DNA of 64,000 nt from Candidatus Omnitrophota bacterium (GTDB lineage Bacteria > Omnitrophota > Gorgyraeia > Gygaellales > Profunditerraquicolaceae). The stretch spans positions 598 to 64,597 of the forward strand of contig QNCD01000001.1 in NCBI GenBank assembly GCA_003644385.1, read 5' to 3'. The notes under the pieces were generated by a model. The model was given only the letters and a program-made list of their open reading frames with translations. It searched no databases and was not told where the DNA came from. Of this stretch, positions 1-64,000 are shown piece after piece. The position numbers and the translations under genes are program-made. Positions within the stretch are counted from its first letter, which is position 1; every line of letters begins with the position of its first letter.

Positions 1-232
1 AATAGTGTTTATCAGAAGGCGCCAGCTTTTGGCATAAATCCCGCATGTCTTGTATGAGGCCTGGCTCATACTCAAAAGTAGTAATGGCAGCAGTAGAGCC
101 AATGACAAAAACCGTTAAATTACCCTTACTCAGCCTGGAAGATTCCAGTATTTCAGAAAGTTGGGGGGTGATATTCAACAGATCTGGGTTTCCCCGCGTA
201 GATAACTCTATTTTTTTGTTTATCACATTCAT
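1..232 (-). CDS. YjbQ/UPF0047 family protein (partial, N-terminal ~77 codons; continues past window start)
   Basis: The minus-strand frame starting ATG at 230-232 translates to MNVINKKIELSTRGNPDLLNITPQLSEILESSRLSKGNLTVFVIGSTAAITTFEYEPGLIQDMRDLCQKLAP, typical of the YjbQ fold. It is not in the ORF track because it is truncated by the window edge. The plus ORF 45..251 is its antisense. Confidence 0.5.
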   Translation of the reverse strand, partial: MNVINKKIELSTRGNPDLLNITPQLSEILESSRLSKGNLTVFVIGSTAAITTFEYEPGLIQDMRDLCQKLAPSDKHY

Positions 233-450
233 AGCTTATATCTGGAAATAAAATAACTATTAAGCTTTAAAAATTTAACAGCAACTGTTTAATTTGCAAT
301 AATATACGTTCCTGATAAAATATTCGCTCTAAAGGCTAAAGACAAACAAATATAATAGCATAAGCAGAGGCCGGTGGCAATAGATTTCCACTGCTGTTTA
401 AGGATGAAAAAAGGCGGGAAAAAAGGATTATACCGGTTTTTTTACCCGTT

Positions 451-723
451 TTAAAGCTTACCTATTAACATAAACGCCCCTACCAAAATAAATAAAGAAG
501 CTGCCGTATATTTAATGAGCTCGGGACGGATGAACCTTCCTAGAGTAGATCCGATCAAAACAGAGAGCGCAGTTACTATAATATATGCGGAAACTGAACC
601 CAGCCACACGGTTAAAGGTTTTTGAGAACGGGAGGCCAAGGTCACCCCTACCATTTGTGTCTTATCTGCTAATTCCGCAAAAAATACAGCCGAAAACGTA
701 ACCGCAAATAGTTTCCAATTCAT
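451..723 (-). CDS. UPF0016 (GDT1/TMEM165-like) single-repeat membrane protein
   Basis: 90 aa with 3 TM segments and an E-x-G-D-K-T-Q motif (ELADKTQ), the signature of UPF0016 half-units. Confidence 0.6.
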   Translation of the reverse strand: MNWKLFAVTFSAVFFAELADKTQMVGVTLASRSQKPLTVWLGSVSAYIIVTALSVLIGSTLGRFIRPELIKYTAASLFILVGAFMLIGKL

Positions 724-774
724 GCTTATTTCTCCTTTTCTAAATATTTTCTAAATAAATACCGTAAAAACATA

Positions 775-1761
775 TTAAAACCTGCTCTTTAAACCCTGCC
801 TGTTATCAATACCATGATCCAATACCCTGCGGTTGACCATAAAATTACTCCCCGGTAATTCCTTAAGATGTTTTTTTATTTCCGAAGAGATATCTGAAAT
901 CATAAGTAAATTCAACATTGCCTCTTTAGAGTTGTTTACAATCGCAATGGATAAGCTCATTAAAGGAATGCGCCTGGTCTTTCCGGTTCTGTCGCTAGAG
1001 ATAATAAAACCGTTTTTTTTGTCTGCCTGAGAATAAAAACCAGAGGATCTTGAATCAAAATCCCTGATAATACCCTTGGCAATCAGTTCTGAATCGTCGC
1101 AAGAACTAATAACCGCAAAATCATCCCCGCCGATGTGCCCTAAAAAAGCCTGTTCATTCTTATTTTGCTCTTCTTTTACTTTTTTAGAAATAATTTTTGC
1201 AGTTTCCGTAATCACCTCATCGCCCTTTAAATAGCCGTATTTGTCATTATAGGATTTAAAATTGTCAATATCGATATAGAGAAATGAAAATTCTTTTTTT
1301 GCTCTCAACCTGTTGTTAAGTTCTTTGTTAATGAGCCTGTTCCCCGGTAATCCGGTTAATGCATTAGCATCAAAATGATGGGCTGCCGAGCGAAGCGCCA
1401 GAATTATCCTGACTTCCAGATCAATAGGGTCCGGAGGCTTAATCAAATAATCATCCACTCCCTCTTCAATAATAAGCAAGTCTCTTCTTAATTGTCTTTT
1501 ATCAATTAAAATAATGGTAGGCGTATAGGCAGTAAGAAAATCGTGTTTGATATTTTTACAGATCTCAAGTCCTCTCTTACCCTGGAAGCTTGAGTCAATA
1601 ATAATTAACGCTGGAGATTCTCTCTTTATGTACTCCACCACTTCCTCTTCTCGCTCAACTATAACTACAATGTATCCCCAGGCCTTAAGAATCCAAACCA
1701 GCATCTCTTCTAATTTTGTTTCTGCTACTGCCAAGGCTATTTTATAGGAATCTTTCTGCAT
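775..1761 (-). CDS. Response regulator receiver + GGDEF domain (putative diguanylate cyclase; active-site motif reads GGDDF)
   Basis: N-terminal CheY-like receiver (LIIID...YLIKP) followed by LTGLPGNRL...DIDNFKSYNDKYGYLKGDEV...HIGGDDF, typical GGDEF-domain blocks. Confidence 0.75.
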   Translation of the reverse strand: MQKDSYKIALAVAETKLEEMLVWILKAWGYIVVIVEREEEVVEYIKRESPALIIIDSSFQGKRGLEICKNIKHDFLTAYTPTIILIDKRQLRRDLLIIEEGVDDYLIKPPDPIDLEVRIILALRSAAHHFDANALTGLPGNRLINKELNNRLRAKKEFSFLYIDIDNFKSYNDKYGYLKGDEVITETAKIISKKVKEEQNKNEQAFLGHIGGDDFAVISSCDDSELIAKGIIRDFDSRSSGFYSQADKKNGFIISSDRTGKTRRIPLMSLSIAIVNNSKEAMLNLLMISDISSEIKKHLKELPGSNFMVNRRVLDHGIDNRQGLKSRF

Positions 1762-1791
1762 TTTTAATATTATGGCACGGATTTATTGATT

Positions 1792-2679
1792 TTAATATTT
1801 TATTTGAAGGCGTAACTCGGTATAAACCGTATCTTTAAGATTTACCTTGCCCTCATCGTCTCTATACTTAAAAGAGCGGTTGAAATCAGCTCCCACACAA
1901 AAAGAAGCTTCCAGGGCAGGTTGGAATTTCAATCTTAGCCCTCCGCCTAAACGCATGCCCTTATAGCGTAAAACCACATTCTCAGAGTCGCCGCGGTCTA
2001 CTTCAAATTCGCTGTTTATAGAGCTAGAGCCTTCTACAAATAAAGCCAGGGATTCATCCAGCATATAAGTAATGTTCGGGCGGATAGGTATAAGATTAAA
2101 TCTTAATTTATCGTTAGGTTTGTATATTAATCCTACCGCCGGTAAAATCTCGTTTTCATAGTCGGGATAAAAGCTAAAGCCCGCCAAAAAGGTTAGTTTT
2201 TCGCTTGGTTGGCGGATAATCAAATAGTAAAAAGGTGTACGAAAACCAGAAGTTTCAGATTCAAAATCGTCGCCGTAAAAAGCCGGAGATATTCCTAAAA
2301 GTTGATAAGTCTTATCGAGACTAAAAAAGGGCAGGATTATTTCCAGTCCCAAGGCCAGGCCGTTTAAGTGTGAAGGCAAGTCTACATTATCTACACTAGA
2401 GTTTATATTAACATAACTGCTGTCCAGGTAAAACTTCATCGGAATCTTATCAAATAATTTAAAATCGTACCCATATTGAGTTGCTGCTTCAGCAATCTCT
2501 ATTTTGCCCGGCATCGCCTCTACGCTGCGCGAAGGCATATACCTTATGTAAGAATCAAGTTCAGTGTACATAATGCCCGCTGGTTTTTCTTGGGGGTAGG
2601 CATTAATTAAAAAACAGTAAGCTAATATTATCTGCAGCAACAAGCTAAAACAAACCGTATTTTTAGCTCCTCTAAACAT
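1792..2679 (-). CDS. Putative outer-membrane beta-barrel protein (hypothetical)
   Basis: Signal-peptide-like N-terminus, alternating amphipathic beta-strand pattern and a C-terminal aromatic residue (…RLQIKY). Family not recognised. Confidence 0.35.
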   Translation of the reverse strand: MFRGAKNTVCFSLLLQIILAYCFLINAYPQEKPAGIMYTELDSYIRYMPSRSVEAMPGKIEIAEAATQYGYDFKLFDKIPMKFYLDSSYVNINSSVDNVDLPSHLNGLALGLEIILPFFSLDKTYQLLGISPAFYGDDFESETSGFRTPFYYLIIRQPSEKLTFLAGFSFYPDYENEILPAVGLIYKPNDKLRFNLIPIRPNITYMLDESLALFVEGSSSINSEFEVDRGDSENVVLRYKGMRLGGGLRLKFQPALEASFCVGADFNRSFKYRDDEGKVNLKDTVYTELRLQIKY

Positions 2680-2693
2680 TTCTTGTTCCCTCG

Positions 2694-3980
2694 CTAGCCA
2701 GGCTGCTGCTCTATAAAATTATTTATATACTCTAAGTTCTTCCGGGTTGCTCCGCTGTGCTGCAGAATTATTTCCATGGCCTGTCCGCATAACCGTTTAA
2801 CCTTTAAGGGGTCATTTAATAACTCTCTGATGTTAACTTCCAGCCCTCTAAAATCCTCAACCATAATTGCTGCTTTAGCTTTCAGAAACGAATTGGCAAT
2901 ATCGCGAAAATTGAACATATACGGACCGAAGATTACCGGCTTACCCAATGCTGCCGGTTCCAGAATATTATGTCCGCCTTTTTTCACCAGGCTCCCCCCA
3001 ATAAACACAACGTCGGCTAAAATATAAAAGGATAAAAGTTGGCCTATTGTATCCAAAATAAATACGGCTTGAGGCTTAAGCTTATCCGGGTCACTGCTTA
3101 AATTAGAAATTAATAGCGGATTGAACCCGGATTTCAATACCAGTTTTTCGATATTCGCTGAACGCTCAGGGTGACGCGGCGCAAACAGAAGCCTTAATCC
3201 GGGGAATTCTTTGCGTAAATTTTTATAAACTGCTAAAATTCCTTCTTCCTCTTGCGCATGGGTGCTGCCGGCGACCAATAATTTTTCCTGCGGCCCTAAT
3301 TTTAAAAGCTGTGCGGCTGGGCCTGCCTGGAAAGCAGCCTTCTCTTGGAAAGACAATGTATTATCAAATTTCATATTACCGCTTACTTGGATTTTATTTT
3401 CTTCTACGCCTAAAGACAATAGTCTCTTCTTATCAGTAGAAGTCTGCACGCAAAAAAGGCTGACTTTATTTAAAACCGGCCTTAAGAAGGGCTTTAATAA
3501 ACGGTATCCCTTAAACGACTTATCCGAAATTCTTCCGTTTATCAATACTATAGGAACATTTCGACGGTAAAGAAAGGTAATCAAATTCGGCCAGATTTCA
3601 GTCTCAGCAATAACAAAAAGGCTAGGCTGAATCGAACTTATGACGCGTTTTACAATGAAACTAAAGTCTAAAGGCAGGTAAGTAACAAAATCCCGCTCTG
3701 AGGCCAAGCTTTTGGCAATTTTATTTCCGGTAGAAGTCACAGTAGAAATGACCAGATTCTTATCAGGATGAGCAATTTTTATTTTCTCGATTAATCCCCT
3801 GATTGCTACGGCTTCCCCCACGCTGACTGCGTGTATCCAAATAGGACGGTTTAATTTTAATTCTTCAGGCAGAAACCCTAAACGCGAAAGAAATCCTGCG
3901 TGGAATTTACGCCTGAACAAATATACCGGAAGATGGACTAAAGAAATTAACAAAAATACTAAATCATACAATATAAACAT
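2694..3980 (-). CDS. waaA: 3-deoxy-D-manno-octulosonic acid (Kdo) transferase
   Basis: N-terminal membrane anchor and an IWIHAVSVGE motif (the WIHAASVGE block of KdtA/WaaA), with a glycosyltransferase C-terminal domain. Confidence 0.85.
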   Translation of the reverse strand: MFILYDLVFLLISLVHLPVYLFRRKFHAGFLSRLGFLPEELKLNRPIWIHAVSVGEAVAIRGLIEKIKIAHPDKNLVISTVTSTGNKIAKSLASERDFVTYLPLDFSFIVKRVISSIQPSLFVIAETEIWPNLITFLYRRNVPIVLINGRISDKSFKGYRLLKPFLRPVLNKVSLFCVQTSTDKKRLLSLGVEENKIQVSGNMKFDNTLSFQEKAAFQAGPAAQLLKLGPQEKLLVAGSTHAQEEEGILAVYKNLRKEFPGLRLLFAPRHPERSANIEKLVLKSGFNPLLISNLSSDPDKLKPQAVFILDTIGQLLSFYILADVVFIGGSLVKKGGHNILEPAALGKPVIFGPYMFNFRDIANSFLKAKAAIMVEDFRGLEVNIRELLNDPLKVKRLCGQAMEIILQHSGATRKNLEYINNFIEQQPG

Positions 3981-4037
3981 AACTTGTTGAATTATACCTA
4001 ATGCACCGTACTCGGTACACCGAACACCGCACTCAAA

Positions 4038-4898
4038 TTAGGCTCGGGGATGCGCTTTATTATAAATGCTTTTTAACCTCTCAGTAGTAAGGTGCGTATA
4101 AACCTGAGTGGTAGATAAATTCGCATGGCCTAGCAACTCTTGCACACTCCTTAAATCCGCTCCCCGGTTCAAAAGGTGGGTGGCAAAAGAATGCCTTAAG
4201 GTATGGCAGGAAACCCCCTGCCTGCCGCAAGCCAAGCGCAGATATTTTTTTACGATATTCCTTATACCCCTGTCGGAGATGCGGGTTTTATTTTTATTTA
4301 AGAATAATACCGGAGAATCCTTTTTCCTCTTATCCAGATAATCACGTATTGCCGAAAGGGCAATATCTCCAACAGGAACAATACGCTCTTTTTTGCCTTT
4401 ACCCGCCACCTTAACTATGCCGCCGATAAAATCTATATCATCGATATTTAACCCGGCGAGTTCGCTTACCCTTATTCCAGTGCTGTAAAATAGTTCTAAT
4501 ATTGCTTTATCGCGAAACCCCATCTCTTCTTTTGCTTTGACTGCCCCCAGTAAACGCAAAACCTCTTCCTCTGTCAAAAATAAAGGGAGATACCTTTCCT
4601 GCTTGGGGGTTAAAACGCTTAATATAGGATTATTCTTTAAAAAACCTTCGCGGGTTAAAAATTTGAAAAAAGACCTGAGCGTCGAAAGCCGGCGGGCAAC
4701 ACTCTTATTTTTAAGATTTTTTCTTTTCAATTGCGCCAGGTATTTCCTTAAGAGAAGGTAGTCTATTTTTTCTAAGGGTAGCTCTTTAAAAAAATTCATG
4801 AAATCTTCCAGATCTAAGCGGTAATTAAGTATAGTATGAGAGGAATAATTTTTTTCGATTTCTAAGTACCTGGCAAATTTTTCAATATATCTTTGCAT
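4038..4898 (-). CDS. xerC: Tyrosine recombinase XerC/XerD family
   Basis: C-terminal catalytic box HTLRHSFATHLL...LLGHANLSTTQVYTHL. It lies in the conserved dprA-topA-xerC (codV-like) arrangement. The XerC versus XerD assignment is tentative. Confidence 0.8.
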   Translation of the reverse strand: MQRYIEKFARYLEIEKNYSSHTILNYRLDLEDFMNFFKELPLEKIDYLLLRKYLAQLKRKNLKNKSVARRLSTLRSFFKFLTREGFLKNNPILSVLTPKQERYLPLFLTEEEVLRLLGAVKAKEEMGFRDKAILELFYSTGIRVSELAGLNIDDIDFIGGIVKVAGKGKKERIVPVGDIALSAIRDYLDKRKKDSPVLFLNKNKTRISDRGIRNIVKKYLRLACGRQGVSCHTLRHSFATHLLNRGADLRSVQELLGHANLSTTQVYTHLTTERLKSIYNKAHPRA

Positions 4899-4903
4899 TT
4901 TAA

Positions 4904-6883
4904 CTATGCGGGCTCAGGAAGAGTGTTGCTGATAAACCTGCATTTGGGATAATTTGTGCAGCCGTAGAAATGGCCCCTCCTGGAATAACGCTCCACTAAT
5001 TCTCCGTTGCATCCGGCTTGAGGGCACTTAACCCCGGTAGTTATAGCCTTGGAATTTTTACAATTAGGAAAATCAGAACAACTCAAGAATTTTCCTTTTC
5101 TTCCCCATTTAACAACCATAGGTTTGCCGCATTTATCGCATATCTGGTCGCTTACGATTACTTCTTTTTTTATGTGCTTCTGGGCAAAATCAAGGTTTTC
5201 CTTAAAAGGAAGGTAAAAATCCTGCAGGACTTTCAATCTTCCAATCTGGCCCTCTTCTATTTCATCAAGCTCCTCCTCCATTGTTGCGGTGAACTTCACA
5301 TTCATCACCCGCGGGAAATACTCTACCAGTAAATCGCTGACCATACAACCCAATTCCGTAGGGTGAAAATATCCTTTAATCCTGCGGATATAATGACGCA
5401 AAATCAGGGTATAAATTATCGGCGCATAGGTAGACGGACGGCCTATACCCTCTTCTTCTAAAATCTTGATTAAAGAACTGTCTGAAAATCTGGGCGGTGC
5501 CTTTGTAAAATGCTGCGAAGTTATCAATTCTATAAGTTTGAGAGTTTCGTCTTTTTTTAACTCGGGAAGCTTGTCTTTTTTTTCTTTATTTTCTTCTTCC
5601 TCCAGATTATAACAAGCCAGGAAACCGTCAAAAATTAAACTGAATCCGGAAGCACTGAATATATAATTTTCCGCTTTTATTTCTACTGAAGTATTTAAAT
5701 AACGCGCTGGCGTCATCTGGCTGGCCAGGAAGCGCCGGTAAATCAACTCGTAAAGCTTGTACTGATCCGGTGTAAGATAGTTTTTAAGGTTCTCCGGTCG
5801 GTGCGAAATTAAAGTAGGGCGGATTGCCTCGTGTGCTGCCTGGACATGTTTTTTTACTTTATAGAAATTAGGCTTAGCTGGTAAATAATCCTTACCGTAA
5901 TTTTGCGCAATAAAAACCCTTACCTGGTTTAATGCCTCCTCTGCGACATGCGTAGAATCCGTGCGCATATAAGTGATTAAACCGACCGGGCTCTCCTGGC
6001 CGATATCTATTCCTTCATAAAGTTGCTGCGCTATCCTCATGGTTTTATTGGCGTTAAACCTTAGCTTATTAAATGCATCCTGCTGTAATGTACTGGTAAT
6101 AAAAGGCGCATAAGGAGAACGTTTTTTTTCGGCCTGTTTAACTTGAGAAACAATAAACTGCTTATTTTTTATATCCGCAACCAGAGAATCGGCCTGTGCC
6201 TTGTCTTTGATTTCTGCTTTTTTATCCCCTATCTTTATAAGTTTTGCTGAGAAAGGACTGACAGTTGAACGCTGAGAAATGAGAGCTTGAACCAGTTTCG
6301 CCTCAATTTCCCAGTATTCCTGAGGCTTGAAATTATTAATCTGTTTTTCCCTTTCTACGATTTGCCTTAAGGCTACAGACTGCACTCTTCCTGCGCTTAA
6401 ACCCCGGGCGATTTTTTTCCAGAGCAGAGGACTTAAAAAATAACCCACCAGACGATCCAGCACCCTGCGTCCGATTTGAGCCTCGACCATATTTAGGTCA
6501 AAATCACGGGGATTTTTGAACGCTTCTTTTACCGCCTGCGGCGTAATTTCATGAAAAACAACGCGCCAAACTTTTTTATTGTTAAAAAGCTTATTTTTAA
6601 TATGCCAGCCAATAGCTTCCCCTTCCCGGTCCGGATCAGTAGCAACAAAAATGTCTTCTTTATTTTTAGATTCTTTCTTTAGCATGGTCAGCGTCTTATT
6701 TCTACCGTGAATAACTTCGTAAGAGGGCTGGAAGCCTTTTTCTATCTCTACACCTAATTTGCTTGCCGGCAGATCAATGAGGTGGCCGTATGATGCGACA
6801 ACGCAATAACTCTTGCCTAATATCTTGCCTAATGTTTTTGCCTTGGTAGGAGACTCTACAATAACTAAAGATGTTTTCTTCAT
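4904..6883 (-). CDS. topA: DNA topoisomerase I
   Basis: Toprim N-terminus (LVIVESPTKAKTLGK...YGHL), a topo IA core, and C-terminal Cys4 zinc-ribbon repeats (CDKCGKPM...CPQAGC...). Confidence 0.9.
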   Translation of the reverse strand: MKKTSLVIVESPTKAKTLGKILGKSYCVVASYGHLIDLPASKLGVEIEKGFQPSYEVIHGRNKTLTMLKKESKNKEDIFVATDPDREGEAIGWHIKNKLFNNKKVWRVVFHEITPQAVKEAFKNPRDFDLNMVEAQIGRRVLDRLVGYFLSPLLWKKIARGLSAGRVQSVALRQIVEREKQINNFKPQEYWEIEAKLVQALISQRSTVSPFSAKLIKIGDKKAEIKDKAQADSLVADIKNKQFIVSQVKQAEKKRSPYAPFITSTLQQDAFNKLRFNANKTMRIAQQLYEGIDIGQESPVGLITYMRTDSTHVAEEALNQVRVFIAQNYGKDYLPAKPNFYKVKKHVQAAHEAIRPTLISHRPENLKNYLTPDQYKLYELIYRRFLASQMTPARYLNTSVEIKAENYIFSASGFSLIFDGFLACYNLEEEENKEKKDKLPELKKDETLKLIELITSQHFTKAPPRFSDSSLIKILEEEGIGRPSTYAPIIYTLILRHYIRRIKGYFHPTELGCMVSDLLVEYFPRVMNVKFTATMEEELDEIEEGQIGRLKVLQDFYLPFKENLDFAQKHIKKEVIVSDQICDKCGKPMVVKWGRKGKFLSCSDFPNCKNSKAITTGVKCPQAGCNGELVERYSRRGHFYGCTNYPKCRFISNTLPEPA

Positions 6884-6889
6884 TATATT

Positions 6890-7996
6890 TTAACTCCTTA
6901 TGAATTTTTTACCCGGTAATTGCTTGATAAGTTTTTTCATTTCTAAACCAAAGAGAGCCTGGAAAACGTCAGCAATACCACAAGCGCTCTTGCTGATTAT
7001 CTCGTCAAAGAGAACAGGTTCCCGGCAAATATTATTATAAATCAGGGATTCCCGGGCGCAAAGACTCTGGATTTTATCCGCTTTAAAAACTTGCTTTCTC
7101 TCGGATGAAAAACGCCTTTTATAAAACATTCTTTCGTCGAACTCTTCTAAAATATCATCTACGCATGTAACTGGTTTGGCCCCCTGCTGTATTAACGAGT
7201 TTACTCCTGATGAATTTGCGCTATCGATCTTTCCGGGAATGGCAAAAACCTCTCTTCCTTGCTCCAGTGCAAAGTCGCTAGTAATCAGCGCTCCGCTGTT
7301 TTTAGCCGCCTCCGCCACCAATACCCCTAAACTTAAACCGCTGATCAGACGGTTTCTTCTCGGAAAATTCTGTTTTAAGGGTTTTGAATCTAGGGAAAAC
7401 TCAGAAATGACCGCGCCTTTTTCCGCAATCTCTTCAGCTAAACTTAAATTCTCAGCAGGATAGATATGCTTAAAGCCGCTTCCGATAACTGCGATAGTGC
7501 GGCCGCCTGACTTTAGAGCTCCTTTATGCGCATAAGTATCAATGCCTCTGGCCATTCCTGAAACAATAGTTATTCCGTAAACAGATAAGTCAGCAGCGAA
7601 TTTTTGTGCAAAGGACAGACCGTAAAAAGAAGCCTGGCGGCTTCCGACTATAGCAATAGCTAAGGCATCTTCTCTTTTTAGTTCTCCCTTTATATATAAT
7701 ACTATCGGCGGATCGCTAATATGCTTTAAATTATGAGGATACTCGCTATTATCCTGAGTAATAATCTTAATGCCTAAATCCCTGGCCTGTTTGAATTCTT
7801 TATCCAAATCTTCATTGCGGCAATTAATTATCTTATCGGCAAGCTCATAATTTATACCGGAGACAGTAACTAATTTATCTGGGCTGGCTTCTAATATATC
7901 CTGCGGCCGGTTAAAATACTCTAAAAGCCTGTTCAGGCGGATGCTGCCGATACCTGCGGCCATATTTAATTTTACCAGCGCTTCGAGCTCTGTCAT
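6890..7996 (-). CDS. dprA: DNA processing protein DprA (Smf)
   Basis: Rossmann-like DprA core with GIDTYAHKGAL...GRTIAVIGSG and a C-terminal winged-helix-like tail. Confidence 0.85.
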   Translation of the reverse strand: MTELEALVKLNMAAGIGSIRLNRLLEYFNRPQDILEASPDKLVTVSGINYELADKIINCRNEDLDKEFKQARDLGIKIITQDNSEYPHNLKHISDPPIVLYIKGELKREDALAIAIVGSRQASFYGLSFAQKFAADLSVYGITIVSGMARGIDTYAHKGALKSGGRTIAVIGSGFKHIYPAENLSLAEEIAEKGAVISEFSLDSKPLKQNFPRRNRLISGLSLGVLVAEAAKNSGALITSDFALEQGREVFAIPGKIDSANSSGVNSLIQQGAKPVTCVDDILEEFDERMFYKRRFSSERKQVFKADKIQSLCARESLIYNNICREPVLFDEIISKSACGIADVFQALFGLEMKKLIKQLPGKKFIRS

Positions 7997-8508
7997 TTTT
8001 TCTTAAGTTTAACTGTGGATTTCAATATTTTATCTGCTACCTGTTTTACTGTTAAACGGCTGGTATCTATAGTTTTATCTGCCCGGGCATAAAAGGGAGC
8101 TCTTAGCTTAAGTAAAAACTCTATTCTTTTTGCGGGATCGCTGACATTCAATAATGGCCGATGGGTTTGGCCTTTAGTGCGCTCAAGAATTACCCGGGGA
8201 CTTGCGGTCAAGCAGATAATCATACCTGTTTCTTTCATTATCTTGACATTAGTTTCATTAATTACGATTCCTCCGCCGCAGGCAACCACGAATTTTTTCT
8301 CCCTGGCCATTTCTTTAAGCACCCGGCTCTCTAGGCGACGGAAATGAGATTCTCCCTCTTGTGCAAAAATCGAATAGATGGTCCTTTCTTCTCTCAGTTC
8401 AATCAATTCATCGAGGTCCACAAAGCGCCATTTTTTCTTTTTAGCCAAAGCCTGGCCTACTGCTGTCTTACCAGTACCCATAAAGCCGACGAGATAAATG
8501 TTACTCAT
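7993..8508 (-). CDS. aroK: Shikimate kinase
   Basis: Walker A GFMGTGKT at the N-terminus; size 171 aa; adjacent to aroC. Confidence 0.85.
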   Translation of the reverse strand: MSNIYLVGFMGTGKTAVGQALAKKKKWRFVDLDELIELREERTIYSIFAQEGESHFRRLESRVLKEMAREKKFVVACGGGIVINETNVKIMKETGMIICLTASPRVILERTKGQTHRPLLNVSDPAKRIEFLLKLRAPFYARADKTIDTSRLTVKQVADKILKSTVKLKKK

Positions 8509-8622
8509 CTGATTTAAATAAAGTCACAAGGCACAAAGACACAAGGCACAAGTAAGACTAGAAAATTAGTTAACCAGTTACAGCCTGTGACGTTGCGACC
8601 TTGTGTCTTGTAACCCATATTT

Positions 8623-8886
8623 TTACTCCTGATATGCTGCTAATACTACTTCGCTTAACTCTTGCTGCAACTCCTTTGTGGTCGGATAAACCGTGCTGTA
8701 CCACTTACCGTCTTTTCCCTGATGTCGAGGCATACTAACAAACAATCCGTTACTGCCGTTTACGATACGCAGGCCCTTTACTACAATGCCCCCGAGTGAA
8801 ACATCGGCAAAAGCCTTAAGCTTGGAATCGCCTTGGACCCGGTGAATACGGCTGACTTCAATCGTATTGCCTTCCATGTCTATCAC
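8623..8886 (-). CDS. spoVG: Septation/regulatory protein SpoVG
   Basis: 87 aa. KLKAFADVSLGG...NGLFVSMPRHQGKDGKWYSTVYP matches the SpoVG consensus (KLKAFA...NGLFVAMPS.K..DG). Confidence 0.85.
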   Translation of the reverse strand: MIDMEGNTIEVSRIHRVQGDSKLKAFADVSLGGIVVKGLRIVNGSNGLFVSMPRHQGKDGKWYSTVYPTTKELQQELSEVVLAAYQE

Positions 8887-8923
8887 CTCCTTCTATACTA
8901 ATAGACGAAGGAAGTGACATTTT

Positions 8924-9964
8924 CTAACAGATTCTTTTTAAGTAATTCTGGTAATTATTCTTTATGTCAATTAACGCGTCGCTGCCGAATTTGTCTAAAA
9001 GCGCCTCGGCTAATACAAAAGCTACGGCTGACTCGGCAATTACCCCTGCGGACTCAACCGCGCAGATATCTGAACGCTCGACTGTTGCTTTAGCCGGCTT
9101 CTTGCTATTTATATTCACTGAATCCAAAGGATTAAGTAACGTAGATATAGGTTTCATGCAGGCGCGAATAATAATATTTTCTCCGTTAGAAACACCGCCC
9201 TCAATACCCCCGGCATTATTGGTCTTCCTGTAAAAGCCTTTGGCCTTGCTGTAGTAGATAGCGTCGTGCACCTGGGAACCGAATTTATCCGCACAGGCGA
9301 ATCCCATGCCGATTCCCACTGCTTTTATTCCCGGTATGGACATAATACTCTGCGTAAGTTTTGCGTCTAAACGCCGGTCAGCGCTGACATAGCTACCTAA
9401 GCCAACAGGTACGCCCTTAGCGATTACTTCAAATATACCTCCGAGAGTATCTTTTTTATTTCTGGCTTCTCTGACTTTTTTCAGGATCGCTGCTTTCTTA
9501 GATTCTGCACCGATAGATACAGATCTGCTGATTATTCTTATTTTAAACTCCTTTAAAAGCATTTTGCAAATTGCTCCAATGCCTACCCGGGCGGCAGTTT
9601 CACGCGCAGAAGCACGCTCCAACACGCACCTTATATCTTTGAAGCCATATTTTAATGCCCCGGCTAAATCCGCATGCCCTGGCCGAGCAAACTTAACTGT
9701 TCCAAGTCTCTCAATGCTAAAATCTTTATTCTCGATCAATATGGCAATCGGGCTGCCCAGGGTAACGCTCCCCTTTAAACCGGAAATTATCTGGGCTTTA
9801 TCTTTTTCAATCTGCATGCGCTTACCGCGGCCAACCCCCTGCTGCCTGCGCCTTAATTCATGGTTTATTTTTAAAGGATTAATTTTTAATCCTGCGGGCA
9901 TGCCTTCTAAAATAGCAACCAGAGTTCTTGCGTGTGATTCACCTGCGGTCAAGTATCTTAACAT
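8924..9964 (-). CDS. aroC: Chorismate synthase
   Basis: MLRYLTAGESHARTLVAILEGMPAGL N-terminus and internal conserved AroC blocks. Confidence 0.9.
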   Translation of the reverse strand: MLRYLTAGESHARTLVAILEGMPAGLKINPLKINHELRRRQQGVGRGKRMQIEKDKAQIISGLKGSVTLGSPIAILIENKDFSIERLGTVKFARPGHADLAGALKYGFKDIRCVLERASARETAARVGIGAICKMLLKEFKIRIISRSVSIGAESKKAAILKKVREARNKKDTLGGIFEVIAKGVPVGLGSYVSADRRLDAKLTQSIMSIPGIKAVGIGMGFACADKFGSQVHDAIYYSKAKGFYRKTNNAGGIEGGVSNGENIIIRACMKPISTLLNPLDSVNINSKKPAKATVERSDICAVESAGVIAESAVAFVLAEALLDKFGSDALIDIKNNYQNYLKRIC

Positions 9965-9967
9965 TTT

Positions 9968-10549
9968 TTACTCCTTCCATAATCCGCGCTGATTTGCGCG
10001 GGCTTCTTGGTATAACTTTAAAAATAAATCCGCGTGTTTTACGTTCGGAGGTATAGTCATTAAAGAAGCAAACCCTTCTTCTATAATCTTGGCGTTGACA
10101 AAAATTCCGTTGTGTAAATAAACATAAGCCAGGAGGCGGCCGTATATATCGTATTTTTCTACGTCAAACTCAAGGCGCACGCGCTTACCTTCTACCAAAC
10201 CCCTGGTAAATTTATAAGAGCGTTTACCCAGTGCAATAATCGTAGCAATATCCCGGCCTGATTCACGGCTATCGCGGCGTAATTTATTAGATTCATGCAT
10301 TTCCGGAGTATCTATGCCGATTAATCTTACCCTTTCTCCGGACTTAAGCTGTAGGGTGTCGCCGTCAACCACCCGCTTAACCAAGATATCGGCATAATCA
10401 TAGGACTTGCCAAAAGGAAAACTGAATTTACTTTTTTGCGAATAATCAACCCTGACTGATTCAGCGGCGAATAACCGGGGTGCAGTTACGAATATTACAA
10501 AAATTATAACATAAAATAAAATTTTCATCCCTATCCTATTCATTCCCAA
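9968..10549 (-). CDS. Secreted staphylococcal-nuclease-like thermonuclease (SNase domain)
   Basis: Signal peptide, then VVDGDTLQL...RLIGIDTPE...YGRLLAYVY (SNase catalytic blocks). Confidence 0.75.
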   Translation of the reverse strand: MGMNRIGMKILFYVIIFVIFVTAPRLFAAESVRVDYSQKSKFSFPFGKSYDYADILVKRVVDGDTLQLKSGERVRLIGIDTPEMHESNKLRRDSRESGRDIATIIALGKRSYKFTRGLVEGKRVRLEFDVEKYDIYGRLLAYVYLHNGIFVNAKIIEEGFASLMTIPPNVKHADLFLKLYQEARANQRGLWKE

Positions 10550-10574
10550 TGAATTTCAAGGCCCAGTCTTAAAT

Positions 10575-11126
10575 TTAGATTTTGCCGGCGACTATACCCG
10601 CCAAAACCACAATATCCTCTATATGAAATATCTTATTTATGCTTTTGTCAAAGAGTATGTTTGCTTCGGCAGTAAATTCGCTATCCTCTTGCCAAAGAGT
10701 AATCAATACAGGAACACCTTCAAATACCTCTAAAACTACGGAGGTATCGGCATAATTTACTTTTTTTCCCGAAAACCTATCCAGGGCATCAAGCAGGCCT
10801 TGCGAATTATTACCGTACTTTCTGATAATCGGCTCAATTGCCCTCTTTCTGAACGCCCCAGCATAACCCTCTACACCTGACAATTCCTTGAAAGAGACCC
10901 ATTCGCTGGTTAAATCAGGCAATCCCTTGAGTCTGCTGATGAGGTAATGTAGAATTAAAACGCTAAAAAAATCCTTTGCCGCTACATTAGAGGATAAAGA
11001 TAATATTTTTCTTTCTTTTAAATCCAGGCTGTATTCATCGCCTAAAAATTTAAGCGAAAGAACTTTATCCGGCCCTAATTTAATAAGTTCTTCCCAGGCC
11101 AAACTTTTAGCTGCTTCGTAAGCCAT
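10575..11126 (-). CDS. Hypothetical protein (possibly DUF3786-like)
   Basis: 183 aa soluble protein. My recollection of a resemblance to DUF3786 is weak. No catalytic motif recognised. Confidence 0.35.
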   Translation of the reverse strand: MAYEAAKSLAWEELIKLGPDKVLSLKFLGDEYSLDLKERKILSLSSNVAAKDFFSVLILHYLISRLKGLPDLTSEWVSFKELSGVEGYAGAFRKRAIEPIIRKYGNNSQGLLDALDRFSGKKVNYADTSVVLEVFEGVPVLITLWQEDSEFTAEANILFDKSINKIFHIEDIVVLAGIVAGKI

Positions 11127-11279
11127 GCTTTCCCTTAATCTTAACCCTACAAAGGGGTACGGCCCTAAAAAAGCCTTAAATTCATATTGTAATCTTTTTT
11201 ATTAGATAAATCAACAATTTTAGATTATAATACATTAATAACCGATTGGCTAACTTTAAGTTGTAATAAAAGAGATAAC

Positions 11280-13175
11280 ATGGCTCAAACTCTAAACATA
11301 ACCTACGACCGTTTTCAGCGCGAGGCAATTGATTATATCAACCAGGGCCATTCCGTAATTGTCTCTGCGCCCACCGGAGCGGGAAAGACTGTAATTGCCG
11401 AACACATTATCTCTACCTCAATAGAGAAAGCAAGAGGGGTAATCTATACCGCTCCCATAAAAGCGCTCTCCAACCAGAAATTCCGCGATTTCCAGGGTCA
11501 ATTCCAGGAGAATATCGGCATCCTGACCGGCGATGTCTCCCTGAATGCCGAAGCCCCGGTCTTAATTATGACTACGGAGATCTTCCGCAACAAAATCCTT
11601 GACCAGCCGGATAGCCTTAAAAAATACTCCTGGGTGATTTTTGACGAAGTGCATTATATCGATAACCCCGAGCGTGGAACAGTCTGGGAGGAATCGCTGA
11701 TATTCCTACCGCAGCATATGAATATCCTCTGCCTCTCTGCTACTATACCCAATATCCAGCAATTGGCAAAGTGGATCGAATCCATTCATAAAAAGAGCGT
11801 TAAAACAGTGGTTGAAGAAAAAAGGCCGGTCCCCCTGCATTTCTTTTTCCAATGCCATAACCAGATTTCAGACCATATAAATATTTTAAAAAGAACGGCT
11901 GGTGGAAGAATAAACCGGCTACATGCGCTGGTAAGCCACCTAAGGCAAAAAGATTACCTGCCCTGCATATATTTTGTCTTTGACAGGAAAAAAGCCGAAG
12001 ACCTGGCTTCTGACCTGGCTAGTTTTGATTTTCTAAACAGAAAAGAGCGTGAAGAAATGGAAAGGCTCTATAATTCGCTCTGCCAACGCTTTGACCTGAA
12101 AGATGAAAAGTCCGCCCAACTCATCTATCCGCTTATACGCCGGGGAATTGCCTTTCATCACGCAGGCATGCTACCGACGCTAAAAGAAGTCATAGAAAGA
12201 TTATTTACCAGCCGCCTCTTAAAAGTAATATTTACTACCGAGACCTTTGCATTAGGAATAAATATGCCCAGCCGTTCGGTAATCTTTGACGGATTAAGGA
12301 AATTTTACGGACGCTACGTCAGGAATTTAAAAACCCGCGATTTTTACCAGATGGCAGGCCGCGCAGGCAGGCGCGGTATTGATAAGGAAGGTTTTATTTT
12401 CTGCCGGGTGAACCCGCGCCGGGTCAACTTCGAGGATATAAAACGCATTATTTACGGCCGGCCGGAAGAAGTACGCAGCCAGCTGAATACATCCTATGCT
12501 ACCCTGCTTAACCTTTATGAAAAATATAAAGAAGACCTTTTTAAAATCTATCCCCTCTCCCTGCATAATTTCCAATCGCGCAAACACGAACAAAAAGAGG
12601 CCTTAAGATTACTGGGAGCAAAATTAAATTTACTTCAAAATCTAAACTATATCCAAGGACACAGCTTAACGGATAAAGGCAGATTTGCCAAGGCAGTCTA
12701 CGGATATGAGCTGATGCTCGCCGAACTCTATGAACAGAATTTACTGGAATATCTGGATGAGTTCGGATTAGGAGTGTTGGTTGCGGCAATAGTCTTTGAA
12801 CCGCGCAAAAATCAGAATATGCAGAAACTCTCTAAAACCGGACGTAAAATCAGGCGCGTCTGCGAAGAAATATACGCAGGAATCAAACGCAGGGAAGCCA
12901 AATACCGGATATACCCTTTCAGTAAACAGCCTTATTTTCATTTAAGCAGCTGTATAGAAGCATGGCTGCGCGGAACGGATTTTGAAAAAATACTGCGTTT
13001 TACCGACACCGATGAAGGTGAATTAATACGCTATTTTAGGATGGCGATTCAGATATTGCGGGAAATGCTGCAGGCACCGGTAATCTCCCCGGTTTTAAAA
13101 GAAAGAGTCAAAGAAACTATCAGGGTAATCAACCGGGACCTTGTAGATGCGGAAAAACAACTGCGCAGTCAATAA
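11280..13175 (+). CDS. Ski2/HelY-like DEVH-box SF2 helicase
   Basis: Walker A SAPTGAGKT, motif II FDEVHYI, SAT (SATIPN), a helicase C domain (HHAGM, QMAGRAGRRG) and a DSHCT-like C-terminus. Confidence 0.8.
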   Translation: MAQTLNITYDRFQREAIDYINQGHSVIVSAPTGAGKTVIAEHIISTSIEKARGVIYTAPIKALSNQKFRDFQGQFQENIGILTGDVSLNAEAPVLIMTTEIFRNKILDQPDSLKKYSWVIFDEVHYIDNPERGTVWEESLIFLPQHMNILCLSATIPNIQQLAKWIESIHKKSVKTVVEEKRPVPLHFFFQCHNQISDHINILKRTAGGRINRLHALVSHLRQKDYLPCIYFVFDRKKAEDLASDLASFDFLNRKEREEMERLYNSLCQRFDLKDEKSAQLIYPLIRRGIAFHHAGMLPTLKEVIERLFTSRLLKVIFTTETFALGINMPSRSVIFDGLRKFYGRYVRNLKTRDFYQMAGRAGRRGIDKEGFIFCRVNPRRVNFEDIKRIIYGRPEEVRSQLNTSYATLLNLYEKYKEDLFKIYPLSLHNFQSRKHEQKEALRLLGAKLNLLQNLNYIQGHSLTDKGRFAKAVYGYELMLAELYEQNLLEYLDEFGLGVLVAAIVFEPRKNQNMQKLSKTGRKIRRVCEEIYAGIKRREAKYRIYPFSKQPYFHLSSCIEAWLRGTDFEKILRFTDTDEGELIRYFRMAIQILREMLQAPVISPVLKERVKETIRVINRDLVDAEKQLRSQ

Positions 13176-13198
13176 AGTATAACTGCGCAGTTTAAATA

Positions 13199-13687
13199 TT
13201 ACTTAGCTAATGTTGCGGTTGCGGTTGTGACTATCATCCATTTACCATTGTTGCAAGTTCCATAAATTTCATCACCAAGGCCATCATGCGAGCTGCTCAC
13301 AATGAATTTTCCGTTCAAATTATCAAGCTTTGATATTTGCCAACCAAATGTTGCATTATCACCTAAGGTCTGACCAGGCTCAAGCGATTCAAACACTGCC
13401 TTCATTAAGTATCCTACCTCGGTTAGAGAAAGCTTTGACAGCATTGCAGTTATAACCTTCACTGCTGCTTTCATTTTTCCTTTTTCAATTAATCCTATTA
13501 CTGTCTCTACTTTTTTCGCAACTTGCGATGATGGAATCTTAAAAACCCTCTCACGAGGAATTGGATCATTAAGACCCCTCTCACGAGGAATTGGATCATC
13601 AGAAGGAATCGGTATAGGATTAGCATAAGTCATCCCCACTGAAAACACCAAGATTAAAATACTCAAGGTTGAAATTAATCTTTTCAT
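13199..13687 (-). CDS. Hypothetical secreted protein with DPIPRER tandem repeat
   Basis: Signal peptide; a 30-bp DNA tandem duplication encodes DPIPRERGLN/DPIPRERVFK. No family recognised. Confidence 0.4.
   Translation of the reverse strand: MKRLISTLSILILVFSVGMTYANPIPIPSDDPIPRERGLNDPIPRERVFKIPSSQVAKKVETVIGLIEKGKMKAAVKVITAMLSKLSLTEVGYLMKAVFESLEPGQTLGDNATFGWQISKLDNLNGKFIVSSSHDGLGDEIYGTCNNGKWMIVTTATATLAK
13546..13605. repeat. 30-bp perfect-to-near-perfect tandem duplication (x2) inside a CDS
   Basis: ccctctcacgaggaattggatcatt(aagac/cagaag) is repeated head-to-tail. Confidence 0.8.
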
Positions 13688-13712
13688 CTCTATCTCACCT
13701 CCTTTTTTCTTT

Positions 13713-14375
13713 TTATTTCCATTTTACAACTAAATCCTCTACAGGTAGAAAGTCTACCTTATTTATATAATAGAAAACCCTGTTATTCTTAGCTTCTGTT
13801 TTATCCGGTTGATAAGAAAGTTTTACCTCCCTAAAATCAGCGGGGACACTGACTATAAACTTAGCCTCTTCTAGAGCTTTTCCCCAGCCCTGGGTAGTGG
13901 TAGTTATATAAGTTGCCTCTTTGTCTTTAAACGCCTGGTTATACTCTATGAGTATACACTTAGTTGCCCCGGCAGCTATTTTTAAGGGCCAAAGAACGCC
14001 CTCTTCTTCTTGAATGAATTGCACACTCTCTCTATTTTTGCCATCTATGTAGTTAATTGAAATCTGATGCGGATAACTGTGATATCTGTCTATAGGAAAA
14101 GGGTACAATATCACCAACTCTTCTTCTTCTGAGAATTTATTTCTAATGTAATATATTCCCTCTACGTTTAGCTCACCCTTATCTATGGAGAGAGTAACTT
14201 TCTCTTTAAAGAAATCAAAAGGGTACTTATCTGCCTGGGCAATATAAGGTAAAAATGTAAAAATGGTAAGAATTACTCCTATTACCAATGCCTTTATTTT
14301 TTTCATATCTCCTTGCATTTGTTTTCTATTCTTATCTTTAGACTCAAGCATTCTTCTAATAAAAAAACCGAGCAC
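13713..14375 (-). CDS. Hypothetical secreted protein
   Basis: Internal signal-peptide-like segment (KKIKALVIGVILTIFTFLPYIAQA), so the true start may be internal. No family recognised. Confidence 0.4.
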   Translation of the reverse strand: MLGFFIRRMLESKDKNRKQMQGDMKKIKALVIGVILTIFTFLPYIAQADKYPFDFFKEKVTLSIDKGELNVEGIYYIRNKFSEEEELVILYPFPIDRYHSYPHQISINYIDGKNRESVQFIQEEEGVLWPLKIAAGATKCILIEYNQAFKDKEATYITTTTQGWGKALEEAKFIVSVPADFREVKLSYQPDKTEAKNNRVFYYINKVDFLPVEDLVVKWK

Positions 14376-14620
14376 CCCACTACCTTTTAGGGTAACTCGG
14401 CTATCAAAATAATTAAAGCTAAATGCCTACAGTAAAATTCTCTTTTCACGATCCGTGGCTTCCTAATCCAATTCCTGTTGGATTTGGTTTTATCGTAAAT
14501 TAATAAAAACTTTTTAAAAGTATTTAATAAAGAACAAAAAAATACAAACAAAGTATACTATAATTAAAGCTAGTTTTCAAGGCAAGAAATCTAACTTTTT
14601 TTTCTGATAACAAAATTCAA

Positions 14621-15586
14621 TTAACGCCCGAATCCTTTTATGTGATTAAGGTAATCTTTTAAAATCTGCTTATGGTCAAAAGCGAACTCTAACTTATTGA
14701 TTTTATTGATAGTTACGACTCTTGCCCCTTTGGCATCATCCCCTGCTTGAGGTTGACCCTTAGCTTTAGCTATAAAAACCGTGCCTATTGTATGAAATCG
14801 CGGGTCACGGCTGGGCTCGGAATAGGTATGAAATTGCCTTACATCTTCTAAATCTAAGCCGGTCTCTTCTTTTACCTCTCTCCTTACCGCATCTTCTAAA
14901 CTCTCTCCGTAATCCACAAAACCGCCAGGTAAGGCCCAACCAAAAGGTGGATTACTTCTTTCAATTAAAACAATTCCTCCTGGGACTTCTATGATCGCAT
15001 CTACTGTAGTAAAAGGGCCTTCCTGTAATTTATTCATCATATATTCCAAATAATGAAAAACATTCTTTTTAAATGCCTGGTAAGCTTCTTGCTCGTACAA
15101 ACAAAATATAACTTCTTCAAGATTGGATTTATTCTCTCTCAAATGCTTAAAAACTTCCTGGGCCATGATTTTGGCTGCTGCCGAATAAGGAAATCCGCCC
15201 TCGCCGCAACCCAGGGCAGGGAAAGCGATTGATTTTAATTTTAATTCTTCAGCCAGCTTTAAACTGTTCTTGCAGGAACTTCTTATTTTAACCTCATCGG
15301 TCCTGGAATTCTCATCCATAGTCGCGGCGTGAACGACGTATTTGGCCTTGAGGCTTCCGGCGCCTGTTGAGACGGCCTTGCCGGCTTCAATAGGCGCTTT
15401 TTTTAATGCCTCCTCTTCGATTAGCCCGCCCCCTTTTCTTTTTATTGCAAGAGCCACTCCTGCCGACATAGTCAGTTTGTAATTAGCAGTATTGACTATT
15501 GCCTCAGCTTTAAGATCGGTAATATCTCCCTTTACAACCTTAAGCTCAGTACCTCTAATACGCATATTCTTCTCCTTTAAATCCAA
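14621..15586 (-). CDS. Macro domain - NUDIX hydrolase fusion protein (ADP-ribose processing)
   Basis: N-terminal macro domain ([18 protein letters not shown]...GGG...VVHAATM). C-terminal Nudix box [24 protein letters not shown]. Confidence 0.75.
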
Positions 15587-15987
15587 AGCACAGCCTTTTC
15601 GTTGAATTTTTTGCTGAATTTAATCAGGGCGTAAAAAATCAATATTCCTAAAGTATCGATTGCGATGTCAGTAATACTGCAGTTACGTTTAGGAACAAAA
15701 AATTGATGCAGTTCATCGGAAACAGCATAAAGAAAAGAAAGCATAAAAGGTAAAATGCGTAAAAAACGGGTATTCAAACTAAAAGATCCTTTGACCGCCC
15801 GGTACAAAAGCAAAGTAAGAATAAAATATTCTCCAGCGTGCGCGATTTTTCTTAAAATAAAATCCCAAAGGCTGCGTACTACTCCCAGCTGGCTGAGCCC
15901 GGAAACAAAGAAAATCACGCCGCACCAGATAATCACCGGAATCCATAATTTTAGAGTTCTCATTATTCTTCGGGTACGGTGTACCAA
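15577..15987 (-). CDS. VanZ-like family membrane protein
   Basis: 4 TM segments, with [13 protein letters not shown] and a SDELHQ...DIAIDTLG pattern typical of VanZ-like proteins. Confidence 0.65.
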
Positions 15988-16016
15988 GTAGGCGTACTGA
16001 AATTCACTAAAAAAAT

Positions 16017-17525
16017 TTATCGATCCTTGCTCTGTACTCGGTACTCCGTACTCCGTACTTTACTTATAATTTGCCTGGCTTTTAACAAAGCCTGCTTCTT
16101 CGTCTTAATCCTTCCTATTACCTGCAGTTCTTCTAATTCAGAAAGAACTTTGCCGATTAAAGGCGAAGGCTGGAGTTTAAATTTTTTGATTAAGTCATCG
16201 CCGTTAACCAGCCGCACTATTTTTTTCTCTTTCCTGCTCTTAAAATATTCTTTTAATAACTGGGCTATTACCTTCTCATGCTGCTCTCTAGAAAGGCGGG
16301 TGGTAAGCCTTCCCTTTGTGGCGCGCTGGTCAGCCAGCGATAATAAAAGCGTACTTATGGATTCTTCGGCTGCATCGCGGAAAAATCTGAATTTTGCCCG
16401 CGCCGTGAGCACTTCGTTATCCGCAAGATACCCCGGCCTTAAGTGCCATAATACCATCTTCTTTAAGGCCTCCAGCTCATCCTTTGATAACTTAAGGCGC
16501 TTGGCAATATTCTCGGTCATTTCAAGGCCGATCCTCTCGTGGCCGTGGAATTTAATCTTTCCTTCTTCTACGCGCCGCGCCTTGGGCTTGCCGATATCAT
16601 GCATTAATGCGCCTAATTTTATCAAGGCAGAACGTCTGCGTTCATAAGTAATCTCTTTATTCAAATAGCCGTTTAAGTCCTTATTATTTTTTAATTCTTC
16701 GAATACGTTCTCCAGCTGTTTTAAAGTCTCTAATGTATGCTGCCAGACATCAAGATGATGATACGGCCCCTGATTCACGCCCCGCATCACCTCGATTTCC
16801 GGAAAGATGTTCTTCAAAACATTTAATTTATCCATTTCAGAGAAATATTTAAAGGAATCTGGCTGGCTTAACATCTTAAAGAATTCATCGCGGATACGCT
16901 CACCTGAAACTCTGGAGAGATGTTTTGCTTTTGTCTTTATCAATTTTAAAGTCCTTTTCTCTATTTTGCAATGGAATACACAGGCTAAACTGAAAGCGCG
17001 TAAAATCCTTAAAGGGTCTTCGTCGAAGGCCCTGGGATTTACTATCCTGATTACTCTCTTGGCTAAATCTTTTCTGCCTCCATAAGGATCAATTAGCAAA
17101 TCAGGTATATCTAAGATTTTTCCCTTGCCTTTTGCTGAGTTTAATAACTTCTCTAAATCCAGCGCAATAGAATTAAGTGTAAAGTCGCGATGCAGTAAAT
17201 CTTTTTCTAAGGTTGCACCGCGAAAATCAGTAAAGTCTAAAGTATAAATTTTGTCTTTTGTCTTTTTTACTGCACGGCTACAACCATGGGCCTTATCCAA
17301 GATTACAAATCCGGCTTTTAAATGCCTGCTTACCACCCGCCCAAAAGCAATGGCATTTTTCTTCAGGCAAAAATCGATATCCGGATTCTCTTTTTCTCTT
17401 TTAAGGAAGATATCGCGCAGATACCCTCCCACCAGGTAGACTTTTAGCTTTCTTTTTTTCGCCAATTTCAATATCTCTTTGAGTATCTTCTGATCTTTTA
17501 AGCAGTCTTTAAAAGAGGGGTTCAT
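16017..17525 (-). CDS. cca: CCA-adding tRNA nucleotidyltransferase with HD domain
   Basis: Pol-beta-like head (VYLVGGYLRD...DIDF), a tRNA-NT body and a C-terminal HD motif (MHDIGK...HGHE). Confidence 0.8.
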   Translation of the reverse strand: MNPSFKDCLKDQKILKEILKLAKKRKLKVYLVGGYLRDIFLKREKENPDIDFCLKKNAIAFGRVVSRHLKAGFVILDKAHGCSRAVKKTKDKIYTLDFTDFRGATLEKDLLHRDFTLNSIALDLEKLLNSAKGKGKILDIPDLLIDPYGGRKDLAKRVIRIVNPRAFDEDPLRILRAFSLACVFHCKIEKRTLKLIKTKAKHLSRVSGERIRDEFFKMLSQPDSFKYFSEMDKLNVLKNIFPEIEVMRGVNQGPYHHLDVWQHTLETLKQLENVFEELKNNKDLNGYLNKEITYERRRSALIKLGALMHDIGKPKARRVEEGKIKFHGHERIGLEMTENIAKRLKLSKDELEALKKMVLWHLRPGYLADNEVLTARAKFRFFRDAAEESISTLLLSLADQRATKGRLTTRLSREQHEKVIAQLLKEYFKSRKEKKIVRLVNGDDLIKKFKLQPSPLIGKVLSELEELQVIGRIKTKKQALLKARQIISKVRSTEYRVQSKDR

Positions 17526-17536
17526 AATAAAAGGGG

Positions 17537-18010
17537 TTATATTGTGAATATCCGGGCGGATAAAGAATCAAGGTCAACCAGCGCTATTGTGGACTCACCG
17601 CTCAACCAGCCGCCGCATTCACCCGGATTTACCAGAAGCTTATTATTTTGTTTCTTTACTAGAGGTTTGTGGGTATGGCCGAAAACCGCCAAATCCGAAT
17701 TATCTCTTTTAAGGCTTATTGTTTTGGGGTCATGGACAAGGGTAATTTTACGATTGCCCAGTTTCATTCTCAAAGGGCCCTTTCGGATCCGGTTTTTTGA
17801 GCGCTGCCTTAATCCCTGTGTTTCTCCGTCGTTATTCCCGAAGACCCCCTGCCAATTACAGTTAAGCTTATCCAATTTATCCAGGGTAAAAGGCGCGATG
17901 AAATCTCCGGCATGCAGGACATAAGCTACTTTATTTTTATTAAAAAGCCGGACTGCCTTATCTAATTTCTTTAAGTTGTCGTGGGTATCGGAAAGAACGC
18001 CTATTTCCAT
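17537..18010 (-). CDS. YfcE/MJ0936-family metallophosphoesterase
   Basis: GVLSDTHDN...HAGDF...GNND...GHTH metal-binding motifs. Confidence 0.75.
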   Translation of the reverse strand: MEIGVLSDTHDNLKKLDKAVRLFNKNKVAYVLHAGDFIAPFTLDKLDKLNCNWQGVFGNNDGETQGLRQRSKNRIRKGPLRMKLGNRKITLVHDPKTISLKRDNSDLAVFGHTHKPLVKKQNNKLLVNPGECGGWLSGESTIALVDLDSLSARIFTI

Positions 18011-18015
18011 AGATT

Positions 18016-18426
18016 TTAGAGATTTTTGTTAAAAATTTCGGATTGTTTAATTACCTCGTCGGCAACAAAGATAGGCGCAGCAGCCCTCACTGCCAGGGCA
18101 ATACTGTCCGAGGGCCGGGCATCGATAATCTTATTTTCCCCTGATTTTGTCTTGAGTACAAGCTTGGCGTGAAAAGTATTCTCTTCCAATCTGTCTATTA
18201 TGACCTTATCGATATTAGCCTGCAAGTTTTCTATTGTAGAATGCAGCAGGTCATGGGTCAGGGGGCGGGGAGGTTGAAACCCGCTTATTTTTAATTTTAT
18301 TGCCGAAGCCTCGTGCAGGCCGATTACGATAGGAAGTATTCTGTTTCCGTTTTTTTCTTTTAAAACAATTAACTGGTCGTGCCTCTTCTCATCGATTACT
18401 ATCTTGTTTAATTCCATTTCAGTCAT
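18016..18426 (-). CDS. Bifunctional nuclease (BFN/DUF151) family protein
   Basis: PIVIGLHEASAI...PRPLTHDLL...IDARPSDSIALAVRAAAPIFVADEV matches the DUF151 conserved blocks. Confidence 0.7.
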   Translation of the reverse strand: MTEMELNKIVIDEKRHDQLIVLKEKNGNRILPIVIGLHEASAIKLKISGFQPPRPLTHDLLHSTIENLQANIDKVIIDRLEENTFHAKLVLKTKSGENKIIDARPSDSIALAVRAAAPIFVADEVIKQSEIFNKNL

Positions 18427-18474
18427 CTCGATAATCTCCTTATCCTTACTGGGTTACAAAATAAATATCTGCTT

Positions 18475-18957
18475 TTATCTCTGGATTCTCAGAGGGCGCT
18501 TTTTGCCCTCGCTAAGTATATCTTTTAACTCCACCATAAACTGCCCCACGTCTTTAAATTGCCTGTAAACTGAGGCGAACCTTACGTATGCTACGTCGTC
18601 AAGGTTTTTTAATTTTTCCATTACCAGCTCTCCGATCTTGGAAGCGATAACTTCGCGGTCGGATTTTTTCTGTATTGCGCGCTCTATCTGCGCAACTACT
18701 TCTTCCATCTTCTCTATACTGATCGGCCTTTTTTCGCAGGCGCGCATTACTCCGGATAATATTTTTTTCCGGTCAAAAGGCTCGCGCCGGCCGTCTTTTT
18801 TTATAACCATCAGTGAAACTTCTTCGATATACTCGTAGGTTGTAAAACGTTTGCCGCACTTAAGGCATTCGCGCCTGCGCCTTATCGCCGACTCCTCGGC
18901 AGTAGCGCGAGAATCCACTACCTTGTCCTCTTTATATCCGCAATAGGGACATTTCAT
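18475..18957 (-). CDS. nrdR: Transcriptional repressor NrdR
   Basis: MKCPYCG...[10 protein letters not shown] zinc ribbon plus an ATP-cone. Confidence 0.9.
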
Positions 18958-19036
18958 CTTATATTAAGATGTCATTGCCAGCCTCCAGTAGCAGTAAATT
19001 GATAGTAGCTGAAAACTGAAAGTTGTTAGCTGACAG

Positions 19037-19513
19037 TTATTTGACCTTTCTTACCTTGATTTTTCCTTCTTTTAAGAACCTGCGCGCTAATTCATCAGGA
19101 TAATCTCCGGTTGTAACGATCTCCCTAACGCCGGCATTAATCAGCATCTTGGCGCAAATTATACATGGCTGGTTAGTAATATAGAGAGTGCTTTCTTTGG
19201 TGCTTACTCCGTATAAAGCCGCCTGTAAAATTACGTTTTGCTCAGCGTGCAGGCCGCGGCAAAGTTCATGACGCTGACCAGAGGGTATTTTCATTTTTTC
19301 TCTCAGGCAGCCGATATCTAAACAGTGCTCAAGTCCGGAAGGCGCACCGTTATAGCCGGTAGCCAAAATCTTTTTATCCTTTACCAAAACCGCTCCCACG
19401 CGGCGCCTAAGGCAGGTCGCTCTCTTAGAAACAAGTTGAGCAACCTCTAAAAAGTATTCATCCCACTTGGGCCTCTTAGGTATTTTTTTCCTTAACACTC
19501 TTTTCTTTTTCAT
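19037..19513 (-). CDS. dCMP/cytidine deaminase family (ComEB-like)
   Basis: HAEQN...[13 protein letters not shown] zinc-binding CDA motifs (H-A-E, PC..C). Confidence 0.8.
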
Positions 19514-19515
19514 TT

Positions 19516-20769
19516 TCAGCTCTTTGCAAGTTCAGGATATAAGCTAAATCTTCGATTTAAAATCAATACTTTTTCTTTGATTTTAGCCAGTTCCTTCGGA
19601 TTATCGCTTGCCTCTATTGCCTCATAAATAAATTTTGCGACTTGGCGCATATGGTTTTCTTTCATCCCGCGCGTGGTCAATGCCGCTGTTCCCAAGCGTA
19701 TACCGCTTGTGGTAGCAGCGCTTTTTTTATCAAACGGTATAAGATTTTTATTGACGGTGATACCTGCTTTTTCTAATACCCCTGAGGCATCCGAACCGGT
19801 TATGCGCTTTTCGGTTAAATCAACAAGTATAAGGTGCGTATCCGTACCGCCTGAAACAATCCGGAAACCATACTTAGTCAGGGCTCTGGCCAACTCCCGC
19901 GAATTTTTTACAATTTGTCTCTGATAGGCCCTGAATTTCGGGCTCATTGCCTGCCGGAAAGCAACGGCTTTGGCGGCAATTACATGCATTAATGGCCCGC
20001 CTTGAATCCCGGGAAAGACTTCTTTATCGATTTTTTTGGCAAATTCTTTTTTGCAAATTACAAATCCGCCGCGCGGCCCCCTCAAAGTCTTATGGGTAGT
20101 AGAGGTAACAAAATCCGCATAAGGAACCGGAGAGGGATGAACCTTTCCCGCTACCAGCCCGGCGATATGCGCCATATCCACAAATAAATATGCTCCTACT
20201 TTATCGCAAATTTTACGGAATTCTTTAAAATCAATTTTCCTCGGATAAGCAGAGGCACCGGCTAAAATAAGTTTAGGTTTATACCTTTTAGCTAAATCTA
20301 AAATTTGCCCGTAATCCAGGACCTCACTCTTCTTATCTACGCCGTAGGTCACTACGTTATAAAACATCCCGGAAAAATTATAAGGGTGGCCGTGAGTTAA
20401 ATGCCCGCCGCAGGAAAGATCCATCGCCAAAATAGTATCTTGAAACTTAAGCGTTGCAAAATAAACCGCCATATTTGCCTGTGTGCCGGAATGTGCCTGG
20501 ACATTGACGTGCTCTGCGTTGAATAACTTTTTTGCCCGCTCGATTGCCAAGCTTTCTGCAGTATCCACATTAACGCAGCCCCCGTACCAGCGCGCATCGG
20601 GATAGCCTTCGGCATACTTGTTAGTTAATACCGAGCCTTGGGCTTCTAAGACCGCAGGATGAGTAAAGTTTTCCGATGCAATCAGCTCCAGATTATCCTG
20701 CTGCCTTTTTATCTCATTTTTTATCAGTAGATAAACATGAGGGTCGATTTTTTGAATATTTTTCATCAT
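19516..20769 (-). CDS. glyA: Serine hydroxymethyltransferase
   Basis: Conserved along its full length, including the PLP-lysine block [14 protein letters not shown]. Confidence 0.95.
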
Positions 20770-21221
20770 CTTATCCTTATACCTTTTTCAATCTTTTTGA
20801 TTAAATTGAGACGTCTTTTATGCCTGCCGCCTAAAAAACTCGTATTTAACCAAGCGTTTACGATCCTTTTTGCTTGCGTAATATTCACAAAAGCAGAACC
20901 TAACACCAGTACATTGCTGTCGTTGTGTTTCCGCGAAAGGCCTGCGGCTTTAATATTAAGGCATAATGCCGCACGTACTCCTCTTAAGCGGTTAGCGACA
21001 ATGGAATTGCCGATACCGCTTTTACAAATTAAAATTCCCCTTTTAAATTTTCCATGGGAAACTCTACTTGCCAATGCATAAGCAAATTCAGGATAATCAC
21101 AACGCTGGCTGTTATGCGTTCCTAAATCTGTTACCAAAAAACCTTTGCTTTCTAAATAAGGCTTTAATTTCTCTTTTAAAGGGAATCCTGCGTGGTCGGA
21201 AGCGATAATTATTTTTTTCAT
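20766..21221 (-). CDS. rpiB: Ribose-5-phosphate isomerase B
   Basis: [13 protein letters not shown]...C..GIG RpiB/LacAB pattern, 151 aa. Confidence 0.85.
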
Positions 21222-22279
21222 ATTATATTAGCCACCCTCCCTATTGCTTCTTTTATAATTTCATAAGTCTCCTCAAAGAATTCATAAGGCCTTCCAATCG
21301 GATCAGCGATATCCATATTGTTATCATCTTCTATTTTAGCAAATTCCTTTAATAAAAAAACCCTGTTTTTAGCTTCGGGAGCCAATTCTAAGAGCCTTTT
21401 CTCATGAAGCTTCTCCATCACTAAAATTATATCTGACTTTCTGATCATCTCCTCGGTTATCCTCTGGGAACGGTGTGCGAATACATCCATCCCCTGCCGC
21501 ATTAAGACCTGTTTTGTTTCTTCGCTGGCGCCTAGTCCGGAGAACATCATTATTCCGGCAGATAAGACCTCAACGTCTTTGCGTTTTTTCTCTTTTAATT
21601 TCTTTTCCAGTAGCGCTTTAGCCATTACCGAACGGCAGGAATTTCCCGTACAGACAAAAAGTACTGTCCTCTTCTTCAGGATATCCTCTATATCTTCTTT
21701 TTTAATTGCGGCTTCCCTTATTACTTTCGGCGCAGATATAGTCAGGTCCACAATACTGGATTCTAACTTCAGCCGGGTAGGGCCGATATCTATTGCAAAA
21801 TCCACCTCTCCTGAAAAATCTTTTATCGCCTCTGCAAAATCAACCGGAGGCGGATTCCCTGATAAATTTGCCGAAGGCAAGACAACCGGAACATCTGCTA
21901 AAGTAATAACCTCGCGGGTAATCTCGCAATCCGGCATGCGTATGCCGATAGTGCCTTTATTATTTGATTTAAATATCAAAGTCAAAGGGCCGGGCCAGTA
22001 TTTTTCAATAAGCTTATAGGCTATAACCGGAATATCCGCGGCGAAATCCTTTATTTTTTCTTTTTTATCTATGTGTAAAGAAAAGGGTTTATCTTTCGGC
22101 CTCTTTTTGATTTCATACAATTTATCCAGAGTTTTTTTATTCAGCGCATTAGCGGCAATACCGTATACTGTTTCAGTAGGAAGGATTACTAGCCCGCCGC
22201 CGTTTAAAATATCCGCTGCCTCTTTGACACTGCTATTTTTTATATCGCCGGCATCCAGTTTAACTATCTTGGTCTTCAT
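21218..22279 (-). CDS. Threonylcarbamoyl-AMP synthase (TsaC/YrdC domain) fused to low-molecular-weight phosphatase (YwlE-like)
   Basis: N-terminal VILPTETVYGIAANA...KKRP..KPF (YrdC). C-terminal VLFVCTGNSCRS P-loop (CX5R) with a downstream DP acid motif. Confidence 0.75.
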   Translation of the reverse strand: MKTKIVKLDAGDIKNSSVKEAADILNGGGLVILPTETVYGIAANALNKKTLDKLYEIKKRPKDKPFSLHIDKKEKIKDFAADIPVIAYKLIEKYWPGPLTLIFKSNNKGTIGIRMPDCEITREVITLADVPVVLPSANLSGNPPPVDFAEAIKDFSGEVDFAIDIGPTRLKLESSIVDLTISAPKVIREAAIKKEDIEDILKKRTVLFVCTGNSCRSVMAKALLEKKLKEKKRKDVEVLSAGIMMFSGLGASEETKQVLMRQGMDVFAHRSQRITEEMIRKSDIILVMEKLHEKRLLELAPEAKNRVFLLKEFAKIEDDNNMDIADPIGRPYEFFEETYEIIKEAIGRVANII

Positions 22280-22761
22280 GCTTTTATTTTTATCTTTTTA
22301 ATCTTTATCCGCATTTCTTTTTTAAATGCTGTCAGGCGCGATTTTATCTTTTTATCGGTAATGCCCAGGATTTCCAGGGCAAATATGGCAGCATTCTTAG
22401 CTCCTGGTTTACCTATAGCCATAGCGGCAACCGGAATTCCTCCGGGCATCTGGACCGTAGACAATAACGAATCCAGGCCTTTTAAACTTTTTGTCTCAAT
22501 AGGAATACCTATTACCGGTAAAACAGAGTGCGCGGCAACTACTCCCGCTAACGCGGCAGAGCCGCCTGCTGCGGCAATAAAGACCTTTATTCCTCTTTCG
22601 GATGCGGCTTCTACATATTGAGCTAATTCTTTAGGGCTGCGGTGTGCGGATAAAACTTTTATTTCAAAATCCGCTTTAAATTTTTTCAATAAATCAATTG
22701 CCTCTTTTACGGTTGTTAAATCCGATTGGCTGCCCATTATAATGCTGATTGCTCTGCCCAT
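22276..22761 (-). CDS. purE: N5-carboxyaminoimidazole ribonucleotide mutase
   Basis: IIMGSQSD...AAGGSAALAGVVAAHSVLPVIGIPI. The start was moved to the internal Met (MGRAIS) to avoid overlapping purD; the track ORF extends to 22821. Confidence 0.85.
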   Translation of the reverse strand: MGRAISIIMGSQSDLTTVKEAIDLLKKFKADFEIKVLSAHRSPKELAQYVEAASERGIKVFIAAAGGSAALAGVVAAHSVLPVIGIPIETKSLKGLDSLLSTVQMPGGIPVAAMAIGKPGAKNAAIFALEILGITDKKIKSRLTAFKKEMRIKIKKIKIKA

Positions 22762-22774
22762 TAAACCCTCCGTT

Positions 22775-24073
22775 TTACAATGCTTTTGCCCCAATATCCT
22801 TACGATAATGCATGCCTTCAAAATTAATCATTCCCACTGCCTGGTAAGCCTTATCTATCGCCTCTTTTATAGTCTTTCCTAATCCGGCAACCCCCAAAAC
22901 CCTTCCGCCGTTAGTGACAAAACTTGTGACTTTGTGACCTTGTGACTTTGTGACCTTCTTTGTTCCCGCGTGAAAAACTGCCGTATCTTTAATCTTCGCA
23001 ACTTCCTTTAGTCCGGAAATCTCTTTGCCCTTCTCGTATTTTCCCGGATATCCTCTGGATGAACAGACTACACAAACGCAGGCGCGCTCATCCCATTTTA
23101 ACCCGTTATTCTTTAAAATACTGCTTAACTTTCTATCGCTTGCAGCAAGCATCACTTCTACTAAATCCGATTCAAGGCGCGGTAATATTGCCTGGGTCTC
23201 AGGATCTCCAAAACGCACATTAAATTCTAAAGTCCTGGGGCCCTCCTTAGTAATCATGATGCCTGCGTATAATGTCCCCTTATAATTTATGCCCTCTCTT
23301 ACTAAACCATCAATTGTAGGATGAATTATTTTTTCTAAAACTAACTTAAATAAGCCCGGGCTGACTACCGGCGCCGGAGAATATGCCCCCATACCTCCGG
23401 TATTCGGGCCTCTGTCGTTATCAAAAATGCGTTTATGGTCCTGGCTGGAAGCTAAAGGAATGACTGTTTTAGAATCTGTAATTACAATAATCGAGGCCTC
23501 CTCTCCCTCTAGGCATTCTTCGATGATTATCTCATTTCCCGCATCGCCGAAGATCTTATCCTGCATCATGGAATTTACTGCCTTCTTAGCCTCATCAGGA
23601 GTCTTTGCCACTACTACGCCTTTCCCCTGCGCTAAACCATCTGCCTTTACCACGCAAGGGCCATTGATCTTATCAATGTATTTCCTGGCTTCTTCGGGGT
23701 TATCAAAAATCTGAAAATCTGCAGTAGGGATTTTATATTTTGCCATTAATTCCTTGGCAAAAACCTTGCTTGCTTCCAGGCGCGCGCCTTTTTTACTTGG
23801 CCCGAATATTTTCAATTTATTATTTTCAAACTCATCCACAATACCTAAGGATAAAGGAACCTCAGGGCCCACTACTGTTAAATCAATTTTTTCCTGACGC
23901 GCAAAGTCTAATAACCGCCCGATATTCTCTACATTAATATCAATACACTCTGACAGCTGGGATATCCCGCCATTACCCGGCGCACAAAAAACCTTATCCA
24001 CCAGTTTCGACTGAGCTATCTTCCACACCAGCGCATGCTCCCTACCACCAGAACCAATAACCAGTATTCTCAT
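22775..24073 (-). CDS. purD: Phosphoribosylamine-glycine ligase
   Basis: MRILVIGSGGREHALVWK N-terminus, ATP-grasp core and a C-terminal VTNGGRVL block. Confidence 0.9.
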   Translation of the reverse strand: MRILVIGSGGREHALVWKIAQSKLVDKVFCAPGNGGISQLSECIDINVENIGRLLDFARQEKIDLTVVGPEVPLSLGIVDEFENNKLKIFGPSKKGARLEASKVFAKELMAKYKIPTADFQIFDNPEEARKYIDKINGPCVVKADGLAQGKGVVVAKTPDEAKKAVNSMMQDKIFGDAGNEIIIEECLEGEEASIIVITDSKTVIPLASSQDHKRIFDNDRGPNTGGMGAYSPAPVVSPGLFKLVLEKIIHPTIDGLVREGINYKGTLYAGIMITKEGPRTLEFNVRFGDPETQAILPRLESDLVEVMLAASDRKLSSILKNNGLKWDERACVCVVCSSRGYPGKYEKGKEISGLKEVAKIKDTAVFHAGTKKVTKSQGHKVTSFVTNGGRVLGVAGLGKTIKEAIDKAYQAVGMINFEGMHYRKDIGAKAL

Positions 24074-24089
24074 AATTTAAACTATTATG

Positions 24090-24323
24090 TTTTAACTGAA
24101 TCTGGCGGAATTTCGAGCGAATGGAGGTTTTAGTCAATGGAGCTTGAGTATTTTCGGGAATCCGAACGCGAAAGCATTCGGACGACGAGGATGTCCGAGC
24201 CCGTCTGGCGCGTGAGCGCCGACGGGGCGAGTCCCGCAGCCGCCGAAAATACGAAAGATCATTGACGTCCCCGCCTTTGGCAGGGAAAACCGACCTAAGC
24301 GAGAAAACCGACACATTCAGTAA
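24090..24323. other. GC-rich intergenic element bounded by ~17-bp imperfect terminal inverted repeats (MITE-like or structured RNA; identity unknown)
   Basis: A ~57% GC stretch in a ~43% GC context. The left end ttaactgaatctggcgg matches the reverse complement of the right end ccgacacattcagtaac at 13 of 17 positions. Several internal stem-loops (ccgaacgcgaaagcattcgg). Only Arg-rich, spurious-looking ORFs overlap it. Confidence 0.3.
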
Positions 24324-24351
24324 CTATTTATTACTTCGCTAGGGACAGTCC

Positions 24352-25398
24352 CTATGCAATCTCTACTTGCTTCTTACCCTTAACCACCTTGCCAATAACC
24401 CAAGACTTCACCTTAGATTCGGCAAGTTTTGAAATTACTCCCTTGGCGAATTCCGGCGCGACAATCAAAACCATCCCCACACCCATATTAAAGGTATGGT
24501 ACATCTCTTTATCTTCTATACCGCCTTTATTCTGAATCAGGCGGAATATTTTCGGCACATTCCAGGCGCTTTTATTTATTGTTACATTGAAATTATCCGG
24601 TAAAATCCTGGCAATCTTATCATAAAACGCCCCTCCGGTAATGTGGGCGATTCCCTTGACAATCGGAGGCTGTCGCCTTAAAGCCGAAAGCAGAGAAATA
24701 ACCGGCTTAACATAAATGCGCGTGGGTTTAAGCAACTCATCGCTCATGCTCTTTAATTCGCTTTCAGAAAATACTCTGCGCACTAAGGAATATCCATTAG
24801 AGTGGACTCCGTTGGATTCCAAACCGATTACTATATCGCCTAAAGAAATTTTAGAACCGTCAATAATATTCTTACGCTCCACTATTCCCACGCAAAATCC
24901 TGATAAATCATAATCTCCGTCTTTGTAGAAACCGGGCATCTGGGCAGTTTCCCCTCCGATTAAAACGCATCCGGCCTCTAAACAACCTTCATTCACCCCC
25001 TTAACTACATCCACTAAAATATCAGAATCTAACTTACTGAAGGCAATGTAATCCAGGAAAAATAGCGTTTCAGCGCCCACGCACAAAATATCATTTACGT
25101 TCATTGCTACCGCATCAATACCCACAGTATCGTGTTTGTTGACTAAAAAGGCGATTTTTAACTTTGTTCCAACTCCGTCGGCAGAAGAGACCAGGATTGG
25201 GTCTTTGTATTTGATTTTAGAAAGGTCGAAGAGGCTGCCGAAGCCCCCTACGCCTTTTAAAACCGCGCTGCCGTATGACTTTTTAAGCGAACTTTTAAGT
25301 TTAGTTTTAAATTGATTTGCCTTTTCTATGTCCACTCCTGATTTTTTATAAGTCAGACCTTTCATTTGTGCCCTCTCCCTGTCCAGCAATATAGACAC
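24352..25398 (-). CDS. purM: Phosphoribosylformylglycinamidine cyclo-ligase (AIR synthetase)
   Basis: PurM N- and C-domains (GVDIEKAN...DAVAMNVNDIL...GGETAQMPG). Confidence 0.9.
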   Translation of the reverse strand: MSILLDRERAQMKGLTYKKSGVDIEKANQFKTKLKSSLKKSYGSAVLKGVGGFGSLFDLSKIKYKDPILVSSADGVGTKLKIAFLVNKHDTVGIDAVAMNVNDILCVGAETLFFLDYIAFSKLDSDILVDVVKGVNEGCLEAGCVLIGGETAQMPGFYKDGDYDLSGFCVGIVERKNIIDGSKISLGDIVIGLESNGVHSNGYSLVRRVFSESELKSMSDELLKPTRIYVKPVISLLSALRRQPPIVKGIAHITGGAFYDKIARILPDNFNVTINKSAWNVPKIFRLIQNKGGIEDKEMYHTFNMGVGMVLIVAPEFAKGVISKLAESKVKSWVIGKVVKGKKQVEIA

Positions 25399-26762
25399 AG
25401 TTTATCTTTAGGCAATCCTATAGCCTTGACCATATCGTTTAACTTTTGATATTTTAGTGTTGTGACCCCAAGGTCCTTTTTAATCCAATTGACCATTTTT
25501 TTGTATTTTATTCCGCCTTCATCCAGATACTTTTTTATATCTTTTGCCTCTCTTCCTTCGATTGCCTTTATTGCCCTTCGCGCAGCCAATTCGTGCGTAG
25601 AGCGGGTAGAAAAATTAAATTTGCAGGGAAACATTAAAGGCGGACATGCTACGCGCAGGTGGATTTCTTTAACCCCGCACTCACGAAGTTTTTGTACGGT
25701 ATAATTCTTAAGCTGGGTACCCCTGACAATGGAATCATCGCAGACTACAATACGCCTGCCTTTGATTATTTCCTGAACCGGAATAAGCTTCATCTTGGCA
25801 ATCAGGTCGCGAGTTTCTTGAGAAGGCGGAGTATAGCTACGGTCAAAACCGGGAGTATATTTCACCAAGGCTCTCCTAAAAGGTAACCTCGATTCCATAG
25901 CATAACCTATAGCATGGGTAGTCCCTGAATCCGGGATACCTGATACTACATCCCTTTTTGCTTTATCGCCCTTTGCCAGGAATGCTCCGCATTTTTCCCT
26001 GACTAGCTCTACGGTTATTCCTTCGTAAGAGGAAGCTGGGAATCCGGTATAAATCCATAAAAAGGCGCAGATCTGGTTAAAATTTTTCCCCTTGCGCTTG
26101 GTATTCATACCTTTTTTATTAATAAAAACGATCTCTCCCGGAGCTACATATTTTTTGATTTTAAATCCAAGATTGCTGAAAGCAGTAGTCTCGGTAGTTA
26201 CTGCCCAATCTGAGTTGCGCTTACCGATTACTAAAGGAGTATAACCAAACCTGTCCCGTGCGGCATAAATTCCGTCTTTGTTCATCAAAAGCAGCGAGCA
26301 TGAACCGTCGATTTTGGAAAACATAAATTCGATACCTTCAATAATATTTTTGCCCTGGATAATTAATTTTGCTGCCAATTCGGTCAAATTGACTGTTCCG
26401 TCGCTAACCTCGCTAAAAGACTGTCCTTTCTTATAAAGCTGAGTAGTAAGCTCATTGGCATTATCAATAAAACCATTGGTAACAATAGCAAACGGCCCGA
26501 ATTTCGAATGCGCGATAATCGGCTGTTCGTCTTTGGCACTAATCACTCCGATTCCCTGCCTACCTTTCATTCCCGGATAATCTTCATAAAATTTAGTCTT
26601 AAATTGGGCACCTTTTATATCGTGTATCTTACGAACCAGCTCCTTACCGTCCCAAATACACAATCCCGCAAACTGAGTCCCAAGATGAGAATGGTAATCT
26701 GTTCCGTAAAATAAATCTTGAGCGCAGTTATTTTTTGAAATAGTTCCGAAAATTCCGCTCAT
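25362..26762 (-). CDS. purF: Amidophosphoribosyltransferase homolog (PurF-like; N-terminal nucleophile position is Ser)
   Basis: The C-terminal PRTase domain is well conserved (SGIPDSGT...IVVCDDSIVRGTQ...PCKFNFS). The N-terminal Ntn-amidotransferase-like domain begins MSGIFG instead of MCGIVG. Confidence 0.75.
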   Translation of the reverse strand: MSGIFGTISKNNCAQDLFYGTDYHSHLGTQFAGLCIWDGKELVRKIHDIKGAQFKTKFYEDYPGMKGRQGIGVISAKDEQPIIAHSKFGPFAIVTNGFIDNANELTTQLYKKGQSFSEVSDGTVNLTELAAKLIIQGKNIIEGIEFMFSKIDGSCSLLLMNKDGIYAARDRFGYTPLVIGKRNSDWAVTTETTAFSNLGFKIKKYVAPGEIVFINKKGMNTKRKGKNFNQICAFLWIYTGFPASSYEGITVELVREKCGAFLAKGDKAKRDVVSGIPDSGTTHAIGYAMESRLPFRRALVKYTPGFDRSYTPPSQETRDLIAKMKLIPVQEIIKGRRIVVCDDSIVRGTQLKNYTVQKLRECGVKEIHLRVACPPLMFPCKFNFSTRSTHELAARRAIKAIEGREAKDIKKYLDEGGIKYKKMVNWIKKDLGVTTLKYQKLNDMVKAIGLPKDKLCLYCWTGRGHK

Positions 26763-26796
26763 TTTAACTCCTTTCTAAAACTATTTATAAAGGCAA

Positions 26797-27465
26797 TTAA
26801 GCATAAAATTTTTTAATTGCCTTAATAACATCTTTAGGGCTATCCGCTACTGAAAAAATATCTAAGTCTTTTGGGCTGATATTTCCGTTTTTTAAAACCG
26901 CAGACTTTAACCAATCAATCATGCCATGCCAGTATTCTTTGTCGAATAATATTACCGGAAATTTTTCTATGCGTTCAGTCTGGATAAGATTTATTGCTTC
27001 GGTGAACTCATCCAGCGTACCGTAGCCGCCGGGCATGATCACAAAGGCATTTGCGTATTTTACAAACATTACCTTGCGCACAAAGAAATAACGGAATTCC
27101 AATAAATTGTCAACGTATTGGTTAGGTTTTTGATCCAAGGGAATCTGGATATTTAAACCTATAGAGCGGCCTTTTGCTTTTCTGGCGCCTTTATTAGCGG
27201 CTTCCATTATCCCCGGGCCACTTCCAGTAATTATAGCGTATCCTTCCTTGGCTAAAAGAAAAGCAGTTTCTTCGGCCAGTTTATAGTATTTATTCCCTGG
27301 TTTTGTGCGGCTGGAACCAAATATAGATACTGCCTTGCCAAGCTGCGAAAGGACTTCAAAACCTTCGACAAACTCAGACATAATCCTGAATACGCGCCAG
27401 GGATCTTCAGCAAAATACCTGCTTTCGGAATCTTTTATTCTCATCTTCGGGCTCCTTTCGCTCAC
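26797..27465 (-). CDS. LOG family nucleotide 5'-monophosphate phosphoribohydrolase (TIGR00730-like)
   Basis: ITGSGPGIMEAANKGA and PGGYGTLDEFTE motifs (the GGYGT/E LOG signature). Confidence 0.8.
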   Translation of the reverse strand: MSERSPKMRIKDSESRYFAEDPWRVFRIMSEFVEGFEVLSQLGKAVSIFGSSRTKPGNKYYKLAEETAFLLAKEGYAIITGSGPGIMEAANKGARKAKGRSIGLNIQIPLDQKPNQYVDNLLEFRYFFVRKVMFVKYANAFVIMPGGYGTLDEFTEAINLIQTERIEKFPVILFDKEYWHGMIDWLKSAVLKNGNISPKDLDIFSVADSPKDVIKAIKKFYA

Positions 27466-27488
27466 AACAAAGCCAGCTTAACTTAAAA

Positions 27489-29729
27489 TTAACTTTTTAA
27501 CTTCTTTTCTATTGCACCGTGCCAAGCTTTATAGAGTTTTTCGACGGACAGCTTAATCGATTTGTTAATTATCAGATTTTTGCCTCTTACTGTCCCAATA
27601 ACCGCAACCGGTGCTTTATTTTTTCCGGCAATAGCGAGAATCTTTTTTACATTTTTAGGCTTTGCGCTTAAAATAATACGCGATTGCGATTCGCTAAACA
27701 AAAGCGCGTCCTTTCTCAGCCTACTCTGCGATACATCAACTATCGCGCCCAGCCTTTTCTTAGGGTTGCTGATACAACACTCAGCTAATGCTACTGCCAA
27801 GCCTCCCTCAGAACAATCATGCGCAGATTGAATTAAACCTTTTTCTATTGCTTCTAAAGTAACTAGTTGTGCTTTTTTCTCTAAATTCATGTCGATATTC
27901 GGCGCCCTGCCTTTCTTTAAGCCGTGTACGGTTTTTAAATAAGCGCTGCCGCCGAGTTCTGCCTTAGTTCTTCCTAAAAGTAGAATTACGTCCCCTGCTG
28001 CTTTAAAATACTGGGTGGTAATATTTTTTCTGTCCTTTATCAAACCCACCATCCCGATAATAGGCGTAGGGTCAACTGAACCCTTGGGATTTTCGTTGTT
28101 AAAACTGACGTTGCCACTTACTACCGGCGTATTTAACGCACGGCAGGCCTTGGAGATTCCTAAGGCTGCCTGCCTAAATTGCCAGAAGACCTCGGGATTT
28201 TTGGGATTACCGAAGTTTATTCCGTCGGTAATCGCCAGGGGCTTAGCGCCCGAACAAACTAAATTCCTGGCTGCTTCACTAACAGCAATGGCACCTCCTT
28301 TAAAAGGATCTAAAAACAAATAAGCAGAATTGCAATCGGTGGTAACTGCCACCGCCTTTTTTGTCCCGGAAACTGCAATCACCCCGGCATCAGAACCCGG
28401 ACCTAAAAGTATATTCTTAGCCACTTTAGGATCTGCGTGTTTAAATACCCATGCCTTGCTAGCAATGGAAGGATTACTCAATAACGCCAGGAGGCTTGTG
28501 TTTAAATTACCGGGTTCTTTAACACTGAGCGGATTGAACTTATTTACTTTAGATAGATACTTTGGCCGTCTGGTTTTACGGTAATAAACCGGAGCCTTTA
28601 CTAACGCAGAAGCCGGAACTTCAGCTACAACTTCCCCGTATTCTTTCACCCGCACCATACCATCGTTACTTACCCGGCCGATAACATCAACCGGGACTTT
28701 CCACTTTCTAAAAACAGCTTTAACCTTATCCAGTTTATTCTTATCAACAATTACCAGCATTCTCTCTTGTGATTCAGAAAGCATTACCTCATAAGCATTC
28801 ATGCCTTCTTCTCTTCGTGGAACTAAAGAGATGTCAATCTCGATTCCTGTTGACGCTTTATGCGAAGTCTCGCAAATGGAACAAGTCAAGCCAGCAGCTC
28901 CCATATCCTGCATCCCTAAAACCAGCTTTTTCTGCATCAACTCAAGGCAGGCCTCGCGTAAAATTTTGCCCATATGTGGGTCACCGATTGCTACCGCCGA
29001 ACTCTTTTTAGCTGAATCTTCGTCTAATCCCGAAGAAGCAAATGCTGCGCCCTCGACTCCGTCTCTTCCGGTTCCTCCACCGACAATCAGCACTAAATTT
29101 CCCACGCCTGTTGCCCTGGCTTTCACTATATCTTTTCTTTTAACTATCCCTACGGTCATGGCATTAACTAAAGGGTTGCCTTCAAAAGACTCATCAAAGT
29201 ATATTTCCCCGCCCGCTACCGGGATCTCGGCAACATTGGCGTAGTCGGTGAAACCCTTGATTATATTTTTAAATAAAAATTTTACCCGCTCTGTTTTTAG
29301 AGTTCCTAAGCGCAGGGAATCTAAAAGCGCAACCGGCCTTGCACCCATAGTAAAAATATCGCGCACGCATCCACCACCGCCGGTAGCTGAAGCAGCGTAA
29401 GGTTCGACTGCCGAAGGATGATTGTGCGATTCGATTTTAAAAACTACTCCCAGGCCGCTTCCGATATCAACAATACCTGCATTTTCTCCCGGCCCCTGGA
29501 TAACCTGTTTACCTTTGGTAGGGAAAAGTTTTAAAACCGGTCTGGAATTCTTATAGGAACAGTGCTCGCTCCACATCGCCGAAAACATGCCTAATTCGGT
29601 ATAATTGGGCTCTCTGCCTAAGCATTTTTTAATCTCCGCGTATTCTTCCATATTTAAACCTGTTTTTTCTACTACCTCTTGAGTAATCAATACATCAGAA
29701 GACATCTGGAAACTCCTTTCTAAAAACAA
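27489..29729 (-). CDS. purL: Phosphoribosylformylglycinamidine synthase subunit II (large)
   Basis: 746 aa with duplicated AIRS-like domains, conserved over the full length. Confidence 0.9.
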   Translation of the reverse strand: MFLERSFQMSSDVLITQEVVEKTGLNMEEYAEIKKCLGREPNYTELGMFSAMWSEHCSYKNSRPVLKLFPTKGKQVIQGPGENAGIVDIGSGLGVVFKIESHNHPSAVEPYAASATGGGGCVRDIFTMGARPVALLDSLRLGTLKTERVKFLFKNIIKGFTDYANVAEIPVAGGEIYFDESFEGNPLVNAMTVGIVKRKDIVKARATGVGNLVLIVGGGTGRDGVEGAAFASSGLDEDSAKKSSAVAIGDPHMGKILREACLELMQKKLVLGMQDMGAAGLTCSICETSHKASTGIEIDISLVPRREEGMNAYEVMLSESQERMLVIVDKNKLDKVKAVFRKWKVPVDVIGRVSNDGMVRVKEYGEVVAEVPASALVKAPVYYRKTRRPKYLSKVNKFNPLSVKEPGNLNTSLLALLSNPSIASKAWVFKHADPKVAKNILLGPGSDAGVIAVSGTKKAVAVTTDCNSAYLFLDPFKGGAIAVSEAARNLVCSGAKPLAITDGINFGNPKNPEVFWQFRQAALGISKACRALNTPVVSGNVSFNNENPKGSVDPTPIIGMVGLIKDRKNITTQYFKAAGDVILLLGRTKAELGGSAYLKTVHGLKKGRAPNIDMNLEKKAQLVTLEAIEKGLIQSAHDCSEGGLAVALAECCISNPKKRLGAIVDVSQSRLRKDALLFSESQSRIILSAKPKNVKKILAIAGKNKAPVAVIGTVRGKNLIINKSIKLSVEKLYKAWHGAIEKKLKS

Positions 29730-29938
29730 AGTTTAAATTTTACATAATTATTCTTTTCCGGATACCGGCGCCATCGACGAAATCCAAAAATTCTTTTCTG
29801 CTGCGTTGCAGAAACTAAAAGTTTTTAAAAATACCTAATGAATCATCTTAACGTCTGTGTATAAGAGGTTTAAGGTGGGATTAATATATACGCTTATTCT
29901 CAAAATATCAGAAAACTATCAAAAGGGATAACTTTTGT

Positions 29939-31237
29939 TTAACGGGATAAGCCGAGCCTGCTAAAAATTTTGTTTACGTGGCGTAGGTAATAGTCCAAAT
30001 CAAAAATCCTGTCTAATTCTTTTGGAGAAAGGCATCGGCAAAGTTGGTTATTTCTTAAAAGTAATTCTTTAAATTCGCGGTTCTCCCTCCAGGCCCGCAT
30101 CGCGTTTCTTTGCACTAAATCGTAGGCTTTCTGGCGGGTGAGGCCTTTTTTCATCAGCTTCAAAAGCAGTCTTTGCGAAAAAATCAGGCCTTTTGTTTTA
30201 ACTAAATTTGCCAGCATGTTATCAGGATATACGATTAACCCTTCAATAACCTCAATAAATTTATTCAGCATATAATCCAGGGCAAGTGTAGAATCCGGCA
30301 TGATTATCCGCTCAACCGAAGAGTGAGATATATCGCGTTCATGCCAGAGGGTAATGTTTTCTACTGCTGCCAAAGCATTTCCTCTTAAAACCCGGGCTAA
30401 CCCGCAGATCCTTTCGCAGATAACCGGATTACGCTTATGCGGCATAGCAGATGAACCCTTCTGGCTTTTGGCAAAAGGTTCTTCTGCCTCTAAAACCTCG
30501 GTCTTCTGTAAATGCCTGATTTCAGTGGCGAATTTTTCCAGGCTGGCACCGATTATAGCTAATGTGGCCATATATTGTGCATATACATCTCGTTGTATAA
30601 CCTGGGTAGAAATTCTAGCTGCCCTAAGCCCAAGCTTATCGCAGACGTACCTCTCCACTCTCGGGTTTATATTAGCATACGTACCTACTGCCCCGGAAAT
30701 CTTACCTATGCGGACCCCTTCTTTTGCCTGAAGAAGGCGGTTGAGGTTTCTTTTTGTTTCATCATACATCAAAGCAAGTTTTAATCCAAATGTGGTGGGT
30801 TCGGCGTGCACGCCATGGGTACGCCCAATGCAAACCATCTCTTTATATTTCTTGGATTTTCTAGCCAGTAAATTAATCAGCTTATTTAAATCCCCGATTA
30901 ATATTTCGCTTGCTGCTTTTAATTGCACCCCAAGCGTGGTATCCAGGAGATCCGAAGAAGTCAGGCCGATATGCAGGTATTTTGCGTCTGCCCCAATATA
31001 TTGTGCTACATTATTTACAAAAGACACCACATCATGTTGAGTTTTTTCTTCGATCTTTTTAATCTTATTTAGATTAAACTTTGCCTTTTTTTTAATTCGT
31101 ATTAAGATTTCCCTGGGGACCTCTTTTTCTTTTACCAGGGCTTCTAAGGCAAGTATTTCTATATCCAGCATGGTCTTAAACTTAAATTCCTCCTGCCAGA
31201 TATAGGACATTTTGGGTAGGCTGTAACGTTCAATCAT
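29939..31237 (-). CDS. purB: Adenylosuccinate lyase
   Basis: Lyase_1 fold with the signature GSSAMPHKRNP. Confidence 0.9.
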   Translation of the reverse strand: MIERYSLPKMSYIWQEEFKFKTMLDIEILALEALVKEKEVPREILIRIKKKAKFNLNKIKKIEEKTQHDVVSFVNNVAQYIGADAKYLHIGLTSSDLLDTTLGVQLKAASEILIGDLNKLINLLARKSKKYKEMVCIGRTHGVHAEPTTFGLKLALMYDETKRNLNRLLQAKEGVRIGKISGAVGTYANINPRVERYVCDKLGLRAARISTQVIQRDVYAQYMATLAIIGASLEKFATEIRHLQKTEVLEAEEPFAKSQKGSSAMPHKRNPVICERICGLARVLRGNALAAVENITLWHERDISHSSVERIIMPDSTLALDYMLNKFIEVIEGLIVYPDNMLANLVKTKGLIFSQRLLLKLMKKGLTRQKAYDLVQRNAMRAWRENREFKELLLRNNQLCRCLSPKELDRIFDLDYYLRHVNKIFSRLGLSR

Positions 31238-31411
31238 GCGTTCTCCTTAAAAAATTGCGGGGAGTCTTTATTATAACAAAAAATCTTGCTTTAGCAACCA
31301 AAAAATTAAGCCTGGAGAGCACCTGAATCATTTATAAAATATCCAAAAAGGGGGTTATACTATGGGGAATTTCGGGCAGGAAAATCGATTGATAAATAGC
31401 AAGCAAAATCA

Positions 31412-31798
31412 TCAACCTATAACAGCCTTTATCTCTTTTAAAAGCCTTTGTTTGGTCACCGGCTTCTGGATAAATTTGGCGCCGTTGATTGCCTTAAGAT
31501 TCCATAAATTATCCGGATTTAGAACGCTGACCACTATTATAGGCATATTGCGTGTTTCTTTAATTGACCTGACATAGACAAATAAAGAGTCGCCGGGGAC
31601 CGGTTCCATAATTATATCTAAAATCAAAAGGTCAAAAGTACCCTCTGCCAGGCGCTTTGTTGCTTCCTCAACCGAACCGACAATTTCAATTTTATACTTC
31701 TTTGCCTGGTCGCGAAAATAAATTTTATAGATATCCTGCATCTTTTTATCATCTTCGACGATTAAAATTTGTTTTACTCTTTTTTCTACTATAACCAT
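31412..31798 (-). CDS. Single-domain CheY-like response regulator
   Basis: ILIVEDD...LLILDIIMEP...K receiver residues; 128 aa; directly downstream of the sensor kinase. Confidence 0.8.
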   Translation of the reverse strand: MVIVEKRVKQILIVEDDKKMQDIYKIYFRDQAKKYKIEIVGSVEEATKRLAEGTFDLLILDIIMEPVPGDSLFVYVRSIKETRNMPIIVVSVLNPDNLWNLKAINGAKFIQKPVTKQRLLKEIKAVIG

Positions 31799-31826
31799 AT
31801 ACGCCTCCTGAGGATATGAGCACTTA

Positions 31827-34808
31827 TTATTTCAAAGGCAATTCTACGACCACGCTAGCGCCCTGGTCCTGGCCTCTAGAAAATAGTTTAATACTTCCTT
31901 TGTAACTATCAACGATTTCTTTACATATGGCTAACCCCACCCCTTCTCCTGCTATTGCCGGATGTTGTTTATAAAATTTAGTGAACAACTTATCCTTATC
32001 AATAGGACTAAATCCATAACCAGTATCTTTTACTGTTATACGTACTCGGTCCTGAATTCTGCGGCTGCTGATATATATACGGCCGTTTTCCGTAAATTTA
32101 ACTGCGTTCTCTATAAGGTTGCCTAAAAGAAAGCTTAAATCTCTTACAGCCATAATAACCTTATCAGCCCCTTTGCCGATATCTACCCTTATTATATTTT
32201 TTCTCGATTGAGTTAAATCGGCCAAATTAAGAACTATTTTCTTTACTACCTTCTCTAACGAAATCTTTCTTTTTCCTCTTTTCGTTAATTTTCTTAATTC
32301 CAGGGAAAAAACATCCATAATATTTTTGGTATCTTTTCCTAACTTATCCAGGCTGGTCTTGCCTATGGCGTATGCCTTCTTTATTAAATCCATATTATTT
32401 TCTGCTATTCCTTCCTGTAAAATCTGGTAAGACATCTGCGATAATGCCAGCGGCGTATTTAAACCATGTGAAATATTACGGATTAAATTTGCCTTTGCCT
32501 GTTCCAAGTGTTTAATTTCGCTAATATCCTCCAATATTCCGTCTATCCATTTGATTTGACCTTTTTTGTCGCGCTGTACCGAAGCTGAAATAGATACCCA
32601 GACTGGGCTGCCGTCTTTTTTTCGCAATTCTATCTCTAAATTCCTCACCGAACTTTTCTTAGCTATTTCTTCGACTACCTTCTTTCTTTGTTTAGGATCC
32701 GGATAAAGGTCAATAACCCGAACCCCCATAAATTCCTGAAGCGAATCATAACCGAAAATCTTGGCTATTGCCGAGTTTGCCTGCAGGAAACGCCCTTTAG
32801 TGCCGGGAGTATTCCTGTATATCCCGACTTTTATATTATTTACCACTGAACGGTATTTTTCTTCGCTTTGCCTTATGATTTCTTCAGCTTTTTTGCGTTC
32901 GGTAATATCTTCGGCAAAACCGGCTACGCGGAAAATCTGGCCTTTTTTATTCCTGATGGGATAGACACGCGCTGCCACCCAATGCAAAGAACCATCCGGA
33001 TGCACAACGCGAAAATCCGGAAAATTCTGTTCGGAAAAGTCTCCTTTTGCTAACCTATCTACACAGGCAATCAATTTTGGCCGATCTTCCTTTACTACTG
33101 CTTTTATCCATGCTTGAGGGTCTTTAAACATGGTCTGCCTGGAGCAGCCCCAGATTTTTTCATAAGCAGGGCTAAGATACAGCGGCTTTTTGTTTACTCC
33201 TTCACTTATCCAAAATGACTCCTTGATATTCTCAGCGACCTGTCTTAAACGCAATTCACTTTCCTTAAACGCTTCCTCTACCTGCTTACGCTGGGTAATA
33301 TCAAAAACTATTCCGTTAAAAACAACCCCGCCTCCCGGGAATTTACGGGGGGTAGAAGTAGCATACACCCATTTCAATTGCCCTGCTTTAGTCATTATCC
33401 TGAATTCTGCCTCGTATGGTTTAAGGGTTTTAAGTGATTTAATTATTAAATTATTCAATCCTATTTTATCTTCAGAAAGGATATTCTTAAAAGCCAGAGA
33501 ATGGTCTTTATAGAGCATTTGCGGGCGATTACCAAAAATCTTATAAGCATTATCGCTTACAAATAAGAATACGTGCTCACCGGTTTCTTTGACTAAAGTT
33601 TGATAAACCACTCCCGGGATCTTTGAAACTATCTCTTTAAATTTTTCTTCACTTGCTTTAAGCGCTAGCTCTGCCTCCTTACGCCTGGTAATATCTAAAT
33701 GCGTAGAAATACTATAAAGAGGCTTTCCGCCTAGTCCGTAAATAGTATTGACATTTAATAAAACATCGAGTATTTTCCCCTGTTTGGTAATGACCTGCAG
33801 CTCTTCATCCTTAATTTTATGTTTTTTCTTCCAAAGCCTGAAAAGCCTCTTTGCCTTTTTCTGTGAGGAGGAAGCATAAATAGTAATAAAAGATTTTCCT
33901 GCTAATTGCGATTTATCTTTATAGCCGAGAGTTTTAACAGCTAACTTATTGCAATCGATAATCTTACCGTCAAAAGAAATATTGTAAGCGCAGATTGGCA
34001 GATTCTCAAAATATTCCCTGAGCCTCAGCCGCTCTAACTTTAAAGCCTTTTCAATCTTCTTGCGTTCAGTAATATTTGTAACCCTGCCCTGGAATCCGAT
34101 AATTTTACCCTCCTCGCTGATTATCGGGCTGGCTACTGTTTCGCAATCTATAAGATGCCTGTCTTTATGGATATACTGCACCTCAACCTGGGCCTGGCGT
34201 ATTTTTCCCTTACGCGCTTCATAGAAAAGACCCCTAGCTGCTTTTTTTAATATCTTTATACTTGCTGGCGTAGCTATTTTATTTACGTTTACCCCCTCTA
34301 TCTCTTCTCTCTTATAACCCAATAGCCTAAATACAGCCTCATTAATAAATGTAATATTAAAATTAAGGTCAACGGTATATATAACATCTAAGGTGTTGGC
34401 TGCTAAAAGCCTGTATTTCTTTTCATTATCCCTCAAAAGCCTTTCTGTTTTTTTACGCTCGGTTATATCTGTACCTATAATTGCCAACCCATCTCCTACC
34501 CTAAAAGCCCGCAAAAAAGCGTGCCTTTCTCCGACCTCAGGACACAACACAGCGTTATCGATAATAAAAGGTTTGCCTGTTTTTAAAACCTGTTTATATC
34601 GTCTATATCTATATCGCACCTCTTTACTACCGGGACTGATAGATAATTCTAAAATGTGTTTTCCCAATGCAGATTGCTTGCGTAAATTCCATTGTTTCAA
34701 CGCAGCCCGGTTAATACCGATTAATTTCAAATTACGGTCAAAGAGAAGAAACCCGTCAGTTATTGAATTCATAAACTCGATTAACTTCTGGGGGTTTATA
34801 TCTTCCAT
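31827..34808 (-). CDS. Multi-PAS sensor histidine kinase
   Basis: About 7 PAS/PAC repeats (recurrent ...TDITERKK... linkers), then an H-box SHGLNTPL and an HATPase_c G-box (GVGLAICKEIV). Confidence 0.8.
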   Translation of the reverse strand: MEDINPQKLIEFMNSITDGFLLFDRNLKLIGINRAALKQWNLRKQSALGKHILELSISPGSKEVRYRYRRYKQVLKTGKPFIIDNAVLCPEVGERHAFLRAFRVGDGLAIIGTDITERKKTERLLRDNEKKYRLLAANTLDVIYTVDLNFNITFINEAVFRLLGYKREEIEGVNVNKIATPASIKILKKAARGLFYEARKGKIRQAQVEVQYIHKDRHLIDCETVASPIISEEGKIIGFQGRVTNITERKKIEKALKLERLRLREYFENLPICAYNISFDGKIIDCNKLAVKTLGYKDKSQLAGKSFITIYASSSQKKAKRLFRLWKKKHKIKDEELQVITKQGKILDVLLNVNTIYGLGGKPLYSISTHLDITRRKEAELALKASEEKFKEIVSKIPGVVYQTLVKETGEHVFLFVSDNAYKIFGNRPQMLYKDHSLAFKNILSEDKIGLNNLIIKSLKTLKPYEAEFRIMTKAGQLKWVYATSTPRKFPGGGVVFNGIVFDITQRKQVEEAFKESELRLRQVAENIKESFWISEGVNKKPLYLSPAYEKIWGCSRQTMFKDPQAWIKAVVKEDRPKLIACVDRLAKGDFSEQNFPDFRVVHPDGSLHWVAARVYPIRNKKGQIFRVAGFAEDITERKKAEEIIRQSEEKYRSVVNNIKVGIYRNTPGTKGRFLQANSAIAKIFGYDSLQEFMGVRVIDLYPDPKQRKKVVEEIAKKSSVRNLEIELRKKDGSPVWVSISASVQRDKKGQIKWIDGILEDISEIKHLEQAKANLIRNISHGLNTPLALSQMSYQILQEGIAENNMDLIKKAYAIGKTSLDKLGKDTKNIMDVFSLELRKLTKRGKRKISLEKVVKKIVLNLADLTQSRKNIIRVDIGKGADKVIMAVRDLSFLLGNLIENAVKFTENGRIYISSRRIQDRVRITVKDTGYGFSPIDKDKLFTKFYKQHPAIAGEGVGLAICKEIVDSYKGSIKLFSRGQDQGASVVVELPLK

Positions 34809-35033
34809 TTTTTTACTGGTAAAAAACTAATTAAATTATTATTCTTTTTTAAAGAAAAGTTGCGTTTTTTTGTATAAACAGGAGGAAGAAAAGAGACTAG
34901 TCTTAAATGAAAACTTTGGTAAATATTTATTTTAATACTAAAGAACAGGAAGTCAATAGAAATTACACATCCTAAGTGTGTAATTATCCAGGTTGTGCCT
35001 TAAGGTAATCTTAACCCTTTGCCGCGGAAGATC

Positions 35034-35501
35034 TTAGCAAGATTTTCCAGTGAAAGGATAAAAATTTTCGGGGAGAGATCTGACCTCTTGTAAATATTCC
35101 TCTTCTGTTTCAAGGCCGATATGCTCCCATTCAATCAGATTATCTTCTCTATCAAAAAAAAGATATATTTTTTCACCGCCCATCCAACCCTCCCCAGCCG
35201 CCTTATATACCCATTTTTCTTTTTCTTCTTCAGAAATAATCAAAGAGGGCTCACCGATATCTCTTAAAATATCCTCTTTAGAAAATCCGGTTTCTACTTC
35301 GTTTGCGGAAATGAAATTTTTAGCCTTTTCAAAATTTATAGTCTCCTGCCTCACTGCCTGCTCTTTTAACTTTTCATTTTTTGCCAGATTAGTTAATAAA
35401 GATAAAATGCGTGCCTTTGCGCAGCCAATTAAAGAAAGTATCAGAATAGGCAAAATGAAGTATTTTAATCTTGCGAAAATAATAAATTTTGTTTTATTCA
35501 T
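35034..35501 (-). CDS. Lipoprotein, possibly BamE/SmpA-OmlA-like
   Basis: Lipobox LIGC; the C-terminal KEDILRDIGEPS...WVYK...IYLFFDREDNLIEW resembles the BamE fold consensus. Confidence 0.4.
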   Translation of the reverse strand: MNKTKFIIFARLKYFILPILILSLIGCAKARILSLLTNLAKNEKLKEQAVRQETINFEKAKNFISANEVETGFSKEDILRDIGEPSLIISEEEKEKWVYKAAGEGWMGGEKIYLFFDREDNLIEWEHIGLETEEEYLQEVRSLPENFYPFTGKSC

Positions 35502-35566
35502 TTTGGCCTTGTCTTAACTTATTTATTATCAAGATGTTTAGCAATAGGGAAACGTCCCCATTGACT

Positions 35567-36318
35567 TTATAATATATGCATGCTTAGGGCGATTATTAAC
35601 ATTCCGGTTATAATTCCTAAAATCGACAAATGATATCCTCCGCCTTCGTAGGATAAAGGCAGGAGTTCATCAAAACTGATAAAAACCATCACGCCGGCAA
35701 CAGCAGCTAAGGTATAAGAAATAAACAAGCTATTTAGGAATGGCGTCAATAGCAATAAAGCTATAATTGCCCCAAGAGGTTCGGCGGATCCGGATAGAAA
35801 AGAATACCAAAAAGCCTTTTTTCTGCTTTTGCTGGCATAATAGATCGGTATTGCAACCGCAATCCTTTCAGGGATATTATGCAGCGCGATAGCAAAAGCT
35901 AAAGAAATACCTAGCTTTATATCTACCATTGAACTTATAAAAACTGCTATGCCTTCAGGAAAATTATGTATAGCCAGGCCTAGGGGCAGTATAAATTCCT
36001 GCTTTCATAATCCTGGAGTCGCAATCTTCTTTCTTGATATGCTCTTCTATATATTCGTGGGGAATAATAAAATCAAGAAGGCCGAGCAAAATAATTCCCC
36101 CAAAGAAAGCAATAACCGCCCTCAGGAAGCCGATCTCAGTTATAGCTGAAGGCAAAATATCCATGAAAGAAATAGAAATCATCACGCCGGCAGATAAACC
36201 CAAAGAAAACTGAAGATAAGTTTTTTTAAGATTCTTAACAAAAAAAAGCAAAGAAGCTGCCGACGTGGGTAAAAATACCCGCCAAAAAAGCCAGTAACAA
36301 AGGCAACCATATCTTCAT
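35567..36318 (-). pseudogene. zupT: ZIP-family zinc transporter ZupT, disrupted by two frameshifts
   Basis: Three consecutive frames encode, in order, MKIWLPLLLAFLAGIFTHVGSFFAFF, then VKNLKKTYLQFSLGLSAGVMISISFMD...PHEY, then LGLAIHNFPEGIAVF...ALHNIPERIAV, which aligns to ZupT. The first shift sits in an A8 tract (36240-36247); one fewer A restores the frame. The second lies near 36010-36020. Confidence 0.6.
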
Positions 36319-36470
36319 ACTTGGGGACGTTTCTATCATCTCTAACTCATTATAATAAAAAGAGTTATAACCGCCTCGGAATTATAACATTTTAACAAAT
36401 TTCACCACCTAAGCAATCGTAACTCTTTGTCATTCGGAGAGTAATTAAAACGAAGGGATCCTCTCTATAA

Positions 36471-36914
36471 TTATTGAACAGTCGATAAGCCTACGCAGGT
36501 ATCGTGAGAAGCAATTTCTCCACCCCCAAAAAGAGCTCTTATTACACCATCTTCGGTAATGCAAAAAGATTGTGAGCCATGATTAGCGCTTTTCGGTTCT
36601 GCAGAAATACAAAAACTGGAATCTGTGGCTTCCCTGATATAAAAATTATAGCCGGATTTACTTCCGCTGGCTAAAGTGCCGTCGATATATGGCGGCTGGG
36701 CTTCCGGTAAGCTTAAATTCGCAAGGTTTCCGTAGGTATAATTGGCGGTATTATAACAAATTTCTGCAGAGGCGATAATTTTCAATGACGCCTGGGCCGA
36801 GGTTTCATTAGCTTGCATGCGCGCTCTGAGTAAATTAGGTATAGCCAATGCCGCTAATAAAGCGACTACAGCAACCACAATCATCATTTCTACAAGAGTA
36901 AAACCTTTTTTCAT
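36471..36914 (-). CDS. Type IV pilin / pseudopilin (prepilin-type N-terminal methylation domain)
   Basis: MKKGFTLVEMMIVVAVVALLAALAIP, the class III signal peptide motif G-F-T-L-x-E. Confidence 0.75.
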   Translation of the reverse strand: MKKGFTLVEMMIVVAVVALLAALAIPNLLRARMQANETSAQASLKIIASAEICYNTANYTYGNLANLSLPEAQPPYIDGTLASGSKSGYNFYIREATDSSFCISAEPKSANHGSQSFCITEDGVIRALFGGGEIASHDTCVGLSTVQ

Positions 36915-37018
36915 CCTGTTTAGCCTTCCTCCATTTATATTTATTATAAATCAAACCTTGGCTTTTTCAACATATATAATCTTGAGGCGGATCCTTAAGT
37001 AAGAATCTCAGGCAGAAT

Positions 37019-38863
37019 TTATTCTCTTCTTCTTTCGGCAAGAAGAACCACATTCCTTAATTCTTCCTCTCCCTTTACACCCAGCCAATCTCTTTCAAAT
37101 TCAGGATTCTGGGCGATCTGGGCAATAGCGGCTAAGACTTTCAAATGCAGTTGGCGCTGATCAATAGATCCCACAAGCACAAATATGGTATGCACTATAT
37201 TATCATCGGGGAAAATTATCCCTTTTTTAGCCCTGAGTAAAAGAATCTCAAAAATATTCTCACCCTCAACCACAATATGGGGAATTGCCAGGCCTTTCTT
37301 TATTACTGTGTTTGCCTCCTTCTCCCGTTCAATAAATTTTCTAAATAAATTCTCGGGCGCTAAATTTAACTTCTTTCCTAACTTATCAGAAATCCGCCTG
37401 AAGAAATCTTCCATTTCTAAAATCTCTTCGATATCTAAAATATCGGATTGTTCGATAAGTTTATGAAATTTATCTTCAATAATTTCATCTCTCTGAATAA
37501 CGATATCTTTCAGCTCTGTCAGGAGATTATCCGATATTAATTCTTTATCCTTGGCCACTAGCCTTTCTAAAGCATATATTAAAGCAGAATCGCCAACCGC
37601 TCGTTTCTGGGCATAAAGCTTATACCAGGCAAACCCCGCTAAAATAAAAATAACCGTCAGAAAAACAATAAAGGTACCCATTTCAATTAAAAGAAAGGTT
37701 CCCCCCAGTATCCCTATGGTTTGCAAATATGGATAAAAAGGAGCGTAGAATTTTGGTCGGTAGCTGGAAATTCTGCTCGCCCTAAACAAAATAAGGGTAA
37801 AATTTGCAAAAATATAAAGCAGGATTAAGATACTGGAGGCAACCTTGACTAATAAATCCAGCTGTAAAAACATAATAACAGCTACCATAAATAAACCGGT
37901 AAATAAAATGGAAAGGTACGGCGTTTTAAACTTAGAGCTTATTCTTTGAAAAGCAGCGGGTAAAAGTTTATCTCTGCTCATACCCAGGGGATAGCGTGCC
38001 GCAGTCATAATTCCGGCATTAGCAGTAGAAATAAAAGCCAGAAATGCTCCGATGCTTATTATTATTCTTAAAATATCTCCGCCAATGGCTCCTGCTCCGT
38101 CAGATATAGGTATAAGGGTGCCCTTTAAACTTTCGGGATTTAACACGCCGACAGTTACATAAATGACTACAGCATAAAGACAGGAAGTAACCGCCAAGGA
38201 AAGAATCATCCCCAAAGGTAAGTTCCTTCCGGGATTTTTTACCTCTTCGGCTAAAGCAGCCACCTTAGTCAACCCGCCATAAGAAATAAAAACAAAGCTT
38301 GCCGTAGCAAACATCGCTCCGAGACCATTGGAGAAGAAAGGAGAAAAATTTATTGGTTTTGCTGCTTTTACCCCTAAGATAACATAACCTAAAAGCACTG
38401 CGATAAGCCCCAGGACTAAAATTACCTGGAATCTTCCTGCCTCTTTGACGCCGACCAAATTTAAAAAAATAAAAAACAGACAGCAAATAACAGCAATAAT
38501 ATTCAAAGGAAGATGGGTTATTATACTTAGATATGCACCCATACCAATGAGAGCAAAGGCGCCTTTTAAACTTAAAGAAAACCAAGTAGAAAAGCCGGCT
38601 ACAGTACCTAAGAGAGGGCCGAAACCCCTCATGATATAAAAATAATCCCCTCCGGCCTTAGGCATGGCAGTGGTCAATTCAGCCATGCTGAAAAGGGTAG
38701 GAAGACAGAATAATCCCGCTATGGAATAAGAAAGAATAACCGCCGGGCCCGCTTTAGCAAAAGCTATACCGGGCAAAATAAATAAACCGGAACTAATCAT
38801 CGCTCCGGTTGCCACGCAGAAAATATCCAAAAGATTAAGTTCTTTTTTTAAACTCTTTTCCAT
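37019..38863 (-). CDS. APC-family amino acid permease fused to a C-terminal PTS EIIA(Ntr)-type (PTS_EIIA_2) domain
   Basis: About 12 TM segments with APC blocks, then REKEANTVIKKGLAIPHIVVE...HTIFVLVGS, matching EIIA-2 with the phosphorylatable His in the G-x-A-I-P-H motif. Confidence 0.7.
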   Translation of the reverse strand: MEKSLKKELNLLDIFCVATGAMISSGLFILPGIAFAKAGPAVILSYSIAGLFCLPTLFSMAELTTAMPKAGGDYFYIMRGFGPLLGTVAGFSTWFSLSLKGAFALIGMGAYLSIITHLPLNIIAVICCLFFIFLNLVGVKEAGRFQVILVLGLIAVLLGYVILGVKAAKPINFSPFFSNGLGAMFATASFVFISYGGLTKVAALAEEVKNPGRNLPLGMILSLAVTSCLYAVVIYVTVGVLNPESLKGTLIPISDGAGAIGGDILRIIISIGAFLAFISTANAGIMTAARYPLGMSRDKLLPAAFQRISSKFKTPYLSILFTGLFMVAVIMFLQLDLLVKVASSILILLYIFANFTLILFRASRISSYRPKFYAPFYPYLQTIGILGGTFLLIEMGTFIVFLTVIFILAGFAWYKLYAQKRAVGDSALIYALERLVAKDKELISDNLLTELKDIVIQRDEIIEDKFHKLIEQSDILDIEEILEMEDFFRRISDKLGKKLNLAPENLFRKFIEREKEANTVIKKGLAIPHIVVEGENIFEILLLRAKKGIIFPDDNIVHTIFVLVGSIDQRQLHLKVLAAIAQIAQNPEFERDWLGVKGEEELRNVVLLAERRRE

Positions 38864-38940
38864 TTTGCTTATCTAAAATATGGCTTAATCTTTTCTACAT
38901 TTAGTCTTTCCTGATTATACCACTTTTATCATAAAATTGT

Positions 38941-38980
38941 AAATAAAACAAAAAGAGCCGCCAAAATTAATTGGCGGGCT
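38941..38980 (-). terminator. Rho-independent terminator (minus strand)
   Basis: On the minus strand, GCCCGCCAA-ttaatt-TTGGCGGC is followed by CTCTTTTTGTTTTATTT, immediately downstream of the tRNA-fragment repeat. Confidence 0.5.
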
Positions 38981-38986
38981 TATTGG

Positions 38987-39028
38987 TTGCGGGGAACGGA
39001 TTTGAACCGTTGACCTTTAGGTTATGAG
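38987..39028 (-). repeat. 42-bp exact duplicate of the 3' half of tRNA-fMet (distal att-like direct repeat)
   Basis: ttgcggggaacggatttgaaccgttgacctttaggttatgag is identical to 40268-40309. Confidence 0.85.
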
Positions 39029-39117
39029 GCTTAAAAACTCCGTCTTTTTAGAACTCCCTTTTAAGCCTCATCACCTCCTTTAGTCTATTGAAACTACTCC
39101 TTTACTTTGGAATAATT

Positions 39118-40170
39118 CTAATTTGTTAATTCCTTAAGGGTTTTTGACTTTTGTAAAATTAACTTACTTAAAATATTATTCCCTTCTGAAGTCAAATGAA
39201 CAGGATCAATAAAATATTTTTTAAAATCATTACTATCAAAATAGTTATGTAAATCGATAAATTCACAATTATATTTTTTTGCGATTTTATTTAAAATAAC
39301 GGGGATATTGCTATATTTATCGCTATAATCTTCGTAATTAGTTGTCATCTCTCCAAAATTTCTTGCCATTAAAACTTCTGGCATTAGAATAACTTTTATA
39401 TTTTTACTTACACTTAAGTCAACACAACTATCTATATTTTTATAAAATTCATTTTCTAGTTCTTTATATCTCACAGAGTTTCGCTCATAAGACTTAGTTT
39501 GATTAGATTGATTTATGAGGAATTTTTCTTTGAGTGTCACTAATAATAGGCTGTATCTTTCTAAGAAATTGTAAAAGGAGCCTAATTTAGCAGAAACAGT
39601 TGCATAAATTTTATTAACATCTTTTATAAATATGTCATTGTATCCACAGTAAAAAATGATTAATTTTGGAGAAATTTTTTCTAATATTCTCTTAAGAGGT
39701 TTATAATAGCTATCTGAAGACCTTCCGGCCATTCCCATATTTACAATAATATATTTTATATGGTTAGAGCTTGAAAGTGAACTATTAACCAGTTGATTAA
39801 GAAGATACGGATACCTATGCTCAGGCTCATTAAATACACCTGCAGTTGAAGAACCGCCAACACAAACTATATATTCATAATTCCTATTGTTTATATCGTA
39901 AGGTAATCGTAAATCATTAAATGCTTTATTTAAAAAAGTATCTACATCAATTTCAGAAATTTTTATATATTTATTATTTATATCTGATTTTTCACTATCC
40001 TTTCTTAACCCATAAAATAACCAAGCCCGATTTTTCTGTTTTATTGAGTAGCGTATTCTTTGCGTAACTTCAAGTGAAAGAAATATAATCAGAAGAGGTA
40101 TGAGTGAAAAAAGAGAATATTTAATTATTTTTCTAAGCGGAATCAGCATCTCCTTGACTTGATATAACAA
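39118..40170 (-). CDS. Membrane-anchored SGNH/GDSL-family hydrolase
   Basis: N-terminal TM segment; SGNH blocks IVCVGGSSTAG (I), NMGMAGRSS (II), FYCGYNDI (III), DPVHLTSEG (V, DxxH). Confidence 0.6.
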   Translation of the reverse strand: MLYQVKEMLIPLRKIIKYSLFSLIPLLIIFLSLEVTQRIRYSIKQKNRAWLFYGLRKDSEKSDINNKYIKISEIDVDTFLNKAFNDLRLPYDINNRNYEYIVCVGGSSTAGVFNEPEHRYPYLLNQLVNSSLSSSNHIKYIIVNMGMAGRSSDSYYKPLKRILEKISPKLIIFYCGYNDIFIKDVNKIYATVSAKLGSFYNFLERYSLLLVTLKEKFLINQSNQTKSYERNSVRYKELENEFYKNIDSCVDLSVSKNIKVILMPEVLMARNFGEMTTNYEDYSDKYSNIPVILNKIAKKYNCEFIDLHNYFDSNDFKKYFIDPVHLTSEGNNILSKLILQKSKTLKELTN

Positions 40171-40267
40171 AATCCTTTGATAAGTAATAATAGTGTGGTA
40201 GTAATTAATATATCTTTTTTCATATTATCCAATATCTTTTTAATTTTACTTCCTCTAAAATAAAAAA

Positions 40268-40341
40268 TTGCGGGGAACGGATTTGAACCGTTGACCTTTA
40301 GGTTATGAGCCTAACGAGCTACCAGACTGCTCCACCCCGCG
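40268..40341 (-). tRNA. tRNA-Met (CAU), initiator-type
   Basis: The sense sequence CGCGGGGTGGAGCAGTCTGGTAGCTCGTTAGGCTCATAACCTAAAGGTCAACGGTTCAAATCCGTTCCCCGCAA has a C1xA72 mismatch, A11:U24 and a CAU anticodon. It is near-identical to E. coli tRNA-fMet, although the anticodon stem has only 2 consecutive G-C pairs. Confidence 0.8.
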
Positions 40342-40458
40342 ATATCTTTTTGTAAGGTGGGATCCCGAAAGAAGTGAGGGACTCCACCCCGTGATTATTT
40401 ATATTCGAGTCACACTTTGTCACTTGTGACTTTGTGATCCATGCAATAAAGAACAATA

Positions 40459-40731
40459 CTACTCTACCTCAGGAATTATCTTCACCGGAACTTCGCCCTT
40501 ACGTACCAAACCCATCTTCTCTCTGATTATCTTCTCCTGATAAAGGGGATCTCTTTCCAAACGCTTTAGTTCCGTATTCAAAAGAGTATTTTCTACTTTT
40601 AATTGCTTGATCCTATCCTCTAATTCTTTATTCCTGTCCCTTAAGTCCTGCAGCTTTGAGAAGCCCGGTAAAAATATTACCAAGAAAAGAATTACAAGCC
40701 CTGAATACAAAAATGCCCTTTTTAAAATCAT
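40459..40731 (-). CDS. ftsB: Cell division protein FtsB/DivIC-like (septum formation initiator)
   Basis: 90 aa with an N-terminal TM segment and a coiled coil ([49 protein letters not shown]), a typical FtsB layout. It sits downstream of eno, as in many bacteria. Confidence 0.7.
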
Positions 40732-42011
40732 TTCTTCCAGAGAGTGCCGGCGTAAACCGCCTCTCCTTTTAATTCTTCCTCGATGCGCAGCAATTCATTA
40801 TATTTGCAGACCCTGTCTGTCCTAGATAAAGATCCGGTCTTAATCTGGCCTACCCCGGTAGCTACAGCAAGGTGCGCAATAGTCGTATCTTCGGTCTCTC
40901 CTGAACGGTGGGAAATTATTGCCGCATATTTATTTTTCTTGGCTAAATTTACTACCTCTAAAGTTTCAGAAAGAGAACCGATCTGATTTACTTTTACCAG
41001 AATAGCATTACCTATCTTCTGTTCTATTCCTTTTCTAAAAATCTCAGGGTTAGTGACAAAAATATCATCGCCGACTAGCTGCGTCTTTTCACCTAAGGCC
41101 TGGGTCATTTCTTTCCAGCCACCCCAATCATGTTCAGAAAGCCCGTCTTCTATCGAAACAATCGGATATTTTCCGATCCAGTCTTTATAAATATTTATCA
41201 AATCTTTGCTGTTTTTTGCCGCGCCCTCAAATTGATAAACGCCGTCTTTTTCAGAAAACCCTGGTTTATAAAAAGAACTGGCAGCACAATCCAAAGCCAG
41301 ATAAATATCCTTTGCCGGTTTGAAACCTGCTTTTTCTACAGCCTGAAGGATTAAAGTCAAGGCCTCTTCGTTTGAATTAAGCCGGGGAGCAAATCCTCCC
41401 TCATCCCCCACGGATGTAGAGAGCGCTTTAGATTTAAGAAGAGATTTTAAACTGTGGAATACTTCGGTAGCATACCTTATTGCTTCGGAAAAGCTGGGTG
41501 CTCCTATCGGCATAATCATAAATTCCTGAATATCCAAATTATTATCAGCGTGCAAGCCGCCATTTAGGATATTCATCAGAGGCACAGGCAAAATATTTGC
41601 CTGATTACCGCCTAAAAATCTATATAAAGGCTGCCTATTTGCCAATGCCGCGGCCTTTGCAACTGCTAACGATACTCCTAATATAGCATTAGCACCTAAT
41701 TTTGACTTATTAGCTGTGGCATCTAAGTCAATAAGAAGTTTATCTATTTTTTTAAAATCAGGCTCTAAACCCTTTATCTTTAAAGCAATTACACTATTAA
41801 CATTATTGACTGCCTTAAGTACTCCTTTTCCCAAATATTTGGATTTGTCGCCATCCCTCAATTCCAGGGCTTCTTTTTCACCTGTGGAAGCTCCGGAAGG
41901 AACCGCAGCCCGGCCTAAAATCCCATTATCCAGAATAATATCCACCTCGATAGTAGGGTTCCCCCGTGAATCCAGAATTTGCCGCCCAATAGTCTCTCTT
42001 ATTTTTTCCAT
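40728..42011 (-). CDS. eno: Enolase
   Basis: Conserved over the full length ([18 protein letters not shown]). Confidence 0.95.
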
Positions 42012-42176
42012 ATAATCTCCTATTCCTCTTTATGAAAACAGACAGGAATAGTAGAATAACACACCCGTTTTGCCTAGTCAAGCAAAAACTACCCCCTCTT
42101 CTTTATTGACTTTTATGAATATTCATGTTAAGCTAAATTTCTGTTCATAAAATAAGAAAAGAAAGGGAGCTAGAAA

Positions 42177-43868
42177 ATGTCGGATTTAAGAAAATTAAAA
42201 GTATATTTTAGATTGCACTGGATCAAAATATTGCTTATAACCCTTGCCAGTATTTTAGGGATATTCACGGTTATCGTGCTTTCTGCCGGCGTCACTGCCA
42301 TGCTTAACCTGGAGTCCTTCTATAAACAGCTGCAATTCTCAAGCATCCCTTTACAATTCTTCTTTTCAATTGTCACCGCGATTATCTTTGCTTCCATCTA
42401 CACTATTTTCCATTATTGGTTCTTTTTTGGCGGGGGGATGACTAAATTAGGCCAGAAAAAAGTAAAAAGCGAAGAAGTAAATATACGCTGGAAGGAAGTC
42501 ATTGGAATGGATGAAGTAAAACGCGAAGCCTGGGAAGTAGTACAGCTGCTCAAAGACCGCTCCAGCCTGCAGCGTGTAGGCGGCAGGGTAATCAAAGGGC
42601 TCCTGCTCTCCGGCCCTCCGGGATGCGGCAAGACCTACCTGGCAAAAGCTATTGCAACAGAAGTAGGTTTGCCTTTTTTATCGGTAGTAGGCAGCGAAAT
42701 AGAAGGTATTATTGTAGGATTAGGGGCGGCAAAACTGCGCGCTCTTTTTAAAGAAGCCAGAGCCATGGCAGAGCTTCACGGCGGATGTATCGTATTTATT
42801 GACGAGGTAGATTCCATTGCCCGGCCGCGCCGCGGAGATATGGGTTTCGGCGGACAGATGAGCGCAAATGCCGCTGTAAATCAACTGCTCACGGAAATGG
42901 ACGGCTTAAGAAAAATAGAAAATAATGTTGTAGTAATCGGAGCAACTAACGTTGATGAACGCGAACTTGACCCGGCTTTAATGCGCGCCGGAAGATTTGA
43001 CAGAAAAATCTATATCGGATTGCCGAGCCTAAAAGACAGGGAGAATTTATTCCGTTTTTATCTTAGTAAAATAAAGTACGATCCAGAAAGCATCGATGTA
43101 GCTGTAGTTGCCCGGAAAGCGGTTTATAAAAGCCCTGCGGATATATCTAATATCGCCCGCGAAGCCAGTATTATCGCGGTGCGCAATAAAAAAGAAAAAG
43201 TTACCATGAAAGAAATAAATGAAGCCATGGACAGGATAGACTTAGGTTTAAAGAAACCCATTGAATTCAGCGAAAAAGAAAAAGAGCAAGTCGCCTATCA
43301 CGAGGCCGGCCATGCTATCGTAGCTTACCTCCTGCACCCTACTGATGACGTCTTTAAAGCCAGTATCATTCCGCGCAGTATCGGGCTGGGGGTTGTCTCT
43401 CACCATTCGCGCCAAGAATCGCATATCCACAACCGTGAATATTACCTGGCTAACATTAAAGTAACACTGGGCTCATACGTGGCGGAAAAATTAAAATTCA
43501 ATACCACCACCTCCGGCGTAGATGAAGATATGCATCAGGCAATGTGGTGGGCCTATAATATGGTCTGGCGCTGGGGCATGGGGCCGTCAGGCTTAAAAGG
43601 GAATTTTAAGGCATTAGAAGCTTCTTTTGGTAATCCTTTAGGATTTAGCACGCCAAACTTTCTTTCTGAAAAAACAAAAGAAAAATTAGATGAAGACGTG
43701 CAGAAGATAATCCAGCAGTGCCTCCAGGAAGTAGAAGGACTGTTAACCAAAGAAGCTCAACTGCTAGAGCGCTTCGCACAAGAACTGAAAAACAGGCAGG
43801 AACTCGATTATGATGAAATTGAAGCTATATTCAAGGAATGCGGAAAAGAAAGACTGCGCCAGCCATAA
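42177..43868 (+). CDS. ftsH: ATP-dependent zinc metalloprotease FtsH (compact form)
   Basis: N-terminal TM segments, AAA+ module (GPPGCGKT, DEVD) and M41 protease with HEAGHAIV zinc motif. Confidence 0.8.
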   Translation: MSDLRKLKVYFRLHWIKILLITLASILGIFTVIVLSAGVTAMLNLESFYKQLQFSSIPLQFFFSIVTAIIFASIYTIFHYWFFFGGGMTKLGQKKVKSEEVNIRWKEVIGMDEVKREAWEVVQLLKDRSSLQRVGGRVIKGLLLSGPPGCGKTYLAKAIATEVGLPFLSVVGSEIEGIIVGLGAAKLRALFKEARAMAELHGGCIVFIDEVDSIARPRRGDMGFGGQMSANAAVNQLLTEMDGLRKIENNVVVIGATNVDERELDPALMRAGRFDRKIYIGLPSLKDRENLFRFYLSKIKYDPESIDVAVVARKAVYKSPADISNIAREASIIAVRNKKEKVTMKEINEAMDRIDLGLKKPIEFSEKEKEQVAYHEAGHAIVAYLLHPTDDVFKASIIPRSIGLGVVSHHSRQESHIHNREYYLANIKVTLGSYVAEKLKFNTTTSGVDEDMHQAMWWAYNMVWRWGMGPSGLKGNFKALEASFGNPLGFSTPNFLSEKTKEKLDEDVQKIIQQCLQEVEGLLTKEAQLLERFAQELKNRQELDYDEIEAIFKECGKERLRQP

Positions 43869-44665
43869 TACCTATCCTCATTGCTGTGTTTCTATCGGGT
43901 TGCTTAAAGATAGAACCTACCTATACTAAAGAAAAAATCGTTGACTCTGTAATCTCGCTGTGCCTCACCGAATATAATATTGAACCTAAAGTCTGGCTGC
44001 TTGAAGACACGCTCTGGATTTATATCCCTGTCAGCTCTCTGATTACCAGCAACCTGCAGCTTGACCAGGAGACTTTTATAGCTATAAATAAAGTCATGCT
44101 CGGAGCAAGCCGGGTGGTATTAAGTATGAAGCCCCGGCCGCAATTTATAGTGGTAGTAGCCTCAGATACACAGCAATACGGCTTGGATTACATGATTACT
44201 ACATGGATTCCGGATATAGTTAAATATCAGCTACAATTAATTTCGCGCGACGAATTCGGCAGGCGCAATTTAATAGAAATCAGCGAAGATGCCAAAGCCT
44301 TAGGCGATGAGGAAGGCCGGCATTTAGAAAAAAAAGATATAAACTTCTGGGAATTCTTAAGCCTTCAGATTTCCCAACGCATCCGTTTTAAATTTACTTT
44401 GGACCCCAAGTATCAGGATTATTTTAAATTGGGAGAAATAAATTCCGAAATCAGCGGTAATACTTTCAGGATAAAGGCTTATATAGAAAAAATTAAAGCC
44501 TTACCTGATGATAAAATTAACGTACAAAAGGAGATCGCTAAGATTGTTTTTGAGGTAATAAAAGCTTACGAAATCAAAGACTATCTTTTAATAGATATAG
44601 AAAATACTGCTACCGGCAAGAAAGCCCTTTTTACAAAATCTGAGCTGGTGAAGCTATTAAGGTAG
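43838..44665 (+). CDS. Hypothetical lipoprotein
   Basis: Lipobox FLSGC. No family recognised. The ORF overlaps the ftsH 3' end by ~30 nt. Confidence 0.4.
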   Translation: MRKRKTAPAIIPILIAVFLSGCLKIEPTYTKEKIVDSVISLCLTEYNIEPKVWLLEDTLWIYIPVSSLITSNLQLDQETFIAINKVMLGASRVVLSMKPRPQFIVVVASDTQQYGLDYMITTWIPDIVKYQLQLISRDEFGRRNLIEISEDAKALGDEEGRHLEKKDINFWEFLSLQISQRIRFKFTLDPKYQDYFKLGEINSEISGNTFRIKAYIEKIKALPDDKINVQKEIAKIVFEVIKAYEIKDYLLIDIENTATGKKALFTKSELVKLLR

Positions 44666-45259
44666 GATTTTTACTTTTCTTCCTTGCAGTTTTAACTTGC
44701 CTTCTGCAACTAATTGAATGGCCTTGGGATAAAGTTGGTGCTCTATCTTGTGGATTTTTCTCTCTAAAGAATCCTCGCTATCGCCCTCTTCCACCATGAC
44801 TGCTTTCTGCAAAATTATTGCCCCGTGGTCCATTTTCTCATCTACGAAATGAACGGTCACGCCGGTAACTTTTACTCCGTAATCAAAAGCGTCTTTTATA
44901 GCATGCGCTCCCTTAAAGCTGGGCAGCAGAGCAGGATGAATATTTATGATTTTATCTTTATATTGGGCGACAAATTCCGCACTCACTAAACGCATATAAC
45001 CGGCCAGAACAATTAACTCAATATTGTTTTCCTTTAAGTGCTCGATAATTTTATCCTCATATCCCTTCTTATCATTGAAATTTTCTCTTTTTACTAAGGC
45101 TATCTTTATTCCTGCGCGCTTTGCTTTGGCGATTGCTTTGGCCTTGGGATTATCAGAGACTAACAAGGCTAAATTCGCTTTGATTTTACCTTTTTTTACT
45201 GCCCTGATTATAGCGGCAAAATTGCTGCCGCGTCCTGAGGCAAAAACAGCTATATTCAT
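44657..45259 (-). CDS. purN: Phosphoribosylglycinamide formyltransferase
   Basis: MNIAVFASGRGSNF...HPALLPSFKG. The start was placed at the internal MNIAVF (ATGA overlap with the rnfB stop); the track ORF extends to 45319. Confidence 0.85.
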   Translation of the reverse strand: MNIAVFASGRGSNFAAIIRAVKKGKIKANLALLVSDNPKAKAIAKAKRAGIKIALVKRENFNDKKGYEDKIIEHLKENNIELIVLAGYMRLVSAEFVAQYKDKIINIHPALLPSFKGAHAIKDAFDYGVKVTGVTVHFVDEKMDHGAIILQKAVMVEEGDSEDSLERKIHKIEHQLYPKAIQLVAEGKLKLQGRKVKILP

Positions 45260-46047
45260 TCTTTCATCCTTATCGTCTTCATCGGACAGACTTTTACGCA
45301 CTCTCCACACGAAGTGCATTTATTATAGTCTATAACTGCCAAATTATCAACTACGTGTATAGCATCAAATTTACAGGCTTTTTCGCACAATTTACAGGCA
45401 ATACATCCTACTGGACAAACTGCCTTTGTACCTTTACCTAAATCACCAGAGTTGCAGGATACGTATACTTTTGCTTTTAGCGGAATCAAGCTAAATAATT
45501 TTTTGGGGCAAGCCTCCACGCATCTATTGCAGGCGCGGCATTTATTTTCGTCCACAACCGGTAAGCCCTCCTTTGACATTTTTATTGCGTCAAAATGGCA
45601 TACAGCCACGCAAGTCCCGAATCCCAGGCAGCCATAAGAACAGTCCTTCTGCCCCCCAAATAGAAGATTTGCCGCGATGCAGTCTTTAGCGCCTTTATAA
45701 ATAAATTTGTTCTTTACTCTCTCGGCTGTACCATTGCAATGTAAAACAGCTACCTGCTTTTCCGCTGCCTTAGCTTCTATGCCCAGGATATCCGCGATTT
45801 TCTTACGCGCTTCTTCATCGCTTACCGAACATCTTTGTAAGCCGCAATTTCCCTTAACCAAAGCCTCAGCAAAACCCCTGCATCCCGGCAAACCGCAGGC
45901 GCCGCAGTTTACTCCGGGCAGAATAGAGCATACCTTTTCTATCCGTGGGTCAACATCCACTTGAAATTTTTTTGCCGCCAGGGCAAGGCCTATGCCAAAA
46001 AGTATGCCTAATCCGCTTAAAGTTAAAATCGAGGCTAGCATGTCCAT
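45256..46047 (-). CDS. rnfB: Rnf complex subunit B (Fe-S)
   Basis: N-terminal TM segment, CGACGLPGC cluster motif and 2x 4Fe-4S ferredoxin motifs. Confidence 0.85.
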   Translation of the reverse strand: MDMLASILTLSGLGILFGIGLALAAKKFQVDVDPRIEKVCSILPGVNCGACGLPGCRGFAEALVKGNCGLQRCSVSDEEARKKIADILGIEAKAAEKQVAVLHCNGTAERVKNKFIYKGAKDCIAANLLFGGQKDCSYGCLGFGTCVAVCHFDAIKMSKEGLPVVDENKCRACNRCVEACPKKLFSLIPLKAKVYVSCNSGDLGKGTKAVCPVGCIACKLCEKACKFDAIHVVDNLAVIDYNKCTSCGECVKVCPMKTIRMKE

Positions 46048-46053
46048 ATTATA

Positions 46054-46662
46054 TTAAAACCTGAAACCGTTAAAACCCATGAATGCCAGGCTGATCAAAG
46101 AGGCTACTAAAAAGGCAATGGGAATACCCTTAAAACACTCCGGCATATCGTTCAACTCCAGCCTTTCTCTTATTCCGGACATTAAAAGTAATGCCAAGGT
46201 AAACCCTACACCTGCGAAAACTGACTGCACCAGAGAAAGCGCAAAACTGAAAGCAACTGCCTGGCCCTTTACAAAAAAATTATTGATATTTAAGACCGTT
46301 ACTCCTAAAACCGCACAATTAGTAGTGATTAAAGGCAGGTATATACCCAAAGTGCGGTACAAAATAGGGGATTTCTTTAATATCACCATCTCGGCAAACT
46401 GAACAAAAGTTGCTATTACTAATATAAAAGTTATAGTCCTTAAATAAGTTATATTAAAAGGCAGCAATATGAAACGGTAAAGCAGCCAGGTAATTATTCC
46501 TGACAAAGTCATCACAAATATAACTGCCGCCCCCATACTTATGGCCGGCTTGATATTGCGCGATACCCCCAAAAAAGGACACAACCCCAGGAACTTCGAG
46601 AGGATAAAGTTGTTTATGAATATCATGCTGATGATAACGGTCAGAAATAATTTTAATTCCAT
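46054..46662 (-). CDS. rnfA: Rnf complex subunit A
   Basis: NqrE-like polytopic membrane protein of ~200 aa. Confidence 0.85.
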   Translation of the reverse strand: MELKLFLTVIISMIFINNFILSKFLGLCPFLGVSRNIKPAISMGAAVIFVMTLSGIITWLLYRFILLPFNITYLRTITFILVIATFVQFAEMVILKKSPILYRTLGIYLPLITTNCAVLGVTVLNINNFFVKGQAVAFSFALSLVQSVFAGVGFTLALLLMSGIRERLELNDMPECFKGIPIAFLVASLISLAFMGFNGFRF

Positions 46663-46663
46663 A

Positions 46664-47257
46664 TTATTTTTTCCTGTTTTTAATCAGGTTGTTTATGGCG
46701 ATTAATATTCCCAAAGTCATTAGAGCGCCGGGAGCTAATACCATGATACCCGCCGGATTAAAATTCGTTAAAATATTATGCCCCAGTAACGTACCATTCC
46801 CGAGTAATTCTCTGATTAATGCTACCGAAGACAAAGCTAAGGTAAAACCTACACCCATACCCAGGCCATCCATAATTGAAGGCAGCACCTTGTTCCTGGA
46901 TGCAAATGCCTCTGCCCTGCCCATGATAATGCAATTGACTACAATTAAAGGGACAAAAATCCCCAAGCGTTTGGCTAACAAGGGGGCGAAAGCCGCCATG
47001 AGTAATTCTACGATAGTCACGAATGAAGCGATTACTACAATAAAGCAAGGAATACGGATTTTATCCGGCACAAATTTCCTTAAACTTGAGATAATCAAGT
47101 TAGAAAAAAATAAAACAAAGGTCGCCGCTATTCCCATGCCAATGGCATTTTCTAAAGAAGTTGAAACCGCCAACGCCGGACATAGCCCCAGGACAATCAC
47201 GAATACGGGATTTTCTTTGAAAATTCCTTTTGTGAGCTCTTTAAACAGCTTTATCAT
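46664..47257 (-). CDS. rnfE: Rnf complex subunit E
   Basis: NqrD-like membrane subunit, 197 aa. Confidence 0.85.
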   Translation of the reverse strand: MIKLFKELTKGIFKENPVFVIVLGLCPALAVSTSLENAIGMGIAATFVLFFSNLIISSLRKFVPDKIRIPCFIVVIASFVTIVELLMAAFAPLLAKRLGIFVPLIVVNCIIMGRAEAFASRNKVLPSIMDGLGMGVGFTLALSSVALIRELLGNGTLLGHNILTNFNPAGIMVLAPGALMTLGILIAINNLIKNRKK

Positions 47258-48210
47258 TTTATTTTGCCGTAAACCCGGGGGGGAGTCGCCCTATCTATTA
47301 AAGGAACAAATGCATTCATAATCAAAATAGCAAATGAAACTCCTTCGGGATAGCCTCCCCATTTTCTTATAACAAAGGTAAGCAAACCGCATCCGATGCC
47401 GAAAACAATCTGGCCTTTTCTGGTCAGGGGCGAAGTAACATAATCCGTAGCCATAAAAAATGCACCCAGTATCACCCCGCCGGTTAAAACCGCAAAAAGA
47501 GGATCTCCTCCTCCAATGCTATTACCCGAAAATAGCCAGTTAAGAAACCCTAAAGTTAATATAAAAATTAAAGGGATGTGTAAAGAAATAATTCTTAAAA
47601 CCAATAGAAAAACAGCTCCGATTAATAAAGCCGGTACTGCTACTTCGCCTATACACCCGGCACGATTGCCTAAGAACAGATCTAAATAACTCAGGCCCAT
47701 TTCCGGCAAACTCATATTTGATTCTTTTAATAAGTATAGCGGGGTTGCAGAGGTTACGCTGTCAGCTTGCGAAAAAGGCGCAGTGAATTGCGTCATATAT
47801 TTAGGCCAGGAAATTAAAAGGAAAGCGCGGGCAGCAAGTGCAGGATTAAAAATATTCCTGCCTAATCCGCCAAAGGCCTGCTTGGCAATAGCAATAGCAA
47901 AAAAACTGCCCACTGCAGGAATCCAAGGCGGCACCTGGGGGGGCAAATTATAAGCTACAAGCAAACCGGTTAAAACCGCGCTTCCGTCAAAGATAGTAAT
48001 CCTTCTTCGCCTTAAAACTATAATCACGGATTCGGTAATGACAGCGGATAAAATAGAAATTGTAATCAGCTGTAACGAGTATAATCCGAAAGTAAAGGTG
48101 GCAGCTATTGCCGCAGGCGCAAGCGCTAAAATCACCATCCACATAATCCAGGAAATTGTTTCTTTTTTATGGATATGAGGAGAAGTGGATACGATTAATC
48201 TCTCATTCAT
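47254..48210 (-). CDS. rnfD: Rnf complex subunit D
   Basis: NqrB-like, with a GGLGRNIFNPALAAR block. Confidence 0.85.
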   Translation of the reverse strand: MNERLIVSTSPHIHKKETISWIMWMVILALAPAAIAATFTFGLYSLQLITISILSAVITESVIIVLRRRRITIFDGSAVLTGLLVAYNLPPQVPPWIPAVGSFFAIAIAKQAFGGLGRNIFNPALAARAFLLISWPKYMTQFTAPFSQADSVTSATPLYLLKESNMSLPEMGLSYLDLFLGNRAGCIGEVAVPALLIGAVFLLVLRIISLHIPLIFILTLGFLNWLFSGNSIGGGDPLFAVLTGGVILGAFFMATDYVTSPLTRKGQIVFGIGCGLLTFVIRKWGGYPEGVSFAILIMNAFVPLIDRATPPRVYGKIK

Positions 48211-48704
48211 TGGATTATCTTTTTAAGTGTCTGTTTTACGGAATCAATCAGCGCCGAAGAAGAGACAGTTGCCCCGGAAATACTGTCAATATTATCTAAG
48301 GCCTTTTTCCCTTTAAACCTACTAAGGAATTTTTCTTCAGTAATCTGTGTACCTATCCCCGGAGTCTCATTCTGCTCCAATACTTTAACCGCAATGATTT
48401 CTCCTTCAGGGGTAATGCTTACAACTGCCCTGATAACACTGGAATATCCTTTTGCTTCACTGATAAAAACATAGCCGATATTATTACCGGAGAAATCTTT
48501 AGCTTTATAGTAAACTAAACCTTCCTCCTCAACCTTCTCTATTCCTCGCGCTTGCGGCATTACTTCTTTAATTGCGTTGTTCTCTTGCTCAGCCTTTGTT
48601 TCTTCTATAATAGGTTGTGTTATGCTGGCAACAGCACTAAGCAATATTGCCGCAAAGAAACAGATTGAGAAAAGAACAGCGCTGTATTTTAAGGTCTCCT
48701 TCAT
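48207..48704 (-). CDS. rnfG: Rnf complex subunit G (FMN-binding)
   Basis: Single TM segment plus an FMN_bind domain carrying the covalent-FMN motif SGATVSS. Confidence 0.85.
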   Translation of the reverse strand: MKETLKYSAVLFSICFFAAILLSAVASITQPIIEETKAEQENNAIKEVMPQARGIEKVEEEGLVYYKAKDFSGNNIGYVFISEAKGYSSVIRAVVSITPEGEIIAVKVLEQNETPGIGTQITEEKFLSRFKGKKALDNIDSISGATVSSSALIDSVKQTLKKIIQ

Positions 48705-48707
48705 TCT

Positions 48708-50012
48708 TCACCTCTTAGACATTAATTTCGCGTATTTCATATGCTGGACCATGTCTCTTTTTGATGGGCAGACAAAACTGCATAGACCGCACTCAATGCA
48801 TTCTAAGACACCATAAACTTTCGCCAGTTCCCAATCTTTATTTGTAACAGCCAGGCTAATCATACATGGCATAAGCCCGGCAGGACACTGCCGTACACAT
48901 TCACCGCAGCGAATACAAAATTCTTCCTTGGCCAGGCGTGCTTCTTTCTTATTTAATAAAATAACTCCGCTGGTAGATTTGGTTACCGCGACGTCCTGAG
49001 TATACTGAGCAATACCCATCATTGGCCCGCCAATGACTATCTTGGCCGGATCTTTTTTTAAAGGTGCGCAATAATCTATGAGGTTTTTTATCGGAGTACC
49101 GATACGCACCAGAAGGTTTTTCGGGCTGGCTAAACAGCTGCCTGTAACTGTAACTATGCGTTCGTAAAGGGATTTATATTTATATACGGCATTATAAACG
49201 GCAAACACCGTTGCTACATTATGCACTACTACCCCGACGTCAAAAGGAAGCTTGCCTGATGGGACCTCTTTATTAAGTATATTCTTTATGAGCTGCTTTT
49301 CTCCGCCTTGAGGATAATAAGATTTTAATACCGGCATAGAGTATTTTACGTTTTCTCTGCCAGAACCGCCAGCCTTAATTATCGCTTCTTTAAAATATTT
49401 TACAGCTTCGGGCTTATTATCTTCTATGGCAATATATACATTTTTTACTCCCAGGCATTTTACCAAAAGTTCTACACCCCGCAAGATTTCATCTGTTTTC
49501 TCTATCATTAAGCGGTAATCGCAGGTCAAATAAGGTTCACATTCGGCGCAATTAATAATCAAGTCTGTAACGGGCCTGGGAGGATTAAGCTTTACGTGGG
49601 TGGGGAAAGCAGCTCCCCCTAAACCTACAATACCGGCCTGACGGATAATCTCCCGTAATTGTTCCGGCGCCAAGGAGGGTATTTCTTCCTGCTTATAAGG
49701 ATCCACAGATAAGACGAAACTGTCTTTACCGTCGCTTTCTATAACTATAGCCTTGCTTTTGCCTAAAACCGGATGAGGCCAATCCTGAATAGCTAAAATT
49801 TTCCCGGAAACCGAAGCATGTAGAACAGCAGATATCAAGCCTTGCGCATCGGCAATTTTTTGTCCTACTAATACAACATCGCCTGTTTTAACCACTGGTT
49901 CGCTGGGCTTTCCGGTATGCTGGCTTAAATAAAGATAGGCCTTAGAAGGAAGAGGCAGCTCTTCGATAATTTTATTTTCGGTCGAGTGTTTATTTTCTTC
50001 TATTTTAACCAT
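48708..50012 (-). CDS. rnfC: Rnf complex subunit C
   Basis: NqrA-like N-terminus, NADH-binding fold and two C-terminal C-x2-C-x2-C-x3-CP motifs. Confidence 0.9.
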   Translation of the reverse strand: MVKIEENKHSTENKIIEELPLPSKAYLYLSQHTGKPSEPVVKTGDVVLVGQKIADAQGLISAVLHASVSGKILAIQDWPHPVLGKSKAIVIESDGKDSFVLSVDPYKQEEIPSLAPEQLREIIRQAGIVGLGGAAFPTHVKLNPPRPVTDLIINCAECEPYLTCDYRLMIEKTDEILRGVELLVKCLGVKNVYIAIEDNKPEAVKYFKEAIIKAGGSGRENVKYSMPVLKSYYPQGGEKQLIKNILNKEVPSGKLPFDVGVVVHNVATVFAVYNAVYKYKSLYERIVTVTGSCLASPKNLLVRIGTPIKNLIDYCAPLKKDPAKIVIGGPMMGIAQYTQDVAVTKSTSGVILLNKKEARLAKEEFCIRCGECVRQCPAGLMPCMISLAVTNKDWELAKVYGVLECIECGLCSFVCPSKRDMVQHMKYAKLMSKR

Positions 50013-51262
50013 GTGGTCTTACTATAATAAATAAAATTTACCAGGCCTAAGAGAGTAAATATACAACCCACTACAAAAAGAATCAAAACATGTGAGTACT
50101 TTTCCGCTAGAAGTCCGCTTATATACATGAATATCAAAAATCCCAGATGGATAATAATCTCTATAGAGCTGAAAATCTTTCCCATCATTGCATTATCGCT
50201 GACATTATGGATAATAGTGATCGAGGCGATAATAGTTGGAGAAACCACAAAGCCTAAAAGAAAAGAAAGAGCCGCGGCGTTTATAAAATAAGGGTAGCCG
50301 GACAAAACAAAAACAAAAATTATCAGCATTATACCGCTTAGGATAAGAGAAGAAAATATCATTTTATAATGGGAAATTTTTGAGCCAAAACGGCCATAGG
50401 AAAGAGAACCAAAAAATAAACCCAAGCCGAAAAACATCATCACCAGGCCTAAATCTAAAGTCGCCGAATGCAGGGTATTCTGCACAAAGGCAATCAGTAC
50501 CACGGAAGCTGCGCCCAAAGCAGAAGACAGAATAAACATCACTCCTGCGGTAAACCTGATATCTTTATTTCGGACAAAATATAAAATGCCTTCCTTTACT
50601 TCCTGAAAAACAGATTTCTTAATCTTATCGATAACTTCTACTATCTCATGGCCGACTTTTTTGAGGTTTACCCGCGGAATAGTTTTCTTGGCGATTAAAA
50701 AAATCAAAAGCCCGGATATCAGAAAACTCCCCGCATCTAGATAAAAACCGCCCTTTGCACCCAGCCATTCAACCAATACTCCGCTTATTCCGAATCCTAA
50801 TACTGCGGCAATCATACCGGTTATATGCACCAATGAATTAGCCATCAGTAAATCTTTTTCCTGTACCAGGTCCGGTATAATCGCCAGTTTTGCCGGTACA
50901 AAAAACCTTCCGATTGCAAAAATTATAAATATCAAAAAATACAAAAGAGCCATGCGTTCGGCGTAAAATAAAAATAAGGGGATGATTAAAACTAAAACTG
51001 CCCTTAAAAAATCGCAGATATACATGGTGCGGCGCCTGTCCCAGCGATCTACGTAAACTCCGGCAATAGGGCCAATCAAAAAAACAGGGATTATGGTAAA
51101 CGAGAGGATTTTAGCAATTTCTACGGTAGACCCTGGCGCTCTTAAATAAACAAAGGCTATCAACGCCATTTGGCCAAGCCGGTCACCGACCTGAGAGATT
51201 ATCTGGCCCAGCCAGAGAAAGAAGAAATTATGATTTTTTAGGATGTTGCCGAATTTAGACAT
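50000..51262 (-). CDS. MFS transporter
   Basis: 12 predicted TM segments and a D-R-x-G-R-R-like loop (VDRWDRRRT). Confidence 0.7.
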   Translation of the reverse strand: MSKFGNILKNHNFFFLWLGQIISQVGDRLGQMALIAFVYLRAPGSTVEIAKILSFTIIPVFLIGPIAGVYVDRWDRRRTMYICDFLRAVLVLIIPLFLFYAERMALLYFLIFIIFAIGRFFVPAKLAIIPDLVQEKDLLMANSLVHITGMIAAVLGFGISGVLVEWLGAKGGFYLDAGSFLISGLLIFLIAKKTIPRVNLKKVGHEIVEVIDKIKKSVFQEVKEGILYFVRNKDIRFTAGVMFILSSALGAASVVLIAFVQNTLHSATLDLGLVMMFFGLGLFFGSLSYGRFGSKISHYKMIFSSLILSGIMLIIFVFVLSGYPYFINAAALSFLLGFVVSPTIIASITIIHNVSDNAMMGKIFSSIEIIIHLGFLIFMYISGLLAEKYSHVLILFVVGCIFTLLGLVNFIYYSKTTWLK

Positions 51263-51302
51263 ATTTTTGCTTACTAATCCCGGGACCCTGCGAATAATCT
51301 TA

Positions 51303-51377
51303 TGGAGCCGATGAGTGGAATCGAACCACCAACCTGAGCTTTACGAAAGCCCTGCTCTACCATTGAGCCACATCGGC
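51303..51377 (-). tRNA. tRNA-Thr (CGU)
   Basis: The sense sequence GCCGATGTGGCTCAATGGTAGAGCAGGGCTTTCGTAAAGCTCAGGTTGGTGGTTCGATTCCACTCATCGGCTCCA folds as a cloverleaf with anticodon CGT. CCA appears to be encoded. Confidence 0.8.
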
Positions 51378-51494
51378 ACTCGAAGGATCCCGGTAAAATC
51401 AAAAATAAATATTCTGCGACAAATTAGGCTTTTTGCAGCAAAATATGCTTACAACGCATAAGTAATATTCGTTTATTATAGCATAATAAATATA

Positions 51495-51522
51495 TTGACA
51501 AAACAAAAAAAGCTGATATAGT
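51495..51522 (+). promoter_or_regulatory. Sigma70-type promoter for cspA (TTGACA -16 nt- TGaTATAGT extended -10)
   Basis: A perfect -35 TTGACA at 51495-51500, a 16-nt spacer, and TATAGT preceded by TGa, ~125 nt upstream of the csp ATG. Confidence 0.45.
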
Positions 51523-51579
51523 AAAAAACGAAAAGGAAATTTTATTAAAATAGTGAAAGATTTAAAAAGAATTTTATCT

Positions 51580-51620
51580 CCGTAAAGTACCTTAAAATTC
51601 CCAGTACTTTACGGTTTTTT
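51580..51620 (+). terminator. Terminator-like hairpin + U-tract inside the cspA 5' leader (putative attenuator)
   Basis: An 11-bp perfect stem (ccgtaaagtac / gtactttacgg) with a 13-nt loop, followed by TTTTTTATTT, sits 4 nt upstream of the GGAGGGAGG SD. Confidence 0.45.
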
Positions 51621-51647
51621 ATTTGGAGGGAGGTGAAAAAGTAATAA

Positions 51648-51848
51648 ATGGCAAAAGGCAAAGTAAAATGGTTCAGCAATCAAAAGGGTTATGGCTTTAT
51701 TACCGGGGAAGACGGTAAAGACGTATTTGTGCATCACAGCGCGATTCTAGGTGAGGGCTATAAAACTTTGGAAGAAGGGCAAGAAGTAGAATTTGAAGTT
51801 ACTCAGGGGCCAAAAGGAGAACAGGCAACTAACGTCAACAAGTTATAA
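51648..51848 (+). CDS. cspA: Cold-shock protein CspA family
   Basis: 66 aa, [30 protein letters not shown] (RNP1/RNP2). Confidence 0.9.
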
Positions 51849-51862
51849 AGGGCTTCTAACCT

Positions 51863-51905
51863 AAAAAACCGTTGTCTCTAAATAGAAACAACGGTTTTTT
51901 TATTT
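51863..51905. terminator. Bidirectional rho-independent terminator
   Basis: aaaaaaCCGTTGT-ctctaaatagaa-ACAACGGttttttt lies between the convergent csp gene and the minus-strand repeat-protein gene. Confidence 0.6.
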
Positions 51906-51920
51906 AGTATTTAGATAAAA

Positions 51921-52628
51921 TTATCTGCGCCTTCCTCTGCCACCGCCTTTGGCAGGAGTGCGTCCCCCTTGAGCTGCCGGTTTCTGGCCCTTCTGCATAC
52001 CTTTATCGCGCCGGTCTTCTCTGCGGTCACGCCTATCTTCTCTTCTGTCAAGGCGGTCTTCTCTTCTATCTCTTAATCCAGCAGGTGATGCGCCTTCTCC
52101 TATTGGCGGGCCTAGTCTTCTGCCTGGGCCCTGTGCAGGCGGGCCAACTCTTCTACCTGGAAGCGGGCCTGAACCCTGACCTTCGCCTTTAGGAGGCGGA
52201 CCAACTCTTCTGCCTAGGCCTTTAGGAGGCGGGCCAACTCTTCTTCCGCGAGGCGGAGGCTCTCCTTCCTGGCGCGCTCCTCTGATATCCTCTCTTAATT
52301 CTCCCCTGGCATCTTTTAATGCCTGCTGATCTTCTCGTTTCTGTTGGACATTCGCCTCATGGGTTTGTCTCAACTGCTCCCTGAGTGACCTTGCAGTCTC
52401 AAAATCCCCTGCCTGCTCAGCTTCTCTAATCTGTTCGCGCAATTGCTGCTCTTCTTCTCTTGCTGCCTGAGCACTTTCTTTTATGCTTTCTTTTTGGGCA
52501 TCGACTGCCTCTTTGGCAGCGCTAATCTTACTTTGCCAATCAGTTTCTTCTTCTTGCGCCGACACACCGGTTGTCAATGCAAATAACCACAAACCAACAA
52601 CCGTACTAATTAAAAATGGCCTTTTCAT
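51921..52628 (-). CDS. Secreted low-complexity repeat protein (Q/E/R-rich coiled-coil N-part, RRVGPPxKG and DRREDRR repeats)
   Basis: Signal peptide followed by an LTxxQ-like heptad region, which may be Spy/CpxP-like (uncertain), then Pro/Gly/Arg tandem repeats. Confidence 0.45.
   Translation of the reverse strand: MKRPFLISTVVGLWLFALTTGVSAQEEETDWQSKISAAKEAVDAQKESIKESAQAAREEEQQLREQIREAEQAGDFETARSLREQLRQTHEANVQQKREDQQALKDARGELREDIRGARQEGEPPPRGRRVGPPPKGLGRRVGPPPKGEGQGSGPLPGRRVGPPAQGPGRRLGPPIGEGASPAGLRDRREDRLDRREDRRDRREDRRDKGMQKGQKPAAQGGRTPAKGGGRGRRR
52104..52258. repeat. Degenerate ~33-bp tandem repeats (about 4 copies) inside a CDS
   Basis: ggaggcgggccaactcttctgcctaggccttta-like units encode RRVGPPPKG repeats. 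Confidence 0.5.
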
Positions 52629-53094
52629 ATTACACCTCCGTAAATAATATTATAAATACAAAAATTTTAAAAACAACTATTATTTACATATTAGATGATC
52701 GCAGCTTGGCCGCATAGAATTATCCTATATGGTATTTATAAGCGACCTGCCAAAAATCCTACATTTTTTCAACCAGACGTGATATTAAACCATCATGATT
52801 AAGAAGAGTAACAAAGAGGGTTACTTTACAACTACCAATAATACTACAATATCATCTCCCGCTTCGCCAGCCCAAGGCGCAAATTCTTTTTGCTTATTAG
52901 GACCCTTGCTTAAATAGTAACATCTAATTTCCCCTGTAACAGTTAACCAAAATGTGGCAAACTAAGCCTCTCCCCATGGGGCAAAGCGTACTTCATTTCT
53001 ATAGGAACCGTTCCAGCCTGGAATTATCGGCTCATCGGGACTATCAAGTAAACCAGGGAACGCGTCATGCTTTTGTGTATCATAATACATCTGC

Positions 53095-53292
53095 CTATAT
53101 GCAAAATGCTAATCCTTCCAAATCTGCATTTGCCTTGGCTATCTGGGCATCAAGTTTGCTTGTTTTAAAAAGAGGGATTATTGCTCTGGATAAGACGGTG
53201 AGGATAGTGATGACAATTAAAAGTTCTAATAATGTAAAAGCGCCTCTCATATTCTCTACTCTCGTCCACTTATACCACTGAATTAAATCCAA
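53095..53292 (-). CDS. Short pseudopilin-like protein (prepilin N-terminal domain); possibly the 5' part of a frameshifted ~108-aa pilin
   Basis: MRGAFTLLELLIVITIL (the G-F-T-L-x-E motif). The adjacent +1 frame continues for 45 more codons with protein-like sequence down to ~52960. Confidence 0.5.
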   Translation of the reverse strand: MDLIQWYKWTRVENMRGAFTLLELLIVITILTVLSRAIIPLFKTSKLDAQIAKANADLEGLAFCI

Positions 53293-53303
53293 AAAAATAA
53301 AAA

Positions 53304-53345
53304 GAGAGGAACTTTTTGTAAGTCCCTCTCTTTAGATATGGTGCC
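53304..53345 (-). terminator. Rho-independent terminator downstream of tRNA-Phe (minus strand)
   Basis: On the minus strand, AAGAGAGGGACTTACAAAAAGTTCCTCTCTT is followed by TTTATTTTTTTGG. Confidence 0.5.
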
Positions 53346-53392
53346 TAGCTCCTCGCTGCGCTTCGGAGTCGGCAGTAACTCCTAAGTTAAAG

Positions 53393-53464
53393 TGCCGAGG
53401 GGGAGAATCGGACTCCCCACGCCGGCCTTTTCAGGGCCGCGCTCTACCACTGAGCTACCTCGGC
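53393..53464 (-). tRNA. tRNA-Phe (GAA)
   Basis: The sense sequence GCCGAGGTAGCTCAGTGGTAGAGCGCGGCCCTGAAAAGGCCGGCGTGGGGAGTCCGATTCTCCCCCTCGGCA forms perfect acceptor, D, anticodon and T stems with anticodon GAA. Confidence 0.85.
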
Positions 53465-53498
53465 TAAAACTTATTTTGACGAATTTAAAGCTAATTTA

Positions 53499-54230
53499 TT
53501 ATTCGCTGTGGTTTAATCTTTTTACCACAAACGGAGAAAAAATCAAGTAAAGTAAAAAGAGCGAAAACATGGTAGTGCCTGCTTTTTTAAAGAAGATGCT
53601 TAAAATTATTAAAAGGAATGAAGCTAAAAGAACGCTCTTGGTTTTTTTACCGAATAACTGTTGCAGTCCGTCTAGATTAAGGTATCTGGCCCGCGAAATC
53701 ATCAATAATGCCAAAACCACTACTAAAAGGAGAAAAACAAACGGAACATATTTCGGCAATTCTGTAAGGTGGGCTGGGAAAGCTATCTCTGCTGTGGCCT
53801 GGCTTTTTCTGAATATCAAGACAAAAGAAGCCAATACCCCGCCGCTTGCCGTAGTAGGCAAACCATAGAAATACTTAGCCAGTTTTTCCTTAGGAGTTAT
53901 ATTATATTTTGCTAGGCGCCAGACGCTACAACATAGATATATTAATAAAGCCAAAGTAGCCCAAAGATAAAAATCGCGGTAAATAAAAATATAGCCTAAA
54001 ACCGAAGGCGCTATGCCGAAAGAAACAACATCCACTAAGGAATCTATTTCCTTGCCGAATTCGCTTGGTTTTGGATTACGCCTTGCGATTTGGCCGTCTA
54101 TGCCGTCAAAGATAACCGATAAAATTATTGACCAGGAAGCAAAAGTAAAATGGCTCTCCAAGGAAAAGATAACTGAGGCAAAGCCGCAAATCAGGCTTAA
54201 ACCTGTAATAAAATTGGCTAAATAATTCAT
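53499..54230 (-). CDS. pssA: CDP-alcohol phosphatidyltransferase (phosphatidylserine synthase-like)
   Basis: DGIDGQIARRNPKPSEFGKEIDSLVD fits D-G-x2-A-R-x8-G-x3-D-x3-D. Multi-TM protein. Confidence 0.75.
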   Translation of the reverse strand: MNYLANFITGLSLICGFASVIFSLESHFTFASWSIILSVIFDGIDGQIARRNPKPSEFGKEIDSLVDVVSFGIAPSVLGYIFIYRDFYLWATLALLIYLCCSVWRLAKYNITPKEKLAKYFYGLPTTASGGVLASFVLIFRKSQATAEIAFPAHLTELPKYVPFVFLLLVVVLALLMISRARYLNLDGLQQLFGKKTKSVLLASFLLIILSIFFKKAGTTMFSLFLLYLIFSPFVVKRLNHSE

Positions 54231-54646
54231 TTTACCTCTTCCATGATTTTTACGAACATATCCTGGGCTAAGTTTAAATTGGGAAAATGGTATTTACGAG
54301 CAGATACCCTTAACCTGGTTGTGGCGGCGGTTAACCTACTTAATCTTATATATACCCGGCTGGCTTCAATTTCTGCGTCAATCAAACCTCTTGCCTTATC
54401 TTCCTCTCTTATAGTACCGCGAATCCTGCTTATCCTTAAAGCAGCTCTCCATAAATTATCGTAATCAACGTCAGTCTCACCCTCAATGGTATCCTTACTT
54501 ATTGCATAGCCTCCCACTACCCCCACGGCAGCGCCCACAACTAAAGCTGTTGCGCAGCCACATACCCCCGTAAACATAAAAATCAATAGTAAAAAAATCG
54601 GAATTATTTTTTTAAATTGGTATTCTTTACTTGCCATTTGATACAC
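54227..54646 (-). CDS. Hypothetical lipoprotein
   Basis: Lipobox FTGVCGC. No family recognised. Confidence 0.4.
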   Translation of the reverse strand: MYQMASKEYQFKKIIPIFLLLIFMFTGVCGCATALVVGAAVGVVGGYAISKDTIEGETDVDYDNLWRAALRISRIRGTIREEDKARGLIDAEIEASRVYIRLSRLTAATTRLRVSARKYHFPNLNLAQDMFVKIMEEVK

Positions 54647-54649
54647 CTG

Positions 54650-56200
54650 CTAATCTTTTTTCCGCCTCCATGCAATCTTAACCAGAATTGCTAATACAGC
54701 AAAAATCAAAACCAGAGCCAAGCGAGTTGCCAGGATAAAAACCCTATTTTCAGCTGAAACGCCTTTCATAAATATAATCGGCAGCCATTCCTGCCAAAAC
54801 CAGGTACCTAAAATTAAAAATAAAAATAAAGGAGTAATATATTTGATTATAAATTTATAAAAAACCGGTATGCGCATATCCGCGCCCTTATGTATCTCAT
54901 CCCAGGCCTTTTCCATGCCGAAAATCCAGGCAAAAAGTATGGTTTCAATCGTAGCAAAAACCACGAGAAAGAATGTTCCTCCCCAAAAATCCAATTCATC
55001 GACTACGCCGTTTTTCAGGAAAAATACCACTGCGTGGCACAATAAAAAGGTGACCGCGCCGAAAATAAATACCGCCTTTTTTCTGCCGATATCAAATTCA
55101 TCCTCCAGGAATGCGATTGCCGGCTGGGCCAGAGAAACCGAAGAAGTCACCCCTGCTAAAAATAAAAGGAAAAACCAGATAAAACTTAATACTTGCGCCC
55201 AGGGTAATTGATTTAAAACTAAAGGCATGGTCACAAAACCTAAGTTAAATACTCCGGACTGAGCAATAGACTGTATATTTTGCGGCCCGAAAAAAACAAA
55301 TGCAGCCGGAATAATGATACTGCCGCCTAGGATAACCTCTGCCATCTCGTTTGTGCTGGCAGCAGTAAGCCCTGATAATGCCACATCATCTCCCTTAGAA
55401 AGATAACTGGTATAAGTAAGGATTACTCCGATACCTACGCTTAAAGTAAAAAATATCTGGCCGGCAGCTTCCAACCAGACCTTTGCCGACTTTAAAGCAG
55501 AAAAATCGGGATTCCACAAGAAACCAAATCCATTAGAAATATTCCATGTAGGCCTGGTTGGATCCGGAGCACCAAGAGTTATCACTCTGAAAAATAAAAC
55601 TAAGCCGAAAATAAATAAAAGCGGCATGGCAATCTTACAAACCTTCTCTATACCTCCGCGAATACCGTAATAAATAACGCTGATATTTAAAATAAAGGTG
55701 AGCAGGAAAAATAGATAAGCACAACCCAAGCCTTTAAAATATTGATTACTTTCTATCCCCTGAAAACCCCTCAAGAAACTTTGCATTGTAGCCTGGTCGG
55801 CGAACCTGCTGTATTTGCCAACCAGATTAAAAAAACTATAAGCCAGCGCCCAGGATTCGATATAAGTGTAATATATAAATATTACTAGGGGCCCGAAAAT
55901 GCCAATTACCCCGAAATACTTGATAAAACGGTTCTTCTGCCAGAGGCTATGGAATATTCCCGGAGCAGTCCCATGTTCAAACCCTCCTCCGAAACGGCCC
56001 AAGGTCCATTCAATCCACATCAGCGGCAGGCCTAATAAAAAGAAAGAAACAAAATAAGGGATCATAAAAGCGCCTCCTCCATTTGAGGCCACTTTAGCGG
56101 GAAACCTTAAAAAATTCCCCAACCCCACCGCAGAGCCCGCCACTGCCATGATTATCCCTAAGCGCGAACCCCAGCTATCCCTTATTTTTAACTTTCCCAT
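54650..56200 (-). CDS. Sodium:neurotransmitter symporter (NSS/SNF) family transporter
   Basis: WGSRLGIIMAVAGSAVGLGNFLRFP... is the NSS TM1 signature. 12 TM segments. Confidence 0.8.
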   Translation of the reverse strand: MGKLKIRDSWGSRLGIIMAVAGSAVGLGNFLRFPAKVASNGGGAFMIPYFVSFFLLGLPLMWIEWTLGRFGGGFEHGTAPGIFHSLWQKNRFIKYFGVIGIFGPLVIFIYYTYIESWALAYSFFNLVGKYSRFADQATMQSFLRGFQGIESNQYFKGLGCAYLFFLLTFILNISVIYYGIRGGIEKVCKIAMPLLFIFGLVLFFRVITLGAPDPTRPTWNISNGFGFLWNPDFSALKSAKVWLEAAGQIFFTLSVGIGVILTYTSYLSKGDDVALSGLTAASTNEMAEVILGGSIIIPAAFVFFGPQNIQSIAQSGVFNLGFVTMPLVLNQLPWAQVLSFIWFFLLFLAGVTSSVSLAQPAIAFLEDEFDIGRKKAVFIFGAVTFLLCHAVVFFLKNGVVDELDFWGGTFFLVVFATIETILFAWIFGMEKAWDEIHKGADMRIPVFYKFIIKYITPLFLFLILGTWFWQEWLPIIFMKGVSAENRVFILATRLALVLIFAVLAILVKIAWRRKKD

Positions 56201-56657
56201 AAAATAATTTCTCTGTCCTTTCTAAGCCCTTTGTCACTTCTGGGCTTAATTGCTCTCCGAAATCGATTGTTTTTGGCTGAATAATTAAAATTATTATATC
56301 CGTACTTAAATTACTTTTCAAGTAATTTATCAAAAGTGTTATCGAGGAATTATGGGTAAAAAATAAATTAGTAGTCTCTAAATCTTTACCATCAAATATT
56401 CTGATTTCACCGGGCTTACCCCCAAAATCCAGCGCATCCACAAGTAATATTGTGTCAGGCTCCTCCCTGATAATCTTCTCTAAATAATTTTCCGGGGTTT
56501 GCCCGACATTAAAAACAGAAAAGGGGACTTTATCCTTTATGCGCTCAGCCAGAATCGGCCCCACTCCGTCATCAGAACGCATAGTGTTACCTATGCCTAC
56601 GACTACTACTTTGCCTTTTAAGCGTGAATTTAAATCCATTTCTATAGCTCTAATCAA
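56175..56657 (-). CDS. Hydrogenase-maturation-type endopeptidase (HybD/HycI family, peptidase A31)
   Basis: VVVVGIGNTMRSDDGVGP, DALDFG and THN blocks correspond to the GIGN...DDG / D / H metal ligands of HybD. Confidence 0.65.
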   Translation of the reverse strand: MIRAIEMDLNSRLKGKVVVVGIGNTMRSDDGVGPILAERIKDKVPFSVFNVGQTPENYLEKIIREEPDTILLVDALDFGGKPGEIRIFDGKDLETTNLFFTHNSSITLLINYLKSNLSTDIIILIIQPKTIDFGEQLSPEVTKGLERTEKLFYGKVKNKG

Positions 56658-56671
56658 ATTTTAAACTTCTC

Positions 56672-57328
56672 TTATAGGGGTATGCCCAAATCTTTAACTA
56701 CTACCTTACCGCAGTATTTTGGACCATTAGCTACTGTCATACCCCGCTTTATTGCTACGAAGGTTACGGTCTTATCTGCCCTTACGCAACAACCCAAAAC
56801 TTTACCATTATTAGCGTCCAGCCCCGAAGGTATATCCACAGAAAGCACAGGCACTTTTAAGGAATTAACCATCGGGATAATTTCGCGAAAAAGCCCCCTT
56901 ACCTCTCCAGATAATCCTATACCCAAAAGCGCGTCAATAATCAAAGGGTATTTTAAAATTATATTCTTTACTTTCTTCCAATCACCTTCCTTCACCTCTA
57001 TTATCTTTTGTTTCAATTTTAAAAGAATATCTAAGTTTACCTTGGCTTCGTTTTTCACCTCTTGCTTCTTTCCTGCTAAAAAAATAAGCGGCTTTATCCC
57101 TTTAACTAAAAGATGCCGGGCGGCGGCAAAACCATCCCCTGCGTTATTGCCTTTTCCGCAAAATATTGCTACCTTTTTGTCTTTAGCGAGCATTTTCACT
57201 GCTTCCTCGGCAATTTGCCTGGCAGCATTCTCCATTAGTAAAAGGCCGGATATTCCAAACGCTTGCTGGGCCTTTATGTCAATTTCTTTAGCTTTTTGGG
57301 AAGTAATTACCTTAGAATTTCTTACCAT
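56672..57328 (-). CDS. NAD(P)H-hydrate epimerase (YjeF N-terminal domain only)
   Basis: MENAARQIA...KVAIFCGKGNNAGDGFAAARHL...VDIPSG. Confidence 0.75.
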   Translation of the reverse strand: MVRNSKVITSQKAKEIDIKAQQAFGISGLLLMENAARQIAEEAVKMLAKDKKVAIFCGKGNNAGDGFAAARHLLVKGIKPLIFLAGKKQEVKNEAKVNLDILLKLKQKIIEVKEGDWKKVKNIILKYPLIIDALLGIGLSGEVRGLFREIIPMVNSLKVPVLSVDIPSGLDANNGKVLGCCVRADKTVTFVAIKRGMTVANGPKYCGKVVVKDLGIPL

Positions 57329-57617
57329 GGCGGTAAGGACGGGTCTTATTAAATTCTATTTTTTTAAGCAGAGAACCCTCCAAATCAATGTTTCTTGCTC
57401 CACAATAGTCAAAAATTCTTATGCAGCAATCGGCTAATTCTTCGGCAATAGCGCTTTTTTTGGCGTGATTACGCATTGCCTCTAAGGCCTCGGACAATTC
57501 AGAGTGCATCAGGGCAATAAGCTCGCCTTCGTTTCGCTCCTCTTGCCACCAGCCTTTTTCTTTTGCAATAGCGTGGCATTCTTTAATATAATTTTTTATC
57601 CCCCATTTATCAGACAT
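57312..57617 (-). CDS. Small MazG-like nucleotide pyrophosphohydrolase
   Basis: 101 aa all-alpha protein with an E-x2-E-x12-17-E-x2-D-like pattern (HSELSEALEA...EELADCCIRIFDY). Confidence 0.55.
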   Translation of the reverse strand: MSDKWGIKNYIKECHAIAKEKGWWQEERNEGELIALMHSELSEALEAMRNHAKKSAIAEELADCCIRIFDYCGARNIDLEGSLLKKIEFNKTRPYRHGKKF

Positions 57618-57634
57618 TTAATCTCTCCTTAAGA

Positions 57635-58051
57635 TTACTGGTTAATATTTTCTTCTAACCTGGAAAACAATTTATCCGAGATTAATTCCCTGGCATAAGT
57701 ACTCGGCGAAGATACCTCTATACGCGTCTTATTCTTATCCTCCTCTGTGAAAAATATCCCCACTGGAGTTGTATCTTCTTCGGAAACGTAAACAGCAACT
57801 AATTTCTTTTCTGCGTCTTTAGCATAAACATAGGCCTTTATATCTTTTAAGATAGCTAAGGTTTTTCCGTAGCACTGTGAGTAGTCATAATTGAAGACTT
57901 TCACTATCGCAGTTTCCTTGTTATCTTCTAAAATACGGGTTGAAACTCCGTAAAAACGCTTAGCCACTTCGCTTAAAGCTGCACAGCCGCACATAAAAAA
58001 AAGGCAAAAAAATAACATGAGCCGAATACCGCTATATTTAATAATTTTCAT
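57635..58051 (-). CDS. Hypothetical lipoprotein
   Basis: Lipobox FFMCGC. No family recognised. Confidence 0.4.
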   Translation of the reverse strand: MKIIKYSGIRLMLFFCLFFMCGCAALSEVAKRFYGVSTRILEDNKETAIVKVFNYDYSQCYGKTLAILKDIKAYVYAKDAEKKLVAVYVSEEDTTPVGIFFTEEDKNKTRIEVSSPSTYARELISDKLFSRLEENINQ

Positions 58052-58063
58052 ATTCTCACCTCT

Positions 58064-60070
58064 TTATTCGTTTATAATCTGCCGTATTTTATCAAGGTTT
58101 TTGCGCGTTTCTTCTTCTCCTCTTTTAGCGAAATCTTCTGCGCGGTGTAATTCCAGCCAATGTATGCCTCTTAATCCCGGATGTAATACAATGTCGGCTA
58201 ATTGCGCTTCTTTCTTAATCATCTCTGACTGCATAACTTCGATACTGCTGAATATTATACTCAGAATATTTGTTTTAAGCTTACTTTGTAAATAACGCTT
58301 TAAACTAAAAATACTCTTTTTCTTTGTTTTTTCCTCGATAATATCTTTCTTCAACTTTTGGCGTTCACGTAATATATCTTCCCGTGAAGGAGTAACATTT
58401 ACCGCGATGATTTTTCTTGCGCCCATTTTAAATAAAGCCTCCGTAGGAAGCGGGTTAATCACTCCGCCGTCCATAAGCATACCTTCCTGTGCTATAAAAG
58501 GCGCGAATACCCCGGGCATGGAACAACTTGCCATAATCGCATCGCTAAGCAGCCCCTTATCCATGATTTTTGGTTGCTTATGCTTTACGTCCGCGGCGAT
58601 AATCTTTAAAGGAAGTTTGACATCGTGAAATGTTTTACTACCCAAATGTTTTTTAAAGAAAGTGTGCAGCTTCTTACCTTTAAAAAAACCTAGCAAAGGA
58701 AAGGTCCAATCCATTAAGCTCCACATATATTTGGGCTCTTTGAATTCCCTGGTAATTTCTAATATCTCCTGACTGTTCTTGCCTATAGCCCAAAGGCAGG
58801 CAATAAGCGCACCGATGCTGGAGCCGGAAATTACATCAATGGGAATTTTTTCTTCTTCAATAACCTTCAGGACTCCGATATGGCATAAACCGTAGGCAAA
58901 ACCTACCCCTAAAGCCAGACCCACCAGACACTCTCCTATTTGACGGGCAATCCTCCTAATTACCTTGGCATATTCACAATCAGGTTCGTCTAAAACTATC
59001 CTGTCAGCGGCGCCAAATTCTATTTTCGGCAAAGTGGCGAATATAGGATGATTCAATATTGCAAGCTGCTCCTGGCTAGTTAAATCCGCTGACTTATATT
59101 CATTAATAAGTATGCTTATTTTTGCCTTTTCAAACTTAAACCTTCTTTTTAACCTCTCGATTAAATTACAAGTCCTTTTTAAATCCACGGGTTCAGGGCT
59201 AGTCAATATATGGATAAGGTCTGACTGGTTGAGCATATTAAAAACATTACGCTCCATTAAAGAAGGCAAATCCAAAACTATATAGTGGTAATCATTGACT
59301 AAATGGGTTATAATTTCTACTAATTTTCTCACCGAAGTTTCATCTTCGGGTTTATAGCAAAGGCAGACCAAATCCAGGCCGAATTTACTTTTCAACACAA
59401 ATTCGCTCGCCCCGGAGAAATGCGCTGAATTATCTGAAAGATTAAAAATAGAATATTCGCCGTTAAAGCCTAATTTGTTAAAAAGGCTGTGCTGGCTGTC
59501 AGCCGGACAAATGTCCAATATGATTGTCGATTTATGCGTTTCTTTATAAAGGCTTAGGCTCAAATTTAAAGAGTATATGGATTTTCCGGCCTGGGAATAG
59601 GAACTAAAAACAGAAATTACCGTAGATTCAAAAATCGTTTTTTGATGTAACCCCTTGTTTTTTAAGCGGCGGGATAAAGTCCGGCTTAAATCAATTGCCA
59701 GGCGCGGAATTCTTTTTAAAATAATATCAAAGTTTTCTTTGCTAATAACCAAAAGCAGGCAATCGTTTAAAGCCCTGGCGGTTACAGAATGTGATTCGCC
59801 GGTAAGCAAAGATATAATTCCAAAATACTTTCCGCGGTGCAGATATTCTACTATTGTCTCATTTCCCTGTTTATCTCTGGTAAAAACAACCACTCTACCC
59901 AGGATAACGCAAAAAAATGCGTTGGCAGGCGAGTTTTCTTCGTAAATAACCTGGCCCTTTTTAAATTCTAAAAATGCGCTCTTCTGCTTGATTAAATTCT
60001 GTTCCTGGCGGGACAAATCTGCAAATAAGGGGATTTCCTTTAATATTGAATTTTTATTGACTAATTCCAT
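58064..60070 (-). CDS. Cyclic-nucleotide-binding domain / degenerate ParA-MinD-like domain / patatin-like phospholipase fusion protein
   Basis: N-terminal cNMP_binding (FFCVILGRVVVF...GKYFGIISLLTGESHSVTARAL). Middle deviant Walker A SSYSQAGKS with hhhhD (IVLDLPS). C-terminal patatin GxSxG (GSSIG), oxyanion GLALGVGFAYG and a DGG motif. Confidence 0.75.
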   Translation of the reverse strand: MELVNKNSILKEIPLFADLSRQEQNLIKQKSAFLEFKKGQVIYEENSPANAFFCVILGRVVVFTRDKQGNETIVEYLHRGKYFGIISLLTGESHSVTARALNDCLLLVISKENFDIILKRIPRLAIDLSRTLSRRLKNKGLHQKTIFESTVISVFSSYSQAGKSIYSLNLSLSLYKETHKSTIILDICPADSQHSLFNKLGFNGEYSIFNLSDNSAHFSGASEFVLKSKFGLDLVCLCYKPEDETSVRKLVEIITHLVNDYHYIVLDLPSLMERNVFNMLNQSDLIHILTSPEPVDLKRTCNLIERLKRRFKFEKAKISILINEYKSADLTSQEQLAILNHPIFATLPKIEFGAADRIVLDEPDCEYAKVIRRIARQIGECLVGLALGVGFAYGLCHIGVLKVIEEEKIPIDVISGSSIGALIACLWAIGKNSQEILEITREFKEPKYMWSLMDWTFPLLGFFKGKKLHTFFKKHLGSKTFHDVKLPLKIIAADVKHKQPKIMDKGLLSDAIMASCSMPGVFAPFIAQEGMLMDGGVINPLPTEALFKMGARKIIAVNVTPSREDILRERQKLKKDIIEEKTKKKSIFSLKRYLQSKLKTNILSIIFSSIEVMQSEMIKKEAQLADIVLHPGLRGIHWLELHRAEDFAKRGEEETRKNLDKIRQIINE

Positions 60071-60146
60071 TTAAGCAAAGCTTATTTCAGGCAAGATAAT
60101 CCTTAGAAAACGGCTAAAATCATTTATATTATTATAACACTTATTT

Positions 60147-61367
60147 CTAAATAAGTTTATTGCTTTTACAAACTTCTGCGTAACGCCTGGCGCTGTCTCT
60201 TACTGTGCGTCTAAAATTACTGTAATCTACTTCAATAAGCCCGAATCGCGGAGTAAAACCTTTATCCCATTCGAAATTGTCCAAAAGAGACCAGTAAATA
60301 TATCCCAGGACTCTAACACCTTTCTTAATCGCCAGATTTAAGCTCTCTAAATGCTCTCTGATGAAACCCCACCTTAAATTATCATCTTCGGTGCAAATAC
60401 CGTTTTCCATAATAAATACCGGAAGTTTATATTTTTTTAATTTTATGAGCAGGGTAAATAAACCTTCGGGATATATATCCCAGCCCAAAAAATTCTTAGG
60501 CAACTTGCTATGTCCGTGCCTACAAACATCCATTAGAAGATTTTTAAAACGCCATTTTTCTACATCTACGAGGCTGCGGTTATAATAATTGATTCCTATA
60601 AAATCTAAAGACCTATGCCTTATTAAATTTTCTACTAAAGAAAAGTTGTAAATCCTGTCTCTTAAATAGGTGGCTAATATATTTTTTAAATTATGGCTGC
60701 AGGGGACAAACGCCTGCATATTATGAGCGATACTGACCGAAGGCTCAATTAAATTATTTCTTTTATAAATATCATGAATAAGCCTATAAGCTTTAATATG
60801 GCAGGATATTAAATTTTTTTCTACCTGTCTTGCCGCGGGAAAAGACATAACCTGGGGCGGCCATTGTCCTAATATATATGAAAAATATATATAAACAATC
60901 GGCTCGTTTATAGTTACCCAAAAACGCACATTTCTACTCAAAGCGATAATAACCTTTTCTATATAGCGCAAAAATAAAGCTACCCCCTTTTTGCTCTGCC
61001 AACCTCCAAGTTGAGCAAACCAAACAGGAGTGGTAAAGTGGTGCAGCGTTACAATAGGTTCAAGCCTACGTTCCTTTAGGGCCTTAATAACCTCTATATA
61101 ATGTTCTAGTTCTTCTTCGCAAAATTGGCCTTCTTGGGGTTCTATACGGCTCCATTCAATGGATAAACGGTGGGCATTATGGCTTAAAGATCGGGCAAGG
61201 TCAAAATCTTCTTTAAAAAGCTGGTAATGGCGGCAGGCTTCACCAGAAACCTCCTCTAACCCAACACTCTTCTCCCACTGCCACCAGTCGCTGTTGGTAT
61301 TATTTCCTTCAACCTGATAAGCAGAAGTAGCTGCACCCCAATAGAAATCTTTAGGAAATTCGAGCAT
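60147..61367 (-). CDS. GH1 beta-glucosidase
   Basis: FYWGAATSAYQVEG, TINEP (acid/base) and IMENG (nucleophile) motifs. No signal peptide. Confidence 0.85.
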   Translation of the reverse strand: MLEFPKDFYWGAATSAYQVEGNNTNSDWWQWEKSVGLEEVSGEACRHYQLFKEDFDLARSLSHNAHRLSIEWSRIEPQEGQFCEEELEHYIEVIKALKERRLEPIVTLHHFTTPVWFAQLGGWQSKKGVALFLRYIEKVIIALSRNVRFWVTINEPIVYIYFSYILGQWPPQVMSFPAARQVEKNLISCHIKAYRLIHDIYKRNNLIEPSVSIAHNMQAFVPCSHNLKNILATYLRDRIYNFSLVENLIRHRSLDFIGINYYNRSLVDVEKWRFKNLLMDVCRHGHSKLPKNFLGWDIYPEGLFTLLIKLKKYKLPVFIMENGICTEDDNLRWGFIREHLESLNLAIKKGVRVLGYIYWSLLDNFEWDKGFTPRFGLIEVDYSNFRRTVRDSARRYAEVCKSNKLI

Positions 61368-61454
61368 AATTTTAGGTTATTATAACACCTAAATAAAAAA
61401 ATCCCAACAAAATGTTGGGATCAAGTTTAAAATAAAAAACATCCAAGCCGGATT

Positions 61455-61880
61455 TTATTGTTTAGGCAGGTATTTGCTTAATGCAGAAGTGGTCTGCGGA
61501 CCAACCTTACCATCGACTTTGAGGTTATTGGCTTTCTGAAAATCCTGGACAGCCTTTTTTGTCATCGGTCCGATTTTACCGTCAATTTTACCGTGGTAGT
61601 AACCTGCTTTTTTTAAAGCCTTCTGGATCTGCCTGTTTGTAAGGATAGGCGGCTTGGCAGAAACAGCTGTTTTGGGCTTTAACTCTGCTTCAGATGCAGG
61701 GGCCGATAAAGATTCTTGCTCTTCTTCTGCCAAAGGTAAATTGTTATCAATTAAGCGTTCCAATTCACTCATGGAAACAGGCCCCTCAGGCTGCTCTATG
61801 CGACGCCTTTTGCTTAAGTTAATTAAAATAATAATAAGCAGCAAACCTAAAACTATAAATATGTATTTTTTTGTAGTCAT
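61455..61880 (-). CDS. Membrane-anchored peptidoglycan-binding (PG_binding_1) domain protein
   Basis: N-terminal TM segment, and a C-terminal IQKALKKAGYYHGKIDGKIGPMTKKAVQDFQKANNLKVDGKVGPQT block. Confidence 0.65.
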   Translation of the reverse strand: MTTKKYIFIVLGLLLIIILINLSKRRRIEQPEGPVSMSELERLIDNNLPLAEEEQESLSAPASEAELKPKTAVSAKPPILTNRQIQKALKKAGYYHGKIDGKIGPMTKKAVQDFQKANNLKVDGKVGPQTTSALSKYLPKQ

Positions 61881-61886
61881 AGTATT

Positions 61887-63083
61887 TTACAAATTCTTGA
61901 TCTTAGGATAAAACAGGTTAAGGCTAAGAAAAAATATAGCACAGATTATTCCGTTTATCAATAGCGCCTGTGATACCCCAAAAACCTGCGCCAAGCTTCC
62001 GGCAAGCAGATTGCCAAAAGGCATGAAGCCGGCAAAAGTAAACATAAATACGCTCATTACCCTGCCTCTGATTTCATCAGTAACAATGCCCTGTAAGATG
62101 GTATTTATCAGTGACACTGCGGTAACGCTACTTGCGCCTATAAATGCCAAACTGATAAAGGAAAAAGCATAATTCCTAGACAAAGAAAGCAAAATTAATG
62201 AAAAGGCGAATATGACCATCGAAATTCCCAGGAGCTTGCCCTTGAATTTAAAATCACCGAGGCCGGCTAAGATCAAAGCTCCTACAACCGCTCCTACCCC
62301 TGAAAAAGACATCAGATATCCTAGGCCGCTTATACCCACTTTCAATATATTATCCGCAAAAACCGGCATTAATATTATATAAGGGATGCCGAATAAGCTG
62401 GAAACCGCAACCATAGACATTAATATTAATATCTGGCGGTTATTTTTTACCGCCGAGAGCCCTTCACACAAGTCCTTTAGAGGGCCGTGGTTTTTATTGT
62501 TTAAGGGATTACCGTTGATCTGAATCAGCGCCAGTGCAATGATCATTGCGGTAAAACTGAAGGCATTTACATAAAAACACCCGCTCATCCCGATAACCGC
62601 CACCAGAATTCCCGCCAATACCGGCCCGATTATCCGGCTGGAATTAAAAGCCACGGAATTTAAAGCTATGGCGTTGAGTAGATTTTTTTTATCGACCAGG
62701 TTGACTACCACTGCCTGACGAGAAGGGGCATCAAAAGCCATGATTATCCCGTTTAATACCGCGATGAACATTATCTGCAGCGGCGTGATTAATCCCCTTT
62801 GGGTCAAAAAAGCCAGCACAAAAGCCATGAGCATAAAAGAAACTTGCGTAACCATAAGGATGACTTTACGGTTAGCCCTATCCGCCATTACTCCTCCGAA
62901 AAGTGAAAGAAAGAAAACCGGTATATGAGTCAGAAAACCTACCAATCCCAGCAAAAATTCGGATTTTGTCAACTGGAACACCAACCAGCTTTGGGCTACT
63001 ATCTGGATCCAGGTGCCGATAAGGGAAATAAACATTCCCAACCAATAGATTCTGAAAGCTTTTAATTTTAGCGAAGAAAACAT
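61887..63083 (-). CDS. MFS transporter
   Basis: 12 TM segments and a GVMADRANRK loop motif. Confidence 0.7.
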   Translation of the reverse strand: MFSSLKLKAFRIYWLGMFISLIGTWIQIVAQSWLVFQLTKSEFLLGLVGFLTHIPVFFLSLFGGVMADRANRKVILMVTQVSFMLMAFVLAFLTQRGLITPLQIMFIAVLNGIIMAFDAPSRQAVVVNLVDKKNLLNAIALNSVAFNSSRIIGPVLAGILVAVIGMSGCFYVNAFSFTAMIIALALIQINGNPLNNKNHGPLKDLCEGLSAVKNNRQILILMSMVAVSSLFGIPYIILMPVFADNILKVGISGLGYLMSFSGVGAVVGALILAGLGDFKFKGKLLGISMVIFAFSLILLSLSRNYAFSFISLAFIGASSVTAVSLINTILQGIVTDEIRGRVMSVFMFTFAGFMPFGNLLAGSLAQVFGVSQALLINGIICAIFFLSLNLFYPKIKNL

Positions 63084-63104
63084 AATATTTTTTAGGTAAG
63101 CTGA

Positions 63105-63704
63105 CTAAGATTCCAAGATTACCTGACGCCTGCAGCGCGGGCAGAGAATTTTTATGCGGTCAGCACGCTTAAATTCATTTTCTTTTCTTGGCGGGAAGTC
63201 TTCCTTTGGGGATAAACCTAAATTCCTTAAATAAAAGAGCATGAGCGAGGGATTAGAGAAACAAAGGGGCCCGAGTTTCTTGGCTACCCATAAGATCTGA
63301 TCCCGCGGCGCAATTACTTCGCCGCAGCATTCGCAACGTATCAGCTCTTTTTCGATAGTCTGCTTCAAGTCCTCTCTTTTACCGGTGGTAGCCAAGTCAA
63401 ACTCATTGGATAACATGATACCTTTTGCGGTAAGGCAATTTGCCTGACACTGCCCGCAAAAAATACACATATCCCAATGTACGGTTAAAACTCTTTTACC
63501 GTCCTGCTCAACCATTTCTATGGCTTTTGCGGGACAAACCTGAAAACAGGCACCGCAGCCGGTACAGTCTTCTTCATGAAACTCCGGGCGTCCCCTGAAT
63601 CTTTCGAATGGCTTATGAGGCTGGAAAGGAAACTTAGAGGTATAAGGCCCCTTGATTAATGCCGCAATTGCTTCTTTTAATTCGCGAAGTTTAGGTTTTT
63701 TCAT
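63105..63704 (-). CDS. 4Fe-4S dicluster ferredoxin-domain protein with C-terminal Cys-rich extension (NuoI/HycF-like)
   Basis: CTGCGACFQVCP and CIFCGQCQANC motifs, plus C-terminal CECCG...CPRCRR. Confidence 0.6.
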   Translation of the reverse strand: MKKPKLRELKEAIAALIKGPYTSKFPFQPHKPFERFRGRPEFHEEDCTGCGACFQVCPAKAIEMVEQDGKRVLTVHWDMCIFCGQCQANCLTAKGIMLSNEFDLATTGKREDLKQTIEKELIRCECCGEVIAPRDQILWVAKKLGPLCFSNPSLMLFYLRNLGLSPKEDFPPRKENEFKRADRIKILCPRCRRQVILES

Positions 63705-63994
63705 TTTTTCTCTTTGGCGTATTCATCGCAAACCGATTCTTTACAAAGCCCTACTCCCATTTTGTGCGCGCTGCGGGAGAGCGCATGTGCAGCTACGGGA
63801 GCAGTTAAGATTAAAAATAAAATGCCTAAAAGGGCTTTTATTCCCGCGGCTGTGAAACCCTTAAATAAAAATAATCCGAAGAGTATACTGCATGTCCCCA
63901 AAGTCACGCTTTTTGTGGAAGCCTGAAGCCGGTTATAGACATCCGGCAGGCGCACCAGGCCCAGGCACCCGAAAAAATCAAAGAATAAACCCAC
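63701..63994 (-). CDS. Mrp/Mnh antiporter subunit G-like membrane protein (may extend beyond the window)
   Basis: LGLVRLPDVYNRLQASTKSVTLG matches the MnhG/PhaG signature (RLPDVYTRLHAATK..TLG). Confidence 0.5.
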   Translation of the reverse strand: MGLFFDFFGCLGLVRLPDVYNRLQASTKSVTLGTCSILFGLFLFKGFTAAGIKALLGILFLILTAPVAAHALSRSAHKMGVGLCKESVCDEYAKEKK

Positions 63995-64000
63995 AGTTAT

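What the first reader, a model, noticed from the sequence alone, without database searches (positions are those of the whole stretch)
24090..24323. GC-rich, TIR-bounded 230-bp element embedded between purM and purD
A 278-bp gap interrupts an otherwise tightly packed purine operon. Its core is about 57% GC, against about 43% for the surrounding DNA. Its two ends form a 17-bp imperfect inverted repeat (ttaactgaatctggcgg versus ccgacacattcagtaac, 13 of 17 matches). It also contains several internal hairpins (e.g. ccgaacgcgaaagcattcgg, tagggacagtcccta at the purM stop). The ORFs called on it are Arg-rich and overlap the purD start, so they look like spurious translations of GC-rich DNA. The architecture fits either a non-autonomous MITE-like insertion or a structured RNA with a long closing helix that lies within, and possibly regulates, the operon. 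I could not match it to the purine or ZTP riboswitch, SRP RNA, tmRNA, 6S RNA or RNase P RNA consensus by eye.
Basis: seen in the sequence. Interest (0 to 1): 0.5.

Follow-up and report, generated by a model that had tools for sequence, protein, structure and literature searches.

The report
Dispersed structured repeat in Omnitrophota
The GC-rich 227-bp stretch between purM and purD is one copy of a previously uncatalogued, multi-copy repeat that folds into a conserved branched rod and is scattered between unrelated genes of Omnitrophota bacteria, so it looks like a small mobile-type element rather than a regulator of purine genes.

Summary
Window 24095-24321 is a GC-rich (54-63% against 40%), strongly folding, non-coding island in the 278-nt purM-purD gap of a Candidatus Omnitrophota MAG.

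It is not locus-specific. I recovered 27 homologues, including one internally deleted and two end-truncated copies, plus separate fragments, from about 18 MAGs or metagenome contigs. One genome holds at least 6 copies, and the neighbouring genes are unrelated housekeeping genes.

A hand-built covariance model gives a 75-pair fold. 93.5% of cells are paired, 41 of 75 pairs show compensatory changes, and 0 of 500 shuffles reach this.

Rfam 15 has no match, and no ORF on the element has a protein homologue.

The fold is consistently better on the strand antisense to most flanking genes (the + strand here). That strand carries GNRA-type loops and tandem G·A pairs.

Five observations point to insertional behaviour:
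- Copies cluster by genome.
- Copies break assemblies.
- Copies occur truncated and nested.
- Copies sit beside other rod-like repeat families.
- Copies recur at different positions and orientations in the purM-purD hot spot.

No target-site duplication, transposase or promoter was found. Best reading: a REPIN/ERIC/bcr1-like non-autonomous structured repeat that is a passenger in the pur operon.

The parts
24095..24321 (.). Whole family-A element (227 nt), from the outermost P1 pair to its partner. 'Forward' in my alignments is the window - strand. The structurally favoured strand of the family is the window + strand.
   Evidence: The covariance model R1 matches window 24086-24326 (-) at 222.5 bits, E 1e-51. 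Helix coordinates were mapped.
24303..24321 (.). P1/P2 closing helix, arm on the purM side.
   Evidence: It pairs with 24095-24114. 13 of the 16 P1 pairs and both P2 pairs show compensatory changes across the family.
24095..24114 (.). P1/P2 closing helix, arm on the purD side.
24115..24122 (+). Conserved internal loop. It reads GAGCGAAT on the + strand and lies opposite 24295-24302 (CTAAGCGA). Read on the + strand it forms tandem G·A pairs around a G-C/C-G step.
   Evidence: Most copies read GAGCGAAU / (N)UGAGCGA on the reverse strand. The window sequence was read directly.
24295..24302 (+). The partner side of the conserved internal loop.
24286..24294 (.). P3 helix arm, pairing with 24123-24131. 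The window has the variant with two central mismatches, which read as G·A/A·G on the + strand.
   Evidence: A-U to G-C switch in 7 copies. The tandem mismatch was counted.
24123..24131 (.). P3 helix, second arm.
24269..24285 (.). Variable hairpin P3a (CCCUGCC-AAA-GGCGGGG on the - strand). This site holds 0 to about 90 nt in other copies.
   Evidence: Alignments. L029 carries a roughly 90-nt insert here.
24260..24266 (.). P4 arm, pairing with 24133-24139.
   Evidence: 100% of cells are paired and 4 of 7 pairs are compensatory.
24133..24139 (.). P4, second arm.
24243..24257. P4b/P5 arm, pairing with 24143-24157. This matches inverted repeat I1 of the repeat finder.
24143..24157 (.). P4b/P5, second arm.
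24183..24242 (.). Long arm of the three-way junction. It comprises Pa (24239-24242 with 24183-24186), Pb (24233-24235 with 24189-24191) and the P6 hairpin (24216-24228 with 24199-24211). The P6 loop at 24212-24215 reads GTGA on the + strand.
   Evidence: The first Pa pair switches C-G to U-A in 10 copies. The middle Pb pair switches G-C to C-G in 2 copies. P6 has 6 compensatory pairs. P6 loops are listed.
24161..24182 (.). The loop at 24170-24173 reads GAAA on the + strand. There is a conserved U·G on the - strand, which is a C·A mismatch on the + strand.
   Evidence: P7 covaries only in L052, the one copy that was not retrieved through a P7-based pattern.
24340..24354 (.). Palindrome TAGGGACAGTCCCTA, overlapping the purM stop codon and 18 nt from the outermost P1 base (24321). 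A like palindrome lies 14-34 nt upstream of the aligned copy in L009, L042 and L035.
24352..25398 (-). purM (AIR synthase), the upstream neighbour.
   Evidence: homologous to the AIRS-domain purM genes of L035, L052 and L027.
22775..24073 (-). purD (GAR synthetase), the downstream neighbour. Its start codon lies 21 nt after the last P1 base.

Best explanation
Window 24095-24321 is one copy of a roughly 225-nt interspersed, GC-rich, structured repeat family. I call it family A. It occurs in Candidatus Omnitrophota and in MAGs labelled Planctomycetales/Planctomycetota.

The element is a non-autonomous, mobile-type intergenic repeat. It is of the same general kind as REPINs, ERIC, Correia and bcr1 elements. 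It multiplies within genomes, lands between genes in tight intergenic spaces, accumulates next to other rod-like repeat families, and decays into fragments.

What is conserved is a fold of one single strand (inferred). The fold has five parts:
- a terminal helix of up to about 21 pairs (P1/P2);
- a rod stiffened by tandem G·A pairs;
- a variable hairpin site;
- a three-way junction;
- two hairpins capped by GNRA-type loops.

That fold is presumably what an enzyme acting in trans recognises when it copies or keeps the element. This step is inferred, and no enzyme was identified.

The fold reads best on the strand that is usually antisense to the neighbouring genes, which is the + strand here. 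In the pur operon the element is therefore most likely a passenger. It would be co-transcribed with purM and purD in its weaker orientation. At most it adds a long double-stranded RNA segment that could affect processing or stability of the purM-purD transcript (inferred, not shown).
For: **Shown: it is a family, and it is multi-copy.**
- The metagenome scan gave 4 homologues.
- The genome scan gave 43 pattern matches, of which 21 are true homologues.
- There are at least 6 copies in CAZQEY01, 4 in JAZDFW01 and 3 in JAZDFF01.
- The covariance model finds 26 copies in the loci then held and one more in L052. It finds no second copy in the window.

**Shown: the fold is conserved.**
- 93.5% of cells are paired, 41 of 75 pairs have changes on both sides, and 0 of 500 shuffles reach this.
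- Slid controls give only 7-13 such pairs.
- Hairpin expansions occur at three different sites.

**Shown: it is not in known catalogues.**
- Rfam 15 gives nothing at the gathering threshold or at E up to 10.
- There is no phage or plasmid similarity and no viral contig match.
- There is no protein homologue.

**Shown: the fold is strand-asymmetric.**
- The reverse strand is more stable in 21 of 23 copies, by 10.5 kcal/mol on average. With DNA parameters it is more stable in 22 of 23.
- On that strand P7 is GNRA-capped in 25 of 25 copies. P6 loops are G..A in 25 of 25 and strict GNRA in 15.
- The same strand carries the GAGCGA/GAGCGA tandem G·A loop.

**Shown: it behaves like an insertion.**
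- Copies from one genome are each other's nearest relatives: 88% mean identity within a genome against 80% between genomes.
- Contigs end inside the element in L001 and in L047.
- L019 has an internal deletion. L053/L054 carry a 3' remnant. L052 holds an inverted fragment nested inside another repeat.
- The purM-purD region holds the element at different positions and orientations in the window, L035, L052 and L027, and is empty in L055.
- The panE-PolX locus carries it in opposite orientations in L006 and L019.
- It lies between cysS and tmk in L013 but not in L039.

**Shown: no independent-gene signals.** There is no promoter at a fixed distance on either side and no asymmetry in the T-run after P1.

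**Literature.** Compensatory changes that keep a hairpin are documented for mobile intergenic repeats, namely bcr1 (PMC3184786) and REPINs (PMC3116915).
Against: - No target-site duplication or fixed terminal sequence could be defined.
- No transposase, recombinase, reverse transcriptase or RAYT-like gene lies within about 3 kb of any copy, and no unknown protein recurs beside the copies.
- I found no presence/absence pair between closely related genomes, so movement is inferred, not observed.
- Copies within a genome are 7-12% diverged yet still 93% paired. That could instead mean each copy is kept by selection for a host function.
- The three-way junction with GNRA loops and tandem G·A pairs is more elaborate than any described MITE or REPIN hairpin. 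It looks like a functional RNA.
- The sample is biased. 21 copies were retrieved with a 19-mer inside P7, so core conservation and copy numbers are ascertainment-dependent.
- The orientation bias (12 against 3 for loci with co-directional flanks, from crude ORF calls) is modest.
Confidence: 0.55

Rival explanations
1. It is a family of RNA genes or RNA modules whose product is the folded strand (the + strand in the window). This would be a multi-copy structured non-coding RNA of Omnitrophota with a host or element-encoded function, for example a protein-binding scaffold.
For: - Covariation is strong, and hairpin expansions are of the kind typical of structured RNAs.
- GNRA-type loops, tandem G·A pairs and G>C skew all sit on one strand in 21-25 of 23-25 copies.
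- The core is highly conserved across MAGs from different habitats.
- It is the only non-coding GC-rich island in an AT-rich window other than a tRNA.
Against: - No promoter-like motif lies at a fixed distance and there is no terminator-like tail on either strand.
- The favoured strand is antisense to tightly abutting genes in 12 of 15 loci with co-directional flanks, which leaves no room for its own signals.
- Truncated, internally deleted and nested copies exist.
- Copy number varies from genome to genome.
- DNA energy parameters give the same strand preference, so RNA is not required.
Confidence: 0.17
2. Family A and its partner rods (families B, B' and C) are paired boundary or recombination sites of small gene cassettes. 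Accessory genes would be inserted or exchanged between an A element and a second rod by a site- or structure-specific recombinase acting on a folded strand, loosely as integron attC sites work.
For: - A is directly followed by another rod in L017, L025, L029, L005, L008, L019 and L031.
- A is followed by one ORF and then a rod in L035, L041, L022, L052 and L027.
- The ORFs in between are accessory or unknown: DUF6036 nucleotidyltransferase, DUF5677, an AlbA_2/Schlafen-like protein and glycosidase-like proteins.
- purM-purD is a hypervariable slot, and L003/L056 have a duplicated purD 5' fragment at one cargo border.
- The folded strand is antisense to the genes, as is the attC bottom strand (own knowledge).
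Against: - There are no arrays, only one A copy per 8-kb locus.
- No integrase or recombinase gene lies nearby.
- The attC core sites RYYYAAC/GTTRRRY are absent from the window copy (CTGAAT/ATTCAG) and only AAC/GTT appear in the consensus.
- About half of the copies, including the window's, have no partner rod and sit between housekeeping genes.
- Clustering of unrelated repeats in permissive intergenic sites would give the same picture.
Confidence: 0.13
3. It is a cis-regulatory RNA of the purine operon, such as a riboswitch, attenuator or processing signal specific to purM-purD.
For: - It lies inside the operon, 21 nt before the purD start, and is co-directional in the window.
- The - strand fold of this particular copy is as stable as the + strand fold.
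- Four copies lie in purM-purD regions, and one precedes hisG, another PRPP-pathway gene.
Against: - The element is absent from that junction in L002, L003/L056, L004 and L055, and only a 3' remnant remains in L053/L054.
- It is in the opposite orientation in L027.
- Most copies flank unrelated genes.
- There is no Rfam purine, ZTP, PRPP or other riboswitch match even at E up to 10.
- There is no terminator or anti-terminator arrangement.
Confidence: 0.03
4. It is a classical cut-and-paste MITE, an internally deleted IS with transposase-binding terminal inverted repeats and a fixed target-site duplication.
For: - It is multi-copy and intergenic.
- Its ends are inverted repeats with a common AATGAAC...GTTCATT motif.
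- Its flanks are AT-rich and often contain TA or TTAA.
Against: - No consistent direct repeat flanks the copies.
- Terminal sequences differ between copies through compensated changes. Examples are CTGAAT, TATAGCC, AATGCCTC and AATACCAC, and differences occur even within one genome.
- The conserved part is the asymmetric internal core, not the ends.
- No parent IS was seen.
Confidence: 0.08
5. It is a degraded remnant of a protein-coding gene.
For: ORFs of 42-90 aa cross the element.
Against: - No Pfam family matches.
- No hit came from 5.8 billion protein clusters with a query built from four ORFs of the family.
- The reading frame is not kept between copies because of indels in the loops and the variable hairpin.
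- The substitution pattern follows base pairing, not codons.
Confidence: 0.01

Closest known systems
REPINs / REP sequences mobilised by RAYT transposases (Bertels and Rainey 2011, PMC3116915)
   Same: Both are non-autonomous, intergenic, multi-copy and long-lived in a lineage. Both form a hairpin in single-stranded DNA or mRNA that is kept by compensatory changes. Both occur as singlets and in clusters, and both can sit in genomes with no transposase nearby.
   Different: REPINs are about 70-110 nt simple hairpins made of two inverted 20-40-nt REPs with a conserved 16-mer. Family A is about 225 nt. It has an asymmetric core, a three-way junction, GNRA-type loops and tandem G·A pairs, and it is not built from two inverted copies of one unit. 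I could not look for a RAYT gene.
bcr1 of the Bacillus cereus group (reviewed in PMC3184786)
   Same: bcr1 is an interspersed repeat with a non-conserved genomic distribution. It has a branched ('cruciform-like') RNA fold kept by compensatory base changes, some copies have lost stability, and it is regarded as a special class of mobile sequence.
   Different: bcr1 is about 155 bp and is flanked by 5-bp direct repeats, and its transcription has been shown. Family A is longer, has no detectable direct repeats, is unrelated in sequence, and its transcription is unknown.
ERIC (IRU) and Correia/NEMIS elements (reviewed in PMC3184786)
   Same: These are imperfect palindromes of 100-160 bp inserted between genes of operons and co-transcribed, forming long RNA hairpins. 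Variants carry internal insertions. Their effects on mRNA depend on orientation (own knowledge for ERIC in Yersinia and for RNase III processing of Correia elements).
   Different: They have conserved TIRs and a TA duplication and form a simple hairpin. Family A has covarying ends, no duplication and a complex core.
Integron attC sites
   Same: In both, structure is conserved more than sequence, there is a variable terminal structure, and the functional folded strand is antisense to the adjacent ORFs (own knowledge). Family A is sometimes followed by an accessory ORF and then a second structured site.
   Different: attC sites are 57-141 bp, carry R''/R' core sites (RYYYAAC/GTTRRRY), occur in arrays and need an integron integrase. 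None of these features is met here.

Membership tests
Classical MITE (IS-derived, DDE transposase) | Terminal inverted repeats conserved in sequence among copies (transposase binding sites) | tested here: not met
   The ends pair in every copy but differ in sequence through compensated changes: CTGAATG, AATGAAC, TATAGCC, AATGCCTC and AATACCAC. 13 of 16 P1 pairs have changes on both sides.
Classical MITE (IS-derived, DDE transposase) | Target-site duplication of fixed length flanking each copy | tested here: not met
   Flanks of 23-25 copies were aligned at the P1 boundary. No recurrent direct repeat appears, only AT-rich sequence with frequent TA or TTAA.
Classical MITE (IS-derived, DDE transposase) | Several dispersed copies per genome | tested here: met
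   At least 6, 4 and 3 copies in three MAGs, on different contigs or in different contexts.
Classical MITE (IS-derived, DDE transposase) | An autonomous IS with the same ends in the same or a related genome | not testable with these tools
   Whole genomes were not available. No transposase lies within about 3 kb of any copy.
REPIN / REP-RAYT system | Two inverted REP units of 20-40 nt forming a simple hairpin of about 70-110 nt | tested here: not met
   The element is about 225 nt with a three-way junction and an asymmetric core. The reverse-complement match to the model scores only 12-63 bits against 146-259 bits.
REPIN / REP-RAYT system | Intergenic, multi-copy, hairpin kept by compensatory changes | tested here: met
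   The feature is as described for REPINs in PMC3116915.
REPIN / REP-RAYT system | A single-copy RAYT (Y1 HUH transposase) gene in the genome, often flanked by REPs | not testable with these tools
Riboswitch or cis-regulatory leader of purine genes | Conserved position upstream of one gene class across relatives | tested here: not met
   It is absent from the purM-purD junction in L002, L003/L056, L004 and L055, and only a 3' remnant remains in L053/L054. Elsewhere it lies next to unrelated genes.
Riboswitch or cis-regulatory leader of purine genes | Match to a curated RNA family (purine, ZTP, PRPP and others) | tested here: not met
   There are no Rfam 15 matches at gathering scores. Only E>1 noise appears in a permissive local scan.
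Integron attC site | R''/R' core sites RYYYAAC ... GTTRRRY at the ends | tested here: not met
   The window ends read CTGAAT...ATTCAG. The family consensus AATGAAC...GTTCATT shares only AAC/GTT.
Integron attC site | Arrays of cassettes next to an integron integrase (or clustered attC sites) | tested here: not met
   There is one copy per 8-kb locus and none elsewhere in the 64-kb window. No integrase is adjacent.
Housekeeping structured RNAs (6S, SRP, RNase P, tmRNA) | Match to the family model, and one or two copies per genome | tested here: not met
   There is no Rfam match. Up to 6 copies per genome exist, together with fragments.

The most novel reading that the evidence does not exclude
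The rods are not junk repeats. They would be the working parts of an undescribed system in Omnitrophota. One form of this reading: family A and its partner rods (B, B', C) are folded-strand recognition ends that let small accessory-gene cassettes move into slots such as purM-purD. The other form: the favoured strand is expressed as a new multi-copy structured RNA with a three-way junction, two GNRA caps and tandem G·A pairs, acting in trans.
Probability: 0.2. Interest if true: 0.8.

Novelty: new variant of a known kind. Interest (0 to 1): 0.5.

Why it matters
Omnitrophota are an uncultured, ultra-small and probably host-dependent phylum. In the literature held here I found no description of their repeats or non-coding RNAs.

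This work defines a covariation-supported fold of about 225 nt that Rfam 15 does not contain. It shows that the fold is multi-copy and strand-asymmetric. It also shows that the fold travels with at least three other rod-like families that gather at hot spots where accessory genes come and go.

There are practical consequences. The family explains spurious Arg-rich ORF calls and contig breaks in Omnitrophota MAGs, and it gives a covariance model to mask or census them.

There is also a conceptual point. The family sits between simple hairpin repeats (REPIN, ERIC) and true structured RNAs. It could therefore be a test case for how selection keeps a complex fold in a selfish or domesticated repeat, and for which enzyme reads it.

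Tried and rejected
**Searches that found nothing.**
- Rfam at gathering scores on the window and on 24 loci, and a permissive local scan. Only chance matches with E>1 appeared: a CRISPR-DR43-like 29-mer, Ms_AS-4 and YenS.
- blastn of the element against the window. There is no second copy.
- blastn in 'distant' mode against phage and plasmid collections. Only E of about 0.8-0.9 noise appeared.
- The pseudo-protein trick on viral and genome collections.
- The P7 19-mer in viral contigs. None.
- PADLOC on ten 'cargo' ORFs. No hits.
- Literature searches on Omnitrophica/Omnitrophota RNA motifs. Nothing relevant.

**A search that may have been poorly designed.** A chimeric query of four family ORFs against 5.8 billion protein clusters gave no hit. 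This is useful as a coding-remnant test. However, the cap on candidate words may have been filled by low-complexity junk.

**Ideas dropped after testing.**
- tmRNA or another known RNA for the 'AGCGGGTG...' stretch downstream of several copies. Rfam finds none, and it proved to be a second repeat family, B.
- An intrinsic-terminator tail after P1. The T content after the helix does not differ between strands (5.4 against 5.0 T in 13 nt, p = 0.7).
- A promoter for either strand. No motif lies at a fixed distance.
- Using G·U against A·C counts to pick the strand. The result was inconclusive. G·U totals 40, of which 25 come from one invariant pair, against 27 A·C. Energy and loop motifs decided the strand instead.
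- A recurrent unknown protein next to the copies as a candidate mobilising enzyme. All-against-all BLASTP of neighbours found only syntenic housekeeping genes.
- An exact comparison of empty and filled sites at cysS-tmk (L039 against L013) and at purM-purD (L055 against the window). The genomes are too diverged, at 51-75% protein identity, to define the ends.
Full report
**1. What is at the coordinates**

The pur genes run on the - strand. purM is 24352-25398 and purD is 22775-24073, followed by purE, a Sua5/LMWPc gene, rpiB and glyA. LOG and purF lie upstream.

The gap 24074-24351 is 278 nt. GC is 53.8% over 24090-24323 and reaches 62.7% in 150 nt, against 40.4% for the window. The only other GC-rich stretches are inside ORFs (42480-42905; 51914-52341, a low-complexity Arg/Gly/Pro-rich tail) or are a tRNA.

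Every detail in the finding is present:
- the 13-of-17 terminal inverted repeat;
- the hairpin ccgaacgcgaaagcattcgg;
- the palindrome tagggacagtcccta on the purM stop;
- the Arg-rich ORFs.

Both strands fold far better than shuffles, with z -5.3 for the - strand and -4.1 for the + strand. The exact purD protein is named as from a Candidatus Omnitrophota MAG. The next purD relatives are only 78% identical.

**2. It matches nothing catalogued and does not code**

Rfam 15 finds three tRNAs in the window and nothing at the element. A permissive scan of 23950-24450 gives only noise with E>1.

The three ORFs have no Pfam family. A query made of four ORFs read across family members finds no protein among 5.8 billion clusters. 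There is no phage, plasmid or viral-contig similarity.

**3. It is not a feature of the purM-purD junction as such**

I collected 10 distinct purM-purD regions.

| Locus | Content between purM and purD (or beyond purM) |
|---|---|
| window | family A only |
| L055 | plain 71-nt spacer |
| L002 | Band_7, then a different rod-like repeat (family C) |
| L003 / L056 | Band_7, GC-rich structured sequence, a duplicated 31-codon purD 5' fragment, DUF5674 and a 121-aa ORF |
| L004 | DUF6036 and a GH39 glycosidase |
| L053 / L054 | Band_7, family C, a 50-nt 3' remnant of family A, family B', a 481-aa ORF |
| L035 | Band_7, palindrome, A, a 254-aa ORF, family B |
| L052 | family B reversed, Band_7, A, a 386-aa ORF, then a split family B holding an inverted A fragment |
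| L027 | a GC-rich island, a 210-aa ORF, A reversed, three small ORFs, Band_7 (purD not located) |

The junction is therefore a hypervariable slot. Family A recurs in it, but at different places and in both orientations, and it also occurs there as debris.

**4. A dispersed multi-copy family**

Translating the element and letting related-loci scan with six degenerate 24-nt patterns gave four homologous DNA loci in metagenomes. These are L005-L008, at 79-85% identity.

A 19-mer from the conserved hairpin then gave 43 loci in GTDB species representatives. A profile search shows that 21 of these are true homologues and the rest are chance matches in other phyla.

One MAG (CAZQEY01, labelled uncultured Planctomycetales) has at least 6 copies. 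JAZDFW01 has 4 and JAZDFF01 has 3; both are labelled Omnitrophota.

The neighbours are unrelated:
- ruvB;
- PolX and panE;
- a CDF transporter and an LmbE-like gene;
- a ppiD-like gene and hisG;
- ferredoxin and an oxidoreductase;
- a DHH phosphoesterase;
- folD, queA, murJ and uvrC;
- pdxA, cysS and tmk;
- accessory genes, namely DUF6036, DUF5677, an AlbA_2 protein and Band_7.

No transposase, integrase or reverse transcriptase is adjacent. No unknown protein recurs beside the copies.

**5. The fold**

From nine well-aligned copies I wrote a structure by hand and built model R1. It finds 26 copies in the loci held then, plus L052 later. It finds no second copy in the window.

On the model alignment of 25 copies:
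- 93.5% of 1842 cells are standard pairs;
- 41 of 75 pairs have changes on both sides (142 cells);
- none of 500 shuffles reaches any measure;
- sliding the partners gives 7-13 such pairs and 28-48% pairing (34 pairs before L052 was added).

The alignment is fitted to the model, which favours it. However, the compensations are obvious in the raw MAFFT alignments. RNAalifold finds most helices independently.

The anatomy in window coordinates:

| Part | Coordinates |
|---|---|
| P1/P2 | 24303-24321 with 24095-24114 |
| Conserved internal loop | 24295-24302 with 24115-24122 |
| P3 | 24286-24294 with 24123-24131 |
| Variable hairpin | 24269-24285 |
| P4 | 24260-24266 with 24133-24139 |
| P4b/P5 | 24243-24257 with 24143-24157 |
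| Three-way junction, long arm (Pa, Pb, P6) | 24183-24242 |
| Three-way junction, hairpin P7 | 24161-24182 |

Other copies carry extra hairpins at three different places. These are 0 to about 90 nt at the variable site, an insertion after P4 in L013, and one in the 3' internal loop in L031.

A caveat applies. P7 is invariant in 24 copies, but most were fetched with a P7 pattern. In L052, reached through purD synteny, P7 is longer and covaries.

**6. Which strand**

Wobble counts do not decide this. G·U totals 40, of which 25 come from one invariant pair, against 27 A·C.

Energies do decide it. The strand complementary to my 'forward' orientation is more stable in 21 of 23 copies, by 10.5 kcal/mol on average (p about 5e-5). 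With DNA parameters it is more stable in 22 of 23.

The reasons are visible in the sequence. On that strand:
- P7 is capped by GGAA or GAAA in 25 of 25 copies;
- P6 loops are G..A in 25 of 25 and strict GNRA in 15;
- the 'internal loop' reads 5'-GAGCGA-3' on both sides, that is two tandem G·A pairs around G-C/C-G;
- the P3 variant has a further tandem G·A.

In the window that strand is the + strand, antisense to purM and purD. This copy is one of two exceptions where both strands fold about equally.

With crude ORF calls, the forward strand runs with both neighbours in 12 loci and against both in 3. Gaps are often only -10 to +60 nt. So the better-folding strand is usually antisense to tightly packed genes.

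Neither strand has a promoter-like motif at a fixed distance or a distinctive T-run after P1.

**7. Signs of insertional behaviour**

- Copies from one genome are each other's nearest relatives: 88% identity within a genome against 80% between genomes.
- Contigs end inside the element in L001 (the same organism as the window) and in L047. Several copies lie at or near the end of the stretch retrieved.
- L019 lacks the P6 arm.
- L053/L054 keep only the last 50 nt.
- L052 holds an inverted fragment inside a split family-B element.
- The syntenic panE-PolX region carries the element in opposite orientations in L006 and L019.
- A fills the cysS-tmk spacer in L013. In L039 it lies upstream of cysS instead.
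- L009 and L042, from the same genome, share the palindrome, the element and about 60 nt of flank, which looks like a larger duplicated unit.

I found no target-site duplication. I also found no pair of close genomes differing by one copy, so movement is inferred.

**8. Company it keeps**

| Family | Description | Where found |
|---|---|---|
| B | About 195 nt; GCGGGTGGTCTTGTCTGTG ... CACAGACAAGACCACCGCG; MFE -115 kcal/mol | 4-22 nt after A in L017, L025 and L029; 101 nt after A in L005; after one ORF in L035, L041 (3' half) and L052 |
| C | Rod-like repeat | L002, L053, L022 (after A and one ORF), L006 and L019 (next to A) |
| B' | Rod-like repeat | After A in L008 and in L053/L054 |

About half of the copies have a second rod downstream. 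This could be plain clustering in permissive sites, or it could mark paired ends around cargo genes. I keep the second reading as the novel case.

**9. Interpretation**

The pur-regulator reading is excluded by distribution. The coding-remnant reading is excluded by the searches and by the substitution pattern. A classical TIR/TSD MITE fails two defining tests.

Two readings fit all the facts. The first is a non-autonomous, mobile-type structured repeat whose single-stranded fold is what is selected. Compensatory maintenance of hairpins is documented for such repeats (bcr1, PMC3184786; REPINs, PMC3116915). The second is a multi-copy RNA gene family.

I prefer the first, at 0.55. My reasons are the fragments, the nesting, the hot-spot reuse in both orientations, the contig breaks, the genome-specific clades, the absence of expression signals, and the fact that DNA parameters give the same strand preference.

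The complexity of the core and the 93% pairing in diverged copies keep the RNA-gene reading alive, at 0.17. The pairing with partner rods keeps the cassette-boundary reading alive, at 0.13.

For the pur operon itself the likeliest consequence is small. The element is a passenger transcribed in its weaker orientation, and might act as a double-stranded processing site.

**10. Novelty**

The kind, interspersed structured intergenic repeats, is known. This family is not in Rfam 15, and no paper in the library describes repeats or RNA motifs of Omnitrophota.

It differs from described members in four ways: size, a covarying rather than conserved terminus, a three-way junction with GNRA caps and tandem G·A pairs, and its association with further rod families at accessory-gene slots. 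I rate it a new variant of a known kind, with interest 0.5.

Noticed in passing
L025 3434-3635; L029 5973-6172; L017 349-544 (-); L035 1515-1691 (-); L052 613-777 (-); L041 3870-3935 (-): A second repeat family, B, is a GC-rich rod of about 195 nt with closing helix GCGGGTGGTCTTGTCTGTG / CACAGACAAGACCACCGCG and MFE -115 kcal/mol. It has no Rfam match. It lies just downstream of family A, or one ORF further on. None is present in the window.
   Followed up: partly
L002 2791-2972; L053 2191-2361; L022 5931-6113; L006 6522-6687 (-); L019 5420-5563: A third rod-like repeat family, C, has the ends TTTTAGGGTTTTGTGCTGCGG ... CAGCTGCGCACAAAAACCCTAAAA. It occupies the Band_7-purD spacer in L002 and L053 and lies near family A in L022, L006 and L019. 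A fourth family, B', occurs at L008 5132-5265 and L053 2440-2525.
   Followed up: partly
window 24340-24354; L009 19-29; L042 1609-1619; L035 about 2734-2748 (-); L006 7748-7774: A small palindrome NAGGGAC-N-GTCCCTN occurs once in the 64-kb window, where 0.01 is expected. It lies 14-34 nt upstream of the aligned family-A copy in four genomes, at variable spacing. A similar GGGGGACACCC...GGGTGTCCCCC hairpin fills the cysS-tmk spacer of L039 (about 1862-1900). It may be a REP-like unit or an optional module.
   Followed up: partly
L003 2001-2096 and L056 about 3001-3096: A duplicated 31-codon 5' fragment of purD (GARS_N) lies upstream of the inserted DUF5674 and 121-aa genes, while the intact purD follows them. 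The fragment ends at GGGGATGTTTCGATTTTAAT. That motif also precedes the start of family B in L052 (3318-3333). This suggests site-specific insertion at the purD 5' end.
   Followed up: partly
window 35544-35559 (-) and 36323-36338 (+): Two inverted copies of GGGGACGTTTC flank about 760 nt. That stretch carries a membrane-protein gene split into two - strand ORFs (35567-35929 and 35964-36251). It could be another small insertion or a pseudogene bounded by the same motif seen at family-B borders. By itself it is not statistically significant (3 matches against 2.1 expected).
   Followed up: no
L001 1-111 (Logan SRR6823441 contig, same organism as the window): An independent assembly of the same purD locus ends 111 nt upstream of purD, inside the element. 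This is as expected if the repeat is multi-copy in this genome too and breaks the assembly graph.
   Followed up: partly
window 51921-52628 (-): A 235-aa ORF has a 3' half of up to 65% GC that encodes a repetitive Arg/Gly/Pro-rich low-complexity tail. This is the strongest GC anomaly of the window after the element. It is coding and unrelated to the repeat.
   Followed up: no
L031 1-1556 and 5026-5256: In one Omnitrophota MAG a family-A copy lies about 3.5 kb downstream of the 23S-5S rRNA genes. Further GC-rich non-coding islands lie at 1582-1779, 2364-2505 and 5308-5519 and match none of the families defined here.
   Followed up: no

Follow-up and report, generated by a model that had tools for sequence, protein, structure and literature searches.

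A single-gene AT-rich islet flanked by a 42-nt repeat of the initiator tRNA gene in an Omnitrophota bacterium, a probable relic of site-specific integration

When islands and prophages use tyrosine integrases to enter a tRNA gene at its anticodon-loop sublocation, a block of identity runs from the anticodon loop to the 3′ end of the tRNA. The genomic islands found at the ssrA gene of Dehalococcoides reportedly carry their own integrases, together with direct repeats of the 3′ end of that gene. As far as the published description used here goes, the single-copy ssrA (tmRNA) gene of these bacteria hosts tandem, site-specifically mobilized genomic islands (PMC3146451). Elements that keep their attachment sites alone have been defined in Firmicutes as CIMEs, the decay products of ICEs or IMEs, which are mobilized by accretion with an incoming ICE (2017, PMC5704250). 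Here we analyze the tRNA-fMet locus in a 64-kb stretch of DNA, referred to as the window, from an uncultured Omnitrophota bacterium. The preliminary description had noted that the 3′-terminal 42 nt of the tRNA gene recur exactly at a second position, with AT-rich DNA between the copies. The elements of this arrangement are as follows.

40268..40341, minus strand: intact initiator tRNA-Met(CAT) gene, found by ARAGORN and matching Rfam RF00005 (tRNA) with 64.5 bits; putative attL
40268..40309, minus strand: proximal copy of the 42-nt repeat, the last 42 nt of tRNA-fMet
38987..39028, minus strand: distal copy of the 42-nt repeat; putative attR and displaced 3′ part of the tRNA
39029..40267, minus strand: AT-rich insert between the repeat copies, 1,239 nt, 26.6% G+C

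The tRNA has the C1:A72 mismatch that initiators carry, as read from its sequence, and its gene is followed directly by neither an encoded CCA nor a terminator. The two copies of the repeat are identical at 42 of 42 positions, on the same strand, with a start-to-start spacing of 1281. On extension by three bases, two of which match, the identity is 44/45. A 42-nt match arose in none of 100 dinucleotide-preserving shuffles, so that the exact direct repeat is beyond chance expectation and the initial observation is confirmed. The repeat corresponds to nucleotides 33-74 of the 74 in the tRNA. Its first nucleotide is the first of the anticodon loop and its last is the discriminator, and it spans that loop, the 3′ strand of the anticodon stem, the variable loop, the T-arm and the 3′ acceptor strand. 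An identity block with these limits is classical for att sites of the anticodon-loop type, and the repeat is thus in register with the canonical sublocation. In the Rfam search tRNA was the sole match above threshold. A tmRNA-like match over the distal fragment was rejected; it scored 11.4 bits against a gathering score of 47, and reflects the tRNA-like 3′ half.

The insert is the G+C minimum of the whole window. Its 26.6% compares with 40.4% for the window, and with 40.4 ± 2.8% in windows of 1240 nt. The single gene within it has 26.5% G+C and a GC3 of 19.8%, giving z of about −4.9 relative to the 60 other ORFs. The islet is therefore far more AT-rich than its surroundings, as was claimed at the outset. 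The non-coding DNA on either side of this one ORF amounts to just 118 nt and 89 nt, leaving no room for a recombinase.

Could the repeat have been created by assembly? Such a structure might arise if contigs were joined chimerically at a conserved tRNA k-mer, or if the chromosome path took in a free circle. The tRNA and the distal repeat are indeed break points in the Logan contigs (k = 31), and where k is smaller than the repeat a free circle plus an empty site gives an identical de Bruijn graph. Against this, a SPAdes contig (L001) crosses both repeat junctions with about 100% identity to the window, and two MEGAHIT k141 contigs, whose final k exceeds the 42-nt repeat, cross one junction each (L002 on the tRNA side, L006 on the distal side), again with about 100% identity. 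The structure is therefore not a k-mer artefact, at the level of contig evidence. Moreover, both flanks belong to one genome, given the synteny of relatives on the eno side and on the purB side. We regard an artefact as having a negligible chance of being correct. The public assemblies that contain the locus are all about 100% identical, and therefore represent one population.

Sequences with a potential role in transcription and tRNA 3′ end formation lie at both ends of the islet.

38984..38986, minus strand: encoded CCA in the sequence, directly 3′ of the distal copy only
38941..38980, minus strand: intrinsic terminator 3′ of the distal copy, a 7-bp G+C-rich stem (38958-38977) followed by a T-run
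39019..39076, minus strand: 18-bp inverted repeat, 94% complementary, with a 22-nt loop and a fold z of −5.7
40394..40423, minus strand: promoter-like site upstream of the tRNA, GTGACA-18-AATAAT, a consensus match only

The terminator had been taken to be that of the original tRNA gene, displaced. This is supported in part. CCA and terminator follow the distal copy alone, and terminators adjoin tRNA-fMet in the relatives. By eye, a terminator-like hairpin and T-run were found within about 150 nt 3′ of tRNA-fMet in six of them (L011, L012, L015, L016, L173 and L176), and within about 70 nt in all but L173. Its status as the original terminator is less secure, as it may have come with an earlier insertion. 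The CCA counts as supportive evidence but not as decisive, since its encoding varies. It is encoded at tRNA-fMet in relatives L015, L016, L023 and L173, and among the window's own tRNAs that for Thr has an encoded CCA and that for Phe has none. A gene resembling that of a CCA-adding enzyme is present at 16017-17525. One arm of the 18-bp inverted repeat overlaps the inner edge of the distal repeat, and there is no further copy of it in the window. It could be a 3′ stabilizer or terminator of the cargo gene, or possibly a relic of integrase-binding symmetry. No promoter belonging to the cargo gene itself was detected. From its sequence, the promoter-like site upstream of the tRNA is a candidate to drive a transcript of both the tRNA and the cargo.

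39118..40149, minus strand: SGNH/GDSL hydrolase gene, 343 aa from its ATG; an alternative TTG start at 40170 would give 350 aa

The single gene was expected to encode a membrane-anchored SGNH/GDSL hydrolase, and HMM search, predicted fold and catalytic residues agree on this. The protein matches Pfam Lipase_GDSL (PF00657; 2.3e-13, 51.2 bits, cut-off 23.6) and Lipase_GDSL_2 (PF13472; 8e-12, 46.4 bits, cut-off 32.9), each exceeding its gathering score. A hydrophobic helix at the N-terminus serves as a membrane anchor. The catalytic set is complete, with Ser100, Gly139, Asn171-Asp172 and Asp315-x-x-His318, and in an alignment of the family G98-G99-S100, G139, N171-D172 and D315/H318 are invariant across 18 members. 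The AlphaFold model (pLDDT 79, pTM 0.77) has the flavodoxin-like SGNH fold, with a helical insertion of about 80 residues (170-248). Nearly all of the best 50 Foldseek matches in the PDB are SGNH/GDSL-type esterases (E about 1e-8). They include carbohydrate-active hydrolases such as acetyl-xylan esterases and the Bacteroides ‘putative acylhydrolases’ 4PPY, 4IYJ and 7DDY. These have the same fold (E about 2e-8, target-normalized TM 0.7) and share the S, G, N and H blocks, but are only 17-21% identical to the cargo protein, which adds the anchor and the insertion. NCBIfam and PDB sequence searches assigned it to no specific subfamily, and there is no NCBIfam equivalog. Its homologues form a small distinct family of 19 hits. 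They are otherwise ordinary chromosomal genes, situated in glycan loci near glycosyltransferases, a carbamoyltransferase, SxtJ and DUF5989. The product is predicted to be an N-terminally anchored extracytoplasmic SGNH esterase or acyltransferase. From the context of its homologues, its most likely target is an acyl (or carbamoyl-related) group on a surface glycan, which it would remove or transfer.

We searched for a source of recombinase. There is no integrase and no integrase pseudogene in the islet, and no island-type integrase in the window. The sole match to Pfam Phage_integrase in the 64 kb is XerC (4038-4898; TIGR02224, 343 bits), 35 kb from the islet, which adjoins topA and dprA and is a housekeeping recombinase. 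The earlier statement that integrase is lacking thus holds for the islet and not for the window as a whole.

Other copies of the element were sought. The attL junction consists of the tRNA 5′ half, the 42-mer and TTTTTTATTTTAGAGG; attR consists of TTTTAAGC, the 42-mer and CCAATAAGCCCGCC. An empty attB would have the tRNA 5′ half, the 42-mer and CCAATAAGCCC, and a circular attP would have TTTTAAGC, the 42-mer and TTTTTTATTTT. No second copy, parent element, circle junction or isogenic empty site was found in genome, metagenome, viral, plasmid or phage collections. The earlier suggestion that the element might be mobilized in trans therefore gained nothing from these collections. An exact search with the 42-mer, whose T-arm is specific, found no occurrence in 185,579 species genomes, JGI metagenomes or IMG/VR, so that the att copy of the element would have matched this lineage specifically. 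IMG/VR contained neither the attR-side junction nor the hairpin. A 25-mer from the T-arm and acceptor retrieved from viral sequences only two complete and unrelated viral tRNA-Met genes adjoining tRNA-Pro, and was discarded as a lead. The cargo protein had no tblastn match in phage records, plasmid records or IMG/VR, and in five homologue contexts (L008-L010, L171 and L172) there are no fragments of tRNA-fMet. The next-closest DivIC is only 72% identical, indicating that the collections include no genome of the same species.

The order fmt-orf275-FtsH-eno-DivIC-tRNA-fMet is conserved among Omnitrophota relatives, and those with this synteny have neither the SGNH gene nor a tRNA repeat at the locus. 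In relatives whose flanking proteins are only 70-78% identical to those of the window, the closest available, the islet is absent and tRNA-fMet is followed by a terminator. In the closest two purB follows directly. Since tRNA-fMet abuts purB in these, the islet is only the tRNA-proximal 1.3 kb of a longer segment of about 9 kb.

31264..40260, minus strand: lineage-specific segment of about 9.0 kb, from tRNA-fMet to purB, absent from the closest relatives
40261..40276, minus strand: left copy of a 16-nt repeat, TCCCCGCAATTTTTTA, comprising the tRNA 3′ end and the first 7 nt of the islet
31248..31263, minus strand: right copy of the 16-nt repeat, exact, in the 5′ UTR of purB

The segment contains the islet, a permease-EIIA gene, a pilin-like gene, a broken ZIP transporter, orf155, a PAS histidine kinase and a response regulator. 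The islet had been placed immediately upstream of an amino-acid permease gene. The permease does lie downstream, but it is not the ancestral neighbor, which in the closest relatives is purB. Its orthologues were found at 80 metagenome loci with at most 80% identity. None of the 51 loci scanned for tRNAs has an adjoining tRNA-fMet, and the first 50 compared have no neighbor in common with the window; the permease is thus an unstable neighbor. We asked if its promoter region might be a duplicate of that of purB, which would have located the ends of the older 7.7-kb part (permease to response regulator) there, and rejected the idea because the similarity is not significant, 213 of 500 shuffles scoring equally well. 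The DNA downstream of tRNA-fMet differs in every relative examined. In two relatives the tRNA-fMet gene contains a group I intron.

We consider the 1,281-bp unit, i.e. the insert plus one repeat, to be probably the relic of a tyrosine-integrase-type integration at the anticodon loop, and now non-autonomous. The hallmarks of insertion into a tRNA gene pointed out at the start stand up well, with a geometry that fits the anticodon-loop sublocation and a foreign composition. A mobile element would have entered the initiator tRNA gene by site-specific recombination, with crossover in the anticodon loop. It would have supplied a new 3′ part of the tRNA (nucleotides 33-74, lacking CCA), so that the former 3′ part, together with its CCA and terminator, came to lie 1.28 kb downstream. 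Its integrase would since have been lost. With attL and attR present and the recombinase absent, the unit could not move by itself, and it may be seen as a decayed island structurally equivalent to a cis-mobilizable element (CIME). The tRNA would still be functional, its CCA being added by the CCA-adding enzyme. As there is no terminator between the tRNA and the cargo, the SGNH gene is probably read through from the tRNA promoter; the joint transcript would end at the displaced terminator. As an observation counter to the relic model, the ORF has very clean flanks, more so than random decay would be expected to leave. In addition, the exact 16-nt pair brackets the entire 9-kb segment, and the relic model leaves the copy at 31248-31263 unaccounted for.

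The islet might instead be a minimal cassette that is still mobile and never had an integrase, moved in trans or in cis by an integrase specific for tRNA-fMet, whose gene would lie elsewhere in the genome or on an incoming element; it would thus behave as a satellite or a CIME. All 42 nt are intact in both att copies, even in the distal one, which no selection maintains as tRNA, the unit is extremely compact with no pseudogene debris, and the inverted repeat adjoining attR could provide a protein-binding symmetry. The locus also resembles an accretion hot spot, where 9 kb of DNA is specific to the lineage and a 16-mer forms a third, partial att-like sequence. Yet this is a single instance, with no second copy, circle junction or empty site in any collection, the cargo homologues are chromosomal and free of tRNA fragments in their glycan loci, and the 64 kb has no island-type integrase. 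We think a mobile cassette unlikely. In a broader version, to which we attach less credence still, tRNA-fMet would serve as an accretion platform where integrase-less single-gene cassettes are exchanged in an integron-like manner through an integrase located elsewhere, the 42-nt pair and the 16-nt repeat at purB marking successive att sites.

Entry might also have been driven by homology, through RecA-dependent (Campbell-type) uptake of a foreign fragment, circular or linear, carrying the 3′ half of tRNA-fMet, or import of an occupied locus from a related strain by its flanking homology. A single crossover between 42 nt of homology on a circle and the chromosome would give the same product, and homologous recombination or gene conversion would equally lead to perfect identity of the copies. 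However, an inner edge at the first base of the anticodon loop would then be pure chance (about 7/74 for the loop), and the fragment must carry the lineage-specific tRNA half, itself implying an att-bearing element. Moreover, homology of 42 nt is close to the minimum at which RecA recombination is efficient. Such an entry is improbable in our judgement. Alternatively there was no insertion, and tandem tRNA-fMet genes surrounded a resident gene, the downstream copy having lost its 5′ half. The distal fragment is indeed a perfect 3′ part of the tRNA with CCA and a terminator of its own. But no relative has two copies of tRNA-fMet or a repeat of a tRNA 14-mer within 7 kb, and the intervening gene is a compositional outlier by roughly 4.9 standard deviations. 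CCA and terminator are found at only one of the two copies, the point of truncation coincides exactly with the anticodon loop, and upstream of 39028 lies an unrelated hairpin with no remnant of a 5′ half. We therefore disfavor tandem genes as very improbable.

With integration followed by loss of the integrase as the preferred reading, the islet is evidence that a member of Omnitrophota, a phylum known almost entirely through MAGs, horizontally acquired an enzyme that probably modifies surface glycans. The islet is a clean att-flanked unit lacking an integrase, of a kind that is probably missed by island finders anchored on integrases. If it were true that the minimal unit moves in trans, it would set a lower size limit for tRNA-targeted integrative elements. 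The initiator tRNA gene in Omnitrophota is a synteny break point and insertion hot spot.

Among known systems, integron cassettes offer an analogy only. In them too, an imperfect inverted repeat comes after a lone ORF poor in promoters, and any mobilizing enzyme is encoded elsewhere, but the islet is flanked by tRNA sequence and not by attC/attI. Identity as an integron cassette was rejected. By eye the hairpin at 39019-39076 lacks the R′′/R′ (RYYYAAC/GTTRRRY) core motifs, and no integron integrase is present; XerC has the highest NCBIfam integron score, which lies far below the cut-off. The Dehalococcoides islands, again as far as their published description goes, are similar in that a small-RNA gene is repeatedly used as a hot spot collecting horizontally acquired DNA; the islet differs in having no integrase, and only one clean repeat pair. 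The islet corresponds to the structural definition of a CIME, retaining attL and attR with no genes for recombination or transfer, at a site that seems to accumulate insertions as accretion arrays do. This likeness is structural; neither an ICE or IME parent nor an integrase-bearing accretion partner was found, and the host is an uncultured Omnitrophota bacterium. Compared with tRNA-integrated islands and prophages the islet has neither integrase nor excisionase, nor a trace of them, and is just 1.3 kb with one gene, so that integration is read from the scar. It shares with them the intact tRNA on one side and its repeated 3′ part on the other, as well as the foreign composition and the displaced 3′ end and terminator. 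The islet is an ordinary kind of genomic-island remnant.

The islet adjoins a tRNA-Met(CAT) gene that was located by ARAGORN and scores 64.5 bits against the Rfam tRNA model. Its sequence has the initiator signature of C at base 1 opposite A72. As the preliminary description had noted, the 3'-terminal 42 nt of this tRNA (40268-40309) have an exact second copy at 38987-39028, in direct orientation and 1,281 nt apart. No exact 42-nt repeat arose in any of 100 dinucleotide-preserving shuffles. The 42-mer comprises nt 33-74 of the 74-nt tRNA, i.e. the complete anticodon loop, the 3' anticodon stem, variable loop, T-arm, 3' acceptor strand and discriminator. Beyond its edge there is one mismatch followed by two matches (44/45). 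The order of elements is as follows.

Features of the tRNA-fMet locus, in the direction of tRNA transcription
40423-40394 (-): promoter-like site upstream of the tRNA
40268-40341 (-): tRNA-Met(CAT)
118 nt between tRNA and ORF (-): AT-rich spacer, starting TTTTTTATTTT, hairpin-free
40149-39118 (-): single ORF
39076-39059 / 39036-39019 (-): 18-bp inverted repeat within the 89-nt stretch after the ORF
38987-39028 (-): distal 42-mer
38986-38984 (-): CCA
38977-38958 (-): stem of a clean intrinsic terminator, followed by CTCTTTTTGT
After the terminator (-): strong promoter-like site, TTTACA-18-TGgTATAAT, for the downstream permease-EIIA gene

The second arm of the inverted repeat overlaps the distal 42-mer by 10 nt. 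CCA and terminator are found on the distal fragment only, and therefore the intact tRNA gene has lost both while the fragment has kept both. The suggestion that this terminator is the displaced terminator of the tRNA is supported by six relatives (L011, L012, L015, L016, L173 and L176), where inspection by eye found a terminator-like hairpin and T-run within about 150 nt 3' of tRNA-fMet; L173 is the only one in which the distance exceeds about 70 nt. The tRNA-fMet CCA is encoded in four relatives (L015, L016, L023 and L173) and is not a phylum-wide feature; encoding is not uniform in the window either, tRNA-Thr having a CCA and tRNA-Phe lacking one. A gene resembling CCA-adding tRNA nucleotidyltransferase is present at 16017-17525 (-), with PolyA_pol head, HD and tRNA_NucTran2_2 domains. 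It bears on the reconstituted tRNA-fMet and on tRNA-Phe, neither of which has an encoded CCA.

Two minor similarities were also observed. The 10-mer CGGGGTGGAG, tRNA positions 3-12, has a second copy at 40381-40390 (-), about 40 nt upstream of the tRNA within a leader hairpin (40354-40395); it may be a chance occurrence or a relic 5' tRNA fragment. The hairpin plus distal tRNA fragment (38984-39085, -) gives an Rfam tmRNA match of 11.4 bits, below the gathering score of 47, which probably just mirrors the tRNA-like T-arm, acceptor and CCA.

The low G+C content ascribed to the segment was borne out: 26.6% compared with 40.4 ± 2.8% for 1,240-nt windows, the lowest value in the whole 64 kb. The GC3 of the cargo gene is 19.8%, 4.9 sd under the 60 other ORFs of the window. 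The closest cargo homolog is also lower in G+C than its neighbors (24.7% vs 38.1%, contig L008). This fits a gene circulating among low-G+C glycan loci.

Translation of the ORF gives 343 aa if started at the ATG chosen by gene callers, or 350 aa if started at an upstream TTG. Its assignment as a membrane-anchored SGNH/GDSL protein holds. It exceeds the gathering scores of both Pfam Lipase_GDSL and Lipase_GDSL_2, and keeps all the invariant residues of an 18-member alignment (G98-G99-S100, G139, N171-D172, D315 and H318). In the AlphaFold model (pLDDT 79, pTM 0.77) the hydrophobic segment forms an N-terminal helix, the core is of SGNH type and residues 170-248 make up a long helical insertion. 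A Foldseek search of the PDB with this model returned SGNH esterases almost exclusively (E ~1e-8), including Bacteroides acylhydrolases, acetyl-xylan esterases and TesA. None of the NCBIfam equivalogs fits, nor does the PDB hold a close sequence match. Just 19 relatives were found in 5.8 billion proteins searched; the top match is an identical Omnitrophota MAG protein, DRP74_00210, and the second best is 69% identical. The cargo is a genuine SGNH hydrolase from a small, uncharacterized subfamily. We infer that it is a membrane-anchored extracytoplasmic enzyme removing or transferring an acyl-type group on a surface glycan.

Among its homologs, P0006 and P0009 adjoin genes for a carbamoyltransferase, SxtJ and DUF5989, with glycosyltransferases, an epimerase and a dTDP-sugar isomerase additionally around P0009. 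P0002 neighbors SIS, radical-SAM and split transketolase genes. The cluster of SGNH hydrolase, carbamoyltransferase (Carbam_trans_N/C), SxtJ and DUF5989 recurs in two contigs, L009:7834-11619 and L010:3556-7954. The L010 copy lies within a glycan-biosynthesis locus, and the other neighbors in L009 are isoprenoid, ferredoxin-oxidoreductase and tRNA-synthetase genes. The cluster may be a conserved, uncharacterized glycan-modification module.

A repeat of this kind could be created by assembly. At k values below the repeat length, integration and the combination of a free circle with an empty site yield identical assembly graphs, and Logan contigs (k=31) do end at both the tRNA and the distal repeat. 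However, contigs built with k greater than the repeat cross both junctions, which contradicts an artefact. One SPAdes contig passes both 42-mer copies, and two MEGAHIT k141 contigs each cross one junction, L002 on the tRNA side and L006 on the distal side; all are ~100% identical to the window. The public assemblies represent one population, confirming the structure without offering a population contrast. Contigs L001 and L002 (NODE_1734 and k141_232179) terminate in the Nextera adapter CTGTCTCTTATACACATCT..., left untrimmed in the deposited assemblies, and one such end lies within the SGNH gene.

Omnitrophota relatives were found via enolase (73-78% identity). They keep the order fmt-orf275-FtsH-eno-DivIC-tRNA-fMet, and the content downstream differs genome by genome. 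The SGNH gene, whose presence at this site in relatives had been put forward as a check, is absent within 7 kb of tRNA-fMet in all of them, as are the permease and any 14-mer repeat of the tRNA. In two related Omnitrophota MAGs (loci L176:7308-7650 and L011:8633-8960) an insert of ~240-260 nt interrupts the anticodon loop of tRNA-fMet, and ARAGORN overlooks both split genes. The L176 insert matches the Rfam group I intron (RF00028, 64.3 bits, E 4.8e-16; 7349-7542).

The nearest DivIC proteins are 72% and 70% identical (contigs L173/L175 and L176). There, tRNA-fMet, terminator and promoter are followed directly by purB, then purL, LOG and purF (purB 78%, LOG 75% identical to the window). In the window purB starts at 31237, ~9 kb from tRNA-fMet, so that all of 31264-40260 is specific to the lineage. 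Besides the islet, which takes up the 1.3 kb next to the tRNA, this segment carries permease-EIIA, a pilin-like gene, a ZIP transporter, orf155, a PAS histidine kinase and a response regulator. Within it, the islet alone combines foreign composition with a clean repeat pair; the ~7.7 kb between distal tRNA fragment and purB (31264-38986) has a native-like composition and showed no repeats at either end. The permease in this block is an amino-acid permease fused to a PTS EIIA-2 domain. It was correctly described as adjacent to the islet in the window, but that arrangement does not extend to its orthologs (80 loci, up to 80% identity): in the 51 loci where tRNAs were sought, none adjoins tRNA-fMet, and the first 50 loci compared share no neighbors with the window. 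The ZIP/ZupT-like transporter (35567-36310, -) is split over three frames, and two of the fragments match Pfam Zip. Either this is a pseudogene or there are indel errors, identical in all public assemblies.

An exact 16-mer, TCCCCGCAATTTTTTA, covers the last 9 nt of the tRNA and the first 7 nt of the islet (40261-40276), and recurs in direct orientation at 31248-31263 in the purB 5' UTR, 10 nt ahead of the start codon. No similarity extends past the 16 nt. The two copies flank exactly the 9 kb missing from the closest relatives. The succession of sites (tRNA, islet, 42-mer with CCA and terminator, 7.7 kb, 16-mer, purB) would be compatible with a three-site accretion array. The purB promoter region, upstream of the right 16-mer copy, is conserved between window and relatives, which that model does not predict.

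The islet had been described as lacking a recombinase, and this proved correct. We scanned 61 ORFs, namely every one in the window with 120 aa or more that is not nested in a longer ORF, mostly with Pfam and using precomputed Pfam matches for the Rnf-to-enolase block. The sole Phage_integrase match is a 286-aa protein (4038-4898, -), 35 kb from the islet in a dprA-topA-xerC cluster. It passes the NCBIfam XerC equivalog cut-off (TIGR02224, 343 bits) and, given these neighbors, is a housekeeping dimer-resolution enzyme. An exact match to the 42-mer is missing from the genome, metagenome and viral collections, exact searches of the viral collection with the attR junction and the hairpin were likewise negative, and no cargo relatives occur in phage, plasmid or IMG/VR records.

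In the proposed mechanism, strand exchange by a tyrosine integrase would take place within the 7-nt anticodon loop, which is flanked by the two stem arms. The attP would bring a substitute for everything 3' of the crossover, giving a tRNA gene with host 5' and element 3' parts, and the former 3' part of the host, with whatever came after it, would end up at the far end. Three predictions are matched: identity runs from loop base 1 to the discriminator, only the distal copy has CCA and terminator, and the insert has foreign composition. That composition, the relatives and the asymmetry of CCA and terminator all contradict a tandem tRNA duplication with later decay. RecA-mediated Campbell insertion, or import of an occupied locus via flanking homology, gives an identical end product, but leaves the register of the repeat unexplained. 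This register is as the integration model predicts and is difficult to obtain in another way.

The T-arm sequence of the attP copy occurs in no other genome searched, which implies either adaptation of the element to this lineage or later homogenization of the copies. Given that it has no recombinase, we read the islet as a non-autonomous relic. Its tidy flanks mildly favor never having had an integrase over integrase loss. No other instance was found, which counts against an active cassette system, and it is very improbable that tRNA-fMet is a platform for integrase-less single-gene cassettes.

The islet is biologically sensible, well documented and unsurprising, adding to a known type of tRNA-integrated island. 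It was rejected as an integron cassette. Compared with tRNA-integrated islands, it has every structural characteristic but one, the defining integrase. It has the structure of a cis-mobilizable element (CIME), in which attL and attR are retained without recombination or transfer genes (PMC5704250), a likeness that is structural.
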